Source: a virus | Virus record (IMG/VR): IMGVR_UViG_3300025154_000064 | Span: 1-64,000 of that record | Direction: 5' to 3' (one strand) | DNA length: 64,000 nucleotides | Shown here: positions 1 to 64,000 of the stretch, piece by piece | How positions within the stretch are numbered: the stretch's first letter is position 1 | Layout of the letters: each line of letters opens with the position of its first letter | Program-made: the position numbers and the translations under genes | The notes under the pieces: generated by a model | The model's input: the letters and a program-made list of their open reading frames with translations, nothing else | Databases searched by the model: none | Told to the model about the DNA's origin: nothing

Positions 1-71
1 TTTTTTTTTTTTTTTTTTTTTATTATTACTATACTAGAAGAAACCATCAAATTTTCTTGCTGCAAAGTTGA

Positions 72-127
72 TCAATCGACACCGGCTTGAATTCAATTCA
101 AGGCTTTTTCCAGCCGGTGTCGATTGA
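72..127 (-). terminator. Long inverted repeat just downstream of the leftward small-gene cluster
   Basis: TCAATCGACACCGGCT ... AGCCGGTGTCGATTGA 16-bp perfect stem just past the stop at 163. Confidence 0.55.
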
Positions 128-162
128 ACAGCAAAAACTAACTTTTCATCAAGCTTTGCCGC

Positions 163-357
163 CTACTTTCTATACACGTTAAGCCCCATAACGGCCGGGG
201 TGTCACCGAGCCGGACATTCCCCTCGGTCGAGGCGATAATGGTGGTCTTTCCGGTTTTCGACCGGCCAAAGTCGGCGGCCAGGTCAATGGTGACGGTCAT
301 AATGTTGCCGTTGATTGCGTATTTCACGCCTTTACCTACTGCTGTTTCCATGTTCAT
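163..357 (-). CDS. Small conserved hypothetical protein
   Basis: AAGGGAGA RBS before ATG at 357; the pattern TIDLxxDFGxSKTGKTTIIASTEGN...GLNVYRK is a recurring small phage/bacterial family. Confidence 0.7.
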   Translation of the reverse strand: MNMETAVGKGVKYAINGNIMTVTIDLAADFGRSKTGKTTIIASTEGNVRLGDTPAVMGLNVYRK

Positions 358-370
358 TCTCCCTTGTTGG

Positions 371-604
371 TTATACCGGTTTGTAGTAAGACGTTCCCTT
401 GCCGGCATTTCGGAACATGATATGTCCTTCCGGCATGGGACACGGCGAGACATTCGCCGTGTAACATGTGTTTCTCCAAATGCCGAGCCGGTGCTGCCAG
501 TCGGCGTCCTTGGTTTCGATGAAAATTTCCCCACGCGGGTTCATGACACGCTTTCCCTGCCATGTGTCCCAGATGTGAAATGTGTCCCATGATTGCTTTT
601 CCAC
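371..604 (-). CDS. Hypothetical protein
   Basis: AGGAGGT RBS before GTG; tiles with neighbouring leftward genes. Confidence 0.55.
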   Translation of the reverse strand: MEKQSWDTFHIWDTWQGKRVMNPRGEIFIETKDADWQHRLGIWRNTCYTANVSPCPMPEGHIMFRNAGKGTSYYKPV

Positions 605-680
605 GGTTCACCTCCTATGGTTACTTTCTATGGTGCCAGTAAGCCGGTCAAGGGTTTGGCCGGCTTGCTTGAATCATAGA

Positions 681-815
681 CTATTTCCTTCCAGGAATTG
701 GTCGCGGCTTTACCAGCCGCAATTTCCCCTCAACCCGATGCAGGGAATTTTTCCGGGAAAGGATTGTTGAATACAGGTCCAGCTGCCAGCCTTCATTCTT
801 TGACTTTTCGCTCAT
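681..815 (-). CDS. Small basic hypothetical protein
   Basis: AAAGGA RBS before ATG (MSEKSKNE...). Confidence 0.4.
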   Translation of the reverse strand: MSEKSKNEGWQLDLYSTILSRKNSLHRVEGKLRLVKPRPIPGRK

Positions 816-1079
816 GACTTTTCCTTTCGTGGTTTTCGAAGAAAATGATCCGGCCACGACAGCCGGTATCACCCTTGGGTAATTCTGTCCGGGCTCAATA
901 CCCAGCCTTGAGCCTTGCCTTGTGGAGTCGATACGGAAACGGCGGGTTTTTCTTCATATTTCCATCAAAACGCATAGCCGGGGCCGGAAGAAAGAGGATG
1001 AAATTCCGGGTAGTTTTCCAGCTGTGCGCTTTGGTGGGAATATGAGCCGGGAGGGGGTTTCCTCCCGGGTAATGGTGGG

Positions 1080-1436
1080 TTATTTCCTCAAAAATCTGGT
1101 CACGGCCACGATCTGGCCTTTTTCGTTTCGTATCGCACTTTTCCCTGTATCGGGTGCGATCACGTCCTGCCGGTTGGTCGCGGCGAAAACCATGCCGCTC
1201 ACCAGGACCAGCACGCCATTTTCCTCATCCGGCAGGCCGGTGACTTCGCCGGTTTCCACTTTTGCGGTTTCCACGTAAAAGGCGCCGATACTTTCCGGCT
1301 TCTGGATATAGACCTGTCCGGCCGGAATTTCCTCCACGGAAACCCGCGGGATGGTTCCAGATGGCGCGAAAGAAAGGTCGTTGCCGTCGCCCATGCGATA
1401 AACTATCGGATGGGGCGTGCAGTTTAAAATTTCCAT
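1080..1436 (-). CDS. Conserved phage hypothetical protein
   Basis: AAGGAG RBS; the NCTPHPI...PSG..PRV...GLP...PDTG..AIR pattern is common in phages. Confidence 0.75.
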   Translation of the reverse strand: MEILNCTPHPIVYRMGDGNDLSFAPSGTIPRVSVEEIPAGQVYIQKPESIGAFYVETAKVETGEVTGLPDEENGVLVLVSGMVFAATNRQDVIAPDTGKSAIRNEKGQIVAVTRFLRK

Positions 1437-1503
1437 AACACTTCTCCTTTGAGTTAAACGGTTACCAACAGGCAAGACTTTTCCTGCCAATTGGTAGCAA
1501 TTT

Positions 1504-1540
1504 AACAAAAGTGGCCGCCGGACAACTACACAGCGGCCAC
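1504..1540 (-). terminator. Rho-independent terminator ending the leftward structured transcript
   Basis: GTGGCCGC/GCGGCCAC stem followed on the minus strand by TTTTGTT. Confidence 0.7.
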
Positions 1541-2360
1541 TCTAAATTTTCCAGTAGGATATTTTCCATCGATATTTTCCAAACGGAAACGTTATATGTA
1601 GGGCCAACATTTCAGGTTTAATGCCGTTCAGCGAAGTCCTTTAGCGCACGCGCCACCTTCACCTCACACCCGCCACTTAACAACCAGTACCGCGCAAACA
1701 CGCAACAGTACGGGCAGTCGGCCTTGATTCGGTTGGCCGGCAACAGCGCCGTCACCACCCCGACAAGCTTCAACCTATATCTGGCCCAAACGTCACCGTT
1801 CAGTATGTATCGGGAAAATACCCAATGCGAGTTATGCACGTCGCAGTGCCTCTCATGCCTTGGCAGACTATCGGCTTACGAGTTGCCGGTGGGACTCAAG
1901 GGCGTTGCCGCCTTCCCCACCTGTCAAGCACACTGATGTCGCTCACCGTGTCAAGCGCTTGTTGTCTTTTACGATGCACTTGCAAGGCAAGAAATCATCA
2001 ACCGCTAAGTGCCAATCTTGCATGGCAGGGCCTATGGCAGTCGGATACCATAAGCTTTTGTGGACTTGATTGTTGCCGTCATCGCCTTTCGGCTCTGGGA
2101 TTTGATGCCAGAAGTACGCAGCAGCACGGTCATGGCATCAGTGGCCATGCTGCCGGTGGGTGTGACTAACCAGTGGTTACCGGGCACCATATTGCGGCGG
2201 GTTAGGCCATAGTGCTGCCGGACCAGTTCGGCCAGTCGTCTTTGGTGTCGCGTATCGACCGGTGGAGTCGCCGCAAAGGGCGAGCAGGTCGGGCGATACG
2301 TAACATGTTACAGGATAATATGTAACCGAAAACGGTAACATGCTATCCTTTAGCATGTTA
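1541..2360 (-). ncRNA. Candidate large structured non-coding RNA
   Basis: No RBS-supported long ORF; dense nested hairpins, GNRA tetraloops and G-U pairs that work on the minus strand; bounded by promoter-like repeats and a terminator. Confidence 0.55.
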
Positions 2361-2498
2361 TTTAGATACCGGCGGCGACCAATAGCCCAAAACCGGTATT
2401 GATACCGGTGTTGTCTCAAACGGTAGGTAAGGGCGGTTGAACAGCACGATTGAGCGAGTCCTGCAAATCCGGCAAAGCATTCGGGCTAATAACATCAT
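2358..2498 (-). CDS. Possible 46-aa leader peptide
   Basis: AAGGAG RBS upstream of ATGATG (MMLLARMLCRICR...); no recognised homology. Confidence 0.3.
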   Translation of the reverse strand: MMLLARMLCRICRTRSIVLFNRPYLPFETTPVSIPVLGYWSPPVSK

Positions 2499-2536
2499 TT
2501 TTTTTTGAACTCCTTTTTGGTTTGTCGTTTTTGTTG

Positions 2537-2669
2537 GCTTACACTCTATAGGGACGTTAAAAGCAGGTTTTTGTGGCATCGTAAAAACTTTTTTTTATTA
2601 GTTGTACCTAACAGCAAAAAACCGCTGCTTACACTATATAGGGACGCTAAAAAGGTCTTTTTGTGGCAT
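2537..2669 (-). promoter_or_regulatory. Two 43-bp direct repeats, tandem alternative-sigma-like promoters
   Basis: 2537-2579 and 2627-2669 are 36/43 identical with mismatches clustered in the spacer; minus strand reads ATGCCACAAAAA-N5-TTTTARCGTCCCTATA. Confidence 0.6.
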
Positions 2670-2741
2670 TTTTTTAAAAATATTTTATCGAATTTAAATA
2701 ATATGTTATAGCATATTTGTTAAAAATACGGATAAAACGTG

Positions 2742-2771
2742 TTGACTATGATTCAATTTTATATATAAGGT
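2742..2771 (+). promoter_or_regulatory. Sigma70-like promoter of the sigma gene with an overlapping operator-like site
   Basis: TTGACT-18 nt-TAAGGT; GATTCA ATTT TATATA at 2750-2765. Confidence 0.5.
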
Positions 2772-2825
2772 AGCTCATACGGTATGTATTTTTTAACTAA
2801 CTCATTATTTGAAAGGGGATTAAAA

Positions 2826-3629
2826 ATGAAAAAAAGAATCAGTGAAGTATTAGCAATTTACAACGCACGCATGCAGCGGGCACGTCTATCGGACAATGAG
2901 AACATAGAGGCATACATGGATGCCATGAGTGAGGCATGGGTTCAGGTAGTTGAAACAAACTGCGATGTGCTTGACGCAATCCGGGAAAAGTTTGGTCTGG
3001 AAGATGATAAGTCGGCTTTTAGCCGATTTGTAAAGAGAATCACGAATAGCAAGAAAAAGCAGGAAACACGGTTAGCAAAACATGAGTGCCTTTCGATTGA
3101 TAGCACTTTTAGGAATACTAAAGGTGAAAGCTACACTATCGAAGGTGCCGACTATCGGCAAGAAAGAAATACCCACCATAATGAAGTGATAGAACATATT
3201 GAATCACTCTTGAAAGAATCTGACAAGCCGATTTTTGAAATGTATCACATCAAAGAATTAACACGATCTCAAATAGCAGGTATCACAGGCAAAGATAGAG
3301 AAACGATAACACGACGGTTAGCAGTGATAGCCACAAAAATCAATGGTTCGGGATTGCGTGACATTCTTGATAGCAAGTTGAGTGAGAATATCGGCGAGAT
3401 TACCGGCGCCAAACACCATACCGAACAAACCTACGATATGGACCCAAGCGAGTGCAAACGGATTGACGTTGCGGACCACAAGTCGGCGACGTTCAATCCA
3501 CCGAACGATGTATCCTATGCAAGCAAGCTAAGCATTACAGTACCCACTAAAAAACGTGATGTTGACGGTGTCAGTGTTTTAGGCGCTATCAGGTGCGCTG
3601 ATAACGGGTATCGCCGTATGGTTGAGTAA
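2826..3629 (+). CDS. ECF-like RNA polymerase sigma factor with a C-terminal extension
   Basis: Region-2-like DAMSEAWV helix; region-4 HTH LKESDKPIFEMYHIKELTRSQIAGITGKDRETITRRL; AAGGGG RBS. Confidence 0.7.
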   Translation: MKKRISEVLAIYNARMQRARLSDNENIEAYMDAMSEAWVQVVETNCDVLDAIREKFGLEDDKSAFSRFVKRITNSKKKQETRLAKHECLSIDSTFRNTKGESYTIEGADYRQERNTHHNEVIEHIESLLKESDKPIFEMYHIKELTRSQIAGITGKDRETITRRLAVIATKINGSGLRDILDSKLSENIGEITGAKHHTEQTYDMDPSECKRIDVADHKSATFNPPNDVSYASKLSITVPTKKRDVDGVSVLGAIRCADNGYRRMVE

Positions 3630-3649
3630 CTATCACTAACCAACCATTA

Positions 3650-3689
3650 AAAGCCCCTATGCCGTATGGTGTAGGGGCTTTTTTTGTTT
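3650..3689 (+). terminator. Rho-independent terminator
   Basis: AAAGCCCCTATGCC gtat GGTGTAGGGGCTTT followed by a T tract. Confidence 0.85.
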
Positions 3690-3942
3690 GTGCTATCTGA
3701 TTTAAGAACGATAATTCGGGTAATTATTCCCCACCAATAAAGCAAGCGGGGAATAATTACCCACATGTTGCAGTGTTGCAACACAGTCGCAAAAATGCGA
3801 CTATCCTTTAAGGATATATGTCCAAAAAGGATACACCACTTGACTCTGCGCGTGCCTATCGCGTGCTATCGTATATGATAGTTTACTGAGAGTCAAACAG
3901 GCTAACCGACAAACTAACCGACAAGGAGGAAACAAACAAGCC

Positions 3943-3968
3943 GAACGAACGAACGAACGAACGAACGA
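3943..3968. repeat. (GAAC)n tetranucleotide microsatellite in a palindrome-rich intergenic region
   Basis: GAACGAACGAACGAACGAACGAACGA read directly. Confidence 0.9.
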
Positions 3969-4185
3969 GACAAGCCAAGCCGACACGATACCGGATTATA
4001 CGCTATAATCCGGTATCGGCGAGCGTTTGAACCAGCTATAAGCCTGCTATCAGCCTGCTATCAAGTATCCCCCCCCCTCACTTTATCTTGACACCCACCC
4101 ACCCGCTTTATGGGGAACGGGTGGTAGCCGCATTTTTTTTTCAGGTTTTTCGGAATAAAGCTTTTTTTAAAATTATTCGAAAAAA

Positions 4186-4228
4186 AAGATAAAATTATCT
4201 TGCGCTATCTATAAAAATGAATTATGTC
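4186..4228 (+). promoter_or_regulatory. Promoter of the morphogenesis arm with tandem 16-bp operators
   Basis: AAGATA AAAT TATCTT (4186) overlapping TTGCGC; TCTATA AAAA TGAATT (4208). Confidence 0.55.
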
Positions 4229-4265
4229 GAACAAAAGTGTCTTTTTCTTATTCGGAGTGCCGGCC

Positions 4266-4439
4266 ATGGACTGGTTCAACCTTGAAACGTTCACCATAAT
4301 CGCCTCATTGATATCGGCCATAGGCGCCGTGACACTTCCGGTCCTGATCCGCCTTTACCCTGGCGCCAGATGGCTGAAGGCGATTTATGCCATAGGCCGG
4401 GTTATCCTGCCCATTTTAACGAGGAAGAAACCTAAATGA
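4266..4439 (+). CDS. Small membrane protein, holin candidate
   Basis: GGAG RBS; hydrophobic helix, amphipathic segment and basic C-terminus RKKPK. Confidence 0.5.
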   Translation: MDWFNLETFTIIASLISAIGAVTLPVLIRLYPGARWLKAIYAIGRVILPILTRKKPK

Positions 4440-4750
4440 CTGGCCCGACATTCAAACTGGTTTTTGATGCTCCTGTCAAGGCAAAGCGTCCTCGTAAGAA
4501 CCGAAACTGTTCTGGGCTCGAGAAGGACCACATTATCGTTAGGGCCTTCAAGGTTTATTATCTATTCAGAGAATGTGGTTATGTGACTACGCGGGATTTA
4601 ATGAAACACACCGGGGTTAACATGGTCACTGCGCAGCAATATTTAACAGCGCTTTTAAAGGCCGGTTTTACACGTAAGCTCGCAGGCCGGCGCCGTGGGC
4701 GAGACCTTGAAAAATACGTTCTTGTGAGGAAGCCTATCGATGATCTGTGA
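4436..4750 (+). CDS. Winged-HTH DNA-binding protein
   Basis: VTTRDLMKHTGVNMVTAQQYLTALLKAGF HTH pattern. Confidence 0.65.
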   Translation: MTGPTFKLVFDAPVKAKRPRKNRNCSGLEKDHIIVRAFKVYYLFRECGYVTTRDLMKHTGVNMVTAQQYLTALLKAGFTRKLAGRRRGRDLEKYVLVRKPIDDL

Positions 4751-5006
4751 AGAGAAAGAGATCGCCGGCACACTGTACCGGTACCATCCTGACGAAGATA
4801 GCCCGATGTTTACCGCGAGTTGGATAGTCACGCTGGACGGCGAGATCAAAGCGTTTATGTGCATCAAGCCGGACAGGGCTTTTGCATTTGCCTTTGGTAG
4901 CTGGGTAAATAGTTACCCGGGAAAGCTGAAGCTGACCACGGCGACAAAGTCGGTAAAGAAAGTCATGAAACAATTTGGGTTTGTGGAGATGGAAAGGTGC
5001 CGTTAA
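4740..5006 (+). CDS. Hypothetical protein, paralog of 6336..6596
   Basis: Shares GTLxRYHP, SWI, EIKxFM and FGFVE with 6336..6596. Confidence 0.7.
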   Translation: MICEEKEIAGTLYRYHPDEDSPMFTASWIVTLDGEIKAFMCIKPDRAFAFAFGSWVNSYPGKLKLTTATKSVKKVMKQFGFVEMERCR

Positions 5007-5560
5007 ACAGGCAATTTGTTGGTGAGTTCCAGATATCAAAGGGTAACGTGGAAAACGTTACTGTTAATCTATGGGACGCTGTAAGAAAGTGCAAGGGGTC
5101 GAGTTGTGTTCTTGCTGATAGATGTGCTTACGCTGATTCAAAAAAAGATCCTGTAGAGGTTGAGCATTTACCATGCAGGGTTGAGCGAAGATATCTTGTT
5201 CTTGCTCTTGAACCGTATATAGAATTGGTAAAAGTTGTTAATGATCAGAGTCTTATGAACTTCATCGGACTGCACCTGGTGCCGTTATATCTGGATCTGT
5301 GCCAGCTTAAGATGGAGAAGATGAAGATAAAGAGCATAACCTATATAGACAAGAAGGGCGAAAAGAAAATTGATCCGCTTTTTGATGAGGTACGGAAGAC
5401 GCATAGGGAGATAATGTCCCTGTGCAAAGCTTTTGGACTTAATGACTTAGCGAAAAAAGCCGGCTTCTTGAGACTGGGGGGCCGTGGTTCGGTCATTGAC
5501 CCAGAGCTTCAGATGGACGGTGATGGTGACGCTTACGAAGAGATGGCTAAGGGGGGATAA
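4997..5560 (+). CDS. Probable terminase small subunit (P27-like) with a Cys-rich N-terminus
   Basis: KGEKKIDPLF...IMSLCKAFGL resembles the P27 TerS NP...LGL motif; lies upstream of TerL. Confidence 0.55.
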   Translation: MPLNRQFVGEFQISKGNVENVTVNLWDAVRKCKGSSCVLADRCAYADSKKDPVEVEHLPCRVERRYLVLALEPYIELVKVVNDQSLMNFIGLHLVPLYLDLCQLKMEKMKIKSITYIDKKGEKKIDPLFDEVRKTHREIMSLCKAFGLNDLAKKAGFLRLGGRGSVIDPELQMDGDGDAYEEMAKGG

Positions 5561-5997
5561 TGGCTACTTGGTTGAATGGGAATGCTGGTGTGTATCGGGT
5601 AGAGAATTTGGATGGTAACGTGGTTGACGTGCTGCCCGGGGGCACGGTTGAGTCGACGAGCGATTTGTCTGGGGATGGTTTCACGAATTCTGATAGCGGT
5701 GTTGTTTATTCCGGCAGTGCTGTGAATGTATCCGGTTTGGCTGCTGACTGGGTTTTCCCAAGGGTTGGAAATTATTTTGATAGCCTGCAGTTTAACCCTG
5801 GCGCAATATCTGACAGATTGATTGTGCGGGATGGTTCTGCAACGGGTGATATTATTTTTGACTCGAAGGCATCGCTTGATGGTACGCCAATGGCAAGAGC
5901 CTTTGGCGGACAATTTTTTAAACCCTATATTAAACTTTCTGAGTGTGTCCTTTCTGCTGGTTACCTGGTAATTTTTATTATCGATAGGAGTAAATAA
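5560..5997 (+). CDS. Hypothetical beta-rich, probably virion protein
   Basis: Coupled to the upstream gene; G/S/V/D-rich. Confidence 0.55.
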   Translation: MATWLNGNAGVYRVENLDGNVVDVLPGGTVESTSDLSGDGFTNSDSGVVYSGSAVNVSGLAADWVFPRVGNYFDSLQFNPGAISDRLIVRDGSATGDIIFDSKASLDGTPMARAFGGQFFKPYIKLSECVLSAGYLVIFIIDRSK

Positions 5998-6000
5998 TAA

Positions 6001-6210
6001 TTGCGAGAGTGCAAAGGCCCCGAGAATTGTGAACGATGCCCGATACCAGGGGCCTATTGTAAGGTAACAATACAGGCAAACAGATATGTCGAGGAGAGGC
6101 GTTGCAGCTACGAGTGGGCCCTGGAGCAAGTAAAGAGACGGTGCGCGGAGGATCAGTGGGAGAAAACACAGACACTGCGCGGTTCATTGAAGAGTCGAGA
6201 AAGCGGTTGA
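6001..6210 (+). CDS. Small Cys-rich hypothetical protein
   Basis: AGGAG RBS before TTG; CxxxxxCxxC...C. Confidence 0.4.
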   Translation: MRECKGPENCERCPIPGAYCKVTIQANRYVEERRCSYEWALEQVKRRCAEDQWEKTQTLRGSLKSRESG

Positions 6211-6335
6211 ACCAGGCGATGGAGCGGATAAAAGAGATCAACCGGGCCCATGAAGAAGCTGGAAAGTCAAAATTAAAGTTTCGACGTGGCGCTAACTGCC
6301 TTGCGAGAGGGAATTAAAAATGAGGATGCCCTTCG

Positions 6336-6596
6336 ATGATAGTTGAGGAGAAAATCACTGGAACTCTTTGCAGGTATCATCCCGGTTCTAAAGATCCAAA
6401 ATATACAGTATCGTGGATTCTGACGGATGATAATGAGATCAAGGGATTCATGATGTCAGAAATTGCGAGAGGCTTTGGTGTTGAGTTTGCCGCTTGGGTT
6501 CAGCAACAAAGGAAGCCCCTGCGAGTCATGACGGCAGTAAGAAGCGTTGCAACAATGGCAAAAAGATTCGGGTTTGTTGAATTGGAGAAGAAATGA
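6336..6596 (+). CDS. Hypothetical protein, paralog of 4740..5006
   Basis: Shared motifs with 4740..5006; GAGGA RBS. Confidence 0.7.
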   Translation: MIVEEKITGTLCRYHPGSKDPKYTVSWILTDDNEIKGFMMSEIARGFGVEFAAWVQQQRKPLRVMTAVRSVATMAKRFGFVELEKK

Positions 6597-6922
6597 AAAA
6601 ATTAATTATGGCTTGTTTGATGCTGGCCTTGGCTGTTTCGGTTGAGGCTTCACCGTGGCTGGTGTGTGATCCGCAAGAAGGCATCACCGGATATTCGGTT
6701 AGCATGGACGGCGGCGAGTGGATGGATCGGCCCTATGAACTCTACGATGCTACTTGCGCGAAGGTCATGGATCTTGATGGATTAGCAGTGGGCCAGCATT
6801 CGGTTAAAGTCAAAGCCTACGCCATTGATCCTGTTTGGGGGAGACAAGAATCAGAAGCTGCCCCTTTCGATTTCGCAAGACCGGGAGTTCAGCAAATTAT
6901 AAATATGGGGTTAAAGAAATAA
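6593..6922 (+). CDS. Exported Ig/FN3-like protein
   Basis: Signal peptide MKKLIMACLMLALAVSVEA; GYSV...GQHSVKVKAY...ESE FN3-like pattern. Confidence 0.6.
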   Translation: MKKLIMACLMLALAVSVEASPWLVCDPQEGITGYSVSMDGGEWMDRPYELYDATCAKVMDLDGLAVGQHSVKVKAYAIDPVWGRQESEAAPFDFARPGVQQIINMGLKK

Positions 6923-6940
6923 TTCAGTGGAGCAAATAAT

Positions 6941-8305
6941 ATGGTCGAAATGGGGTTGGATTTAGGGCTTGGCCTTGGTGGAGGTGGTGGAGTTTTCTCT
7001 GCTGAATATGGCGTCGCATGGAACCAGACAACGGATGCTTACACTCGGCTTGGGTACGCCCCGTTTGTTGCAACGGCATTGGGTGTCAAGCCCACTGATT
7101 ATCTATTCCCGTTTTCCACGCGCCGATGTGTGGTCTCGGATGCTGGAGTGGTCCAATACTACTTATCTCCAACGGATAGCACGAAAAAAGCTGATGGCAG
7201 TTCTGCGGGTTTGACTGGCACAGACGGTCAAGTTATGGTGGAGATATCTGCCAAATATATTAAATATTCTTGGGTAGATCCGGTTCACTCCTGGTGGATA
7301 TCAAACGTTGCTTTACCTGGATATACGCTCCACCCTGCGTTTTCTTCGGCATCTGGTAAAGTCTATGTCGGAGCATATGAGGGCTATATCACAGGCGGGA
7401 AGCTCACCTCGATATCCGGTGTGCTGCCAACCGTGAGCCAAACCAGGGCGCAGTTCAGGGCAGCGGCGGCGGCACGGGGCGCGGGATGGCATCAGCAATC
7501 TTTCTGGATCGCGGATCTGCTGCAACGACTATATGTCATTGAATATGCCGATCTTGATTCTCAGGCCATGTTAGGTAGGGGGATTGATCAATATTCGATT
7601 TGGCCTGGAACGCCGCAAGCTCTGACAGGCAATACAAATGCAATCGGTAACGCATCGGGTAGCAACTCGGCAGCTGTACTGGTTTGGGCCGCTGCAACCG
7701 CAAAAACCAGCGGCCAGCTTGTAACACCGACAGTGGCAAACAATTATACGTACCGCTGCACCACTGGAGGCACCACGGGGGGCAGCCAGCCGACATGGCC
7801 CACCACGATCGGCGCTACTGTTGCAGATGGCAGCGTGGTATGGACCTGTGTACGGATAGGGCAATATGTGAGCTATCGGGGCGTGGAAAATCTATTCGGC
7901 CATATCTGGAGATTCGTTGATGGTATCAATATCCACAATTCAGCAGCTAACCGTTCACGCGCCTACGTTTGTGCTGATCCAGCCAGTTTTGCGGACGATA
8001 CTGAAACAAATTATTCGCTGGCCGGCATTCTGGCAGAGATGGATGGATATGCGCGGAATCTGGCGGCAACAGCTCTTGGTTTGTTTCTGCCAGGTGGCAC
8101 ATCTGGCGGCAGCTCTGCCACAGGGCTCGCGGACTATTATTACACCTATTTCGATAATGGCAATGACAGCGGGTGGCGGGTCTGTCGGCTTGGCGGGTAT
8201 GCGTCTAACGGTCTCGGTGCGGGCGCGTTCGTTTGGGATTCGTATAGCGGCTCTTCGGCTGCGAGTTCGGATATCGGCGGGCGGCTCTGCTTTACAAAAA
8301 CGTAA
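6941..8305 (+). CDS. Receptor-binding/fibre protein with a C-type-lectin (Mtd-like) C-terminus and CBM-like insert; DGR-target-like
   Basis: HPAF...YVGAYEG, YRGVENLFGHIWRFVDG and GG..xNG..AG.F......S......IGGRLCF motifs; the last 40 codons are adenine-depleted. Confidence 0.75.
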   Translation: MVEMGLDLGLGLGGGGGVFSAEYGVAWNQTTDAYTRLGYAPFVATALGVKPTDYLFPFSTRRCVVSDAGVVQYYLSPTDSTKKADGSSAGLTGTDGQVMVEISAKYIKYSWVDPVHSWWISNVALPGYTLHPAFSSASGKVYVGAYEGYITGGKLTSISGVLPTVSQTRAQFRAAAAARGAGWHQQSFWIADLLQRLYVIEYADLDSQAMLGRGIDQYSIWPGTPQALTGNTNAIGNASGSNSAAVLVWAAATAKTSGQLVTPTVANNYTYRCTTGGTTGGSQPTWPTTIGATVADGSVVWTCVRIGQYVSYRGVENLFGHIWRFVDGINIHNSAANRSRAYVCADPASFADDTETNYSLAGILAEMDGYARNLAATALGLFLPGGTSGGSSATGLADYYYTYFDNGNDSGWRVCRLGGYASNGLGAGAFVWDSYSGSSAASSDIGGRLCFTKT

Positions 8306-8384
8306 TGCGCAACACGCGCGCTAACAAAAGCGGTTCAGAGAACAGGTGAAAATAGACCGTTATTATACATTGGCATAAGGAGTA

Positions 8385-8795
8385 ATGATGATTGAGGAAA
8401 GTCTTGAAAAATTGCCAGCGACACAGCCTTCGCGCAGCTGTACGATCATCCGCTATAATTACGAACAGATCGAGAGAGACGGTGTGCAGTTGTGGCAAAC
8501 AAACTCGGTATTCTTGTTCTCTGACACAGATATTAAAAAAGTTCCTATCGGCATTGTTGGAGAAATTAACCTGTCAAATCAATCGCTATCGGAGGCGGAA
8601 ATTGACGCCATATTGAGATATTTTTACAGTTACCGGGACCAGTTCCGCACCCCCTATCCGATGATCAATATCGGCGGGAGTAACGCTTCGCCGTCTGGGG
8701 ATTACCGGGAAGCCATCCAGCCGACAACCGGCAAGGAGCTGGCGTATTCATTGGTCAATCAGCACGGATGGACAATTATTTTTACGGAGGGATAG
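8385..8795 (+). CDS. Hypothetical fibre-associated protein
   Basis: AAGGAG RBS; follows the fibre gene. Confidence 0.6.
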   Translation: MMIEESLEKLPATQPSRSCTIIRYNYEQIERDGVQLWQTNSVFLFSDTDIKKVPIGIVGEINLSNQSLSEAEIDAILRYFYSYRDQFRTPYPMINIGGSNASPSGDYREAIQPTTGKELAYSLVNQHGWTIIFTEG

Positions 8796-8797
8796 AG

Positions 8798-9013
8798 ATG
8801 CCAAAACAGATACAAATTATAGGCGGAGAACTGAGAGAGCTGGATGTTGACGAAAAAAGCGTTGTTGCTATCCCTCCTGGGACAGAGATCATTTTCGAAG
8901 ACACACTGGCGTCATTTGCTAAGACCGCCGGGGGAACCTCTAAAAAGTTAGTAGACGATCTGGTTGTCGAAAAAGAATTGTCTGACAAGAGATCAGCATC
9001 AAAAGGGAAATAA
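8798..9013 (+). CDS. Hypothetical protein
   Basis: GGAGG RBS before ATG (MPKQIQ...). Confidence 0.55.
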   Translation: MPKQIQIIGGELRELDVDEKSVVAIPPGTEIIFEDTLASFAKTAGGTSKKLVDDLVVEKELSDKRSASKGK

Positions 9014-9267
9014 AGCTCACAAGCCCGAAGGATAAAAGTTGGCGGTTGGTGCATGATGGTAAAACAGTCCTGATGCTGTTCGAGTCAGATGGCGAAACCC
9101 AAACAGCCTACGAGCTATTCTGTGGGACGCTTGAGGAGTGCCAGAAGGAGATTGATAGGCTTGGTCTTAAAAAATAGTTTCAGCGGCTCTATCATGGGTT
9201 GCCGCTGATCGGCGCCCGGACGTTTTTGAAATAGGAAGCTTAGACGGTTGTATAAAGGAGTGAAGAA

Positions 9268-9369
9268 ATGACACCAGAAGAAAAGATACTGATTCAAAAC
9301 GAGCTTTCCAGGTTTCCCGGCGCTGGAAACGATGTAATTGGACTACTTAAGAGCGTGGAAGGCCGATGA
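9268..9369 (+). CDS. 33-aa small ORF not in the ORF track
   Basis: AAGGAG RBS; MTPEEKILIQ...VEGR*; ATGA overlap with 9366. Confidence 0.4.
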   Translation: MTPEEKILIQNELSRFPGAGNDVIGLLKSVEGR

Positions 9370-12368
9370 TACGAGCCCCATTTAAATTCCACTGCGCTTG
9401 GTCATGGCATAGTAGGCCCTCCGCAGTTAGATATGTCGGCACAAAAGACCAAACCTACTGGACCGCCATTAGTACAAACGGCTATCTATATCTGTTTTCG
9501 TACAACCACGCCACCGGAGAGGAGCAGTATAAAGCGCTTGGGAATCCAGGCGCAGATGATCACAATAACGGCTCTATCCATATATGCTCCGATGGGAAAA
9601 TACTGGTTGCGTGGGCCGGGCACAACAGCGCGTCAATATTCTACAGAAAAACAGCAAACGCGGAGGATATCACATCCCTTGGAACAGCGTATTCCGTCTC
9701 GACAAAAGGCACTTACTCCTATGCTCAACTCGTCAATCTGTCGAGTGAGGGAATGCTTTTACTTTTTACCCGTAGACCTTGGATATCTTCAGATGGTGGC
9801 AGTGGAAGCGGCGTAACCACCACAGAACGGGTATGGGATATTTTGATATCAACGGATGACGGCGGGTCTTTCGCTCATCATTCGGTTCCGCTGTGGTTTG
9901 ATGAGGACGGGTCAGTGGCATCGCCCTATACAGAGGTATGGGGCAACGGCGTGGATGAGATATATTTTGCCCGATCTAACGCGTTAACAGCATTCGTGGA
10001 CCGGAAAGATATCCTTTTTGCAAAATACGTTTCAGGGGCGGAAGGAACTGCGGGGTCTTTTTACAAGGCGGATGATACAAAAATATGTGACTGGGCGGAT
10101 CTTCCAATTATGGCGAGTGCGGATCTTGAGCTTGTTTGGGATTCGTCTGCCGAGGGTGATGAGAAGACGTATGCAAAGGATATCATTGTTGATGCCACAA
10201 CAGGCGATATCGCTATAGCTTTTACGACCATGAGCTCCGGTGAAGTAAACACATACCGCTATGCCAGATGGACAGGAGCAGCATGGAATAAAAACGCAAT
10301 CGTTGAGGCTGGATACGACTTCTGCGAAGTGACAGCACAACCCTCATACGAGGGGGGCATTGTTATAAACCCAGCGGATATCGATGAGGTCGTAATCAGC
10401 CGGGAAACCTCCACTGGCTCAGGGCATTGGGAGATAGAACGGTATGCGACGGCAAACGATGGCGACACCTGGACAAAAACAGAGGATATCACTTCAGCTG
10501 ATACTTTATTGCCGGATAAGGTTGTCAGGCCCCTCATACCGATAAACTTCTCGTCGGAACTGCCCGTATTGTGGATGGGCGGGGGATACGCAGATTTTGA
10601 CGATTACGAAACGTTTATATATACCGTAATTCCGACCAAGGCACCGGAGAATTTCAACAGGGACGCAAATTGCGTTGCATATTATGCATTTGAGTCAGGT
10701 GTTTTAACAAAAGATTCAGTTGGTTTTAACACTCTAACTGATAACGGCACCGTAAATGAAAGCACGGGAGCTGGAGATTTTAAAGAGGGTTCATGCTCAG
10801 CTTCATGCGTGGCTGCTCAAACAGAATATTTTTCTATTGCAGATGCTTCCCTTGATCCAGGGTTTCCGCTCAAGAACGGCGATGTGACAAAGCTTTTCAG
10901 TTTTTGTGGATGGGTGCGATTTACGTCACACGCGAACTATCGGACGGTTCTTGGTAAGTGGGGGGCGGTAGCTGGTACAAGGTCTCTGCTACTTAGGACT
11001 GATAGCGCTGGAACTCTTACGCTTTACACTGGTTATAGTAGCGGAGCGTCCACCCAATCGGTGCCGTTCGGTACCAATCTCGCAACGGGCGTATGGTATC
11101 ATATTGGGCTCACACTAAATGCGAATACTAACGCTTATCATTTACGCATATGGGATACTTCAGCAAATGACGGTGCCGGCGGGATTTTAGGAACTGATTT
11201 AGACGACGCATTTGCAAACGCAATCAATATAGAGGGCGCACCATTACAAATCGGTGCTCAGGACGGAACAAATACATTTAACGGCCTGTTTGACCAATTT
11301 GTTTTTTTTAATGATATCCTCACAACCGAGGATATAGACGCAATACGTGCCGATACGTATTTCCTGGGGGAGGGCGGGGAGACTGAATTCTGGAAAAGCC
11401 TTTCTGATTGGGCGGCTGGGATCGACTCAATCCCGGCGTTAACCAACTCTCTTTCAACGGGCGACACCGGCGCAGGCGAAGAAGCATTTTCAGGCGCGAA
11501 CGACTTTACGCTTTTGGAATCAGGCAGTGGCGTTGATTCAGCTGGCGCAACCATTGCGCTGACGGTCAGTGAGCAGGGTGTTGGCGCAGACGCGATCGCC
11601 CAGCTTATCTCTTCGATAGGTGTCCTGGATCAGGCGCTTGGCTCAGACGCCATCCCTATCTTGCTAAGTGCGCTATCTGTTCTTGAAAGTGGCATAGGCA
11701 CCGATGCTATTAGCACGCTAAAATACATCTTAAAGCAAGTCGCAGACAGTGCTATCGGAACTGATACGGTGTCAAGCGTGACGGCGGCGCTTGCGGTCTT
11801 AGATCAGGCAACTGGCGAAGATGCGATCGCAAGACTACTAAACGCTGTCGCTGTTCTGGACAGTGCGACAGGCTCAGATTTAATCGACGTCATATCAGAA
11901 AGTATTAAGTTGATTCAAGATAGTGGCACCGGGACCGATGCTTTGACAAGCTTGGCGGCAATGATAGCCATTGCAGAGCAGGCAAACGGCGCGGAAATCC
12001 TGTCAAGCTTGGCGGCGTTGACCGTTTTGGATCAAGCTACCGGCGCGGATGTTATAAGTGCGCTCAAGACCTATCTGGCTCAGGTGCACGACGGCGCCAC
12101 CGGCACTGACAGCACACCCTTGACGATCTCGGTATCAGTCCCAGTGTCCGACATAGGGGCAGGAGCAGAGCTGATAGCGCAAGTTATGGTGTCACTGTCT
12201 ATGTCTGATTTCTGTGATGCCAACGACGTCGCATTGAAGTTTATTCAGCTTCCGGATGGAGCATATTTGATAAAGTTCACCGTCAAGGCGAACACGACCC
12301 GCTTTGATGCAAAGGCTAAGTCTTGCCGCTTTGATGCAAAGGCGAAACCTTTTCGTTTTGACACTTAA
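9366..12368 (+). CDS. BNR/Asp-box beta-propeller + LamG domain + ~19-aa repeat stalk, virion fibre-like protein
   Basis: DDHNN, STDDGGSF and TANDGDTW Asp-boxes; LATGVWYHIGLT/FNGLFDQ LamG motifs; repeated D.A.G.D...L units. Confidence 0.75.
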   Translation: MIRAPFKFHCAWSWHSRPSAVRYVGTKDQTYWTAISTNGYLYLFSYNHATGEEQYKALGNPGADDHNNGSIHICSDGKILVAWAGHNSASIFYRKTANAEDITSLGTAYSVSTKGTYSYAQLVNLSSEGMLLLFTRRPWISSDGGSGSGVTTTERVWDILISTDDGGSFAHHSVPLWFDEDGSVASPYTEVWGNGVDEIYFARSNALTAFVDRKDILFAKYVSGAEGTAGSFYKADDTKICDWADLPIMASADLELVWDSSAEGDEKTYAKDIIVDATTGDIAIAFTTMSSGEVNTYRYARWTGAAWNKNAIVEAGYDFCEVTAQPSYEGGIVINPADIDEVVISRETSTGSGHWEIERYATANDGDTWTKTEDITSADTLLPDKVVRPLIPINFSSELPVLWMGGGYADFDDYETFIYTVIPTKAPENFNRDANCVAYYAFESGVLTKDSVGFNTLTDNGTVNESTGAGDFKEGSCSASCVAAQTEYFSIADASLDPGFPLKNGDVTKLFSFCGWVRFTSHANYRTVLGKWGAVAGTRSLLLRTDSAGTLTLYTGYSSGASTQSVPFGTNLATGVWYHIGLTLNANTNAYHLRIWDTSANDGAGGILGTDLDDAFANAINIEGAPLQIGAQDGTNTFNGLFDQFVFFNDILTTEDIDAIRADTYFLGEGGETEFWKSLSDWAAGIDSIPALTNSLSTGDTGAGEEAFSGANDFTLLESGSGVDSAGATIALTVSEQGVGADAIAQLISSIGVLDQALGSDAIPILLSALSVLESGIGTDAISTLKYILKQVADSAIGTDTVSSVTAALAVLDQATGEDAIARLLNAVAVLDSATGSDLIDVISESIKLIQDSGTGTDALTSLAAMIAIAEQANGAEILSSLAALTVLDQATGADVISALKTYLAQVHDGATGTDSTPLTISVSVPVSDIGAGAELIAQVMVSLSMSDFCDANDVALKFIQLPDGAYLIKFTVKANTTRFDAKAKSCRFDAKAKPFRFDT

Positions 12369-12392
12369 CAAGTAAAACTTACTGGAGGAAAA

Positions 12393-12875
12393 ATGCTTAA
12401 AGAAATTGGGAAACACATTACCAAGTGGACGATCACCAAGTTTGAAGACGAGGCGCACTTCGCGCAGGGCGACAGCTATGAAACGAGAGTGATCGAAGGA
12501 AACATTCTTCTTAACGAAGGCATCACTCTTATGCTGAACCTCTTGGCAGGCCTTGGTGGCACGGCCTACAACAACGCAAACGCTTATCTTGGGGTTGGTG
12601 AGAGTACAACGGCGGCAGCCGCATCGCAGACTGGTTTGTCTGGTGCGACCAAGACCTATAAGCCGATGGAAGCGACTTACCCGCAAGTGTCGGGGCAGAC
12701 GATAACCTTCCGCTCTGTCTTTGGTTCTACGGATGCAAATAACGTCTGGCAGGAATTTACGGTGGTCAACGCTTCCAGCGACACCGGCACGAATCTCAAC
12801 CGAAAAGTTGACAACCAGGGCACGAAAGTAGCTGGGCAGGTCTGGACACTCGACCTTGACATCACGTTCGCATAA
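12393..12875 (+). CDS. Conserved virion/fibre-base protein
   Basis: GGAGG RBS; NILLNEGI...YLGVG.STTAAAASQTGL...AN..WQE is a phage structural motif. Confidence 0.65.
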   Translation: MLKEIGKHITKWTITKFEDEAHFAQGDSYETRVIEGNILLNEGITLMLNLLAGLGGTAYNNANAYLGVGESTTAAAASQTGLSGATKTYKPMEATYPQVSGQTITFRSVFGSTDANNVWQEFTVVNASSDTGTNLNRKVDNQGTKVAGQVWTLDLDITFA

Positions 12876-12887
12876 TGAGGGGTGATT

Positions 12888-13235
12888 ATGGACTTCGATG
12901 GATCGGAAAAAATTGAAATCAGGGAAGGGTCTGACAACTGGGGACCATTTGTTTTCGGCTTATCGGGGTCCATTCCCTCTGGTGATACGATTGCCAGTGT
13001 AATAGTCAAGGCCTATGCCGGAACCTACAAGCCTGCCCAGGCGGTTGGAGATCAGACTGAAATTCCATTGATTGACGATGGGTTTGAGCCTGACATCGTA
13101 GACGACACAGACATTTCGATACGGCTCAAATATCCCGGCGACGACTATAAGGGGAAAACGACAATCGTGTTTGATGTCACACTCGAAGGCACAGGTAAAT
13201 ACCAGTTCTTTTGCCATCGTGTGAAAGTGGTTTAA
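12888..13235 (+). CDS. Fibre-adaptor-like structural protein
   Basis: GAGGGG RBS; beta-rich; GDTIASV motif. Confidence 0.5.
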   Translation: MDFDGSEKIEIREGSDNWGPFVFGLSGSIPSGDTIASVIVKAYAGTYKPAQAVGDQTEIPLIDDGFEPDIVDDTDISIRLKYPGDDYKGKTTIVFDVTLEGTGKYQFFCHRVKVV

Positions 13236-13237
13236 TA

Positions 13238-15175
13238 ATGCAAAAAATCAACTGGTCGAAATACCGCGGCGACGGTAACAAGTGCATCGAGTTTGCAGAG
13301 GATAATGTGTGGGTGTCGGTTTACCCGCCAGGCAAAGAGATGTCGGCGCTTGTCCCTATAGGCGCGGCCAAGTGGTCGAAGGATGTAATGTGTCTGGGTA
13401 CCGGTATGTCCTATTACGATATATGGACAAGGCCGCATCCGGGCACTGGCCGGTCTTACCAGACAATGTGGGAAGAGCAGAAGAAGATCCTTCGAGAGGC
13501 GTTGGCCCTTGGCGACGATGGATTGTTCATGTACTGCCTGATTGTTTTTTGTTGGCCGCGTGGGGACGGGAAATCGTTCAATGCGGTTCTGATTCAGCTT
13601 TGGAAGTTTTGTTGCTGGCCGAGTCAGGACATAAGGTTTTGCGCGAACAGTAAGGACCAGACAGGCCATGCTCATTATACCGAACTTAAAAAAATGATCC
13701 TCAACTCGCCGAACATTCTTGCCTATGTTGGAAGGAAAAACGTGCAAGAGCACGGGACACGGTTAAAGAATAAGCGTGGCGTTGTTGTCAGTAAGATGGA
13801 GGTTATTTCAACGGCGTCAGGCCTTTTCTCAAACATTACCGGGTATGCGTTCTCGGAATTTTTTGAAATGAAGAACGAGGACTTCTTTGCAAAACTTGAC
13901 ATGAGCATGAGAAACACGCCGAACGCCTTTGGTATTATAGACACAACGGTTAGCTCTAAGGCACATGTTCTGCACAGGCTTTACAGATCGTTTATCGAGA
14001 AGACCGATAGCAAGCTTTATTTTTCATACCGAAGCAGCGCAACAGGACACTATACTGACTATATCCATCCGAAGAACTCTGCCGCGCAGCTGGCATCATA
14101 CAAGGTAAAGCATGCGCTGAACTTTGGCCGGTTTTTTTTGAATTTATGGTCTTCCGGATCGGAGCGGATCTTTTCAGAGGACCAGGTGGACGCCATCAAT
14201 TTTATTGGCGCAGACGCTCAAGTGCTGAACCATTACCGGGTTATCGAGCTTATTCAGGAAACCAATAAGATTATCGATTCAGATAGAGAACTGGTAGAGG
14301 GCGGGTTGGAAAACGTCTATTCCCGTGATAAACAGCTTGGTGATATTGACGAGCACCTTTGGCCTGTAGAAGATGTCTATTCTTTCACAGGTACAAATAC
14401 CGGAAATGGCATGATGACAACCAGAATGGCGATGGACATCCTGGGTGAAATGTATGATACTGAGTGGTCGGTTCTGGTTGGCGTTGACCGTGCACAACCA
14501 ATGAAGTTGAGGACGAACGCCAAAACGATCATGACAACAGTTATCAAGGGCCTACCGGGGAGCCGGAGCAACCCGAGTGTTGGTGTCATCAATAAGAGAG
14601 TCGATCCGGGGGTTAACCGCGCCAGGCCAGAGGCCTATATTGATGGACCAAAGTATATCTATTTTTTGGTCCATATCGCAAATATATCAGACAACTCGAT
14701 GTCAGCAATTAAGGCAGAGCTGATGATCGTAGATGAAGAGTTTGATGGTATAGATACAATCGGTTCTGAGAAATGGGGGATGTTTGATCTTGAGGAATGG
14801 ACCTCAGAAATAATGCCGGCAACAAAGGTGAACCTTTACCAGCCGACATATGATAAGCAGATTGGAATGTTCACAGCGCTTCATGAGCTGATCGTTGATG
14901 GACGGTGGAAGGCGCCCAGGACTGGCATATCTGGGTCCAAGGGTGGTGACATTGTCATAGAGGAACTTGGGATGCTTGACCACGACCAGGAAAAGCGGTG
15001 GTTTGGTAGCCCAGAAAAAGACGCCAAGTATGGTGTCCAGGACGATTTTTGCTATTCTGCAGGATGGGGCCTGTATGGTGGCAAGTCCCTGACAGTTGAA
15101 AATTTCAGGCCGAGGCTCGGAAAGCAGTTTTGGGGCACTATGTTGTTGCCGGGAAACCTAATAGGGGAATATTGA
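13238..15175 (+). CDS. terL: Terminase large subunit
   Basis: Walker A PRGDGKS, ANSKDQ, deviant Walker B YAFSE, nuclease VGVD and QDD; upstream of the portal. Confidence 0.85.
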   Translation: MQKINWSKYRGDGNKCIEFAEDNVWVSVYPPGKEMSALVPIGAAKWSKDVMCLGTGMSYYDIWTRPHPGTGRSYQTMWEEQKKILREALALGDDGLFMYCLIVFCWPRGDGKSFNAVLIQLWKFCCWPSQDIRFCANSKDQTGHAHYTELKKMILNSPNILAYVGRKNVQEHGTRLKNKRGVVVSKMEVISTASGLFSNITGYAFSEFFEMKNEDFFAKLDMSMRNTPNAFGIIDTTVSSKAHVLHRLYRSFIEKTDSKLYFSYRSSATGHYTDYIHPKNSAAQLASYKVKHALNFGRFFLNLWSSGSERIFSEDQVDAINFIGADAQVLNHYRVIELIQETNKIIDSDRELVEGGLENVYSRDKQLGDIDEHLWPVEDVYSFTGTNTGNGMMTTRMAMDILGEMYDTEWSVLVGVDRAQPMKLRTNAKTIMTTVIKGLPGSRSNPSVGVINKRVDPGVNRARPEAYIDGPKYIYFLVHIANISDNSMSAIKAELMIVDEEFDGIDTIGSEKWGMFDLEEWTSEIMPATKVNLYQPTYDKQIGMFTALHELIVDGRWKAPRTGISGSKGGDIVIEELGMLDHDQEKRWFGSPEKDAKYGVQDDFCYSAGWGLYGGKSLTVENFRPRLGKQFWGTMLLPGNLIGEY

Positions 15176-15179
15176 CGCA

Positions 15180-15491
15180 ATGGATTATAACGAAATGAGT
15201 GCAAAGCAGATGGTTGAGACTATAGAGACCAGATTCGGTCGTGCCATTGGGAACCGTTTGTCAAGATTGGATCCGGAATGGGGGACATGGTCCAGGGAAA
15301 TGAATTTGGTGCTTAGAAAGAGGATAAATTGCGGTGACACAGTCTCGAAACTGATCTTTTTTTATTGGATTGAGCACAGTAAGCTTCTTGAGCTTCACCA
15401 TAAGAGCAAACTTCTGGCAAGAATCAAGCAGGGTAAGCACCTTAAGGCTATAAAGAACATCCGCAAGCTGCTATTGTCCCATAAAATCTAA
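15180..15491 (+). CDS. Hypothetical protein
   Basis: Fills the TerL-portal gap, RBS present. Confidence 0.55.
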   Translation: MDYNEMSAKQMVETIETRFGRAIGNRLSRLDPEWGTWSREMNLVLRKRINCGDTVSKLIFFYWIEHSKLLELHHKSKLLARIKQGKHLKAIKNIRKLLLSHKI

Positions 15492-15579
15492 AAATATCCA
15501 CCAAAAGAGATAAATTTGAATTGACAGAACAATAATTTTATGCCTTTATTGAAGAAAATTTCAATAAAGGTGTGAAATT

Positions 15580-17178
15580 ATGGATTTTACTGCAATTCAA
15601 GAAACCATCAATAACCTTCCAGACGAAGTCCTTTCCCACATATCCCTTTCGATGCCATGGCAGTCCGGTGTGTACCGTGACCAGAAGACCACTGATGCCG
15701 ATGGTTTTAGTGTTGGCATACCCGGCGAGAAGGATATGGATTCCTATTCGCACGCCGACCTTCAGAAAGAGTGCTGGGACAAATTCAATAAGAACCCGCA
15801 GGTCAGCACGGCCACCCGTGGCGTCGCAGGCCGGATCACCGGATACGGTTTTGAAGTAACCTCTGAGATCTGGGAGATCCAAGAGGTTCTTGAAGAAGTG
15901 GAATTCGATCCGCGGAACCGCCTTTATCACTTTTGGCCCAAGATGGTAACCCGGGCCTTTATCGAGGGTGAGCTTTATTTGATCTTGACGTGCCATAATG
16001 ACGGCTTTGTCGAGGTCGACTTCTTGGATCCGGCGCTATTGTCAACCAAGGGTGACAAGGGGTCAGGTATCATATTCCATCCGGATAAAAAACTCTTCCC
16101 ATTGTTTTATATCGTCGATGGCGAGGATGCAGCAGGCAATAGTGTTGAAGTGCAAATCCCGAGCATCAACATTGCCAGGTACCCAGACCTTGTTAAAGCT
16201 GTACGCTCGCACAACGATTTTAATTTAGAATACCAGAAGTCGGCGCTTGGCGGGAAGACAGTCCTCGGCGGATACAAACGCTTCGTGGTAGCATGGGAAC
16301 GTGGGTTTATGACCAGGCGGGCGATCAGCTACCTTCGAACGGTCATTGAATGGTTAAACCATTACGAAAACCTGAAGAAATTCGAAATTGACCACAAGAA
16401 ATCTTCCGGAGCCTATGCCTGGGCCATAACCTTTGAGGATCCCAAATCGTTCAAAACGTGGCTCAATCTTTCAGATGAAGAGAGAGCCAAGACGGCGCTT
16501 ATGGCTCCGCTCGAACCCGGTGCAAGACTCTTCCTCCCGCCCGGGTGCAAGATCGAGCCGAAGAACCCGAACCTGCCACGCATCTCTGAGTCCGACACTG
16601 ACATCCTTCAGATGGCCATATCGGGCTTAAACGAGCCGGCAGACGTCACCACAGGCACCTCAAGCGGGACGTATGCCAGTGTGAAGGCAAGCCGCGGACC
16701 GATGAGCGATCGGACAAGCGACGAGGTGGCCGACTTCGACCGGTTCTACCGGCACGACTTTTATTCAGCCATCTTCTTCTTGAAAAGCAAGATAGCCGCA
16801 TTCCCGGAATTTTTCACAGTTGAAGAGGCGGTGGCTTTTAAAAATCAAAAGCCGGTCTTCAAGAAGGTGAAGCGCAAACCTCAGTTCCTTATCGATGTCC
16901 AGTATCCGATATCAGACACCATTGATCTGGGTGCTCGGGTCGGTGCCATGCTGGGTGTCAAGCATGGGCCCTTGTCGGAAACGATCGGAATACCTCAGTC
17001 AAAAGCTGCAAGAATGATAGGCGTTGGTGCCTTTGGTGCAAACAGATTGCGTAAAGCGACTGAAGATAAAAAGTATCCAAAACTCGCCTACCTTGACGGT
17101 CTCGATCCGGAGGCCAAACAGGAAAAGGCGCTCGGCGAACCTAAAAACAAAGATGGTAACGATGACGATAAAGAGTGA
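15580..17178 (+). CDS. Portal protein
   Basis: 532 aa between TerL and the protease; AFIEGELY and SSGTYAS portal-like motifs. Confidence 0.8.
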   Translation: MDFTAIQETINNLPDEVLSHISLSMPWQSGVYRDQKTTDADGFSVGIPGEKDMDSYSHADLQKECWDKFNKNPQVSTATRGVAGRITGYGFEVTSEIWEIQEVLEEVEFDPRNRLYHFWPKMVTRAFIEGELYLILTCHNDGFVEVDFLDPALLSTKGDKGSGIIFHPDKKLFPLFYIVDGEDAAGNSVEVQIPSINIARYPDLVKAVRSHNDFNLEYQKSALGGKTVLGGYKRFVVAWERGFMTRRAISYLRTVIEWLNHYENLKKFEIDHKKSSGAYAWAITFEDPKSFKTWLNLSDEERAKTALMAPLEPGARLFLPPGCKIEPKNPNLPRISESDTDILQMAISGLNEPADVTTGTSSGTYASVKASRGPMSDRTSDEVADFDRFYRHDFYSAIFFLKSKIAAFPEFFTVEEAVAFKNQKPVFKKVKRKPQFLIDVQYPISDTIDLGARVGAMLGVKHGPLSETIGIPQSKAARMIGVGAFGANRLRKATEDKKYPKLAYLDGLDPEAKQEKALGEPKNKDGNDDDKE

Positions 17179-17422
17179 TCAAGACGACCTTTTGGTCCGG
17201 CTGGATGAACGCACGAAATACATTGTTTTCACCCTTGACGAACTTAAATCTCATGCCGACAACGGGGGCTGGTTGCGGTGCAGGGAGCGTGAAGGGCAGA
17301 TTAAGACGCTTGAAGAGAACCAGAAGTCGCACCGATTGGGGCACAGATGGTATGTCAATTTGGTAATTGGTCTGGGGATAACCGAAATATTGGCCTTGAT
17401 TTTTGCGAGGTGGAAACTTTGA
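17162..17422 (+). CDS. Coiled-coil protein with a C-terminal TM helix, holin-like
   Basis: LVRLDERT coiled coil; C-terminal hydrophobic helix. Confidence 0.55.
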   Translation: MTIKSDQDDLLVRLDERTKYIVFTLDELKSHADNGGWLRCREREGQIKTLEENQKSHRLGHRWYVNLVIGLGITEILALIFARWKL

Positions 17423-17721
17423 AGAAAGCAATCTTTTTGCTGGTGATGGCGGTCATCCTATCCGGGTGCGCCGTTAAGGTGATGTACCGAGTGACAGAGC
17501 AAGTCCCAGGAAAAGGTCTCCTCATCTCTCACGAAGTGAACTATGAGCGGCCGATCTTTGTCGGGCAGAGCATAGGCGAATTGTCGTTCACAAGGGATGT
17601 GATAGGTTCACCGACCATAAAACTGACGGGCCAGAAGTCAGAGGCGACGAATTTGGCAGAGAGCGCAGCAAGGGTGGCCGAGTCCGCCGCGGCCATAACA
17701 AAGACCGGATTTCAAAAATAA
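17419..17721 (+). CDS. Lipoprotein, spanin candidate
   Basis: GAGGTGG RBS before TTG; lipobox LSGC. Confidence 0.6.
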   Translation: MKKAIFLLVMAVILSGCAVKVMYRVTEQVPGKGLLISHEVNYERPIFVGQSIGELSFTRDVIGSPTIKLTGQKSEATNLAESAARVAESAAAITKTGFQK

Positions 17722-17729
17722 TTCAATTA

Positions 17730-17882
17730 AATTCAAAATTATTCTTGCAAAAGATAATTTTATCTTTTATATGTGAAAAATAATTTAGATGTGCTCTGGT
17801 TTGGCCACCAGGAGCACGGTTCCACCGGAGGGGATAAGACGGGTGTCCCGATCACACTCGTTTTTATCCCCTTCTTTTTTTT
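17730..17882 (+). promoter_or_regulatory. Head-operon promoter, operators and hairpin/terminator leader
   Basis: TTGCAA at 17745; operators at 17730 and 17751; hairpin 17791-17817; terminator-like stem 17828-17874 with a T tract. Confidence 0.6.
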
Positions 17883-17899
17883 AAAAAAAGGAATCAAAG

Positions 17900-19246
17900 A
17901 TGGAACTAAACGATTTCGCCGATAGAACGCCATGGCTAATCACCGCAGACAAGCTTGAGGCGATGTTTCACCATATTCCGGCCAGCGCCGACCTGCCGGC
18001 AGATTTATTCAGCTGGCTTCCTGAAGAAGATAAAACCTATCCGGTAAAAAATAGTGTGGCTGTTCTTCCGATAATTGGTCCGTTATTCAAACGCGCAACA
18101 TTTTTCTCTCGATACTTCGGCGATGTGTCTATGACAGGCATTGCTAAGGCTTTTCTATCGGCAGTTGCAGATGACAGCGTGAAGGCGATTGTCCTGAATA
18201 TTGACTCTCCAGGCGGCACTGTTTCTGGTACCGAGGCACTTAGCGATGCAATCTATTCCGCCAAGGGGAAGAAGCCTGTTATCGCTTTCGCCAATGGAAT
18301 GATGTGTTCCGCCGCGTATTGGGTTGGAAGCGGTGTTGATAAGATAGTCGTCGAGAGCACGGCCACTGTCGGAAGTATCGGCGTTGTGATGGTCCATGTC
18401 GATTGGAGTGAGGCTGAAAAGAAGTATGGTATCAAGCGAACAGTGCTGACGGCCGGCCAGTACAAGGCTATAGGAAATGACGCTGAGCCTCTGTCCGACA
18501 AGGCTCGGAAGGTTCTTCAAGACCATCTTGATTATATATACTCGGTATTCGTCGCCGCTGTTGAGAGAAACAGGGGCGTTTCAAACGAGCAGGCCTTGGC
18601 CATGGCCGACGGGAAAGTCTTTATTGGCCTCCAAGCAGTTGATGCCGGACTCGCCGATACTGTTGGCTCTCTCGATAGCGCCATAGAAATGGCCATTCAA
18701 ATGGCTGATAAAAAACAGAAATCTTCAATACACAAGGAGGCTAAGACCGTAATGGATTTAGAAACGTTGAAGAAAGAACACCCCCTGTTGGTAGCGCAGC
18801 TTCAGGGTGAAGTTAAGGCATCGATGGATGCCACGATTGAAGCACTCAAGGCTGACAAAATCAAGCTTGAGACAGAAGTGAAAGATCTCGGCAAACAAGT
18901 GGTAGGGTTGGAGGCCAAAATTTCAGATCAGGAAATGAAAGCCGCAAAAGACAGCGCTGACAAACTGTTCGACGGCAAGCTGGCTGCGAGTAAAGTCCCT
19001 GAGAAAATGTATTCCAAGGTTAAACGCGGCGTTTCTTTTGACGCTTTCTTTAAAGATGGTGCCTTTGATGCCGCAGGTTTTGGCGCAGCAGTCGAAGAAG
19101 AAATCAAAGACTGGGAAGGTGATCTTACCGAGTCTTCCGTGCAGGGAGCAGGCGGTCCGGGTCGAGAGATTGGAGCGGAAGATACCGACAAGGACGAAGA
19201 TGCCATGGTTAACAAATTACTGAAACTGTCCGGTCAGGGCGAGTAA
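17900..19246 (+). CDS. S49 (SppA-like) prohead protease fused to a scaffold domain
   Basis: IDSPGG, CSAAYW, GSIGV, AGQYK; coiled-coil acidic C-terminus as in lambda gpC/Nu3. Confidence 0.9.
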   Translation: MELNDFADRTPWLITADKLEAMFHHIPASADLPADLFSWLPEEDKTYPVKNSVAVLPIIGPLFKRATFFSRYFGDVSMTGIAKAFLSAVADDSVKAIVLNIDSPGGTVSGTEALSDAIYSAKGKKPVIAFANGMMCSAAYWVGSGVDKIVVESTATVGSIGVVMVHVDWSEAEKKYGIKRTVLTAGQYKAIGNDAEPLSDKARKVLQDHLDYIYSVFVAAVERNRGVSNEQALAMADGKVFIGLQAVDAGLADTVGSLDSAIEMAIQMADKKQKSSIHKEAKTVMDLETLKKEHPLLVAQLQGEVKASMDATIEALKADKIKLETEVKDLGKQVVGLEAKISDQEMKAAKDSADKLFDGKLAASKVPEKMYSKVKRGVSFDAFFKDGAFDAAGFGAAVEEEIKDWEGDLTESSVQGAGGPGREIGAEDTDKDEDAMVNKLLKLSGQGE

Positions 19247-19264
19247 CCAAAAAGGAGAAAAGTC

Positions 19265-19966
19265 ATGAACTATGGAGACACCCCTTACGTGCAGCGAGGG
19301 GATCAGATCGATCGAAGAGAAATTTTTGGGCCGTGTAATCTTGGTGCAATTATTCAGCTTCCTGTAACAATCCCGGCTGGTTTTGGGTATATCCCGGCTG
19401 GAACTGTCATGGGCGCCATCACTGAGTCTACCTCAAGAGCTGGCCAGTATGTTCCCTACACCCCGCAGGATGCCGCCGGCGGACTTGCGGCGGCGCTGAC
19501 GACCCTTTTCGGCGCTTCTTATTTGCTGGCCGATCCCGGAGCAGCGGCTACCGTCCTTGAGGTGACCATGGACGATTCCTATCGATTCGCTGTTGGTGAT
19601 CACATCGCTATTCTGGACGGCGATACTACGGCTATTGAGGGCTCTGCTATCACTGCCATCGACCGGACCACCTACAAGGATAAGGCCACGATTGCCTGCT
19701 CGGCCATTACCGGTTCCGAAGATGTTGATATGGTGGATGGCGCATGTGTGATTCACCAGACCCAAACGGGTACGCCGTTTCAGAACGCTGTTGGTATCCT
19801 GGTGGGCGGTGTGAATACGGGTATTGGCGTTAACGCCAAGGGCGCTCAGGGTGTGATTGTAATATCCAACGCGGTCCTCAATTACGGTGCACTTTACAAC
19901 CTTGACGCCGGCGCCATTACGGATCTTAGCGCCGTTGTGTCTGGCAATTATGTAATTCTTAAATAA
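19265..19966 (+). CDS. Head decoration protein with an insertion domain
   Basis: Between protease and MCP; PAGTVMGAIT...GQYVPY and AVGIL gpD-like motifs. Confidence 0.7.
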   Translation: MNYGDTPYVQRGDQIDRREIFGPCNLGAIIQLPVTIPAGFGYIPAGTVMGAITESTSRAGQYVPYTPQDAAGGLAAALTTLFGASYLLADPGAAATVLEVTMDDSYRFAVGDHIAILDGDTTAIEGSAITAIDRTTYKDKATIACSAITGSEDVDMVDGACVIHQTQTGTPFQNAVGILVGGVNTGIGVNAKGAQGVIVISNAVLNYGALYNLDAGAITDLSAVVSGNYVILK

Positions 19967-19980
19967 GGGAGGGTAGTACA

Positions 19981-21213
19981 ATGAGAGGTGATGCAATTCC
20001 CGAGCTGAAGCAGACTGCGCTTCAAAAGCTCATTACCAGATTCCAGACTGCTGCGAACCTGGTTCTTATGAAACTGTTTGGATCCGACCGCTACGAATCT
20101 GAGGATATCGAGTGGGAAGCTCAGGTTGGTAACCGGCGCATGACGCCGTTTGCTGCTGAGGATGCGCCGGCGCCCATGGTGGGGATGGAAGGTATTTCAA
20201 GCCATAGTGCCCGTGCTGCCTTTTGGAAAGAGAAGATGTATCTGGGTTCCTCCTTTATGAACAACATCCGGGAACCCGGGAATATCAATAAGCACTATGC
20301 CGCTTCCAAACTTCTGGCCAAAGAAAGCGCCAAGCTTCGAAACCGGTGTGATCGCCGTAAAGAGTGGATGTTCTGCCAGATGCTTACCCAGGGTGGATTC
20401 ACCTATCTTGATAAGCGAGGCCAGAAGGTTTCTGTTGACTATGGTATTCCTGACACCAGTCTTCCGACGCTTGAGAGCTCTCGCTTGTGGAATCAGGACA
20501 CGGCGAATGTGCTTGAGGATTGGTTCGATATCGTGGAGCATTTTGAATATGCTTCTCAGGCGGCGATCACCCATGCTCTGGTAACGAGTGAGGTTGTCCG
20601 GGCAATGGTTTTAAACAAGGGGCTTCAAACCTTGCTGCAAAAGTCCGCCTTTGGGAATGGTGATCTTCTGGCGAGGCCTGCTCAAGTAATCGGTTCGTTG
20701 CTGAATATCCCCAACTTTATTATTTACAATGAAATGTATGAGGTCCGCTGCTGGATGCGGTCCGCTCTGGCCGCCGGTGCCGGCCCCCATACCATATCTG
20801 TCGATGAGGTCGGTGATATTGAGGTGGGTGATACTATCTACGGTGTAAGGATCAACGAAAGCGGCGGTAAGCACACCAAGACCGCGGCCATGACGGTTAC
20901 CGCCGTGAGCGCTTCTGCCGGCACAATTACAGCTACCGGTACCATCGCCACGGCACTTCGACCCCAGCTGGATTTCATCTATACCATCAGGAAGTTCCTG
21001 CCGAAAGACCGCTTCACTGTTTTTGCAAACGAGATTGAGGGGCAAAAGATTGCCGAGTTTGCCGAGGCGCCGTTCGATCTTGATCGACATTACGGCATCA
21101 AAGTTGATAGTGACGTGGTATGGGATCCGGATGGGGTCTTTGTTCGAGTTCAAAACAAAGGCTTGCCTTTATTGTTCCATGAAGATGCGGTCTATTCCGT
21201 GAAGGTTCTGTAA
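19981..21213 (+). CDS. Major capsid protein (lambda gpE-like)
   Basis: RRKEWMFCQML, VDYGIP, W...TANVLEDW and DPDGVFV...GLP motifs. Confidence 0.9.
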   Translation: MRGDAIPELKQTALQKLITRFQTAANLVLMKLFGSDRYESEDIEWEAQVGNRRMTPFAAEDAPAPMVGMEGISSHSARAAFWKEKMYLGSSFMNNIREPGNINKHYAASKLLAKESAKLRNRCDRRKEWMFCQMLTQGGFTYLDKRGQKVSVDYGIPDTSLPTLESSRLWNQDTANVLEDWFDIVEHFEYASQAAITHALVTSEVVRAMVLNKGLQTLLQKSAFGNGDLLARPAQVIGSLLNIPNFIIYNEMYEVRCWMRSALAAGAGPHTISVDEVGDIEVGDTIYGVRINESGGKHTKTAAMTVTAVSASAGTITATGTIATALRPQLDFIYTIRKFLPKDRFTVFANEIEGQKIAEFAEAPFDLDRHYGIKVDSDVVWDPDGVFVRVQNKGLPLLFHEDAVYSVKVL

Positions 21214-21265
21214 GCAAATGGGCCGCCGGCTCCCGGCGGCCCTGGTAAAAAAATAGGAGGTTTAA

Positions 21266-22276
21266 ATGCCGTATATTTTGGATCAAGTTCCCGGTCCTTG
21301 GGCTGGTGTTAAAGAGAAGGCTTTCGCTGATCGTGCTCAGACGTTTGTAGAAGCCGATTTGGTCTTTCAAGAAGGGGTTGTAAACGCTTCGGCTGCTGTC
21401 AATAATACGCTCAACTTTATCCTTGGTGATTGTCTTTTTAGTACTGCTGGGCTGGCTATCGGTTCAACTAAGTCGAAAGTTGCTCATGGCGCGTTCAGTT
21501 ATGCTATCAATGGGATGAAATACACTGTCGCTGCCAATGCTGCAGGTATCACTCTGCCCGCTGTGACCGTCCCTCAGAACCTGTATGGTGCATGGGCTTT
21601 TGATGTTGGAATCAACGGCGTAGTTGATGTTTGGCCATCAACAGGTAATTCTACCGGTTATGCTTCTGCCAATGTTGCTGTCTACGGTATTCCCAATCCG
21701 GAACCAGATCATATTCGTATGGGAGTCCTGACCGTTATCAGCTCGGATGCTGCAGGATTTATCGCGGGTACCACCCTTTTGGATGCCGGCGCGGTAACTG
21801 CTGTTTACCGTAACTTTTCGGCTCTCAAAACGGGTCTTCTCTCTTCTCCGAGAATGGCCGAAGATGACGCTACTGCGAATGTTGCAGAGATTTTTTCAGG
21901 CTTCACTTATATGATCAATGGAGCCATATACAATAAAGCCGTCGCCGCTGGAATTGCTTTGACCGGTGGCGTGGTCACAAAGGCTGCCAAGTTTGGTGCC
22001 TATCGGTTCTTTATCGATGCGGCCGGAACAGTAACCATGCAGTCTGCGCCTTCAGAGCTTATAGATGGTTCACAAAAGCAAAATTACCTATCTGCCGCGT
22101 CCGCTATTGCGGCCATGGATCTCATGCCTCCGATAGGCGCCACATGCTCTATCGCAACACTCGTTATCACCACTGCAGCTTCTGATTTCACGCCAGCCTC
22201 GACAGATCTGGGCGCCGGCGACGTTACGGATACCTGGTATGACGGAAAATATGTGCTTGAGAAGATTTTTGCTTAA
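21266..22276 (+). CDS. Virion accessory protein with an internally duplicated domain
   Basis: Two copies of F.Y.ING..Y...A..AGI.L...GA..F....G.V. Confidence 0.65.
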   Translation: MPYILDQVPGPWAGVKEKAFADRAQTFVEADLVFQEGVVNASAAVNNTLNFILGDCLFSTAGLAIGSTKSKVAHGAFSYAINGMKYTVAANAAGITLPAVTVPQNLYGAWAFDVGINGVVDVWPSTGNSTGYASANVAVYGIPNPEPDHIRMGVLTVISSDAAGFIAGTTLLDAGAVTAVYRNFSALKTGLLSSPRMAEDDATANVAEIFSGFTYMINGAIYNKAVAAGIALTGGVVTKAAKFGAYRFFIDAAGTVTMQSAPSELIDGSQKQNYLSAASAIAAMDLMPPIGATCSIATLVITTAASDFTPASTDLGAGDVTDTWYDGKYVLEKIFA

Positions 22277-22295
22277 CGCTTTTTGGAGACAATAA

Positions 22296-22532
22296 ATGCT
22301 TGAAAATATAAAAAAAGTAAGGGTTAAAAAAACGCTACTATGCCATGGTGGCCCGGTTGGTGGGTATGCTGCCGGCGATGTTTTTGAAGCGCCGTTCCCG
22401 GATGGTATCGCCAGAGAATTAAAGGCGGATAGTAAAAACATCCTCAATGGCAAGGGTACTCTTGAGATCCTTAACGACGGTGATGTTGATACAGAAAAGC
22501 CGGTGAAAGAATGGAAAAAGAAGACCTCTTAA
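22296..22532 (+). CDS. Small head-associated hypothetical protein
   Basis: GGAG RBS; YAAGDVFE motif; position after the capsid genes. Confidence 0.55.
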   Translation: MLENIKKVRVKKTLLCHGGPVGGYAAGDVFEAPFPDGIARELKADSKNILNGKGTLEILNDGDVDTEKPVKEWKKKTS

Positions 22533-22921
22533 CGCTTCTTACCGACGACACGAGTATCGGTGCAAACCTCATAGAAGATGATATCTCTGAGGCCTGCGAT
22601 GACGCAGCCGCCGATACTGGGTGGGCATTTCCGGTTACCGACACGTTTAAGATAAGATGGACCAAGCAACGTGCGAGGCGCCACTGCTATTTTAAGCTTT
22701 GGTCACAGTCGGCAAGGAAGTTCAAGGTTGAACAGCTGAACCTTAACCAGAGGTTCGACCACTATGGAAAACTTGTCGAGCAGCTTGATGCAGAATTCCA
22801 AAGGGCTATTGACGATAATCCAGGAAAGTTTTTAGCCGTTGACGCCTATAAGCTATTTGGAACTGTCACCGGATCTGGCTTTAAGTACGATGAACTCGGA
22901 AGGGATATCACGTATAAATGA
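22511..22921 (+). CDS. Probable head-tail adaptor
   Basis: Size, helical character and synteny. Confidence 0.55.
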   Translation: MEKEDLLTLLTDDTSIGANLIEDDISEACDDAAADTGWAFPVTDTFKIRWTKQRARRHCYFKLWSQSARKFKVEQLNLNQRFDHYGKLVEQLDAEFQRAIDDNPGKFLAVDAYKLFGTVTGSGFKYDELGRDITYK

Positions 22922-23526
22922 GCGTTGGCGAAGATATAAAAGAGGTGATCGAGGAGATTGGTGAAACCATAACCATACTCAGAAGTCCTTCGAATATTAC
23001 GGGAGAGCACATCAAATCGACCGTAAACGCTCAGGTTACGAAACCTTTTATCCGTGAGTTTTTCATGGAAGCATGGCTATCGTATGATACTCAAGCTGTT
23101 GCCGGTGATTGGGTGCGGTTCGCGGACGGCCGTGTCTTCATCATAATGAACAGGACTGCATCGCTTTTTGAAGGCGAGATAATGCGGTACAACGCGGTGC
23201 TCTATAAAACCAATGCGATTGCTACCATTCAACGCCAGGATGTCACCAGGCCGGCGGTGAAGGCAGTTGTCACATGGGCAACCGTAAAGGCTAACGCCAA
23301 CGTCCTTATAACGGAAGCTCTCTACGGGAATTCCTTGGATGCTGACGAGGACGGCGGTCAGTTCAGTATGAGCGAAAATGATCTTTACATCCCGGCATCT
23401 GTTGGCATCAAACCCAACGATCGGGTCTATATATCATCGACTGAATATTACAAGGTTGAGGCCGTCAGGTATCGCCGGTTTGACAATGTCCATCTTGCGA
23501 CAATTGGCGAGGATACCCGGGAATGA
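22918..23526 (+). CDS. Probable head-closure/neck protein
   Basis: Two beta-barrel-like halves (GDWV, NDRVYI...YKVEAV); synteny. Confidence 0.55.
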   Translation: MSVGEDIKEVIEEIGETITILRSPSNITGEHIKSTVNAQVTKPFIREFFMEAWLSYDTQAVAGDWVRFADGRVFIIMNRTASLFEGEIMRYNAVLYKTNAIATIQRQDVTRPAVKAVVTWATVKANANVLITEALYGNSLDADEDGGQFSMSENDLYIPASVGIKPNDRVYISSTEYYKVEAVRYRRFDNVHLATIGEDTRE

Positions 23527-24053
23527 TTTATCACACGCTTAACAAAAGAGACATCGATAGGATAGAACACGCTTGTGAGCGCGTTCTCGCTCAGGCGAGA
23601 ATCGAACGTGAAGATCTTCCGTATCGTAGCGCGAGAGAGTTCAGGGGTCTTCTTTTCAACAACATTATGACCCAGAAGTATGCGACCGGTTACGCCCCCT
23701 ATTCACCTCGGTATGCAGAGTGGAAGACACAAACGATGATGATGGGCTCGCAGTTCTGGCGCCTGTTTGGCGACATGCTGAACAGCCTCACGATCGAGAT
23801 GAAAGACGACGGCTGGTTCGCCGGCATCCCAGGGGACGTGATGGACTCTGGCGGGAAGTCATGGTTCGGCACGCCAGAATCCAGGAGAGGCAAAAGCAAG
23901 CCGGTCAGCATGTATGCATCGGTCATGGAACTCGGCCTCAACAACCATCCGGCCAGACCGGTGTTTGGACCGACCACTGAAGAGTATGCTGTCGATGGAT
24001 GGCCGAAACAGGGCGCTGAATCGATCAAAAGGATTAGCAACGCATGGACGTAG
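23523..24053 (+). CDS. Neck/tail completion protein (HK97 gp10/virion morphogenesis-like)
   Basis: YASVMELG...PARPVFGP motif. Confidence 0.7.
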   Translation: MIYHTLNKRDIDRIEHACERVLAQARIEREDLPYRSAREFRGLLFNNIMTQKYATGYAPYSPRYAEWKTQTMMMGSQFWRLFGDMLNSLTIEMKDDGWFAGIPGDVMDSGGKSWFGTPESRRGKSKPVSMYASVMELGLNNHPARPVFGPTTEEYAVDGWPKQGAESIKRISNAWT

Positions 24054-24289
24054 AAAAAGAAATTCATAAGCCGCAACTCATGGCTATGGTTCCGACAGAC
24101 GTGCAGTGCATGGTTGGTATCCTGGCATCTGATCTTCGGCTGATACACAAGGCGATGGGGTTGTGCTCAAACGACGGTCCACTCAGGAACGACGAAGAGC
24201 GTGCAGCGTGGGAATATTTTGCGGGTCCGTTTTATGAGTTCTTGGACCAGACCATAAAGGATATCGACAATGGACCAGACGGCAAGTGA
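24044..24289 (+). CDS. Hypothetical protein
   Basis: Overlaps both neighbours in the operon. Confidence 0.55.
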   Translation: MDVEKEIHKPQLMAMVPTDVQCMVGILASDLRLIHKAMGLCSNDGPLRNDEERAAWEYFAGPFYEFLDQTIKDIDNGPDGK

Positions 24290-24728
24290 GGTCAATCTTC
24301 GCTATTCCATAAAGAAGTTTTTGGTCCAGGAGATATTCACTGTCCGTGGGAAAGCCGTCACTTTCGATATTACCATGGCTGAGCCGGATCTGAACGACAA
24401 GACGGTTACAGAGTGGATTGTCGTTAAAATCGGCAAGATGTATAGAACGGGAATGTCAGATTTAATGGTCGACTTTATATGTGCCGCCAGAAAGGATTTT
24501 GAGGGCGACAAGCTCGCCGGCTTGTCGGATGTCGTTTTCGATGTGATGACCGACAGTCTACAGCAGGACGGGAAAAGAAGAATACCTTTTTTTAAGCCAA
24601 CACCAACACCGACGCAAATCGGATCGTTGCTGGTTCAGGATTGTAAAGATGGCGGCGAGATGTTCGCGCCTGACAGAACGAAGGTAAAAATAATCAATTG
24701 CAGGCTCAGGTGGGCCGCAAAAGCTTAG
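24270..24728 (+). CDS. Probable tail terminator
   Basis: Size and position immediately before the tail tube. Confidence 0.55.
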   Translation: MDQTASEVNLRYSIKKFLVQEIFTVRGKAVTFDITMAEPDLNDKTVTEWIVVKIGKMYRTGMSDLMVDFICAARKDFEGDKLAGLSDVVFDVMTDSLQQDGKRRIPFFKPTPTPTQIGSLLVQDCKDGGEMFAPDRTKVKIINCRLRWAAKA

Positions 24729-24742
24729 AGGAGATTTAGAAA

Positions 24743-25660
24743 ATGACTCATGGTCCGGTAACAAGATACGAAAAAGCATGGGCGCTTGGCCTCATTCAGA
24801 TCCGCGTTGGGAACTCTGCGGACAATATCGCTCAGGTGGATCCGGTTCTTCCGTCAAGCGCCTCTGTCGGCGCCTTGGCCTCAACAAAATTTATGGCGAG
24901 TGCAGAATTTTACAAAAAGAAATCCGGGTTCCCCCTCACCGAAGATGGGTCCGTTCCCCTTTCAGATGCTGCGGCAATCTCTGGTGGCTTCCGAGAAATC
25001 ACGCCTTTCACTATGGCATTGGCTCGTGGCCTTGATCCTTCGGCAGCTCTTGCGGCAACTGCTTCCTACGTTTGTAAAAAATCTACCGCAGGAACCACGG
25101 ACGCTACGAAGGTTATTGATGTATCCGGAACGCCTGTAACGGATGAATACCTGGTAGCCTTTACAGGTGCAACAGCAGGCAGTATTTATGGCCGGAAAGG
25201 TGGTCTCGTTCACACCTTCTCTGCGCTTACTGCTATGACTCAGGCGGGTGGACTGTTCACAATTCCGGCGAGTTTCTTCACAGGCACCTGGGCATCAGGT
25301 GATGTTTACGTTTTCAGGACCACGAAGGCGGCTACTGCCGGCGATGCTTACCCCGGGGATCCTGACGACTGGGAAGTGGATGAGCCTTCCATCGGTTTTG
25401 GTGGTTTGGTGTCGCCGGCAGATCTTCGGATAGAGGGCGTTTATACTTATCCTGACGGCCTAAAGCAAATGGTGTTTGTATTTCCCCGCGGCCAGATCTC
25501 AGCTTCGATCGACGTGGACTTCGCGGAGCAGGACCCTGCAGCGATTCCGGTTCAGTTTGAGTCAAAAACCGCAAGCTCTCAGAATGTTGCTGGCAATGCT
25601 GTGTGGAACAGCATGCCGCTTGGTCACGTTAAATGGGGTGTTGGTATAGCCGCTGCGTAA
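24743..25660 (+). CDS. Major tail tube protein
   Basis: AGGAG RBS; VFPRGQISASIDVDF...IPVQFE; precedes chaperones and tape measure; no sheath gene. Confidence 0.75.
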   Translation: MTHGPVTRYEKAWALGLIQIRVGNSADNIAQVDPVLPSSASVGALASTKFMASAEFYKKKSGFPLTEDGSVPLSDAAAISGGFREITPFTMALARGLDPSAALAATASYVCKKSTAGTTDATKVIDVSGTPVTDEYLVAFTGATAGSIYGRKGGLVHTFSALTAMTQAGGLFTIPASFFTGTWASGDVYVFRTTKAATAGDAYPGDPDDWEVDEPSIGFGGLVSPADLRIEGVYTYPDGLKQMVFVFPRGQISASIDVDFAEQDPAAIPVQFESKTASSQNVAGNAVWNSMPLGHVKWGVGIAAA

Positions 25661-25669
25661 GGGGGAAAT

Positions 25670-26146
25670 ATGAGTGACCTTGAAAAATTGATTGGGCCAA
25701 AGCCTGAGAAGGTAATAATCGGGATTCGTGAGTTCGAGGAACTTAAGATTTGGCCGCTGTCAATGGCAGACCAGCTGGAAGTCGGTAAGCTTTTTGACGA
25801 AGCTCTTATGGCTATTCTCAATGAAGTCAGCGACAATTTTACTCTGATCGTCACCGTGAAGAAAATCGTCTTCGATAACATTCACATCATTATCCAGAAG
25901 GCGACGGACTTTGACACTGAGGCCAAGGCGAAAAAGGCGCTGGGCAAAATAACAAACGATCAATTCGTTGAGATTTGCGAAAAGATTTACAAGATGAATT
26001 TTGAGAAAATCTCAAAAAACGTGTTGAGCCTCCTCGGAAGGGTGAACTTATTGGATACGGGGAGGCCATCACCTACGTCGTTGAACGATACCCAAGATAC
26101 GGAATCGAGCACTTCACAAAACTCGGTTACCGAGAAGGTGGCTTAA
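25670..26146 (+). CDS. Tail assembly chaperone (gpG-like)
   Basis: Position; in-frame slippery heptamer A AAA AAC at 26014-26020. Confidence 0.75.
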   Translation: MSDLEKLIGPKPEKVIIGIREFEELKIWPLSMADQLEVGKLFDEALMAILNEVSDNFTLIVTVKKIVFDNIHIIIQKATDFDTEAKAKKALGKITNDQFVEICEKIYKMNFEKISKNVLSLLGRVNLLDTGRPSPTSLNDTQDTESSTSQNSVTEKVA

Positions 26147-26394
26147 CGCTCGATCAAATGTCGGTCCTGTTCAACCATGCACAGGACCGACAGTCAAAAG
26201 AAATTAGGCTTATGGCCGAAATTCATGGCGTGAAATTTAAGTCCAGCAGTGGTGCAGCATCCAGCACAAAGACAGAGGTTTTCGAATACAACGGTGATCC
26301 TGAATCGGTAAAGCACCTGTCGGAAGAGCAACGCAAAGCGATGACAGACCGGCTACTCGGAAAACACACAAAGGCGTTTAAGAAACATGGGTGA
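26020..26394 (+). CDS. gpT-like -1 frameshift extension of the chaperone
   Basis: The -1 frame is open from 26020 (RVEPPRKG...) into ORF 26158..26394. Confidence 0.7.
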   Translation, partial: RVEPPRKGELIGYGEAITYVVERYPRYGIEHFTKLGYREGGLTLDQMSVLFNHAQDRQSKEIRLMAEIHGVKFKSSSGAASSTKTEVFEYNGDPESVKHLSEEQRKAMTDRLLGKHTKAFKKHG

Positions 26395-29300
26395 TAAAGT
26401 ACAAGAACTCGGCACTCGCTTTACCGGAGATATTAAAGACATATCTGAGAAGGTTAGACAGCTCATGGCGCTGCTCAACCAGCTCGATACGTACAGCCGG
26501 ACTTCTTCGAGCATCCTTGGCCAGGTTACCCAAAAAGCTATCGCACTTAACGGTGCGATAGCGAAAACGCCTGTTGCCAAAAACTTCGCGCAGAACAAGG
26601 TGATGCTTTCTGAGTTCCAGCTTGCCTTGGGCGGTGCCACAAACGAGTCCAAGAAGTTTCAGGCTGCGCTTACCACCCTCGGAGAAGGCAAAACCGGAAT
26701 TGCGCTGAAAACCATTAAGTCGCAGTTAGAGCAAGTCGAAAGGGCTATTGTTAAAACGGCCCAAAAAATGAAAATGCTCGGCCAGGATGGTGAGAAGTTC
26801 TTTAACGAAACAGACCGCATAAAGGCTTTCAACGACGCTCTGGCCGGCAAAACCCGGGCAACTGCGACAACCACCCGAACACCAGTCGAACCGAAGGCAC
26901 CTTCAGGCTTTCTTGACCAGATCAAAAATGCCGCAAGGGTGACACTTGCTTATGGTCTTGTTGGCTCTGCTATTGGCTCGGTAGCTATGGCTGCCAAGGC
27001 TGGTGTCGGGAATATCGTTGAGTTTGACCAGGCGCTACATAACCTTCAAGCCATTACCGAAGCGACCAACGACGAGACATCGGTGATGGGTAACCGAATC
27101 AAGCAGATCGCATCTGATACCAAATATACAGCACAACAGGTTTCAGATGGAATGACACTTCTTGGCCAGGCCGGCCTTGACGCCGCTCAGGCGACCGCTG
27201 TCATCGGCCCGGCCGCTACGTTGGCGACCGGTACCCTCAGCAAAATGGAAGAGACTGTTGATCTCCTGAGCACCACGTTGGTGGCTTTCAAGATGGATGC
27301 GGCAGAGGCTGGCCGGGTGACTGACGTCATGGCCGCAGCAGTTAATAAGTCGAAGCTTACGATTGAACAGCTCCGGACGGTTTTCAACTATGTTGGTTCT
27401 TCGGCGCACATGATTGGAATGTCTATTGAAGAACTGGCTGCATCCACGATGGTTCTTGCAAATACCGGTCTGAGAGCGTCAACAATCGGTACCGGATTGC
27501 GGCAGGTTCTTGCGAAGCTTCTATCCCCAAGTGAAAAATTAAGAGAATCGTTTGAGGCCCATAGCATATCTCTTGATGCTGTGAATCCAAAGGTCGTTGG
27601 TTTCCAACAAGCCATGAAGAACATGATCCCTATCCTGTGGGATGTAAAGAAAAATACTGTCGATATGTCTAAGGCCTATGAGCTGTTTGAGCTTCGTGGT
27701 GCCCAGGCAGCGGCCGTCCTTGTGGAATCGTTTGCCGGCGGACGATTTAAGCAGGCGTTTGAAGATACTTTAGAGATCGGATCAGCAGCAGAGATGGCAG
27801 CTAAGCAGTCTGAAGGACTTGGCGTCATGTGGGACAACCTTGTTGCGAAGGCTGGCGTGCTGGCTATCGCTTTGGGGGATCTTGGTGTTGTCGGTGCGAT
27901 GAAAGGCGTTATAAGTGTAGCAGGCCTGCTTACAGATGTTATGACAGATATGGCGAGTGTGACCGCCGATGCTTTTGACTCGCTCTTTAATTCTACTGAA
28001 AGGCAAAAGAGGCTTGCAGGAGAGCAGGTAGTAGAAAACAAGGCCGTTGTTGGGTCTCTCAAAGTTTATATCGAAGCGCTGAAGGTAACACAGAAAGAGG
28101 TCGGGACAAACAATCAGGTTTCGACTGCTCATTTGTCTATTCTGAAGAGGCTTAAGGCTGATCATCCAGAGCTGGCCGACAAGATTGATTTAACAAAGGT
28201 TTCATTTAACAGTCTTGGAACTGTCATCGCGTCAGTAAACAGGCTGATGGATGAGCACAACCAAAAGACAATGGAAGGCCGGCTCAAGAAAATATCTCTC
28301 GCAGAGTCTGCGAGAGCAGAGCTTGATAATTTAAAGGCTGAGGCAGAAAAGACGAAGGCAACTATTGCAGCGTTAAAACCTGTTTCATCTGCAAAAGGCC
28401 AGGGCCAAAACGAAATAAATAAGTCGCGAGAGATGGACATAAAATATCTTGAAGCGCACCTAAAAGATATAGAAGACAAGATAAAGCTGTCAACAAAATC
28501 AATTGATGAAACCGTTTCAGAGTGGTCTGCGGAAATAGCAAACGCACTTAAAGGGTCAGAATCGCCATCAATGGATATAGTCGATACCATGATAGGCAAC
28601 ATGATTCGACTCGGTAAAGTTTCAGAGGAAACTGGAAAAAAGATTCGTGAAAATGTCACAGCGAAACTCAAAGCTGTGGCGGTTGACCTCGACACCAGCA
28701 AGTTCACCACCAGAATAAAAACCATGGGGAAAGACTTCGACGCCGTCTTTAAAACGCTTGACCCGAGCAAGAAGCTCGATTTCGTCGAAAAGTTTGGTGC
28801 TCTGGAAAAGAAAATAGCCAATATCAGAAAAACTTATGCGAACACGGACATCCCGGGAGAGGACGTAGAAGCTGACATAGCCGCCAAGAAGAAAGCTTTT
28901 CTTGAAGAATACCTCAAGAAAGAAGCCGATTCCAGTCAAAAGGTGGTGGACAACGCCAGCCAGGAAGCGCAGAAGCGAATCCAGATCCAGGAATACTATT
29001 ATGCAACGGTCGCAAGGCTAACATCAGATGAGCATGAAAAGCTTGAGCAAGAGCGTTTGAAGGAAAGCGAGTCGATCAAGAAGCAGTACGAAGAGGCCAT
29101 CGCCATGGCCAATAAGACCGGTGAAGACAAAGCCGCTATCAAGGCAAAATATGATAACCTTCAAGATCAAAATACCAAATTCTATACGCAGAAAGGTTAC
29201 GACCTTGATCAGAAAAAATCGCTTGAATTGTTGGATATTGAGATCATCAAGAGGAAGCAACTCGCGGAACAGAAAAAACGTGACACCTTAGACGACTCTG

Positions 29301-30259
29301 GCGGATTGGCCACTATTAAAGCGAACGAAGCGAAGGTGACGATTGAGAGCCTTGAACAGGAAATGCGTATCCGGAAGGACTTCCGGGATAAGACCATCGC
29401 TAATTACAAGGAAGGTTCGAATGATGCCATCGCAGCTGAGAAGGCCTATCAGGCAGCCGTTCTTAAGGTTGGCGAGGCTATCACGGATGAGGATGAGCGC
29501 CAACATGCGCTAAGGGTGCAGCAGACCGTAAAAGAGCTTAAAATGAAGCTGAAGATGGTGCAGGAATACTCGGTTGAATATTACCGGATCATGGAGGAGC
29601 TTCGTAAGCTTGATGAGATAGAGCCGATATCGGATGAAGAACGCCTCGCCGGATCGCTTGACTGGGTGGATGGCATTAGGCTCGGGTTGATCCGTTCCGC
29701 AAAAGAGCAGAAAACCCAAGCGCAACACATTGCTGATATCTGGCAGAACGCAACGAATGCGATAGGCGATGGATTCGGGACGCTTTTTGAGGATGTTCTG
29801 GTTGGGAAGGTTAAGAGCGCCGGTGACTATATCGTCAGCTTTTTAAGCTCTGTGGCCAAGTCGGTCAACAACGTTCTGGCCAACGCTATTGGTCAGGGGA
29901 TAGCGACTACCATAGGCGGGATGTTTTCTGGCGGAAGTGCCGGCCAGAGCCCTTATGACTCTGGGATAGCCATGGCGCAGGGTGGATGGATAACCGAGCC
30001 AATCGTCGGCCGCGGTATCAACACCGGCAAGAGGTATACTCTCGGAGAGCGCGGCCCAGAGCTGGTCACGCCAGCCGGCCAAGTGCGGCCGGATTCATTC
30101 CCGCCGAGTGTTTCAGTCATAATAAACAATAACACAGGATCAAACATGAAAAGCCAGCAATCAAATGCCAGGTTTGATGGTCAACAGTGGGTTGTAACAA
30201 CGCTGATTGATGCTATAGATCGAAATGTTAACGGCATAAGAGGCATGCTTGGCGGATAA
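26387..30259 (+). CDS. Tape measure protein (TP901-like core)
   Basis: 1290 aa, helical; FDQAL..LQAIT, GLRASTIGTGLR, C-terminal MAQGG...GERGPE. Confidence 0.92.
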   Translation: MGDKVQELGTRFTGDIKDISEKVRQLMALLNQLDTYSRTSSSILGQVTQKAIALNGAIAKTPVAKNFAQNKVMLSEFQLALGGATNESKKFQAALTTLGEGKTGIALKTIKSQLEQVERAIVKTAQKMKMLGQDGEKFFNETDRIKAFNDALAGKTRATATTTRTPVEPKAPSGFLDQIKNAARVTLAYGLVGSAIGSVAMAAKAGVGNIVEFDQALHNLQAITEATNDETSVMGNRIKQIASDTKYTAQQVSDGMTLLGQAGLDAAQATAVIGPAATLATGTLSKMEETVDLLSTTLVAFKMDAAEAGRVTDVMAAAVNKSKLTIEQLRTVFNYVGSSAHMIGMSIEELAASTMVLANTGLRASTIGTGLRQVLAKLLSPSEKLRESFEAHSISLDAVNPKVVGFQQAMKNMIPILWDVKKNTVDMSKAYELFELRGAQAAAVLVESFAGGRFKQAFEDTLEIGSAAEMAAKQSEGLGVMWDNLVAKAGVLAIALGDLGVVGAMKGVISVAGLLTDVMTDMASVTADAFDSLFNSTERQKRLAGEQVVENKAVVGSLKVYIEALKVTQKEVGTNNQVSTAHLSILKRLKADHPELADKIDLTKVSFNSLGTVIASVNRLMDEHNQKTMEGRLKKISLAESARAELDNLKAEAEKTKATIAALKPVSSAKGQGQNEINKSREMDIKYLEAHLKDIEDKIKLSTKSIDETVSEWSAEIANALKGSESPSMDIVDTMIGNMIRLGKVSEETGKKIRENVTAKLKAVAVDLDTSKFTTRIKTMGKDFDAVFKTLDPSKKLDFVEKFGALEKKIANIRKTYANTDIPGEDVEADIAAKKKAFLEEYLKKEADSSQKVVDNASQEAQKRIQIQEYYYATVARLTSDEHEKLEQERLKESESIKKQYEEAIAMANKTGEDKAAIKAKYDNLQDQNTKFYTQKGYDLDQKKSLELLDIEIIKRKQLAEQKKRDTLDDSGGLATIKANEAKVTIESLEQEMRIRKDFRDKTIANYKEGSNDAIAAEKAYQAAVLKVGEAITDEDERQHALRVQQTVKELKMKLKMVQEYSVEYYRIMEELRKLDEIEPISDEERLAGSLDWVDGIRLGLIRSAKEQKTQAQHIADIWQNATNAIGDGFGTLFEDVLVGKVKSAGDYIVSFLSSVAKSVNNVLANAIGQGIATTIGGMFSGGSAGQSPYDSGIAMAQGGWITEPIVGRGINTGKRYTLGERGPELVTPAGQVRPDSFPPSVSVIINNNTGSNMKSQQSNARFDGQQWVVTTLIDAIDRNVNGIRGMLGG

Positions 30260-30265
30260 AAAGTG

Positions 30266-30400
30266 TTGCAAAATTCAAAAATAAATTATATGCAGGACAA
30301 AATTGAATTAAGTTTGTCCTGGCTGGCCACCTTGGACAAAAAAAATAGGGTATGATCGGGGTATCCATTTACTGATCATACCTTTTTTTTGTCCAAGGTG
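30266..30400 (+). promoter_or_regulatory. Tail-tip operon promoter, operators and switch-like leader
   Basis: TTGCAA at 30266; operators at 30272 and 30294; alternative stems 30313-30340 vs 30328-30400. Confidence 0.6.
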
Positions 30401-30404
30401 ACTT

Positions 30405-30752
30405 ATGGCAGATGTAAATTGGCCCACCATAGAAGCACCCCATCCGGATCTCTTTTCCCAGAAGCTTATTAAACCAAAGCACAAGACCGAGACCAGCAAT
30501 GGCCGGCTGATTACCCGGGCCAAGTTCACTGGCTTCCGGTGGGAGTTTACTTTGGGTTGGGATATGATTTCAGACAGCGATTACGAAGACCTTTATGAGT
30601 TCTTTGATTCAATGGGTGGTGGCGTATTTAATTGGACACACATCAAAACCGGTGTGGTTTATGAATGTGTCTTCCTTGACGACGAAATGCCGGAGGCCAA
30701 ACCTTTTCATCTGCATTGGGAACTCAAAGGTCTAAGGATAGGTGAAAGATAA
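30405..30752 (+). CDS. Distal tail protein (lambda gpM-like)
   Basis: LYEFFDSMGGGVFNWTH; follows the tape measure. Confidence 0.7.
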   Translation: MADVNWPTIEAPHPDLFSQKLIKPKHKTETSNGRLITRAKFTGFRWEFTLGWDMISDSDYEDLYEFFDSMGGGVFNWTHIKTGVVYECVFLDDEMPEAKPFHLHWELKGLRIGER

Positions 30753-31394
30753 ATGCTTCCTCTCGGAACGAATTACCTTAAGGCCAAGAACAAGTTGTCG
30801 GATGACAACGCCTGGATTGTTCTGCTTCAGATTGATTTTGAAGATGAGACCTTGAGGCTATGCGCGAACAATCAGGATATCATATGGAACGGTGAAGAGT
30901 GGATCGCGTTCCCCTTCTCTCTTGACGTTATCAAAGATGCCACCAAGGATGAAGTCCCAAAGGTGGTCGTTAGGGTCGCCAACGTAAACCAGGCAGTCCA
31001 ATACCATGTTGAACAGTATGCCGGCGGTGTCGGATCAGATGTGACCGTCCGGGTGATCTACACCGGTGACCTTGATGAGGTCGTGAAGATACCGACGTTT
31101 AAATTCAAGGTTTCTGGGTGCCGGTGTGACGCCGTTTGGGCCACTTTTGAGTTGGGAGCCTCCTCTCCCTACTTGAGTCCTGATCCAAGGGATCGTATCC
31201 TGAAGAACTTTTGCCGGTTTCGGTTCCCGCATAGTTCAGACCCGCGGTGCCCTTATACAGGGACCGTATACACCTCGTGCAATAAAACCCTGTCTGATTG
31301 CAAACTCAGAAACGATGATGCGCTAACTGATAAACAGGATTCAAAATACTACGGCGGGTTCCCGTCGATGGGGTCCTATGCCATCTACCTTTGA
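30753..31394 (+). CDS. Minor tail protein (gpL/DUF1833-like)
   Basis: WNGEEWIAFPF; C-terminal four-Cys cluster C..C..CNKTLSDC and YGGFP. Confidence 0.8.
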   Translation: MLPLGTNYLKAKNKLSDDNAWIVLLQIDFEDETLRLCANNQDIIWNGEEWIAFPFSLDVIKDATKDEVPKVVVRVANVNQAVQYHVEQYAGGVGSDVTVRVIYTGDLDEVVKIPTFKFKVSGCRCDAVWATFELGASSPYLSPDPRDRILKNFCRFRFPHSSDPRCPYTGTVYTSCNKTLSDCKLRNDDALTDKQDSKYYGGFPSMGSYAIYL

Positions 31395-31779
31395 TCATAG
31401 CAAATTCATTTTGGTTCCTTTTAAGCCTGGTGGCCGGGACTTTTCCGGCGCCGATTGCTGGGGTCTGGCCATGCTGGTCTACAAGGATTTTGGCATCGAC
31501 CTTCCGGATTTCAGAATCGCTTGCGAGGAAAGTCTCAAAATTGATTTCGCTGTTTCAGAGCAGAGGAAGACCTGGGCCCGGCTGGCAGAACCGGTGGCGC
31601 CGTGCGTTGTGGTGATCCGGATGAGCAACAAGTACCCTCGGGTGTGCAATCACCTGGGGGTTTATGTCGGCGCCGGCAAGTTTGTCCATACATTAAAAAA
31701 GCAGGGGTCTTCGGTTGTACGTATAGACCATCCCTATTTTAGCCAGAAGATTGAAGGGTATTATGAATTTCGAAAATGA
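31378..31779 (+). CDS. NlpC/P60 tail-tip protein (gpK-like)
   Basis: GRDFSGADCWGL; HLGVYVGAGKFVH. Confidence 0.9.
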   Translation: MPSTFDHSKFILVPFKPGGRDFSGADCWGLAMLVYKDFGIDLPDFRIACEESLKIDFAVSEQRKTWARLAEPVAPCVVVIRMSNKYPRVCNHLGVYVGAGKFVHTLKKQGSSVVRIDHPYFSQKIEGYYEFRK

Positions 31780-34700
31780 AGTCCTTGTGACATTTGTCCG
31801 TAACCCGTGGGAACCCTACACCTCAAGGGTTGTATCCGCCGTCCCGTTTGTCCCCGGGAAATCCATAATGGATTATTCCGTTGATGCCGGTGAAGTTCCG
31901 GTTGGATATGAGATCGTTGCCAGCCTGAATGGAAAGGTTGTCGATGACGTCGAACAAGTGGTCTTGTGCCCGGGGTGCGGGATTGTCTTTTGCGCTATTC
32001 CAATGGGTGGGGATTCCGGGAAGCAGATTCTGAGGATTGTCGCAGCTATTGTTGTTACGGTTATTGCTTATGTTTATGGCGGTCCACTTGGTGGTGCTGT
32101 CGGAAACGCTTTCGGTGCAACATGGTCGGCTGGAACGGCTGCTATTGTCGGTGGATCGATGATTGCTGTAGCCGGCGGAATCCTTATAAATGTAGCGCTT
32201 CCAATGCAATCAGGCAAGGTCTCAGGCCTTCTTGACGGCGACTGGGCCAAATCAAACAACTATGGCTGGTCAAACCCGACAAATGCGCTTGAAGAGGGTG
32301 TTGTTCTTCCCAGCCTGATCGGGACCCGCCGGTTCGCGCCGCCGCTTTTACGGTGGTACCGGTACATGGCTGAGGATGAATTCTCACAGCAACGGATTCG
32401 GCTGCAGTATGCTCTCGCAGACGACTTATTAAAGCCCATAACAGAAGAAGATATTTTTATAAATGGTGACCCCATTATATCTTTTTACTCTAAGGATTAT
32501 GTCGTTGATGCTGTCGAAGATACAGAATATTCCATAATCGTAACACTCCCAGAGAACAAAACTGTCATATTGAATTGGGGCGATGGTTCGCCAGAGGTGA
32601 CGCTTGATGAGCCGATGCAAAGCGTCTCTGTTTTGCATACCTACGCTTCAACAGACACTTTTATTCTAACCATATCTGGTAATTATAAAGATATGGAAAT
32701 AGACACAAACACCCTTCCGGTTACCGAAGAAAAACAATCTACAGCGGCATTTCACCAGACTCTTGGCGATGATTCCGAAACATACTCTTGCCCCTGGTTC
32801 AATGACTCAATCGTTGAAAATGCTTTCCCTGCTGTTGAAATCAAAGATTCCACAAGGTCTTTCGAGGCAAAATATAAATTTTCAGGTGGCTCAAGAGTTC
32901 TTTATAACTTCGTTGTCACGCGAACCACTGGCCAGCCATCAACAATGTTGTTCTTAGAATTCTTTTTCGGAAAAGGACTTTACAGCATTGTCGATGATAC
33001 CACTCACCGAGGGTACACAGCTGATTGGCGAGACATGGGTACCAGGACTAAAAAGGTGCCGTGCTATGATTATTTTATTAAAGTCAGGTACAGGAAGGTC
33101 GGAACTGAACCATGGACAACTATTGATCTACCCAAAGTTGCTCCGCCAACAACCTTTGAGACGCCATTCAGGGTCGCATATTCAATTACCGATTTAGAGC
33201 TGTCAAATTATGAAATCCAATATATGGGGGACTATTTAGACATAGATGAACGGGCTTATGGCTCTATTATATTGGAAAAACTTTGTGGTTATACAAGCAT
33301 TACGGGCGCTCAAACCTTTTCTACGAACGGTTCTGATGTAACCAAGGTAGGCCTCGGTCTCATAATGCCAAATGGTATTTATCATCTCAAGACGGATGGC
33401 ACTAAAGAGAATCATTCCATAACGGTAAACGTAGATGCCAGGGCATATGGAACGACACCTTGGCTTTACAGTAAAACAAAAACCTTTAGTGATGCAACAG
33501 CCAGCGCTCTCAGGGCGATCGTTGTTTTCGAGAACTTGCCTCCAGACAAGTATGAATTAAGAGCTTACATAAGCGGCGTTGTCGAAGAAGATATCCAATA
33601 TGTAGCGATGCTTTATGCCGAATTTCTTCAAGAGGGAACGAACGACATAATGATTCACCGTGGTGTATCGGTCCTTTCTCTCGAATTTTTGGCCACCGAA
33701 AAGCTCAATTCGATGCCCCTCGTTGAGGTCAAGGCCACTTGCGATGATTATGTAGAAAACCGGCTTTCAACCAATCCGGCCTGGGCGGCGTATTACCGGC
33801 TGATTGATAAACATGGTGTCATGGCGGAAGATATCCTCTTTGACGAATTCGAATCGTGGGCCGAAACTTGCGACGCCGAAGGATATAAAATAGGTCTTTA
33901 TCTTGATACCCAGTTTAACCTTCATGACGTTCTTGGCCAAATCGGTATGGCTGGCAAGGCGTCGGTAATCCGCCGCGGCACGAAATGGGGGGTTATTCAG
34001 GATGCTGTCGCTACGCCTGTTCAGATGTTTTCAATGGAAAACATCACCATGGACTCTTTCGAGGAAACCTTTCTTAGCGCAGACGAAAAAGCGAATACAA
34101 TCCTTGCGTGGTATTTTGATGAGGAAAACGATTATAGAAGAACATCCATTGAGGTTAGGGACCCAAGCGTCAATAGTTTAGATGCGATCAAGAAGGTTGA
34201 GGTGTCCCTGTATGGCGTTACCAACAAGGCTCAGGCTGTAAAGATAGCCGTTTCACTCTTGAATCATACTCGGCTGGTGAATCGCACGGTGTCTTGGCTT
34301 GCAGATGTGGACGCGATAGCCTGCCAGGTCGGTGACGTTGTTTACTTCCAGCATGAGGTCCCCATGTGGGGGCACGCCGCCGGACGTGTTGTCTCTTCAA
34401 CGCTAAATTCTGTCACGATAGACAGGCCTTCTGATTATTCCGGTGAAATCGATGGCGTTTCGATATCGACCTTTACTTTCAAGATTTTTGTTCGGCACCA
34501 GGAACCCAATACCAGTGGCGAATATGATTCTATCGAGATTTTCAATATCGTAAACCCATACCCTAACGATGATGTCGTAACATATACCCTGCAAAGTCCC
34601 GCTGTTTGGTCGAGGCTTCCTGAAAAAGACAGCATCGTTTCCATTGGTCGCATCACCGGGACAGAGCAGAGCACCGGGAATATCAGGACCAGTGTTAAAA

Positions 34701-37700
34701 AATTTCGCGTTCTCAATATAGAGCGATACGAAGACCAAACCTTCAAGATTACGGCCTTGGAATATTACGATGATGCCTATGAAACTGATTATATCGTTGA
34801 TCTTCCGGCTATAGAATCTGGCCTTACCAAAATTGATTTGGTATCAGCCGACACCGGTTGGCACATTTCGGGAAGAGTGAAGCATAACTGCATCCACCTT
34901 ACATGGTTTGGGAACGTAGCCAAGTATTATATCCTTTATCGTTACAAGACAAGCTCTGGGTGGAGTTCCTGGACCATTGCCGGGGACACGAGCAAAAACC
35001 ATTTTGATATTTATGGCTTGCAGACCGGGCTCACCTATCAGTTCGCTGTTACCATGAATGTTGATAACCCCCTTGGTGGCGCTACCATCATTATCGATTA
35101 CAACGAAGCTGATACGGCCATAGACCCATCGACTCTTCCGGCCGTGACGAACCTACGTGTTGTTGGCGGCACCGATGTCTTTAGTGGGACATCAATTGAA
35201 ATTACCTGGGATGAGGTCGCTTACTTTACATTCCATGCTTACAAAGTCGAAGTCAGAAAAACGTCCGATCCGACGGTGCTGCTCAGGACAGAATTAGTCA
35301 CTCAAAACAAATTCGCATATAAATTATGGATGAACATTTTAGATAACAATTGGATACCAAGCGTTGATATCCGATTCGTTGTTTATATGGTTGATGAGTA
35401 TGGGAACGCTGGGCCCGGGGTTTTCATTGATGTGTCGAAGAGCGACACCGATGAAATTACCGGCCTCCAAGTAAAGGGTGGCGGCGTAACGTTCGAGACC
35501 AGGGATCTAAGCGTTGAATGGACGCCTCCTGCGACAATGCCGTCTTTCAACCGGTATGTTATTGAGGTCCGCCACGGCGTTACTCTCAAGCGAACCTATT
35601 ATAGCATTTCACCGACATTTGATTACACCTTTGAGATGAATAAGACTGATGGCGACGGCACCCCGAGCCCAGTTATCGTTATAGCAGTCAAGGTTGAAGA
35701 CAGTTTCGGAGCTGTGACGACTGGGGTTTCACAGGCCTTCACGAACTATGCTCCCGCGGCCGTGACCGGCCTTCAGGTAAAAGGTGGAGGCCTTGTCTTC
35801 AACGCCAGTGATCTTGAGGTGGAATGGACAGGTCCGTCACCCATTCCGGATGACTTTGAGAGATACCGCATCGATTTTGATCATGGCGCTTCGACACTGA
35901 GAACCATCTACACTACCGAATTGTCAACGGCCTATACGTATTGGATGAACACAATGGATGGCGGGGAGGCGGGCCCGGCCGGCGAAGTCGGTGTTACCGT
36001 CTACACCGTTGACTGCTTTAATCAAAGCTCTGTCGCAGCTGAAGGGACTTTTACCAACCCAGCGCCGGCCCCTGTTTCTGGACTTTCAGGCAGGGCCTAT
36101 ATGGCCGGGGCCGAGTTCACCTGGTATGCAAGTACCGCAAAAGATTTTGCATATTACGAGTATAAGTGCACGCTTGACGATAGCGCTTGGCCAACAGATT
36201 GGACAAGAACAAATAATCAGCTCTTTATTCGAATGCTTTCAGCTGATGAAGCAGCTGCGCACGATACAATTTATTTCAAAATCCGTGTTCTCGATTCAAT
36301 GGGCAACTTTTCTACCGAAGAGGCCACCTTCGTTGAAGTTGATCAGCTGTATGTTGAACCCACTGCGATTGACGACTTCGCTGATATTTCTGCCGGGTTC
36401 CCGAGGATACCTGTGGTTGTTGGTGACACCTTCACAAACAATTCACCAACCACCGGGAAGGTATCATGGAATGCGCACCATCTATTCTATAACGGCACCG
36501 ATTATAGCATACTTGCCGGAGAAACAGGCGTTTCCGCAAATGGTGACGCTATCTATATCTGGTGGGACAATGGAGCGAATACTTACAATTCGTCAACTGC
36601 CGGGGATCATCCTTCGGATCTAATGGGCGTTGGCGATTTTATTATCGCTGTCAACACGAATGGTTCCGTCACCATGGCATGGAATTCTATCGCAAACCAA
36701 GTGATAGGGTCTGCCTATATTCAGAAGGCTGCCATAAACGATCTGCATGTGAATGAGCTTTCAGCATCGAAGCTTACGGCCGGGTCAGTTATGACACCTG
36801 GGGTGAAGATTGGCGGCGTTGACACATTGAGCACGCCGGTTGCAGCGAGCCTCTACATAACAGCCGATAGCATTGGGTATTGGGACGGGTCTGCATGGCA
36901 GTCTCTCATAAAAAATGATGGCACATGGAAGTTCGGTGGCGATGCGAACGCTTATATTGAATGGACCGGCACTCAGCTAAATATCAAGGGGTCGATTGTC
37001 CAGTCACCTGCCGGAACGACCTTTCCTGTTCCTTGCTGGCGCGGTGCCTATGACGCTGGGACAACATACTACAGGGGAGATGTTGTATATTCATCTGGAA
37101 CGTCTTGGATTTACATAAACACAACTTCAGGTGCCGGCCACACGCCAGCTGACGATGCCTATTGGGACATCTATGCTCAGCAGGGCGCAACAGGCGAGAC
37201 AGGTGAGGCTGGAGCTGTTGGGTATAACGCTGCAACGCTTACTGCCTATCTTCGAAGCGCCACGACTCCAGCGACGACCCCGGGAGCGTTGACATATACT
37301 TTTTCAACGGCCTCTTGGACACCGGGAAACTCATGGTCAAAGACAGTTCCATCCGGTACCGATCCGGTATGGGCGGTCGCAGTTACGGCCTACTCAAACA
37401 CCGATACTGATAGCATTCTTTCAACAGATTGGAGCGCTCCGGTTCAGGTTTTTGCCAACGGCGAAACGGGCGCCAGCGGCCTGAATGTTGCGACGGCATA
37501 TCTTTACCAGAGGACAGCTTCCAGCACTGCGCCAACGGCTATGCCTACCGCAGCCTTAACTTTCACATTTGCAACGGGTGCCATCACCGGCACCCCTGGC
37601 AACAGCTGGACGGCGGCGATACCGGCGCTTGACGCCGCAAAGCCTTATCTTTGGGTGACGACGGCAACCGCAAGCAATACGGCGGCAACTGATTCGGTAG

Positions 37701-39802
37701 CCGTCGGCGAGTGGGCGGCGTCAAGGTTATTATCTCAGGATGGCGCGCCGGGAACTGCAGCAAGGGTGGTGTCCCTTACGATCGGTAATCCTGCTATTGT
37801 CTATGATGTCGAAGGAGATAGAGACACCCCCCTATATACGGATGCTACCGCCACCGCATTAAATACAACTGGAACAGTGTATTATGATTTTTTAAAAAAT
37901 GGTTCTTCCGTCCAAAATACCACAAGCAGTTCTTACAGGTATTATCCACCTGATCTATTTACTTCAATGCCTGAGACTCTTGAAGTAAATATCAGAGAAG
38001 GCGCGAGCACCGGGACAATCCTCGCCAAAGATAAAATAGTAGTTTTTGGTGTAAAGGCAGGGGCAAACGCCATTACCGTCGGGATTTCAAACGCAGCCCA
38101 CGTATTACCGGCGAGTTCAACAGGTGTTGTTTCATCGTATGCCGGATCTGGGACGATACTATCCGTCTGGGAAGGGGCAACGCAGTTATCCTATTCTACC
38201 AGTGGGAATTCGACTTGGAATGTGGTCTCAGCCGTTGGCAGCTCGATTACAGTTGGTACCCCAAGCACCGTCGGTCAATCGAGGGTTTACGGCGACCACA
38301 GTGCAATGACGGCCGATCTTGCAACCGTTACCTATACCATAGCGGTTAGAAATTCAGGTGGAGGAACCCAGACTTTCACGATACTGCAGTCCTTGAGCAA
38401 ATCAAAAGCAGGTGTTGCGGGTGTTGATGGTGACGATGGGGCCACCGGGGCGCCTGGACCTGGCGTCGTGTTTCGTGGCGACTTCACAACGTGGGTGTCA
38501 ACTACGTTTTATTATACCGCACAACGCCGCGATGTCATTCTTAGAAGTGGGACATATTATCTCTATAATATTCCATCGACAAGCTCTGGTAATGTCGAAT
38601 CTTCCTACACTTCTGGTGACTGGACGCCATTTGGCGCGACGTTCTCAAGCGTCGCTACTGGTCTCTTACTTGCCGAAGATGCAACAATTACACGTAATCT
38701 TACCATAGGAACTGACGGTACTAATTATGGCTCATTAAGATCTGTAAGTAAAACTGGCTACGGGGATTCGACTGCTGGCTTCTGGTTTGGGTATTCTTCC
38801 GGCTACAAGATGGATATAGGAAATTCCACTGATTATCTCCGGTGGACCGGATCAGCTGTGAACATAGCGTCGTCTGGTGCCGATGCTATCGTTATTAGCG
38901 GCGGCTCTGGTATCCGTATCGCTTCAGGCGGAGATATAATCTTGACAGGCGCGACGAGCGACCCAGGTGAGGTTATTTTCAGCGGAACGTCTCGGTCAAC
39001 AAGGCTTTTTACCATCTTAGATGGTACCACCATGCAAATGGAGCCTTCCGCTGCTGGTTATGTCAACCTTTATTTTGGTTATTCGCTAAAATTCAATACC
39101 ATTACGTCTTACGCCACAAACTACGGAATATCTGGCAGCACTTTAATTGATTTAATAAACGGTTCAAACCACGTTAAGTTTAATTCAACTGGTTTTTATC
39201 CAGATCCTACCGGAACGATCGATTTGGGCACGACTTCATATAGATGGAATGACATAAACGCAAATAGAATATTCCTCTCAGGGAATACATCAACTACGTC
39301 TGCAACAGCATATATTGATTCTTACGACACGTCGAGTACAAAATTTTCTCTGGTTTGCAGGAACTCTACGCCAGAGAATACGTTCTGGGTGACCGGTGCC
39401 GGCACCGCATGGTTAATGGGTGGTGTCGCTGTAACTTCTGACGAAAAATACAAAACAGGAATAGTTGAGTTCTCGGATAAGGATGGTGTCCAAGAAATAG
39501 TTGGCGGGAAAATGGGCATGATAAAGCCGAGAAGGTATGTGCTCAATGGGACTGAAGATGTCACAGCCGGGTTTTTGGCGCAAGAGATACAGAACATAAT
39601 ACCAGAAGCCACAAAAGTCCTTCAGCACCCACCTTTGATTGATAAAGATGGCAAAGAGCTTCCTGGTGAGGAATTCTTGTCATTGAATATTTATCCGATA
39701 TTACCATACATGGTTCAGTGGATAAAAGAGCAGCAGTCCTACATAGACGCCTTAGTCGCAAGAGTTGAGGCCTTAGAAACCAAACAGTTACAAGCAGCAT
39801 AA
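31763..39802 (+). CDS. Central tail fibre/host-specificity protein (gpI+gpJ-like) with PKD, FN3, CBM-like, collagen-like and S74 chaperone domains
   Basis: STNPAW, CQVGDVV, ITALEY; WGDG..HTY PKD motif; repeated VTGLQV FN3 units; SDEKYKT...GFLAQEIQ..IPE S74 motif. Confidence 0.9.
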   Translation: MNFENEVLVTFVRNPWEPYTSRVVSAVPFVPGKSIMDYSVDAGEVPVGYEIVASLNGKVVDDVEQVVLCPGCGIVFCAIPMGGDSGKQILRIVAAIVVTVIAYVYGGPLGGAVGNAFGATWSAGTAAIVGGSMIAVAGGILINVALPMQSGKVSGLLDGDWAKSNNYGWSNPTNALEEGVVLPSLIGTRRFAPPLLRWYRYMAEDEFSQQRIRLQYALADDLLKPITEEDIFINGDPIISFYSKDYVVDAVEDTEYSIIVTLPENKTVILNWGDGSPEVTLDEPMQSVSVLHTYASTDTFILTISGNYKDMEIDTNTLPVTEEKQSTAAFHQTLGDDSETYSCPWFNDSIVENAFPAVEIKDSTRSFEAKYKFSGGSRVLYNFVVTRTTGQPSTMLFLEFFFGKGLYSIVDDTTHRGYTADWRDMGTRTKKVPCYDYFIKVRYRKVGTEPWTTIDLPKVAPPTTFETPFRVAYSITDLELSNYEIQYMGDYLDIDERAYGSIILEKLCGYTSITGAQTFSTNGSDVTKVGLGLIMPNGIYHLKTDGTKENHSITVNVDARAYGTTPWLYSKTKTFSDATASALRAIVVFENLPPDKYELRAYISGVVEEDIQYVAMLYAEFLQEGTNDIMIHRGVSVLSLEFLATEKLNSMPLVEVKATCDDYVENRLSTNPAWAAYYRLIDKHGVMAEDILFDEFESWAETCDAEGYKIGLYLDTQFNLHDVLGQIGMAGKASVIRRGTKWGVIQDAVATPVQMFSMENITMDSFEETFLSADEKANTILAWYFDEENDYRRTSIEVRDPSVNSLDAIKKVEVSLYGVTNKAQAVKIAVSLLNHTRLVNRTVSWLADVDAIACQVGDVVYFQHEVPMWGHAAGRVVSSTLNSVTIDRPSDYSGEIDGVSISTFTFKIFVRHQEPNTSGEYDSIEIFNIVNPYPNDDVVTYTLQSPAVWSRLPEKDSIVSIGRITGTEQSTGNIRTSVKKFRVLNIERYEDQTFKITALEYYDDAYETDYIVDLPAIESGLTKIDLVSADTGWHISGRVKHNCIHLTWFGNVAKYYILYRYKTSSGWSSWTIAGDTSKNHFDIYGLQTGLTYQFAVTMNVDNPLGGATIIIDYNEADTAIDPSTLPAVTNLRVVGGTDVFSGTSIEITWDEVAYFTFHAYKVEVRKTSDPTVLLRTELVTQNKFAYKLWMNILDNNWIPSVDIRFVVYMVDEYGNAGPGVFIDVSKSDTDEITGLQVKGGGVTFETRDLSVEWTPPATMPSFNRYVIEVRHGVTLKRTYYSISPTFDYTFEMNKTDGDGTPSPVIVIAVKVEDSFGAVTTGVSQAFTNYAPAAVTGLQVKGGGLVFNASDLEVEWTGPSPIPDDFERYRIDFDHGASTLRTIYTTELSTAYTYWMNTMDGGEAGPAGEVGVTVYTVDCFNQSSVAAEGTFTNPAPAPVSGLSGRAYMAGAEFTWYASTAKDFAYYEYKCTLDDSAWPTDWTRTNNQLFIRMLSADEAAAHDTIYFKIRVLDSMGNFSTEEATFVEVDQLYVEPTAIDDFADISAGFPRIPVVVGDTFTNNSPTTGKVSWNAHHLFYNGTDYSILAGETGVSANGDAIYIWWDNGANTYNSSTAGDHPSDLMGVGDFIIAVNTNGSVTMAWNSIANQVIGSAYIQKAAINDLHVNELSASKLTAGSVMTPGVKIGGVDTLSTPVAASLYITADSIGYWDGSAWQSLIKNDGTWKFGGDANAYIEWTGTQLNIKGSIVQSPAGTTFPVPCWRGAYDAGTTYYRGDVVYSSGTSWIYINTTSGAGHTPADDAYWDIYAQQGATGETGEAGAVGYNAATLTAYLRSATTPATTPGALTYTFSTASWTPGNSWSKTVPSGTDPVWAVAVTAYSNTDTDSILSTDWSAPVQVFANGETGASGLNVATAYLYQRTASSTAPTAMPTAALTFTFATGAITGTPGNSWTAAIPALDAAKPYLWVTTATASNTAATDSVAVGEWAASRLLSQDGAPGTAARVVSLTIGNPAIVYDVEGDRDTPLYTDATATALNTTGTVYYDFLKNGSSVQNTTSSSYRYYPPDLFTSMPETLEVNIREGASTGTILAKDKIVVFGVKAGANAITVGISNAAHVLPASSTGVVSSYAGSGTILSVWEGATQLSYSTSGNSTWNVVSAVGSSITVGTPSTVGQSRVYGDHSAMTADLATVTYTIAVRNSGGGTQTFTILQSLSKSKAGVAGVDGDDGATGAPGPGVVFRGDFTTWVSTTFYYTAQRRDVILRSGTYYLYNIPSTSSGNVESSYTSGDWTPFGATFSSVATGLLLAEDATITRNLTIGTDGTNYGSLRSVSKTGYGDSTAGFWFGYSSGYKMDIGNSTDYLRWTGSAVNIASSGADAIVISGGSGIRIASGGDIILTGATSDPGEVIFSGTSRSTRLFTILDGTTMQMEPSAAGYVNLYFGYSLKFNTITSYATNYGISGSTLIDLINGSNHVKFNSTGFYPDPTGTIDLGTTSYRWNDINANRIFLSGNTSTTSATAYIDSYDTSSTKFSLVCRNSTPENTFWVTGAGTAWLMGGVAVTSDEKYKTGIVEFSDKDGVQEIVGGKMGMIKPRRYVLNGTEDVTAGFLAQEIQNIIPEATKVLQHPPLIDKDGKELPGEEFLSLNIYPILPYMVQWIKEQQSYIDALVARVEALETKQLQAA

Positions 39803-39816
39803 AGGAGAAAAAACAC

Positions 39817-39960
39817 ATGGAAGAGCAACAAATCCCCATTCAGGCAATCAAAGAAACAATAGCCGATCTTTGTTTGGAAAAAAAGATGCTTCAAATGACG
39901 ATATGGGCGCAGTCTGAAGAGATCAAACAGCTAAAAGCGCGACTGCAAAAAGGTGAATAA
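39817..39960 (+). CDS. 47-aa coiled-coil protein not in the ORF track
   Basis: AAGGAG RBS; MEEQQIPIQ...LQKGE*. Confidence 0.55.
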   Translation: MEEQQIPIQAIKETIADLCLEKKMLQMTIWAQSEEIKQLKARLQKGE

Positions 39961-40482
39961 ATGAAACTCGACATTCGACCCGGGGATATATTTTGCACAA
40001 CCGATCCAAGATGGATCGGTCCGATAACCAATGCCGTACAGGCCTTCTGGGATCCTGACGGCAAATCAAAATATTCGCATTCTGGGATCATCTATGATGA
40101 GAACGGCGTAACTTCCGAAGCTCTCTGGACGATCCGGAAGAACCACCTACGGAAATATATTGGCAAGCCAGTGATCATTGGCCGGCACAAAGACATGACT
40201 GGCAATCTGTTCTGGCAGGCTTACCGGCAGATTCAGAGCCAAGAAGGCACCTGGTACCCGTTTCATAGGCTCTTTCTTCACATGCTCCCACCTCTTGCCA
40301 AATACATTCACTTCACTGGCATCCCGGTTTGCTCTGAGTGGGCATCTAAGCTTTTGGTGAAGTCGAATCTAATGGAGCACTGGGCCGGAATAACACCCAA
40401 CTATCTGGCCGACATGATGATCATGTGGGATGACTGGACGGTTCTCTACGAAGATACACTGACGCTGGATATGTTCAACTAA
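39961..40482 (+). CDS. Permuted papain-like amidase (YiiX/YebB-like)
   Basis: RPGDI, YSHSGI, VCSE, ITP motifs. Confidence 0.75.
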   Translation: MKLDIRPGDIFCTTDPRWIGPITNAVQAFWDPDGKSKYSHSGIIYDENGVTSEALWTIRKNHLRKYIGKPVIIGRHKDMTGNLFWQAYRQIQSQEGTWYPFHRLFLHMLPPLAKYIHFTGIPVCSEWASKLLVKSNLMEHWAGITPNYLADMMIMWDDWTVLYEDTLTLDMFN

Positions 40483-40490
40483 GGAACCAA

Positions 40491-41819
40491 ATGGCTAAAA
40501 AAAAGAATAAAATCTTTGTATTAGATACTAATGTGATTCTTCATGACAGTGAGTGCCTGTACCAGTTCGATGAGCACGACATCGTCATTCCAATAATGGT
40601 AATCGAAGAACTTGACAATTTTAAACGTGGCCGGGAAACGGTCAACCGGCACGCGAGAGAGTTCCTTCGTGGTATCGATAAGCTGTTCGGCGACAAGCCG
40701 GTTTGCAACGGCGTCAAGATAAGGGAAGGCTCAGGTAAAATCACCATAGCTGTCCATGGTTTTATCCATGATTATATTCAAAAATCTTTCCACCAGGGTA
40801 AGGTCGACCACCAGATTCTAAACATGGCTTATTGCATCGCTGAGCTGGAATCCTTCGACCGGACCATATTGGTAACCAAAGACATTAACCTTCGAATGAA
40901 GGCCAAGGCTGTCGGCCTGAAGGCGGAAGATTACACATCGGACCGTGTCGACAACCTGGACCAATTTTACAAGGGGTACCGGGTCATCGACAACGTTCCG
41001 CCGGCGATGGTTAATCAGCTTCACCAGCCGCCATTTGAAATGGAAATGGGGATGGATCTGACCGACACGCCGCCGTTGGACAATGAGTTCTTCGTCCTTA
41101 AAAATGGTAGCCTGTCGGTACTCGGATCCTACGAGGTCAAGTCAAACCTGGTCCGCAAGATCGAGAACCGGACGTGCGCCGGCGTTAAGGCCAAAAATGC
41201 AGAGCAGGCCTTTGCGATTGACGCCTTACTCGATAAGGATATCCCCCTGGTAACCATTACCGGCAAGGCCGGGACCGGCAAAACGCTTTTAGCCTTGGCA
41301 GCGGCGCTCGAGCAAAAAAAACATTTCCGGCAGATATTTTTGGCCCGGCCGGTCGTGCCTCTGAGCAACAAAGACATTGGGTTTCTTCCCGGGGACATCA
41401 AGAGCAAGCTCGACCCCTACATGCAGCCGCTGTTTGACAACCTGTCAGTGATTGCCGGACTTCCGGCGGAGGCCCACAAGAAGATCGACACCAAAGAGCT
41501 TCTTGAATCCGAAAAGATTGTCATTGCCCCTCTGTCGTATATCCGCGGTAGAAGCCTGGTCAAAATATTTTTCATAGTTGATGAAGCGCAGAACCTTACG
41601 CCGCATGAGGTCAAAACAATTGTCACCCGGGCGGGGGAGGGGACCAAGATTATTTTTACTGGCGACATCTTCCAAATCGATCACCCCTACCTGGATAGCC
41701 GTACCAACGGCCTTAGCTACCTCATAGACCGCATGAAGGACCACAAGCTTTATGCGCACATCAACCTTGAGAAAGGCGAGCGGTCGAAACTTTCTGATCT
41801 TGCGGCGGAGGTTTTATAA
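40491..41819 (+). CDS. phoH: PIN-PhoH family protein
   Basis: PIN domain VLDTNV/EELD/TKDINLR; GKAGTGKT, GFLPG, RGRS, DEAQN, GDxxQ. Confidence 0.95.
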   Translation: MAKKKNKIFVLDTNVILHDSECLYQFDEHDIVIPIMVIEELDNFKRGRETVNRHAREFLRGIDKLFGDKPVCNGVKIREGSGKITIAVHGFIHDYIQKSFHQGKVDHQILNMAYCIAELESFDRTILVTKDINLRMKAKAVGLKAEDYTSDRVDNLDQFYKGYRVIDNVPPAMVNQLHQPPFEMEMGMDLTDTPPLDNEFFVLKNGSLSVLGSYEVKSNLVRKIENRTCAGVKAKNAEQAFAIDALLDKDIPLVTITGKAGTGKTLLALAAALEQKKHFRQIFLARPVVPLSNKDIGFLPGDIKSKLDPYMQPLFDNLSVIAGLPAEAHKKIDTKELLESEKIVIAPLSYIRGRSLVKIFFIVDEAQNLTPHEVKTIVTRAGEGTKIIFTGDIFQIDHPYLDSRTNGLSYLIDRMKDHKLYAHINLEKGERSKLSDLAAEVL

Positions 41820-42319
41820 TGGGAAAAATAATCGCGCTTAGTGGCTCGCATGGGACAGGGAAATCGACTGCCGTATTCGAATGCGCGGCTGCGCTCAAAA
41901 AGACAACACGGTCTGAAATCGGTATCATAACCGAAGTTGCCCGCCGGTGTCCGCTTCCTGTGCTCGGACTTGATTGCATGCCGTCAGTCCAGGCTCAACT
42001 ATGGATCTTTGCCGAGCAGATACGGTGCGAGATCGATGCAAGCCTGCAATATGATATCACAGTGTCAGACCGAACGGTTGTGGATGACATCGCATACACA
42101 CTTATGGCTGGGTTTACCGACTTAGCGACTGCTCAACTTGAGGTCGCAAGGCATCACATGGGGATATACCATGAGATCCGGTTTCAGCGGATTGATCCGG
42201 ATAGGGTGTGCCTGGTGGATGACGGATTCAGGTCTGTTGATCCTTGCAAGCAGGCAGAGCTGGAACAATTGTTGATTGAGTTGTATCGGCAGCTTGGGGT
42301 TGATCTATCTCTCGCTTGA
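41819..42319 (+). CDS. AAA_28 (NadR/Ttd14-like) P-loop kinase
   Basis: GSHGTGKS, EVAR, SDRTVVD..AY, DDGFR. Confidence 0.8.
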   Translation: MGKIIALSGSHGTGKSTAVFECAAALKKTTRSEIGIITEVARRCPLPVLGLDCMPSVQAQLWIFAEQIRCEIDASLQYDITVSDRTVVDDIAYTLMAGFTDLATAQLEVARHHMGIYHEIRFQRIDPDRVCLVDDGFRSVDPCKQAELEQLLIELYRQLGVDLSLA

Positions 42320-42685
42320 GCTCATTGCTGTTAATTCACCATCTTCGAAATAAAGGAATTTTGTTGGTGTGAATAATAGTTGTGGGCGGCCGATATATTC
42401 GCTTGTCCCATATACCCACTGTTCGAGCGCACCATTTATTCCTACGGTTTTGTTAACATACTTGGGTCCCCCCCAGCTTGCGATGACCTCTTCCTTTGTC
42501 ATTGTTGGAAAAACGACTCCTTTCCAAATAGCATCTCTTGTTATCGCATTGAGCTGGGGATGCGCATCCAGATATTGTGAGCGCCGCACCATGCACTCCA
42601 TGCGATAGTCCTGGAGTGCGTTATGGCGTCCAGCACAACCATAGCTAAGCAATACGACAATAAGGATTAATATTTTTTTTAACAT
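42305..42685 (-). CDS. Lipoprotein with a SmpA/BamE-like motif
   Basis: GGAGG RBS; lipobox SYGC; MTKEEVIASWGGP...EQWVY...LYFEDG. Confidence 0.7.
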   Translation of the reverse strand: MLKKILILIVVLLSYGCAGRHNALQDYRMECMVRRSQYLDAHPQLNAITRDAIWKGVVFPTMTKEEVIASWGGPKYVNKTVGINGALEQWVYGTSEYIGRPQLLFTPTKFLYFEDGELTAMSSSER

Positions 42686-42707
42686 AATTGTTCCTCCCAA
42701 CATCTAC

Positions 42708-42741
42708 AGGATGGTGACGGACTAAAATCCGTCACCATCCT
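42708..42741. repeat. 14-bp perfect inverted repeat
   Basis: AGGATGGTGACGGA ctaaaa TCCGTCACCATCCT. Confidence 0.9.
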
Positions 42742-42751
42742 AACATAATCT

Positions 42752-43111
42752 TCAGTTATCTGTTTTTTTTCTGTAATCCGCTCTCGCCTTTTTGCACGCT
42801 TCGCACCGGCACCGATGATTTACGTATCCAGATATTGTTCCATGCTTTATTGGCCTTCTTCTGAGAAGTCCATGCAATTTGTCGTGGCACGACTTGCAAA
42901 GGGGAACACATTTCGAAAGTTCCATATCCAGCCTTGATTCTTCCCATGACCAAATCTTATGAGACTCTTTTGACTCTTGGTCAATATGATGAATTTCAAT
43001 ATTTTGGTCTGACCAACAAAAAACGCATGGTCCAAAATTTTTTAACTTGGCCGCTTTTCGAGCCTTAATCCAATCTCTTTGGTACTGTCTTTTTTGTTCT
43101 ATGTTTATCAT
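42752..43111 (-). CDS. HNH endonuclease
   Basis: CVFC, EIHHID, KCVPLCKSCH; C-terminal HGT..Y..H.CRC..C. Confidence 0.85.
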   Translation of the reverse strand: MINIEQKRQYQRDWIKARKAAKLKNFGPCVFCWSDQNIEIHHIDQESKESHKIWSWEESRLDMELSKCVPLCKSCHDKLHGLLRRRPIKHGTISGYVNHRCRCEACKKARADYRKKTDN

Positions 43112-43139
43112 TTTTTTTGTGTGTCTCCTATAAAAAAAA

Positions 43140-43185
43140 TGGTCAAGGTTCCGCAGAGTCCATTATGGCTTCCGAACCTTGACCA
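43140..43185. terminator. Bidirectional terminator-like hairpin between attP and the HNH gene
   Basis: TGGTCAAGGTTC...GAACCTTGACCA flanked by A tracts. Confidence 0.6.
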
Positions 43186-43288
43186 AAAAATAAAATAATC
43201 AGGCGCGCCAGGATGGTTACAGGATAGAATCCGTCACCATCCTGTAACCATATTAAATGTTGACAACGCCTGATTTTATTTGTAAAAA

Positions 43289-43312
43289 TGGCGGAGGCGC
43301 ATGGGAATCGAA
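43289..43312 (-). other. attP core = 3' 24 nt of tRNA-Sec (selC)
   Basis: Minus strand TTCGATT CCCAT GCGCCTCC G CCA = T-loop, 5-nt T-stem, 8-nt acceptor strand, G73, CCA; the 5' part of the tRNA is absent; lies downstream of the integrase. Confidence 0.85.
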
Positions 43313-43433
43313 ATCAACCGCTAAGTCAATTTTTCTTAATAATTTCAAGCATGTTTTTTTAGAGCTTGTCACTGTATTTTGCGATCTGTTTGTTTTTATT
43401 ATATTTATTTTGGGTTACCATATGGTTGCGGTC

Positions 43434-43847
43434 CTATTCACGCGGGTTTGCGCCGTCACCATCTGCCACCACCTCATAGTTGTAATCTTTGCAGGCATAT
43501 CGGTTCGCCACAACCTCCTCACGGGTAAAGAGATCTCTCACCCATTCACTATCAAACCGAAACCCGCTAACCGGATTCACATCACCGACCTGCGCTTCCT
43601 CCCATTCTTTCGTTAATGGATGCTCAGGGGTGTTGTGTTGTGCCGGGTACCAATCATTCCGTTTGCATATGCGCTTGACTTTATCTCCAAAATAGATTTC
43701 ATTCCCGAACATATCGACTTCGCCAGTCCACATTTTCGGTTCTGAGCAGAACTCTTCGGAGAATTTATAAAACATGTCTGAGATATCGCGGGGTGTTTGA
43801 GCGTAAAAATCTTTCCAGTCCTTCTTCATTTGCGCTTTAAATTTCAT
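43434..43847 (-). CDS. YopX-like hypothetical protein
   Basis: WTGEVDMFGNEIYFGDKV resembles the YopX TG..D..G.EIYEGD motif. Confidence 0.6.
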   Translation of the reverse strand: MKFKAQMKKDWKDFYAQTPRDISDMFYKFSEEFCSEPKMWTGEVDMFGNEIYFGDKVKRICKRNDWYPAQHNTPEHPLTKEWEEAQVGDVNPVSGFRFDSEWVRDLFTREEVVANRYACKDYNYEVVADGDGANPRE

Positions 43848-44953
43848 ATCGCATCCCTTTCCAATTTAACCACCTTCCCCCGTTCCATAAGTTCGCGCTT
43901 CCGAGCCACTTCCATTTTGGCATATTTACGGACGGATTCGAGCCGGGCATGGTCGGTGATTTGTTGAAGGTCCGAAATTGACAGACCTTTTTCGTTTATG
44001 TATTGTGAACACGATGAATGTTTCAAGCCGGAATAGAGGTCGATGCTTTCCCCAGCATCCCGGCAGGCCTTGTGCCAAATCAGATTTAGGGAATCGTTTG
44101 TGTATCGTTTCCCTGGTGATCTGGACCTCCAATTGACGAACAAGAATGGGCTACCCAACGTTCGCGCAATTGGCGCGAAATATCGAACAAACTCAGAATG
44201 GGCCGGGATGATATGTTCGACGCCGGTTTTAGTCCGTTCAACAATCCGTCGAGCGCTTTCCGATCGACGGATAATAAAGATTCCATTCTCACGGTCCCAA
44301 TCCTCCCATTTTAAAACGCATGCCTCTGCCGGCCGGCGCAGGTGATATTTCAGCCACAAAAAGATGGCCCGGTGCTCCGCCGGGATCGCGTCAATTATTG
44401 CCATCTGGCGGTCCTCAGGCAACCAGACGATGCTTGGTTCCTGAATCTGGTAAAGCCGTTTTTCCGGGAAGGCCGGGACCTCCGGGATGCGGCGCGATTT
44501 CCATGCGTATTTCAAGCACGCATGGAGGCAATACATCGTGTTTAGTTTGCCCTTACCGGTGCGCTTTATTGAGTTGAGGAGCATCACCAAAACGTCGAAC
44601 TGGATCTCGTGCAACTGGAACGGATGCGCCTTGAAAAACGGCCCCAGGTGATTCCTTATTGAATTTTCGTAATCTTTGACGGTCGCCGGCGTCAATGTGG
44701 GGCGAACAGCGTTAAGCCATTCTGTGAGGTATGGGATGACATCGGTGAACTGTTCGCCGGTGAACTTTTCAATCCGAAAAATCCCGGCCTCTTGATCGGC
44801 CTGCATGGTAGCCAGTAGTTTGCCGGCGACCTTTTTATGGTACATCCTTTCCCCGCGATAGCGAGAAATAAAAAATGATTTCTTGCGCTTGGCATCATAC
44901 CATTTTACAAACCACCACCCTGAGTCTTTACGGAAATGGATTGATCCTTTCAT
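43844..44953 (-). CDS. int: Tyrosine integrase
   Basis: N-terminal arm-binding GSI...W.V.W; RPAEA..L.W, TKT, YSGLKH, DH...SVRKY. Confidence 0.9.
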   Translation of the reverse strand: MKGSIHFRKDSGWWFVKWYDAKRKKSFFISRYRGERMYHKKVAGKLLATMQADQEAGIFRIEKFTGEQFTDVIPYLTEWLNAVRPTLTPATVKDYENSIRNHLGPFFKAHPFQLHEIQFDVLVMLLNSIKRTGKGKLNTMYCLHACLKYAWKSRRIPEVPAFPEKRLYQIQEPSIVWLPEDRQMAIIDAIPAEHRAIFLWLKYHLRRPAEACVLKWEDWDRENGIFIIRRSESARRIVERTKTGVEHIIPAHSEFVRYFAPIARTLGSPFLFVNWRSRSPGKRYTNDSLNLIWHKACRDAGESIDLYSGLKHSSCSQYINEKGLSISDLQQITDHARLESVRKYAKMEVARKRELMERGKVVKLERDAI

Positions 44954-45203
44954 GCAGACACCCCCAGTTGTTGTTAAACCACTGGGAAGGTTACTGTATA
45001 TGGTGGACTTGGTCAACATTTATTGAATTTCAATCAATCGTCAATGGTATAGTCTATAATCGCTGCGACGATAAGGCTTAAGCCAATCACAATTGTGATA
45101 AAAAAGGTCCCAGCCACAATAAAGGTGCTTGTCGCGCCAGCCTTTATCATCCACCAGCCTGAGGCACAGGCGCCGCCGGCCAGCATCGGAACAAAAAGTC
45201 TTG

Positions 45204-45509
45204 TCAGCATGCTTCCCCCTTTATAATAATGTTATGTTGGTACCAATCTTTCGCAGCATCGTAAGCCGCGTCTCTTACGATACGCTGCATGTAATCTTTA
45301 TATGACCCGTGATCCTTTCTTGTTTGAGCATCCACAGCTGCCACCATGATCTCACCAAGCTTCCCCGTCTGCAATAAACGACAGAGATGCTTTTCAGCTG
45401 TCACAGCAATGACTCTTTCGGTCTCGCCACGAATGAACTCCCGTGAAAGACCCATTTCGTTCATCAAAACATTGCGAATATCGTTTATTTGGTCCTTGTT
45501 ATCTTTCAC
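45204..45509 (-). CDS. Hypothetical protein
   Basis: AAGGA RBS before GTG; in the leftward operon. Confidence 0.55.
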   Translation of the reverse strand: MKDNKDQINDIRNVLMNEMGLSREFIRGETERVIAVTAEKHLCRLLQTGKLGEIMVAAVDAQTRKDHGSYKDYMQRIVRDAAYDAAKDWYQHNIIIKGEAC

Positions 45510-45642
45510 ATGTCATCCTTTCGATTGATACTTTGGACTCGCCAACAGCATAATAAGTAGCGGCCATCCGCTATCTGATGCGTAGCAAGCCACGCCTATT
45601 GTCAAAAAATATGCCAAGAAAACTATCGTCGCCAAAACCTTG

Positions 45643-45996
45643 TTATTCATCTCGAACAATCCATTTCCCGTCTTCGTCTACAATCTCAACCCGGATGTTA
45701 CCCGGGGCCATAGCCTCATCGACCCTCTGTTCAATAGTTTTCCCACCGGTAAGCTCGAAAGCTGTACGTTGCACCCATAGCTTGAATTCAGCGGTCCTGG
45801 TGAGACGTTCAAGAGCAATCCGTTTGTTCTGGTGTTGCGATCGCTCTGAACGGCTTTCCCCGACGGCCCGGGACGCCCGGTGAATTATCCTGACACCGGA
45901 TTCGGTTTTGTTCTGGTGCTGGCCACCCGGGCCACCGGACCTGAAGGTCTGGACCTCGAAGTCCTTTTTGCTTATCGTGAACAGGGGTTCTTTCAT
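45643..45996 (-). CDS. Peptidyl-tRNA hydrolase domain protein (RF-1/ArfB/PrfH-like)
   Basis: [22 protein letters not shown]...[12 protein letters not shown] with an intact GGQ. Confidence 0.9.
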
Positions 45997-46298
45997 CTTA
46001 AAATTCGCCTAAGCCTGTTAGCTCCATATTCAGCTGCAACATAGTTTGCGCAATTAGAACAATAGAAAGTTCCATGGTTATAAGCAGACTCGTCTGTTGC
46101 GACTTTATCCTCGCATATAGAACACATTGTCGGTTGATTGGCGTTTACAGCCATCCTCAATATTTCAAATCCGTTTTCCGAAAGCCAATGGTGGAATTCC
46201 TTTGCAGTGTGAGAGCACTCTGCGTTCTGGCAAGCACCTAACTCAAAACTTAAACACTCTATATCACTACAAAATTCATATTTTTGATATTTATTCAT
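45993..46298 (-). CDS. Cys-rich hypothetical protein
   Basis: Multiple CxxC pairs; coupled to neighbours. Confidence 0.55.
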
Positions 46299-46299
46299 C

Positions 46300-46551
46300 T
46301 CAAGCCCTCGCCATCTCGCCGCCCATCTTGCTGTCTATCGCAGAGCAGTACCCTTCGCCGTCATCATCCACCGTAAAGTGGGGGCAGGCTGGCTCATCAA
46401 CCAGGTTATACATCCTCGCAACCTCTGTTGGGTCACACATGCACATATTGCCGGATCCACACTCAGGACATTTGGCGTCATTGATATCCGGGAAGCCATC
46501 GAAGAGTGAGCTGCATTCCAGACAAAAAGATATTTTGTCGATCTTTTTCAT
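46300..46551 (-). CDS. Zn-ribbon hypothetical protein
   Basis: CLEC...CPECGS. Confidence 0.6.
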   Translation of the reverse strand: MKKIDKISFCLECSSLFDGFPDINDAKCPECGSGNMCMCDPTEVARMYNLVDEPACPHFTVDDDGEGYCSAIDSKMGGEMARA

Positions 46552-47076
46552 TTATTTAATCCCAACCGCTTCGAGCGACTTCATAATTAAACCCTTCAGG
46601 GTCGTTTCCTGATATTCCTTGATAGACTCGCTCAGTTGTTTTTTGCAGAACTGCTCTGATGACCTGGTGAAATCATTTTTTATTCTCTCAAGCCATGCTG
46701 CCATAGACTTTTTTAATTCATGGTTTATCCACGTTTCATTGTCACCACCAGCGCAGGCTTTTATAACGTTGCCGCGAGAGTCAACCGGTGAAAGCATTTT
46801 CTCGTCTATCTGCTTTTTAATGTAATCCTCGACAGAGCCTATAAATGTAGGTTTTCCCCATCTATCGGTAATAGCGATATCCTCATTGATAAGATTCATA
46901 AGCTTAGCATCAATCGCTTTGGACACTTCCCCAACTATCGCATCAACATGGTCCTTCGATATTTTGGCGAACACTATGTCAGAAATCTCTTTCTTGACAT
47001 TTTTGGTTACGACATCTTCAAATGATCTTTCGTCAAAGATGTCGTTTGTATCAACTTCTATCTTGAGTATAGCCAT
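46552..47076 (-). CDS. Conserved phage hypothetical protein
   Basis: AAGGA RBS; TDRWG...VDSRG pattern. Confidence 0.65.
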   Translation of the reverse strand: MAILKIEVDTNDIFDERSFEDVVTKNVKKEISDIVFAKISKDHVDAIVGEVSKAIDAKLMNLINEDIAITDRWGKPTFIGSVEDYIKKQIDEKMLSPVDSRGNVIKACAGGDNETWINHELKKSMAAWLERIKNDFTRSSEQFCKKQLSESIKEYQETTLKGLIMKSLEAVGIK

Positions 47077-47181
47077 TGTTTTGTATATCCTTTCCTTTCA
47101 GAGTGGCCCGGAATGGTGCGCTTGCAATCAACGGTACAGAGTAACCCCTGATTACAGAGGCGTCCCGGGCGCTGTTGAAAC

Positions 47182-47448
47182 TTAAGCCAAGCTTAAATTC
47201 TTGACCCTTGGCCAGTAAACTTTCCGCCGGCCACCGCGGGGACCCGCCGGTAAAGCCACCAGATAGGATTCGTGATCGCGCGTGCATGAGTTCGGATCGA
47301 CAGCATTGAAAACGAATTTCTTATCATCGAACTTGTTGCACTCGGCAAACTGGCTGCCGTCAACAGGCACGATTCCGATAACCTCGCCAGTCTTCATTGT
47401 CCCTTTTGATGCCCATTTAACCTTGTCGCCTTTTTTAAATTTCGCCAT
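47182..47448 (-). CDS. SH3-like hypothetical protein
   Basis: FKKGDKVKW...RDHESYLV...YWPRV is a recurring phage family. Confidence 0.65.
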   Translation of the reverse strand: MAKFKKGDKVKWASKGTMKTGEVIGIVPVDGSQFAECNKFDDKKFVFNAVDPNSCTRDHESYLVALPAGPRGGRRKVYWPRVKNLSLA

Positions 47449-47620
47449 TGTCTTCTTATCCTTTATGTTATTGGGTTATTGAGCTACCAATCCATTTGGT
47501 CGCTCTCATATCAAAAATGAGTGCGGGCTCTTCTTCGATGCCGTAATTTGGATACCAACCCCCAGGCATCGAGTACTATATTCCCGGCGCCCGCCGACCG
47601 GTGAAAGGAGCGGGGGCCGG

Positions 47621-48082
47621 TTATTTCACCGGATTGTAAATTGCCTCCAGGATGGCACCGATACGCAGCATCCACCTGGGGTCATCCTTGTTGAACTCGA
47701 TCTCACTGTAAAAGTCCTCAACATCGTGAGGTTGGATCTTGAACGGATTGTCAGCGTCAACGTCTACCAGCGCGTGGCACAGCTCGTGTCGAATGATCCG
47801 GATGCGGTCCGGATCTTCGATAATGTTCCAGAGCATGCTATCCAGGCGCATGATATAGTCGTAGCCATCGGCGACAGCTGCATCGTCTATTGACAAGAAG
47901 CGCTCGACATCGTTCGTCTTGGCCAGACTGGCTGCAGCCAGCTTCCCGGAAACGGTGCGCTTCTTGGTGTCCATCAACGCAAGGATGTTGGCGCTAACGA
48001 GCTGGTGGAACTGAACGTCCTTACGGACCTTATCAAGAAGGTCGTAGACTGTTTGTGGTGCTGGTTCGAATCGTAGGTCCAT
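47621..48082 (-). CDS. Putative phage metallopeptidase
   Basis: HELCH followed by HDVEDF. Confidence 0.8.
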   Translation of the reverse strand: MDLRFEPAPQTVYDLLDKVRKDVQFHQLVSANILALMDTKKRTVSGKLAAASLAKTNDVERFLSIDDAAVADGYDYIMRLDSMLWNIIEDPDRIRIIRHELCHALVDVDADNPFKIQPHDVEDFYSEIEFNKDDPRWMLRIGAILEAIYNPVK

Positions 48083-48107
48083 TGGTGTTATCCTTTCTTT
48101 TTTTGGG

Positions 48108-48272
48108 TCACTTCGCTTTCTTCTTCATTTCATCCTCGACCTCTTTCGAGTACGAGAATTTCAAAACGCTATCGACTGCCACATCGCCCCCGCAGAACAC
48201 GCAGGGCCGGTCATCTTCGTGGTCCGTTTCTCTCTTTCCTCCGCACTGCACGCATTTAAATACGTGTATCAT
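48108..48272 (-). CDS. Small Zn-ribbon protein
   Basis: FKCVQCG...CVFCGG. Confidence 0.5.
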   Translation of the reverse strand: MIHVFKCVQCGGKRETDHEDDRPCVFCGGDVAVDSVLKFSYSKEVEDEMKKKAK

Positions 48273-48942
48273 CTTCGCCAAGCCTTTCGCCGAAAAATTC
48301 CCGGGTAGATTGGACGCCTTCCCTGAAGAGTGCATCGAAAGCGTCTGCCGGCTCATCTGTAATCGGAATCTCATCGCCTGATAGCAGGATAGTCCTACGC
48401 AAATTGTAATTAAGGATACCGTCAAGCCGGTTTCTTTTATTAAGGATGATATTTACGAGTCCATTAAGAGTGGACGTCGCCGGGGAGACACGATCATAAA
48501 AGAAGATACCGATGGCGGGGTCACCCAGCGCGTTTAAATCAAACGCGCTGGTTAAAATGCCATCGGTGAGACCATCATCAGTACCAAATAGGAGCGATGC
48601 GCTTTGCAGGACCGAAACCTCGGTTCCTTTTATAATGTCCAGCTGGCCGCTTTCCAGGTTCGACACGCCAACTTTTAATTTATCGATATTTTTCCCTCGA
48701 AGAGCGTTGACAAGAAACGTTGCGAAATACTTCCGGCTATATACAGGGACATCTTTTGCAAGTTTGGCAACTTCACCCGCATTGTACCCGGCTGCCCATA
48801 ATGCGCCAACAACCGAACCTGAAGATATTCCAATGATATTGTTGGCTACAAACCCTTTTTCTTCCAGCACTGATACAGCACCAGCGATAGCGTAGAGCGC
48901 TCTGTGACCGACCCCTTCAATTACAAAATTACACTTTGGCAT
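48256..48942 (-). CDS. Patatin-like phospholipase
   Basis: GVGHRA oxyanion motif, GISSG nucleophile elbow, SAS, DGI (variant of DGG). Confidence 0.75.
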   Translation of the reverse strand: MPKCNFVIEGVGHRALYAIAGAVSVLEEKGFVANNIIGISSGSVVGALWAAGYNAGEVAKLAKDVPVYSRKYFATFLVNALRGKNIDKLKVGVSNLESGQLDIIKGTEVSVLQSASLLFGTDDGLTDGILTSAFDLNALGDPAIGIFFYDRVSPATSTLNGLVNIILNKRNRLDGILNYNLRRTILLSGDEIPITDEPADAFDALFREGVQSTREFFGERLGEDDTRI

Positions 48943-49130
48943 TGGTTCCCCTTTCCGAGTTGGTGTTAATGTTGATTACGAAAACGGTTTTAATTCAAAA
49001 TTGAAGTGCAGTCAAGCGTAAATATACCTAAAATCAATTTTATTTTAACATGGATTTTTGAGCGTAGGGAAGGGTTGGTGCCCGGATTGGGCACCACTTT
49101 AGGTAGGTATTATTCGTTAAGTTAAATAAA

Positions 49131-49259
49131 TCAGTCTATTGATTCCATATCTCTGATTATCATTTGAAGGCGTTCTTGCGCAGCTTTGATTAATTCTACG
49201 TCACCGATGATAACAGCGTAATGCAATATTGAACTATAGTAAACAAATCTTCTATCCAT
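49131..49259 (-). CDS. 42-aa ORF downstream of the repressor, not in the ORF track
   Basis: GGAGG RBS; MDRRFVYY...MESID*. Confidence 0.4.
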   Translation of the reverse strand: MDRRFVYYSSILHYAVIIGDVELIKAAQERLQMIIRDMESID

Positions 49260-49400
49260 TTATTACCTCCCCCATTATAAAAAAAAGTTAATCTGTATTA
49301 TCATATAGACATAAGCAATAACTGCTCCATTCTTTATGGTAAGTTAGATTTTTTTAAATTGTTGATAAATTGGATAATATTTACTGCTGGGGGGGGGTGT

Positions 49401-49441
49401 AAAAAAAAGGCATTGTAACTTTTTGTTACAATGCCTTTTTT
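49401..49441. terminator. Bidirectional terminator after the repressor
   Basis: A-tract GGCATTGTAAC / GTTACAATGCC T-tract. Confidence 0.75.
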
Positions 49442-49465
49442 GCCTGGTACAAAAAGTACCAAGGG

Positions 49466-49960
49466 TCACTTTTTACCTTTTGGCTTCTTTGCGGGTACCT
49501 TATTGAGATTTAATTGAACAGGTTTCGGCTCCGGTTTAGGACCCGGTTCAACGACATCGACTTTGTTTTCAAGCAGAAGCTTTGGCATCTTTCTAATTGT
49601 ATCCTCCGCCATTTCCTTCTGGCCCATGGCGACCGAGAGATTAATCATCCTGATAAAAGGTTCAAGGTTCGGGAACATCTTCATTGCCTTTTCATCAAGC
49701 ACTACATACTCGGTTACGGTAAAGTCGTCTTCTAATAAATCCTTTATGCCAACCCCTAGGACCTCAGCGATTCTGTTAAGCTCAGCACGTGTCGGTATGC
49801 ATAAATTGTTTTTAATTTTTGCTATCCTAACGTTCGAATGTTTCAGCGGCTTTCTAACTCGATGCTTAGGGTCTTCGTAAACCATTTTCCCTAATTCGGT
49901 ATCATCAATCCCCTCTCTTTCCTGTAATACCATAATTCGTTCACCAAGATTTAATTTCAT
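49466..49960 (-). CDS. XRE-family CI-like repressor
   Basis: LGERI...REGI...ELG and PTRAELNRIAEVLGV; divergent from the cro-like gene. Confidence 0.75.
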   Translation of the reverse strand: MKLNLGERIMVLQEREGIDDTELGKMVYEDPKHRVRKPLKHSNVRIAKIKNNLCIPTRAELNRIAEVLGVGIKDLLEDDFTVTEYVVLDEKAMKMFPNLEPFIRMINLSVAMGQKEMAEDTIRKMPKLLLENKVDVVEPGPKPEPKPVQLNLNKVPAKKPKGKK

Positions 49961-49995
49961 GCCGCACTCCCTCCAAGAGTCAAAAAATTAATAAA

Positions 49996-50054
49996 ATTTC
50001 AATTTTATCTTGACCTGAATTCAAAATTGAATTATTTAGGTTCAAAAATCAATT
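49996..50054. promoter_or_regulatory. Triple operator of the genetic switch
   Basis: ATTTCA ATTT TATCTT (49996), AATTCA AAAT TGAATT (50018), GGTTCA AAAA TCAATT (50039); TTGACC at 50010. Confidence 0.7.
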
Positions 50055-50078
50055 TAAACCTTCAAACAACGGTGCCAA

Positions 50079-50336
50079 ATGAACATCAACGATTACCTCG
50101 ATTCAAAAAACATGACCCAAAATGATTTCGCAACCCTCATCGGCCGATCACCCAGTTATATTACAAAGTTTAAAAAGCAACTGGTTACGCCATCTCTCAT
50201 AGAGGCAATTATTATTTATTTGGCATCCGATCAGCATGTCAATCTGCAAGACATGATCCCTCTTAATGTCATGAAACATCAAAACCAACCATGCAGCAAA
50301 GAATTGGCATCAGTATCATTTATAAAACATATTTGA
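50079..50336 (+). CDS. Cro-like HTH regulator
   Basis: YLDSKNMTQNDFATLIGRSPSYITK...PS. Confidence 0.8.
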   Translation: MNINDYLDSKNMTQNDFATLIGRSPSYITKFKKQLVTPSLIEAIIIYLASDQHVNLQDMIPLNVMKHQNQPCSKELASVSFIKHI

Positions 50337-50555
50337 ATCTAAGTCAAGTTCTTTTTTTGATTTAGATTCATTCTTTTTATCTTTTTATTGAGGTCAATAA
50401 TGAAAGATCCGAAGCGCGTGAGAAGGTTAATACGCAAAACTATCCGAATTCAAATGGAAAGTTTTTTAACATCAATATTTAACCAGCCTCTTCACGTTCG
50501 CCTGCTATTCGCTTGGCGAATTATAAGGGGTAAATTTTAATGAGAGGAAAATAAT

Positions 50556-50834
50556 ATGGCAGTGGAACTCGGGGATGAAGTGATCGACATGGTATCGGGA
50601 TTTAAGGGGATTGCGGCAGCTTGCCATAACTACCTGAACGGATGCAACCGCATATCGGTTCAACCACCTGTAGACAATGACGGAAGGCTGCCGGAAGCGC
50701 AATCGTTCGATGAACCCCAACTCAAAGTATTAACCGCCGGCAAGGTCCAGAACTTCGCCAAAACAAAAGCCACACCCACCGGTGGGCCTGAAAAATTTTC
50801 TGACACCCCCAAAACAACAGGAAGGAACCGTTAA
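50556..50834 (+). CDS. Conserved phage hypothetical protein
   Basis: LGDEV.D.VSGFKG...YLNGC...FDE.QL...GGP recurring family. Confidence 0.7.
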   Translation: MAVELGDEVIDMVSGFKGIAAACHNYLNGCNRISVQPPVDNDGRLPEAQSFDEPQLKVLTAGKVQNFAKTKATPTGGPEKFSDTPKTTGRNR

Positions 50835-51581
50835 ATGGAAATTCAAAAAACAAGAAAGAGCAAGCCGCCTCGCATCCTTATACATGGCAACCACGGGCTC
50901 GGGAAAAGCTCCCTGGCAGCGGCGGCGCCGGCACCGATTTTTATCCAGACAGAGGACGGCCTCGATGAGATCGACGCAGAGGCTTTCCCGATGGCCAAAG
51001 ACTTCGACACCGTTATGTCGCAGCTCATGCAGGTCTATCAAGAACCGCATGATTACAAAACGCTCGTTATCGACTCGATGGACTGGACCGAGCGCCTGAT
51101 CAACGCGCATGTGTGTAAGGAAGGCGGCAAGGACTCGATCAGCGACTTCGGGTATGGCGCAGGTTTCCAGATCGTCTATGAACAGTTCGGCCGGATCGTC
51201 AAGGCGCTCGATATGATCCGCGAAGAGCGGAAGATGGCGATCATACTTACGGCTCACAGCCAGATCAAGCAATATAACAATCCACTCGGCGCCGACTTCG
51301 ACCGCCACCAGATCAAGTTGCGTGACAAGAACGCAGAGCTCTTCCTCGAATGGTGCGATTGCGTTGGGTACCTGCGCTTCCAGACCTACGTGAAAGAAAA
51401 GAAAGAAGGCTTCTCGACCACCACCAAGGCGACAGGCGGAAGCGACCGAGTTCTATCCTGCTACCCATCGGCGGCTTTCGTATCCAAGAATCGTTACGCA
51501 ATCACTGAAGACATCGATATTCCAGACCCGGCCACCGGCTGGGACAACCTCATCAAAGCGATCAAGGGAGAAAAATCATGA
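50835..51581 (+). CDS. Sak4-like AAA_24 recombinase
   Basis: GNHGLGKS, TEDG, LVIDSMDW, GYGAG, KNRY. Confidence 0.85.
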   Translation: MEIQKTRKSKPPRILIHGNHGLGKSSLAAAAPAPIFIQTEDGLDEIDAEAFPMAKDFDTVMSQLMQVYQEPHDYKTLVIDSMDWTERLINAHVCKEGGKDSISDFGYGAGFQIVYEQFGRIVKALDMIREERKMAIILTAHSQIKQYNNPLGADFDRHQIKLRDKNAELFLEWCDCVGYLRFQTYVKEKKEGFSTTTKATGGSDRVLSCYPSAAFVSKNRYAITEDIDIPDPATGWDNLIKAIKGEKS

Positions 51582-52087
51582 GCGAGAATTTTACAATCAA
51601 CATCGAAAAAGAAGCGGCAGAGTTTAAAGGTGAATTTAAGGTACTTCCCCCTGGGTGGAAGAAGGTTGTCATCCTGAGCGGTGACATGGTGGCTACAAAA
51701 GGGAACAACGGAGAGATGCTGGTCCTTACATACGAGTGTCAGGAAGGAAAGGTCTCTGACCGGCTGAACATCTTCAATTCGTCAGAGGTCGCTCAGAAAA
51801 TCGGCCGGCAGGCGCTGGCAAAGATCTGTGAAAGCGTCGGCCTTACCGGGAACTTTTCGCTGAAAGATATTCCGAAACTTTTCGGCCGCTACATGGACAT
51901 CGAACTGGGAGTCGAAAAGTTCAAGTCGAACAAGGCCGATGCCAATGGACACTTTAAGGACCTGCAATCCAACAAGGTTAAAAACTACGCCAAAGCCGAC
52001 ACCAAATCTGTGAACGCGCCGCCTGCACCACCGGCTGGGACCGAAGCTTCCGGAAGCCAACCCGACGAGAAAAAACTACCCTGGTAA
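51578..52087 (+). CDS. DUF669-like ssDNA-binding protein
   Basis: LPPGW, follows Sak4, ends in PW. Confidence 0.8.
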   Translation: MSENFTINIEKEAAEFKGEFKVLPPGWKKVVILSGDMVATKGNNGEMLVLTYECQEGKVSDRLNIFNSSEVAQKIGRQALAKICESVGLTGNFSLKDIPKLFGRYMDIELGVEKFKSNKADANGHFKDLQSNKVKNYAKADTKSVNAPPAPPAGTEASGSQPDEKKLPW

Positions 52088-52091
52088 GGAG

Positions 52092-52484
52092 GTGGCCATG
52101 AATGAAATCGAAAGCGCAATTGTCCGCGGCGCCGAACTGAAAATCCAGATCGACAACATGACGGAAGAGCTTCGCAAGATCAACGTCTTCCTTTCGGAGA
52201 ATGCCGCCTATAAACCTGGTAGCAAAACCGGCCACCTTGATGCGCATGGTATCAAGGTGGATGTCACCCTGAAGGACAACGTGAAATACGATCAGGAGAA
52301 GCTGATCACTGTCCAACAGCACTTCGAATTTTTCCCGAACGTGTTCAAGTCCGAATGGAAGCCGGTCGCCAAGGCGCTCACCGAGGCCATGGCTGGCAAC
52401 GATGAGTTTCGAAAAGCCATCGAGTGGTCACGAACTGTTACACCCGGGGCGCCGCAGGTCAAGTACACGAAGATTGAGGAATAG
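52092..52484 (+). CDS. Hypothetical protein of the recombination module
   Basis: AAGGAGG RBS; coiled N-terminus. Confidence 0.65.
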   Translation: MAMNEIESAIVRGAELKIQIDNMTEELRKINVFLSENAAYKPGSKTGHLDAHGIKVDVTLKDNVKYDQEKLITVQQHFEFFPNVFKSEWKPVAKALTEAMAGNDEFRKAIEWSRTVTPGAPQVKYTKIEE

Positions 52485-52559
52485 ACCGTCGCCGCAACCT
52501 TGGGAGGGGAACCCGGCGATGTCACACCCCATGGGTCATTGCGGCCCATGGGGTTTACC

Positions 52560-53309
52560 ATGAAAGGACTTGAAGTGATTAATATCGACTACGGTGACAA
52601 CGACGCCACCAGCGCTAAAGCAATCGACGCTTACCTTGAATCTACCCAGACGTATCGTGACTGGCTGGGACTTAGCGCCATTGGCCATAAGTGCCCGAGG
52701 TACATGTGGTACCAGGCACGCGGAATGCAAAATCAGACCGAACCAAAGCAGGCCAGGCTGCTTCGGACCTTCGCATTCGGCAACGCAATTGAAGATCTGC
52801 TCGCGCTATGGCTGAAAGGCGCCGGTTTCGAGCTTACATGTCAGCAATGGAAAGTGAAGTTTACTCGCGGCGATAGCGTCCTGCAGGGTTCCATCGACGG
52901 GAAGATATCCGGCCTGCTGGAAGCGCCTGCAACCACTCATTTGTGGGAATGTAAGTCAATGAAGAACGCGAGTTTCAACAAACTGCTGAAGTCCGGGTAT
53001 GAAGCCTACGATGAAAAATATCGGACGCAGATCCATTGCTACGCGCATGGACTCGGATTATCTCGAATCTATGTTACTGTTTTGAATAAGGATACAAGCC
53101 AGATCTACACGGAGCGCATCCGGACCGATGCTGAATTCGCCGAATCCCAGCTCAATCGTGCTTTCGACATTGTTGAACTTAAACATCCCCCCGATGGTAG
53201 CTGCCCAAACAGTAGCTGGTATGAAGCGAAGTGGTGCGACTATCGTGAGTTCTGCTTTGGTGGCCGGCGTGCTGTGGTCCAGAAGAAAAAGGGGGACGTG
53301 CCTTGGTAG
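52560..53309 (+). CDS. Cas4-like PD-(D/E)XK exonuclease
   Basis: SAIGHKCPR, IDG, ECK, QIHCY, three C-terminal Cys. Confidence 0.85.
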   Translation: MKGLEVINIDYGDNDATSAKAIDAYLESTQTYRDWLGLSAIGHKCPRYMWYQARGMQNQTEPKQARLLRTFAFGNAIEDLLALWLKGAGFELTCQQWKVKFTRGDSVLQGSIDGKISGLLEAPATTHLWECKSMKNASFNKLLKSGYEAYDEKYRTQIHCYAHGLGLSRIYVTVLNKDTSQIYTERIRTDAEFAESQLNRAFDIVELKHPPDGSCPNSSWYEAKWCDYREFCFGGRRAVVQKKKGDVPW

Positions 53310-54130
53310 AGGAGAAAGCTTGCAGTAAGTGCGGAAGTGTTAAGGCACTGGATGAATTCAATAAGCATAAAGGCAGAAAAGATGGATATAATACTTGGTG
53401 CATGGTGTGTGAAAAGGAGTATAAAAACGCATATTACAAAGACAATAAAGTAGCCATATCATCTAAGGTCAAAGCGTATGTTGAATTTAATAAAGAGAAG
53501 GTGTCTACACGTAAAAAAGCATACTATAAAAAAAATAAGGATCAAATAGCCTTAAGAGATAAGGAATACCGCGAAAAGAATAAGGAGAGAATAACTTCCA
53601 GGCTAAAGGCATGGTACGAAAAGAACAAAAAGTATGCATCTGAGCAAGCGAAGATATATCGAGAGAACAATAAAGAGAAGGTGAGCACATGGACCAAGTT
53701 GTGGAGAGAGAATAACCATGAAAAAGTTAAAAGTTATACAAAGAAATGTAATGCTAAAATAAGGTCAACCCCAAAAGGAAAACTTAACAACAATATATCT
53801 CGTGGCATCAGTCGATCTCTCAATGGTGCCAAGTCTGGCCGCCACTGGGAAGATTTGGTCGGATATACTATTGACCAACTCAAACGCCACCTTGAGAAAC
53901 AATTTGATGAACACATGACCTGGGAAAATTACGGCTCATACTGGCATCTCGAACATATCATACCAGTCTCAGCTTTCAATTTCCAAAGTCCTGAAGACCG
54001 AGATTTTAAACGCTGCTGGGCGCTAAAGAATCTGAGACCTCTTGAGAAAATAGAGAACATCAAGAAGTCGAATAAGCTTGAAAAACATTTTCAACCATCA
54101 CTTGTATTTAAGGTGAAGAATGCAGCCTGA
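53303..54130 (+). CDS. HNH endonuclease with Zn finger and ~15-aa repeats
   Basis: CSKC..CMVC; repeated KxYxExNKEK; MTWENYG.WHLEHIIP...NLRPL...N..K. Confidence 0.85.
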   Translation: MVEEKACSKCGSVKALDEFNKHKGRKDGYNTWCMVCEKEYKNAYYKDNKVAISSKVKAYVEFNKEKVSTRKKAYYKKNKDQIALRDKEYREKNKERITSRLKAWYEKNKKYASEQAKIYRENNKEKVSTWTKLWRENNHEKVKSYTKKCNAKIRSTPKGKLNNNISRGISRSLNGAKSGRHWEDLVGYTIDQLKRHLEKQFDEHMTWENYGSYWHLEHIIPVSAFNFQSPEDRDFKRCWALKNLRPLEKIENIKKSNKLEKHFQPSLVFKVKNAA

Positions 54131-55862
54131 GCTAAGACCATACCAGATCGAAGCGCTCAACGCTTTAGGTGAAGCCATCAAGACGAAAGACAGGCTTCTG
54201 CTGATCGCCGCGACAGGTGCAGGCAAGACTGCAATGATATGCCGCTTCATCCAGAAGTTTTATTTCGAATATCCGGACCGGAACTTCCTTGTCGTGTCTC
54301 ATAAACAGTTAATAATTGAGCAGTTCATTGCTGCATTCAAGAAGTTCACTGAAATAAAAAGTTCAGATATAGGCGTTTGTTGCTCCGGCATGGGACGCCG
54401 TGAGCTTAAATCAAGAATCGTCCTTGCTACGATCCAGACCATTGTCAATTGCCTTGGGGACTACGCAGGAGCGAGCTTAGTTGTGGTCGATGAAACGCAC
54501 AGGGTTTCGGTAGGGTTGGATTCTCAGTATAACCAGCTTCTAAACACGCTTGAAGAGTATGTTCCTGGCCACAAAACCATAGGTGTTACCGGCACAGGTT
54601 TTAGGCTCGGCCACGGTGAGATTTTTGGTTCAAGATGTAAAGCCGATAGAGTTAATTTCTTCCCGGAAGTTACGCATAGGGTGCTTTATTCAACCTTAAG
54701 GGATTCAGGGTACCTCATGCCGCTCAAGGGTTATATCGCCGACGGCAATGCAGCCAAGGACCTCTCTTCGGTACCGCTTGTAGCCGGCGAATACAATATG
54801 TCAGATGCCGGGAAGGTCATGAGCAAGTATGTCAATGCTGCCGTTGACGCATTGGAACTGTATGGAGCTGAGCATAAGCATGTTTGCATATTTTGCTGTG
54901 TCATAAAGCACGTTGAAGAAATAGTTGAGGCCTTCAGGTCAAGGGGTCACTCGATAGTGCCGATCCACTCAAAGCTTTCAAAGACAGAGCGTGAAAATAA
55001 TTTGAGGTCGTGGCAATCAGGCGAAGTCCGAATCGCTGCGAGCGTGAATGTATTGACAGAGGCATTCGACTACCCAGCGCTATCATGCATAGTCTTTTGC
55101 AGACCTTCGAAGAGCAGCACCGTGTGGCTGCAAGCCATAGGGCGTATCCTTAGAATGCATCCTGACAAGAAGGAAAGCCTGCTGATCGACCTTACAGGCA
55201 ATGCTATGTACTTCGGCCTGGATTTAGACTCACCCAAGGTAATTATCCCTTATGGCTCTGGAAACTCTGAAGCCCCAACGAAAATATGCCCCTTCGTATA
55301 TCCAGACGGCCGGATCTGTGGCGAAAGGGTCCACACTGCAACACGGTTCTGCCCGAGCTGCGAATTTGAGTGGACCGTGGAGGAAGTGGAGGCAGTGCTT
55401 CCTGAACTAAAAAAAGTTTCCTTCGGCGCACCAGTAGAGGCGCCGCTCTGGCACAAAGTTTCTTATATGTCGATCAGCATCCACCAGAATCAGGAAACCG
55501 GAAAGCGCCTGCTTCGCCTGCAATTCGAATGCCCTGGCGAGAATGTCTACGCTAAAAATATCTTTGTTTCCGATTGGTTATGTTTCAAGTGCCACTATAG
55601 CGGTTTTGCTGTCGAAAAAGGCAAAGAGAAATGGAACATGTTCAGCTACAGGGATTACCCTGAGGATGTCGATACCGCTGAATGGTACGCGAAAGAATCT
55701 TTCGCCACACCGAAACAGGTGCTCTTAAAGAAAGACGGCAAGTGGCATCGGATACTGGACTACAAGTTCGAGGAAGAGGAAGAATCGCTGCATATGGATA
55801 CCGCTTTCGCTAATCCGTTTGACAAAGATCAACTATACACAGGTGAGGACTTGCCGTTTTGA
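54120..55862 (+). CDS. SF2 helicase (RadD/YejH-like)
   Basis: LRPYQ, ATGAGKT, DETH, TGT, QAIGRILR; Zn ribbon. Confidence 0.9.
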   Translation: MQPELRPYQIEALNALGEAIKTKDRLLLIAATGAGKTAMICRFIQKFYFEYPDRNFLVVSHKQLIIEQFIAAFKKFTEIKSSDIGVCCSGMGRRELKSRIVLATIQTIVNCLGDYAGASLVVVDETHRVSVGLDSQYNQLLNTLEEYVPGHKTIGVTGTGFRLGHGEIFGSRCKADRVNFFPEVTHRVLYSTLRDSGYLMPLKGYIADGNAAKDLSSVPLVAGEYNMSDAGKVMSKYVNAAVDALELYGAEHKHVCIFCCVIKHVEEIVEAFRSRGHSIVPIHSKLSKTERENNLRSWQSGEVRIAASVNVLTEAFDYPALSCIVFCRPSKSSTVWLQAIGRILRMHPDKKESLLIDLTGNAMYFGLDLDSPKVIIPYGSGNSEAPTKICPFVYPDGRICGERVHTATRFCPSCEFEWTVEEVEAVLPELKKVSFGAPVEAPLWHKVSYMSISIHQNQETGKRLLRLQFECPGENVYAKNIFVSDWLCFKCHYSGFAVEKGKEKWNMFSYRDYPEDVDTAEWYAKESFATPKQVLLKKDGKWHRILDYKFEEEEESLHMDTAFANPFDKDQLYTGEDLPF

Positions 55863-56077
55863 AACCATGCCCAAAAATAATAGACGGTATCTGCACCATT
55901 CATCGATTACCGAACCCGCCGGAAGCTGTGTGCCGGAAGTGCCAGCACCGGCCGGTTGTGGTGTGCGACAAATGGATTTTCGACGATGAATGGTGCCGGT
56001 TCCTGGACGCTGATGGGTGCGTGCATTTTCATGCCCGCACTGAGTGCGCAAGCTGTTTGATGAAAGAGGAGGATTAA
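55859..56077 (+). CDS. Small Cys-rich protein
   Basis: Overlaps the helicase stop; multiple Cys. Confidence 0.45.
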   Translation: MKPCPKIIDGICTIHRLPNPPEAVCRKCQHRPVVVCDKWIFDDEWCRFLDADGCVHFHARTECASCLMKEED

Positions 56078-56153
56078 GGATGAACTGGCCTGAAGCGGTT
56101 GTGATGGTGGCGTTTTTTGCAATGCTGGCGATTGCGTTTTGGAGGCTTTTGAA

Positions 56154-56321
56154 ATGAAAATAGAACGTTGCGGGGATTGTGAGCATATTAAGCTGTTGCC
56201 TTCGTCAGGACTCTTCGGTGGACAATGGGTGTGCGGCAAGACTGGACAGCCTGTCAACCCGGGAAGGTTCATCGTGTGCGAGTTAAAATATCAAACATAC
56301 GCGACATCGGAAGCAAAATGA
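56154..56321 (+). CDS. Small Cys-rich protein
   Basis: GGAGG RBS; CGDCEH; ATGA overlap with the primase. Confidence 0.45.
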   Translation: MKIERCGDCEHIKLLPSSGLFGGQWVCGKTGQPVNPGRFIVCELKYQTYATSEAK

Positions 56322-58582
56322 ACTTCTCGGACATCCAGCACCTTATAGAAGCCGGCCTGCATATCTTCCCTTGCGCCACCGACAAGTCACCCTTGTGCCG
56401 CTGGAAAGACCAATATTCTTGGTCACCAACAGAGACTTTCGCCGCGGTTGGAATGGCCACCGGTTCGCTATCCGGCAATGTGGAGGTGATAGACGTCGAC
56501 AATCCGAACTTGTTCGAGTCTCTTCCAAAGGTCAATGCCGTGGTGGCCCGTACAGTTTCAGGCGGCTACCACCTGATCTACCGATGCGAGGCGCCTGAAC
56601 CCAACCAAAAGCTGGCTATGTCATACCAGCGCGTTGCCGGCTACGGCGAGTACGGTTTTGATTGGCGGCCCGGGAAACTTTACAAGGCCAAGGAATACGG
56701 CGACGGCTGGTATATTTCGACTGCCAGCGTCGAGACCCGTGGGGTTGGTGGCTACATCCTTATATCGCCATCGCCGGGCTACGAATTATTGAAAGGCTCA
56801 CTGACCGATATCCCTGTGCTCACCACCGAGCAACGCGATAAACTCTTTTTCCACTGCCGATCGCTGGGTGAACATCCGCCGACACCCAAAGTGATATCAC
56901 GCAAGCCATCTGCAGGTGCCACCGGCACCCGCCCGGGTGATGCCTTCAACTGTCAAGTAACGCTTGACGATTTGACCTGCTTGCTTACCAAGCATGGCTG
57001 GACAGTCACCGGCGACCAAGGGCAAAATAGGCACTTCGCACGTCCCGGGAAGGTAACCGGCACTAGCGCGACACTGGGCGGATCAGCGGATTGTCCATTG
57101 TTCTATGTGTTCACGTCGTCAACCGAGTTCGAGGCTGAGAAGGCCTACACCCCGTTCCAGGTGCTGGCCAAGCTTGAACACGGCGACGACTATTCCGCCG
57201 CGGCGTTGAGCCTGGCCAAGTTCGGGTATGGTGAAGCTGAGCGAGACCCTACCATTGAACTGATCACGCACGAAGAAGCCTGCGCCATGCCAGGCATCGG
57301 AACACCGCTGAACGATATCCCGGCAGGGTCCCTTATCGATCTTGGCATGGCTGGCCTCGTAAGTGCCGGCGCTGTCAACATTCAGCAATTGCTCTATCCG
57401 ATAGTGATCAGCCACATTGCCAGAGCATCGAACGGGTACATCTGCTGCGAGCACGTTCACCCGTCATTCTCATTCATCAAGGTGGCAGGTACGAGCGTTG
57501 GGAAGAGCAAGAGTAACCAGATAATGCAGGCTGTTGTCCGCCCGGCTTTCGAAGAGACGGTAATAAAAACCATAGGCAAGCGGGAATGTGAAGTCAACGT
57601 CAACATTTTTTATGGACCTGACGAAGTGGCATCCGGCCAGGCGATGTTAAAAGCTTTAGCCGACCGGCCAAAGGCGTTGTTCGTTTTTGATGAAATAACC
57701 GGGTTATTCTCTGGGACCGGCGGCAAACAAGATCCAATGTCTGCAGACAAAAAGAAGGTCCTTCTGCAGCTAAGCACCCATGGGGGGAGCGTTTATGAAA
57801 AGAAATACGCTGACGACCAGAAGGACGTCGTTATAGATGGACTTCTCTTTAATATGCTTGGGAACGCGACACCGGTTATTTTCGACCACTTCAATAATGA
57901 AGATATAGATACCGGAACTATACAAAGGCTGGATTTTTCTGTGTACGACGGGAAGATTCCACGAAGGTCGACTACACAGCTCAGTAATGCGACCCTTGAA
58001 GTTTTCTCAGAGCGATTGAAAGCGATAATGGATGTATCGCCGGCTTGCATTGGTAACCTTTTAGGTGCCTCTGACGTTGGTCTTGATGACGCGGCCAAAA
58101 AATTTATGAACGATCTGTCAGACAAAATCACAGACGAACAGAACTCTATTTTTGATGATGGAGAAATAGGTCTTATAGGCCGAGCCTATAACACAACACT
58201 TAAATACGGAATTATCCACGCCGTGGCGACAAAAGATGTGTCTGAAATGTTCATATCGCCATTAAACATTGATGACGTCAAATACGGCTATGGCGTTGCA
58301 TCAGCCTTTCTCAGTTGGCAACGAAAAGTCCTTTTAAAAAAAATTCCTGCCGGCGAGTTTGCTGCCAACTGCGATGCTTTTATGGAAGCTGTGATCTCTG
58401 CTCAAAAGATGAAAGGCCAGCTGCCTACCGGTAAGCTGGTGGCATCAAGAAAGAGGAGGATCAAGAACTTAAAACCGAACGAGTGGGATCTGGTAGTGAA
58501 AGTCCTGAAAGCGAGGGGTGAATTAGTGACCGAAGAAGTTAAAAACAAGACGATTTATCGAGCAGTAAGGGGGGTTGAATGA
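56318..58582 (+). CDS. Bifunctional primase-polymerase with a DUF3987-like P-loop domain
   Basis: GMATG...IDVD, RTVSGGYHL, ETRG.GGY; GTSVGKS and FVFDE. Confidence 0.85.
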   Translation: MNFSDIQHLIEAGLHIFPCATDKSPLCRWKDQYSWSPTETFAAVGMATGSLSGNVEVIDVDNPNLFESLPKVNAVVARTVSGGYHLIYRCEAPEPNQKLAMSYQRVAGYGEYGFDWRPGKLYKAKEYGDGWYISTASVETRGVGGYILISPSPGYELLKGSLTDIPVLTTEQRDKLFFHCRSLGEHPPTPKVISRKPSAGATGTRPGDAFNCQVTLDDLTCLLTKHGWTVTGDQGQNRHFARPGKVTGTSATLGGSADCPLFYVFTSSTEFEAEKAYTPFQVLAKLEHGDDYSAAALSLAKFGYGEAERDPTIELITHEEACAMPGIGTPLNDIPAGSLIDLGMAGLVSAGAVNIQQLLYPIVISHIARASNGYICCEHVHPSFSFIKVAGTSVGKSKSNQIMQAVVRPAFEETVIKTIGKRECEVNVNIFYGPDEVASGQAMLKALADRPKALFVFDEITGLFSGTGGKQDPMSADKKKVLLQLSTHGGSVYEKKYADDQKDVVIDGLLFNMLGNATPVIFDHFNNEDIDTGTIQRLDFSVYDGKIPRRSTTQLSNATLEVFSERLKAIMDVSPACIGNLLGASDVGLDDAAKKFMNDLSDKITDEQNSIFDDGEIGLIGRAYNTTLKYGIIHAVATKDVSEMFISPLNIDDVKYGYGVASAFLSWQRKVLLKKIPAGEFAANCDAFMEAVISAQKMKGQLPTGKLVASRKRRIKNLKPNEWDLVVKVLKARGELVTEEVKNKTIYRAVRGVE

Positions 58583-58977
58583 GCGAGGTTGTAAGGTCTG
58601 AGCATCTTGAACAGAGGGATTTTTTTGATTTCCTTCGAAAGCTTGAATTCGGAAATCCGGACATCCGGTTCGTGTATGCGGTCCCGAATGGTGGTCTTCG
58701 AAACATCCGGGTGGCCAAGCAGTTGAAGGACGAAGGGGTTAAGCCCGGGGTACCAGATATCTGCTGGCCGTGCCCGATGGGAGAGTTTCACGGGTTATAT
58801 ATCGAGATGAAGCGGACAAAGCTGGGGAAGGTTTCGGCCGATCAGCGCGTTTGGATAGATTGGCTGAAGAAGAAGGGATACTACGTTAAGGTCTGCAAGG
58901 GGTTTGAGGAAGCGAAGAGCGTTTTTTTAAATTACATGAAAATGGGTGAATTCAATGACAAAAGAAGAGCTGCGTAA
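58579..58977 (+). CDS. VRR-NUC nuclease
   Basis: AVPNGG, GVKPGVPD, LYIEMK, S.DQ..W. Confidence 0.9.
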   Translation: MSEVVRSEHLEQRDFFDFLRKLEFGNPDIRFVYAVPNGGLRNIRVAKQLKDEGVKPGVPDICWPCPMGEFHGLYIEMKRTKLGKVSADQRVWIDWLKKKGYYVKVCKGFEEAKSVFLNYMKMGEFNDKRRAA

Positions 58978-59302
58978 GATTTTCGAGACAGAAGAAACGG
59001 CAGAAATAACATGGCAAGGTGCGTGCCACGATTGCGGATGCGATATTGAGGTCGTAACCAATATGGCAATCGACGGCGCTCTCACTGTTACCGGTGGTGC
59101 CATTTATGGAGACAAGGATGGCGTACACCATATGAAATGTGAGGCCTGCTTCGAAAAGGATAGTACGCTTCATAATTTTCGTGAGTGTGAGGTTTTTGTT
59201 CGGTGTGTAGGGTATCTTCGGCCGGTAAAGGATATGAACCCTGGGAAGCAGGCCGAGGTCGCAAACCGGAAAAAGTTTGATACGGGGGAATATCTTTCAT
59301 GA
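58955..59302 (+). CDS. Small protein bearing the NrdD C-terminal motif
   Basis: Two CxxC plus CEVFVRCVGYLRPV...NPGKQAE...R. Confidence 0.75.
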   Translation: MTKEELRKIFETEETAEITWQGACHDCGCDIEVVTNMAIDGALTVTGGAIYGDKDGVHHMKCEACFEKDSTLHNFRECEVFVRCVGYLRPVKDMNPGKQAEVANRKKFDTGEYLS

Positions 59303-59580
59303 CTATCATGCAACACGTCAGCAAGTGGATGGCGAAGAAGTTTTTAAATGCGACGCACTGTCGGCTCGGTGCCCGTGTTGGGAATCAGCTTTTCTCAGAA
59401 GCTGACATGCTGTTATCGCCGCTGGCAATGAGCGCATTCAAAGCGATAGGAACCGATCCTGATCACGAATACAGCATAGGTAGCGTCGAAAATGATAACT
59501 GGGAACCGGTAGAGGAGCGGGAAGGCATAGCCGTCGGGACCATCGTTATCCTTCCGGAAGGGGCCAGTCATGACAATTGA
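59299..59580 (+). CDS. Hypothetical protein
   Basis: ATGA coupling in the operon. Confidence 0.5.
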   Translation: MTIMQHVSKWMAKKFLNATHCRLGARVGNQLFSEADMLLSPLAMSAFKAIGTDPDHEYSIGSVENDNWEPVEEREGIAVGTIVILPEGASHDN

Positions 59581-59914
59581 CTATAACTTTTTGAGCATGC
59601 GCCACAATAAGGAATACGGAACAGAATACCAAGACGGAAAGGCCATGGTAGCCGACCTTTACGCCAAACTCGGCAGCGCCTATGGGGTCGCTGATAGGCT
59701 CATAATCAACCACAAGTCTGTTTATAATTTCATGAAAAAGCATGGAATGAAGACGCAGCCAAGGGGGAGGGAGCGCTTCACAGACAAGAAGGATATAATC
59801 CTTGAAACGCTCAGGATAACACCGAACATGCCAAGGCAAGAAATTGCAGCGCTGGCAGGATCATCGGTTTCATTGGTTAAATATTATGTCAACAGAAGGA
59901 GAAAAAAAGCATGA
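59570..59914 (+). CDS. Double-HTH protein
   Basis: SAYGVADRL.INHKSV and PRQEIAALAGSSVSLV. Confidence 0.6.
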   Translation: MTIDYNFLSMRHNKEYGTEYQDGKAMVADLYAKLGSAYGVADRLIINHKSVYNFMKKHGMKTQPRGRERFTDKKDIILETLRITPNMPRQEIAALAGSSVSLVKYYVNRRRKKA

Positions 59915-60255
59915 ACGTTAAAATCTATCTCACAATTGGTTTGGGGTACATCATCGGCGATGTCGTTTCCGAAGATGAAGATTATATCGATATACAGTAC
60001 GCAGGAAAGGTTGGCGCCACAGCTCAGGGTGTGATGATCGCAGAGCCGATTCCGCCATGGTTTAATAACGCGGAAGAGTTGATAAGAGAATTCAAGATTC
60101 CTACGGATATTATAATCTTTGAAGGCTATGCGCATCCGGATCTTGCAAGCGCTTATGAGCAGTATGCTCAGAAGTTCAAAGCTAAATCAGCCGGCCTGGT
60201 GATTGCGAAAGCCAGCGACATTCCAAACAACGTAACGCCATTTCAGAGGAGATAA
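59911..60255 (+). CDS. Hypothetical protein
   Basis: AAGGAG RBS; coupled. Confidence 0.6.
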   Translation: MNVKIYLTIGLGYIIGDVVSEDEDYIDIQYAGKVGATAQGVMIAEPIPPWFNNAEELIREFKIPTDIIIFEGYAHPDLASAYEQYAQKFKAKSAGLVIAKASDIPNNVTPFQRR

Positions 60256-60258
60256 TCA

Positions 60259-60522
60259 ATGTCAAACAGAGGAAATCAGTGGGTGGAATTTTCCAAAGAG
60301 GTCCTATGCCACATCGATGACTATACCGTTCCGCAGTACGGCGATATGCCGGACGATCAGGTTGAAGAGTTCACGCTGGCCGATTTCAAAACCAATTTGA
60401 AGAAATACATGAACCGCATAGGCAGCAACGCACGCGGGAACGATGAGGCAGTCAGGGACGCATTCAAGATCGCGCATTACGCATGCATAATGTGTGCGCT
60501 GCTCAGGAAAGAGGTTGAATAG
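60259..60522 (+). CDS. DUF3310/nucleotide-modification-associated-like small protein
   Basis: KY..R......RD.FKIAHYA helical motif. Confidence 0.5.
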   Translation: MSNRGNQWVEFSKEVLCHIDDYTVPQYGDMPDDQVEEFTLADFKTNLKKYMNRIGSNARGNDEAVRDAFKIAHYACIMCALLRKEVE

Positions 60523-60524
60523 CC

Positions 60525-61142
60525 ATGAAAACAAGAAGTTTAATAGCCTCTGACATGGATGGGGTCCTGGTAGATACCGTCGGACACCTTAAGAAAGTCG
60601 GCGCTGAGCATGGGTACCGAATAGAATATTCGGATCATTATTCGCTGGACATATATAAAGACGGCGAAAAAGTTGACTACTGGGATCCGGATGTCACAGA
60701 CCTCTTCAACGAGACCTTCGACAGGTACGATGAGATAGAGATATTCCCTGGCGCCGAAGAGTTCATCCATAAGATGTATGAATTGACAGGCCAGCCGTTT
60801 TTGATCGTAACCGCAAGGCCTATCAGCCATGCCACCGAGACGCACAAGCTCATTAAACGATTCGCAAAGAAAACCCCGTATGTCGTGGCGTTTGCGGACG
60901 GGTGCGACAAACACCGGTACCTGAGTGGGTATAAGTTTTTCATTGAGGATCGGCGCCGGACAGCCATAGACCTCGTCAACATGGGGAAAATAGTTTTCCT
61001 TATCGACACTGTCTATAACCAACCTACGGAAGAGATGACCTCAAACAAGATTCTCATGGAGGAAATAATCCGGATCGATAGCCTGGAAGATCTTATCCCA
61101 AAGGCAAAATATTATTCGTCTCACGCGGGAGGAACCTTTTGA
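60525..61142 (+). CDS. HAD 5'(3')-deoxyribonucleotidase-like
   Basis: DMDGVLVD, IVTAR, K, FIEDR, YN. Confidence 0.85.
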   Translation: MKTRSLIASDMDGVLVDTVGHLKKVGAEHGYRIEYSDHYSLDIYKDGEKVDYWDPDVTDLFNETFDRYDEIEIFPGAEEFIHKMYELTGQPFLIVTARPISHATETHKLIKRFAKKTPYVVAFADGCDKHRYLSGYKFFIEDRRRTAIDLVNMGKIVFLIDTVYNQPTEEMTSNKILMEEIIRIDSLEDLIPKAKYYSSHAGGTF

Positions 61143-61358
61143 ATGGACCTTATCGAAGAGGCTGATAAACTGATCGAAGAGATGACTGCTTTAGCCATCA
61201 GTAAGGCCAAGGAAGCGTTGTTAGCAACCGGCACGGTGAAGTGTGAGGATTGTGGTTGCACCATACCAATAAAGAGACGAAAGGCGATCCCGAGCTGCAC
61301 AAGGTGTATTGATTGCCAAATAGATTACGACGAGGTGAACCATGGAAAAAAAATATGA
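61143..61358 (+). CDS. TraR/DksA C4 zinc-finger protein
   Basis: CEDCG..IP..RR.AIP.C.RCIDCQ; acidic N-terminal helix. Confidence 0.88.
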   Translation: MDLIEEADKLIEEMTALAISKAKEALLATGTVKCEDCGCTIPIKRRKAIPSCTRCIDCQIDYDEVNHGKKI

Positions 61359-61761
61359 AGACATTGTTTTTCTTGCGCTGTGCGTTTGGCGGGAAGCCAG
61401 AGGGGAAAAAGAGATGGCGCAAGTCGGGGTGGCACAATGCATAATGAATCGTGTCAAGCGGCCTGGGTGGTGGGGGAATGACGTCAAGTCGGTCATCTTC
61501 AAAAAGTGGCAGTTTTCGTCCCTCACGGATCCGAAAGATCGACAACTGACCGTGTGGCCGGAAAAAGATACGTTAGATTGGATTCGTGCGGTTCACGTAG
61601 CCGAAGATGTCGTTGAGGGACGGGTCCTAAACCCGGTCTTAGGCGCCGACAGCTACCACGATATCAGTATCCCGGCACCGAAGTGGACAAAAACGGCAAG
61701 GTATGTTACGCAGCTCGGACGGATAAAGTTCTATGATGTTGACCATGACTATGAGGTATAA
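61342..61761 (+). CDS. SleB/Hydrolase_2 cell-wall hydrolase, probable endolysin
   Basis: WREARGE, VA..IMNRV, QFS, GA.SYH, P.W. Confidence 0.85.
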   Translation: MEKKYEDIVFLALCVWREARGEKEMAQVGVAQCIMNRVKRPGWWGNDVKSVIFKKWQFSSLTDPKDRQLTVWPEKDTLDWIRAVHVAEDVVEGRVLNPVLGADSYHDISIPAPKWTKTARYVTQLGRIKFYDVDHDYEV

Positions 61762-61763
61762 TA

Positions 61764-62330
61764 ATGCAGAAGGTTTTATGGCTGGACACTGAGACGACAG
61801 GCGTTGACCCGGTAAAGAATTCCATAATTCAAATTGCCGGCATTGTCGAAGTTGACGAAGTCGCTATCGACAGATTTTCGATTTTCATGCAGCCATTCCC
61901 TGGCGCAGAGATAGAGCCTGAAGCTCTGGTGGTGAGCGGCACAACGCTGGAAAAACTCGAAACATACAAAAGCTTCGCTCTTGGTATGGACAGATTCAAG
62001 TGTAAACTCGAAGAGAACATCGACAAGTTCAGCAAGACCGACAAGTTCATTCTCGCCGGGTACAATATCGGTTATGATGCTGGATTTCTGAGGCAGGCTT
62101 TTTTGCATGTGGGTGACAACTTCTTCGGAAGCTGGTTTTTTAGCTGTAACCTTGATGTCATGACCTATGTGGCAGAGGATGTTAAGCGAGGGGCCCGATA
62201 TGAAAGTCACAGCCTTGGCTCGGTGTGTGCTGTGAACGGGGTTTGTCTTGAGTGTGCGCATGATGCGCTGGCGGATATCGCCGCTACCCGGGAACTTTAT
62301 TATTCAATGAGGTTAAAGCTGGGAATGTGA
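61764..62330 (+). CDS. DnaQ-like DEDDh 3'-5' exonuclease
   Basis: DTETTG, GYNIGYD, HDALADI. Confidence 0.9.
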   Translation: MQKVLWLDTETTGVDPVKNSIIQIAGIVEVDEVAIDRFSIFMQPFPGAEIEPEALVVSGTTLEKLETYKSFALGMDRFKCKLEENIDKFSKTDKFILAGYNIGYDAGFLRQAFLHVGDNFFGSWFFSCNLDVMTYVAEDVKRGARYESHSLGSVCAVNGVCLECAHDALADIAATRELYYSMRLKLGM

Positions 62331-62336
62331 AATGTG

Positions 62337-62369
62337 ACCCCTTACGGCGACATGGTCGCCGTAAGGGGT
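62337..62369. terminator. Hairpin between convergent operons
   Basis: 14-bp stem ACCCCTTACGGCGA/TCGCCGTAAGGGGT. Confidence 0.75.
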
Positions 62370-62373
62370 TGGC

Positions 62374-62682
62374 TTAACCAAAAATCTTCTTAGAAAGATG
62401 GTGAATGTCAGCCCACGCTAAAATATCTTCAGGCATTGCTGCTCTTGTAATTGGATGCTCAAAATACCACCCAAGATATCTTGGACTACAGTTTCCAATA
62501 AAATCCATTACATCCGCTGCAAGGCGTTGCACCAATCCGGTCTTTACGAACCTGTCAAAAATAATTTTATCGTGCTGCTCTTTCGTTATATTCCAAAGCT
62601 TTTCCATACTCTGGGTGTGCGCATTTTTCATTTTGCGCTCAAGGTATTCACTGTAAGTATTATAGCCAAAATATCGTTCCAT
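62374..62682 (-). CDS. Hypothetical protein
   Basis: GGAG RBS before MERYFG... Confidence 0.55.
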   Translation of the reverse strand: MERYFGYNTYSEYLERKMKNAHTQSMEKLWNITKEQHDKIIFDRFVKTGLVQRLAADVMDFIGNCSPRYLGWYFEHPITRAAMPEDILAWADIHHLSKKIFG

Positions 62683-62683
62683 T

Positions 62684-63310
62684 TCACTCCACCTTCCAAA
62701 CATCTATTCCGTTATGGTTGGTTACAACAAGCTGGTGTTTTGTGACAAGAGATACCAATCTGTTGGTAAGCCCGCGAAGATTACGTAAGCTGGGGCTTCC
62801 TGGCCTAATGCTTCTTAAAATATCAACGATCGGAATAACGCTTTTCGGAACAGGTGGGTGCTTGACCTGATATTCAATCGCCTGGGCAAACATCAGACCA
62901 GCACCGAACACCCATATTGGATTATCAGGCTCATCGATCATGGCTGCCATATCAACGTGCTCTTCGATCTCGGCACGCTCTTCATCCGGGCACCACTGCA
63001 TTAAAAGATCATCCACAAACCAATCATCTGCTGTTCGCTTCGGCCAAGTTAATATCTGGACCAGAGTGTCCGGGGTCCCTTTGGCAAAATAAGCAGACGA
63101 AAAAAGAGGATGAACCGTTTCGGCGAGGTAGGCGTGGCCGAGTTCGTGAAGATACTCGATGTCGCGCCATTCAGCGTCAGGCGGCGGGACATAAATTGTG
63201 TGTGTCTTCTCGACTGGGTTAGAGGTTATTTCCATGTGGCGAGTCTCATGTTGGATTGTTGAGACTCGCCACTTTAGGGACGATTGTATCTTTTGGATTA
63301 GAGATATCAC
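62684..63310 (-). CDS. HExxH metalloprotease-like protein
   Basis: EYLHELGH. Confidence 0.6.
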   Translation of the reverse strand: MISLIQKIQSSLKWRVSTIQHETRHMEITSNPVEKTHTIYVPPPDAEWRDIEYLHELGHAYLAETVHPLFSSAYFAKGTPDTLVQILTWPKRTADDWFVDDLLMQWCPDEERAEIEEHVDMAAMIDEPDNPIWVFGAGLMFAQAIEYQVKHPPVPKSVIPIVDILRSIRPGSPSLRNLRGLTNRLVSLVTKHQLVVTNHNGIDVWKVE

Positions 63311-64000
63311 ATCCCATATTCTCTCGAGAACTCAAAATCGCCAACGGTAAGCCGGACCATGAACCCAATGCGAGTAACTTCAGTTTCGCAGTCATCGCAC
63401 TTAGCCGTGTGTATCCGCGGTTCGATCGTGGCGGTTGGAATAGCCTCTTTGATTTTAAGCAGCGCATCATATTGATCTGCCGACAAATGTTCGGCATCTT
63501 CAACGTCAAACGAAACATCGTGGCGGTCATATTCATCTTCACCTTCGCACACATCGCTCTTGGTCAGTTTCTTGTAGCGATTAAAGACATCAAGAGGCGC
63601 GTAAACCTCAGCCCTGATCGCATCGATTATTTCCTGGTCCGGCAGGAAGCCGTCTTTGTATCGAAGCTTCTGGTTCTCGGTTCCGTTGGCTTCGACCCAG
63701 GCTTTGATCTGATTGACTTTGCGTTGTTCCTTAGCTATAGCTTCGGCCTTGAGAGCTTCCTGTTCGCGCTTGTATTCTTCGGCGTTGGTTCTGATTTTTT
63801 TATCCCTGATCATTTGATCGATATTATCCTCAAGATTGAGCCAGAATGCAAGCGACTTTGCGTCTTCATATGCATCTTTGATGTCTGCATTGTCTTTTAC
63901 AAGATAGTCTAACAGTAGACCTTCATCGCTACGTCTGGGATTGTTCTGCAATCCAAGGACTTCTTTTACCGTGTCAGCATAACCGATATATGGCAGCTCC
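63307..64000 (-). CDS. Hypothetical protein, 5' end beyond the window
   Basis: The frame stays open to the window edge. Confidence 0.6.
   Translation of the reverse strand, partial: ELPYIGYADTVKEVLGLQNNPRRSDEGLLLDYLVKDNADIKDAYEDAKSLAFWLNLEDNIDQMIRDKKIRTNAEEYKREQEALKAEAIAKEQRKVNQIKAWVEANGTENQKLRYKDGFLPDQEIIDAIRAEVYAPLDVFNRYKKLTKSDVCEGEDEYDRHDVSFDVEDAEHLSADQYDALLKIKEAIPTATIEPRIHTAKCDDCETEVTRIGFMVRLTVGDFEFSREYGM

Follow-up and report, generated by a model that had tools for sequence, protein, structure and literature searches.

In the phage genome described here, a gene-free stretch separates a block of small leftward genes from a sigma-like gene that points rightward, and the question is what this DNA does if it does not encode protein. 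An earlier note on the same DNA had proposed that positions 1504-2530 form a large structured RNA on the minus strand, with a transcription unit of its own. The genome is a single contig of 88,974 nt, and the window, i.e. the whole stretch of DNA that was analysed, is its first 64 kb. The assembly begins within a run of 21 T, and since the two contig ends share an overlap of ~130 nt, it is circular. The genome encodes a terminase, a portal-like protein, a head protease, a major head protein, a tail protein, a helicase, a primase-polymerase, a PhoH-like protein and a tyrosine integrase. This gene set indicates a temperate tailed phage. The stretch was present in public groundwater metagenome runs, and a relative of it was present in one wastewater run. 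The phage is rather isolated, as the best terminase identity in IMG/VR was 40% (5 loci) and the sigma-like protein had a single homologue (P0033, 53% identity) among 5.8 billion clusters. A tRNA search with ARAGORN was negative for the window and for the complete 88,974-nt genome. The two neighbours of the stretch are as follows.

Positions 1436-1080, minus strand: the 118-aa gene, left neighbour, belonging to a PHROG family without an assigned role.
Positions 2826-3629, plus strand: the sigma-like gene, right neighbour, matching phrog_1740 (E=1.2e-6) and, weakly, Sigma70_r4_2.

Coding potential was scored with a second-order Markov model of period 3, for which 40 long ORFs from the same genome served as the training set; true genes gave 0.057±0.031 with a 5th percentile of 0.006. 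No coding signal was detected in any of the six frames over 1441-2520, where the scores of -0.074 to +0.007 lay at about the 5th percentile of true genes or lower; the six-frame scores over 1441-2760 were also at or under that percentile. The longest open stretch was 162 codons on the plus strand, a length reached by 9% of dinucleotide shuffles, and both the stop counts and the longest open stretch were at the level expected by chance from shuffles (P=0.09 and 0.7). None of the five ORFs within the stretch matched a Pfam or PHROG family. The 73-aa ORF had no relatives among 5.8 billion clusters and the 114-aa ORF no matches among 1.84 billion representatives. The stretch is non-coding, and the earlier note's statement that it holds no convincing gene was borne out by the six-frame scores, the ORF lengths and the searches for ORF families and relatives, which were all negative.

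A recoded or hidden gene was ruled out, since all three kinds of stop codon occur in every frame. A plus-strand frame that is open but for TGA was likewise rejected as a recoded gene, because TGA terminates 19 of the 40 long ORFs. Stop usage over these ORFs was TAG 2, TGA 19 and TAA 19. One further ORF had been suggested as a possible leader ORF.

Positions 2498-2358, minus strand: a 46-codon ORF with GGAG at 2513-2510, 11 nt before the ATG at 2498.

The GGAG is present as a potential ribosome-binding site, yet the ORF showed no coding signal and no Pfam family.

The relative from the wastewater run is a 3.9-kb contig that aligned in the pieces 38-157, 155-647, 736-1045 and then 1510-2239. One check proposed in the earlier note was whether homologues conserve a reading frame. 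They do not in this case: deletions of 1 nt at 1570, 1699 and 2056 in the relative disrupt the three longest ORFs that the conserved block contains in full, namely 1618-1839(-), 1825-2169(+) and the end of 2032-2190(-). This result also bears on the idea that small protein genes, e.g. at 2498-2358 (46 aa), 2190-2032 (52 aa) and 1839-1618 (73 aa), are the functional content of the stretch. Public collections do list 1618-1839(-) and 2032-2190(-) as genes called by gene callers, and the 46-codon ORF carries its GGAG upstream. However, the called ORFs are confined to contigs of this same phage (clusters of 2 and 1 members) without relatives or family, the coding score is at the non-coding level, and the 1-nt deletions of the relative fall within 1618-1839 and 2032-2190. 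Small protein genes are thus a very unlikely explanation.

Although it keeps no frame, the block at 1510-2239 was well conserved. Its identity to the relative was ~94%: over 730 nt there were 41 substitutions (5.6%) and 7 gap letters, whereas the divergence was 10.3% (155-647, 51 substitutions) and 11.3% in the two leftward pieces that carry genes, and 8.4-12.8% across 3993-5655. In genes 163-357 and 371-604, 24 of the 34 listed substitutions were at third codon positions. Third positions were therefore changed at least 24 times in 143, compared with 41 in 730 for the block (Fisher p=2.9e-5), and changes in the block were at least 3-fold rarer than at the third positions of codons in the adjacent genes. 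The gene count is a minimum, as the list covered 35 of the 51 substitutions in 155-647. First and second codon positions, with 10 changes in 286 among the listed substitutions, were not different from the block (p=0.2). These values suggest that the block is constrained about as strongly as first and second codon positions.

The relative also informs on the extent of the unit. Beyond 2239, nothing could be aligned at a level of at least 80% over 2240-3650, and only short pieces near 3651-3688 and 3802-3859 were found. Of the proposed extent of 1504-2530, the core at 1510-2239 is therefore conserved in the single relative, but 2240-2530 is not alignable there. On the left side, the relative skips 1046-1509, with 3 letters in place of 464 nt, so that 1510 joins 1045 and the 118-aa gene is missing.

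Several other features were seen around the stretch. The 118-aa gene and its ribosome-binding region (1046-1509) look like a moron-type insertion, and 64 IMG/VR loci of unrelated phages encode members of this protein family. Positions 605-1079 had a weak coding score in all frames and were ~89% conserved with many indels in the relative; they hold a possible 44-codon ORF (819-685) behind AAGGA, and 647-736 diverged at equal length. The relative also has 1,797 extra letters at 4430-4435, just ahead of the gene for an HTH protein (4436-4750).

The low divergence of the block could stem from a recent mosaic exchange instead of selection. Such an exchange is part of a different explanation, in which the stretch is non-coding DNA without RNA function, either a control, recombination or replication module or a decaying remnant, and in which exchange lowers the divergence while composition and chance account for the folding described below. 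Mosaicism is indeed visible at this locus, as the relative lacks the 118-aa gene and carries replaced or diverged DNA in place of 2240-3650. On the other hand, the non-coding piece 38-157 was also little diverged (5 changes in 120), and at least 17% of the third positions of the coding sequence between it and the block were changed. This pattern of little-changed non-coding pieces and more diverged third positions argues against exchange, and selection fits it better than two separate exchanges would. A pseudogene, moreover, would be expected to diverge no slower than third codon positions.

The folding of the minus strand was then considered in four parts.

Positions 1545-1830, minus strand: the 3' domain, in which a branched interior, hairpin 1711-1687 included, is enclosed by long-range helices.
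Positions 1831-2065, minus strand: the central domain, with hairpins 2055-2030, 2026-2011, 2000-1934 (three stacked helices), 1921-1888 (GCAA-capped) and 1845-1826.
Positions 2066-2239, minus strand: the 5' part of the conserved core, with hairpins 2237-2164, 2155-2119 and 2112-2094 plus the GAAA hairpin 2093-2084.
Positions 2240-2530, minus strand: the variable 5' leader, with a branched hairpin, a near-palindromic hairpin, an ACCGGU hairpin and the 46-codon ORF.

The predicted folding energy of 1504-2245 on the minus strand was -290.3 kcal/mol, compared with -263.7±7.0 for shuffles (z=-3.82, none of 20 as stable), whereas the plus strand was indistinguishable from its shuffles (z=-0.01, 11 of 20 as stable). 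With the terminator excluded (1545-2239, 100 shuffles), z was -3.21 on the minus strand (0/100) and +0.40 on the plus strand. Each of the three parts of the core behaved in the same way with 200 shuffles: the 3' domain gave z=-4.01 on the minus strand (0/200 as stable) and -1.48 on the plus strand (15/200), the central domain -2.52 (2/200) and -0.01 (92/200), and the part from 2066 to ~2239-2245 -1.98 (8/200) and -0.19 (80/200). The comparison with dinucleotide shuffles that the earlier note had proposed thus came out in favour of the minus strand (z -3.2 to -3.8), with all three sub-domains in agreement.

As controls, 18 windows of the same length, i.e. 36 strand-windows, were folded, and their z ranged from +1.11 to -5.17. 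The core's stability by itself is not exceptional, because 4 of the 36 strand-windows reached -4.0 or lower. That these strand-windows fold equally well or better is in favour of a DNA element without RNA function, as are the nearby iteron-like repeats and palindromes (3718-4063), which mark a DNA-level control region. A DNA element, however, should fold alike on both strands. The low controls 43001-43742 (of the window) and 74501-75242 (of the genome) do so, with z near -4 to -5 for either strand, and so does 2200-2500, but the excess folding of the core is restricted to the minus strand in all three parts. The strand difference of the core was ~3.6-3.8, compared with a maximum of 2.49 among the 18 control windows. 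Non-coding DNA without RNA function is accordingly somewhat unlikely in our judgement. Control window 43001-43742 spans the attP and integrase region.

By the thermodynamic model, the core folds beyond chance as a minus-strand RNA only, and the strand-specific excess is predicted from G-U pairing in RNA, not from a DNA palindrome. The leader differed in this respect. It folds comparably on either strand, with z=-4.5 (minus) and -5.7 (plus) for 2200-2399, and over 2200-2500, which contains a 60-nt near-palindrome, the plus-strand fold was at least as good as the minus-strand fold. The folding claimed for 1504-2530 as a whole was consequently confirmed for the core on the minus strand, but 2240-2530 has no strand preference.

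All the hairpins, stems, the multibranch helix, the terminator and the repeats listed in the earlier note were found in the DNA. The smaller elements of the candidate RNA are given here.

Positions 2093-2084, minus strand: GAAA hairpin GCCGAAAGGC, seen in the sequence.
Within hairpin 1921-1888, minus strand: GGCG-GCAA-CGCC, seen in the sequence.
Positions 1800-1789, minus strand: AACG-GUGA-CGUU, with a stem extendable to 7 bp.
Positions 2055-2030, minus strand: hairpin of 10 bp including 2 G-U pairs, from sequence and predicted fold.
Positions 2300-2251, minus strand: CGUAUCG/CGAUACG helix closing a branched hairpin, from sequence and predicted fold.
Positions 2360-2301, minus strand: 60-nt near-palindromic hairpin containing the 2336-2360 stem, from sequence and predicted fold.
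Positions 2409-2392, minus strand: ACCGGU hairpin, in the variable 5' leader.

Three hairpins capped by GNRA loops are present as described, but their number is at chance level (2.0 expected, P=0.32). The most striking element of the predicted fold is the closure of the 3' domain by ~39 bp of stacked helices, in which 1823-1773 would pair with 1617-1557, including 5 G-U pairs, with helix probabilities of 0.97-0.99. Hairpin 1845-1826 abuts the boundary of the central domain (1831-2065). The deletions of the relative were also compared with the predicted loops: two of the three fall on unpaired positions, which is no better than chance, and the one at 1570 removes a base predicted to be paired. 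In the predicted fold, 64% of the bases are paired.

At the left end of the unit lies a strong terminator.

Positions 1541-1503, minus strand: intrinsic terminator, an 11-bp GC-rich helix (1541-1531/1520-1510) followed by UUUUGUU.

This helix has a probability of 0.99, and together with the U run it has the GC hairpin and U tract of a Rho-independent terminator. A terminator scan with loops of up to 8 nt missed it, as its loop is longer. The claim that the unit ends at a terminator was therefore correct, and the left edge of the conserved block (1510) coincides exactly with it. The relative keeps the terminator immediately ahead of the next leftward genes despite missing the 118-aa gene.

At the right end, the earlier note had described promoter-like tandem repeats.

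Positions 2537-2598 and 2627-2688, no strand assigned: two 62-nt direct repeats with 74% identity, 90-nt spacing and a bipartite conserved motif.

The bipartite motif occurs nowhere in the 88,974-nt genome except in these two repeats. A scan for sigma-70 promoters gave 4 sites where 3.2 were expected, i.e. chance level, and the repeats are at most candidate promoters or operators. T7-type promoters were considered and rejected, since the motif containing TATAGGGA was found genome-wide only in the two repeats and at one unrelated site. The large proteins scanned included no single-subunit RNA polymerase; the one of 1000 aa has BNR and lectin-like domains. On the other side of the sigma-like gene, a gene-free stretch of ~0.8 kb contains two perfect palindromes with 15-bp arms (3718-3762 and 3986-4018), and the short tandem repeats at 3718-4063 comprise CTAACCGACAAA x2, (CGAA)x6.8 and an 11-nt unit x2.6. 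Such elements resemble iterons or operators and may mark an origin, a partition site or a control region.

The position of the terminator raises another possibility, namely that the RNA is a cis-acting leader or 3' UTR of a leftward early transcript, with the 46-codon ORF at the 5' end, in which the terminator at 1541-1503 gates read-through by attenuation or antitermination. Consistent with this, the terminator lies directly upstream of leftward genes in both phages, with 3 letters joining 1510 to 1045 in the relative, GGAG precedes the ATG at 2498 by 11 nt, and the palindromes and hairpins at 2360-2251 resemble control sites. Known attenuators and put-like elements, however, need far less than ~730 nt, and a constrained multi-domain structure of this size exceeds their needs. 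Neither a coding signal nor a family was found for the 46-codon ORF, the region that holds it falls below the 80% conservation level in the relative, and no antiterminator gene was identified. We regard a cis-acting leader or 3' UTR as unlikely.

Whether the RNA belongs to a known family was examined with Infernal cmscan against Rfam. The whole window gave no matches at gathering thresholds. Over 1300-2900 with E up to 10, there were 8 weak matches, the best being mir-745, whose 26 bits fell short of the 62-bit cut-off. A known RNA family was ruled out, the models of GOLLD, ROOL, OLE, HEARO and raiA all being unmatched, and the statement that the RNA could be assigned to no known class stands on this search.

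Homologues were equally scarce. Blastn of the region against 50,697 phage records found no relatives. Nhmmer found none in the 68 loci reached through the 118-aa protein and its family, nor in the 78 loci obtained with the tail protein. In total, 151 loci were searched for the region and yielded no further relatives. As a query for further loci, the 77-aa neighbour gave 1 weak locus, the sigma-like protein none, and its homologue P0033 none in viral contigs. The 118-aa protein gave none in genomes and one unrelated short contig in metagenomes. A degenerate hairpin pattern gave 2 chance matches without homology, and no internal paralogue of the region was found. Any class would thus rest on two phages.

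The integration site was also used as a guide. Exact copies of the 24-nt attP core at 43289-43312, which resembles a tRNA 3' end, occur at 65 loci in GTDB genomes that span many phyla, among them Desulfomonile relatives, Acidobacteriota, Planctomycetota and Nitrospinota. Since the identity stops on the tRNA side, the core does not name the host. Tblastn of the phage proteins against these 65 loci gave no match, the RNA region was absent from 5 genomes carrying the core, and the terminase was absent from 120 genomes of one phylum. As a separate observation on the tail gene, a search of the whole genome for a DGR template repeat of its variable-looking end (8171-8290) found none, the best ungapped match being 53/120.

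Taken together, a functional structured RNA of the minus strand, stand-alone or leader, is the best reading of the locus, and the product of the ~0.75-1 kb stretch is most likely a folded non-coding RNA outside the known families. Specifically, we propose that the minus strand from ~2239 to 1504, probably with a variable 5' extension towards 2530, is a stand-alone structured non-coding RNA of ~0.75-1 kb, and we give this reading a probability of roughly 45%. It is supported because the stretch is non-coding, constrained, predicted to fold beyond chance on the minus strand, closed by a terminator and without an Rfam family. Of the large stand-alone RNA originally proposed, the non-coding nature, the strand-specific folding, the terminator and the constrained core held up, but the conserved unit is ~730 nt and not 1 kb. 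A new large phage RNA with a core of ~730 nt is plausible and moderately supported, not proven.

If the RNA is stand-alone, its transcription would proceed leftward, starting in the divergent early control region next to the sigma-like gene. A stable multi-domain RNA would then result from the terminator hairpin together with the 39-bp helix closing the 3' domain, and by analogy with the proposals for GOLLD and ROOL this RNA may work in trans while the phage develops, whether as a scaffold, as a particle or by binding protein. It is also possible, though on the doubtful side, that the RNA is the first known representative of a new and rare class of large, ornate RNAs in groundwater and wastewater temperate phages, located beside a sigma-like gene, which may form an RNA-only or RNA-protein particle.

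Large RNAs such as OLE and HEARO are associated with OLE-associated and IscB/TnpB-type genes. Like OLE, HEARO and raiA, the candidate is large, ORF-free and ornate in its predicted fold. It differs from them in that it matched none of their Rfam models, and neither IscB/TnpB-type nor OLE-associated genes were found beside it by Pfam and PHROG searches.

The closest comparison is with GOLLD and ROOL, described in PMC12286853 as phage or prophage RNAs of unknown function that are often near tRNA islands and were recently shown to form RNA-only cages. The candidate resembles GOLLD in being phage-borne, ~0.8 kb, ORF-free and multi-domain in its predicted fold. According to the same source, the 3' region of GOLLD is universally conserved and the 5' region less so; in the candidate, conservation covers the 3' 730 nt but not the ~290 nt on the 5' side, which, with one relative, is a resemblance of layout and not homology. 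Unlike GOLLD, which is often near tRNA islands (PMC12286853), the candidate lies in a genome without any tRNA, it has no Rfam model match even at E up to 10, and its structure is a predicted one. With ROOL it shares being a large, phage-borne RNA of predicted structure, but it has neither the Rfam match nor the tRNA neighbourhood. The candidate is not a member of GOLLD or ROOL and would be a separate family of the same general kind.

Large structured phage RNAs such as GOLLD and ROOL are few, and their function is given as unknown in PMC12286853, so that every independent new family helps to reveal what large phage RNAs share. The evidence on the candidate consists of two phages, thermodynamics and one divergence comparison; its value is limited for now by the scarcity of relatives, and we consider the finding real and moderately interesting. 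The candidate has no tRNA context of the GOLLD and ROOL type; its temperate phage carries it within the early control region, with a sigma-like gene as neighbour. This setting points to a different one from that of GOLLD and ROOL and to a testable link with phage transcription control.
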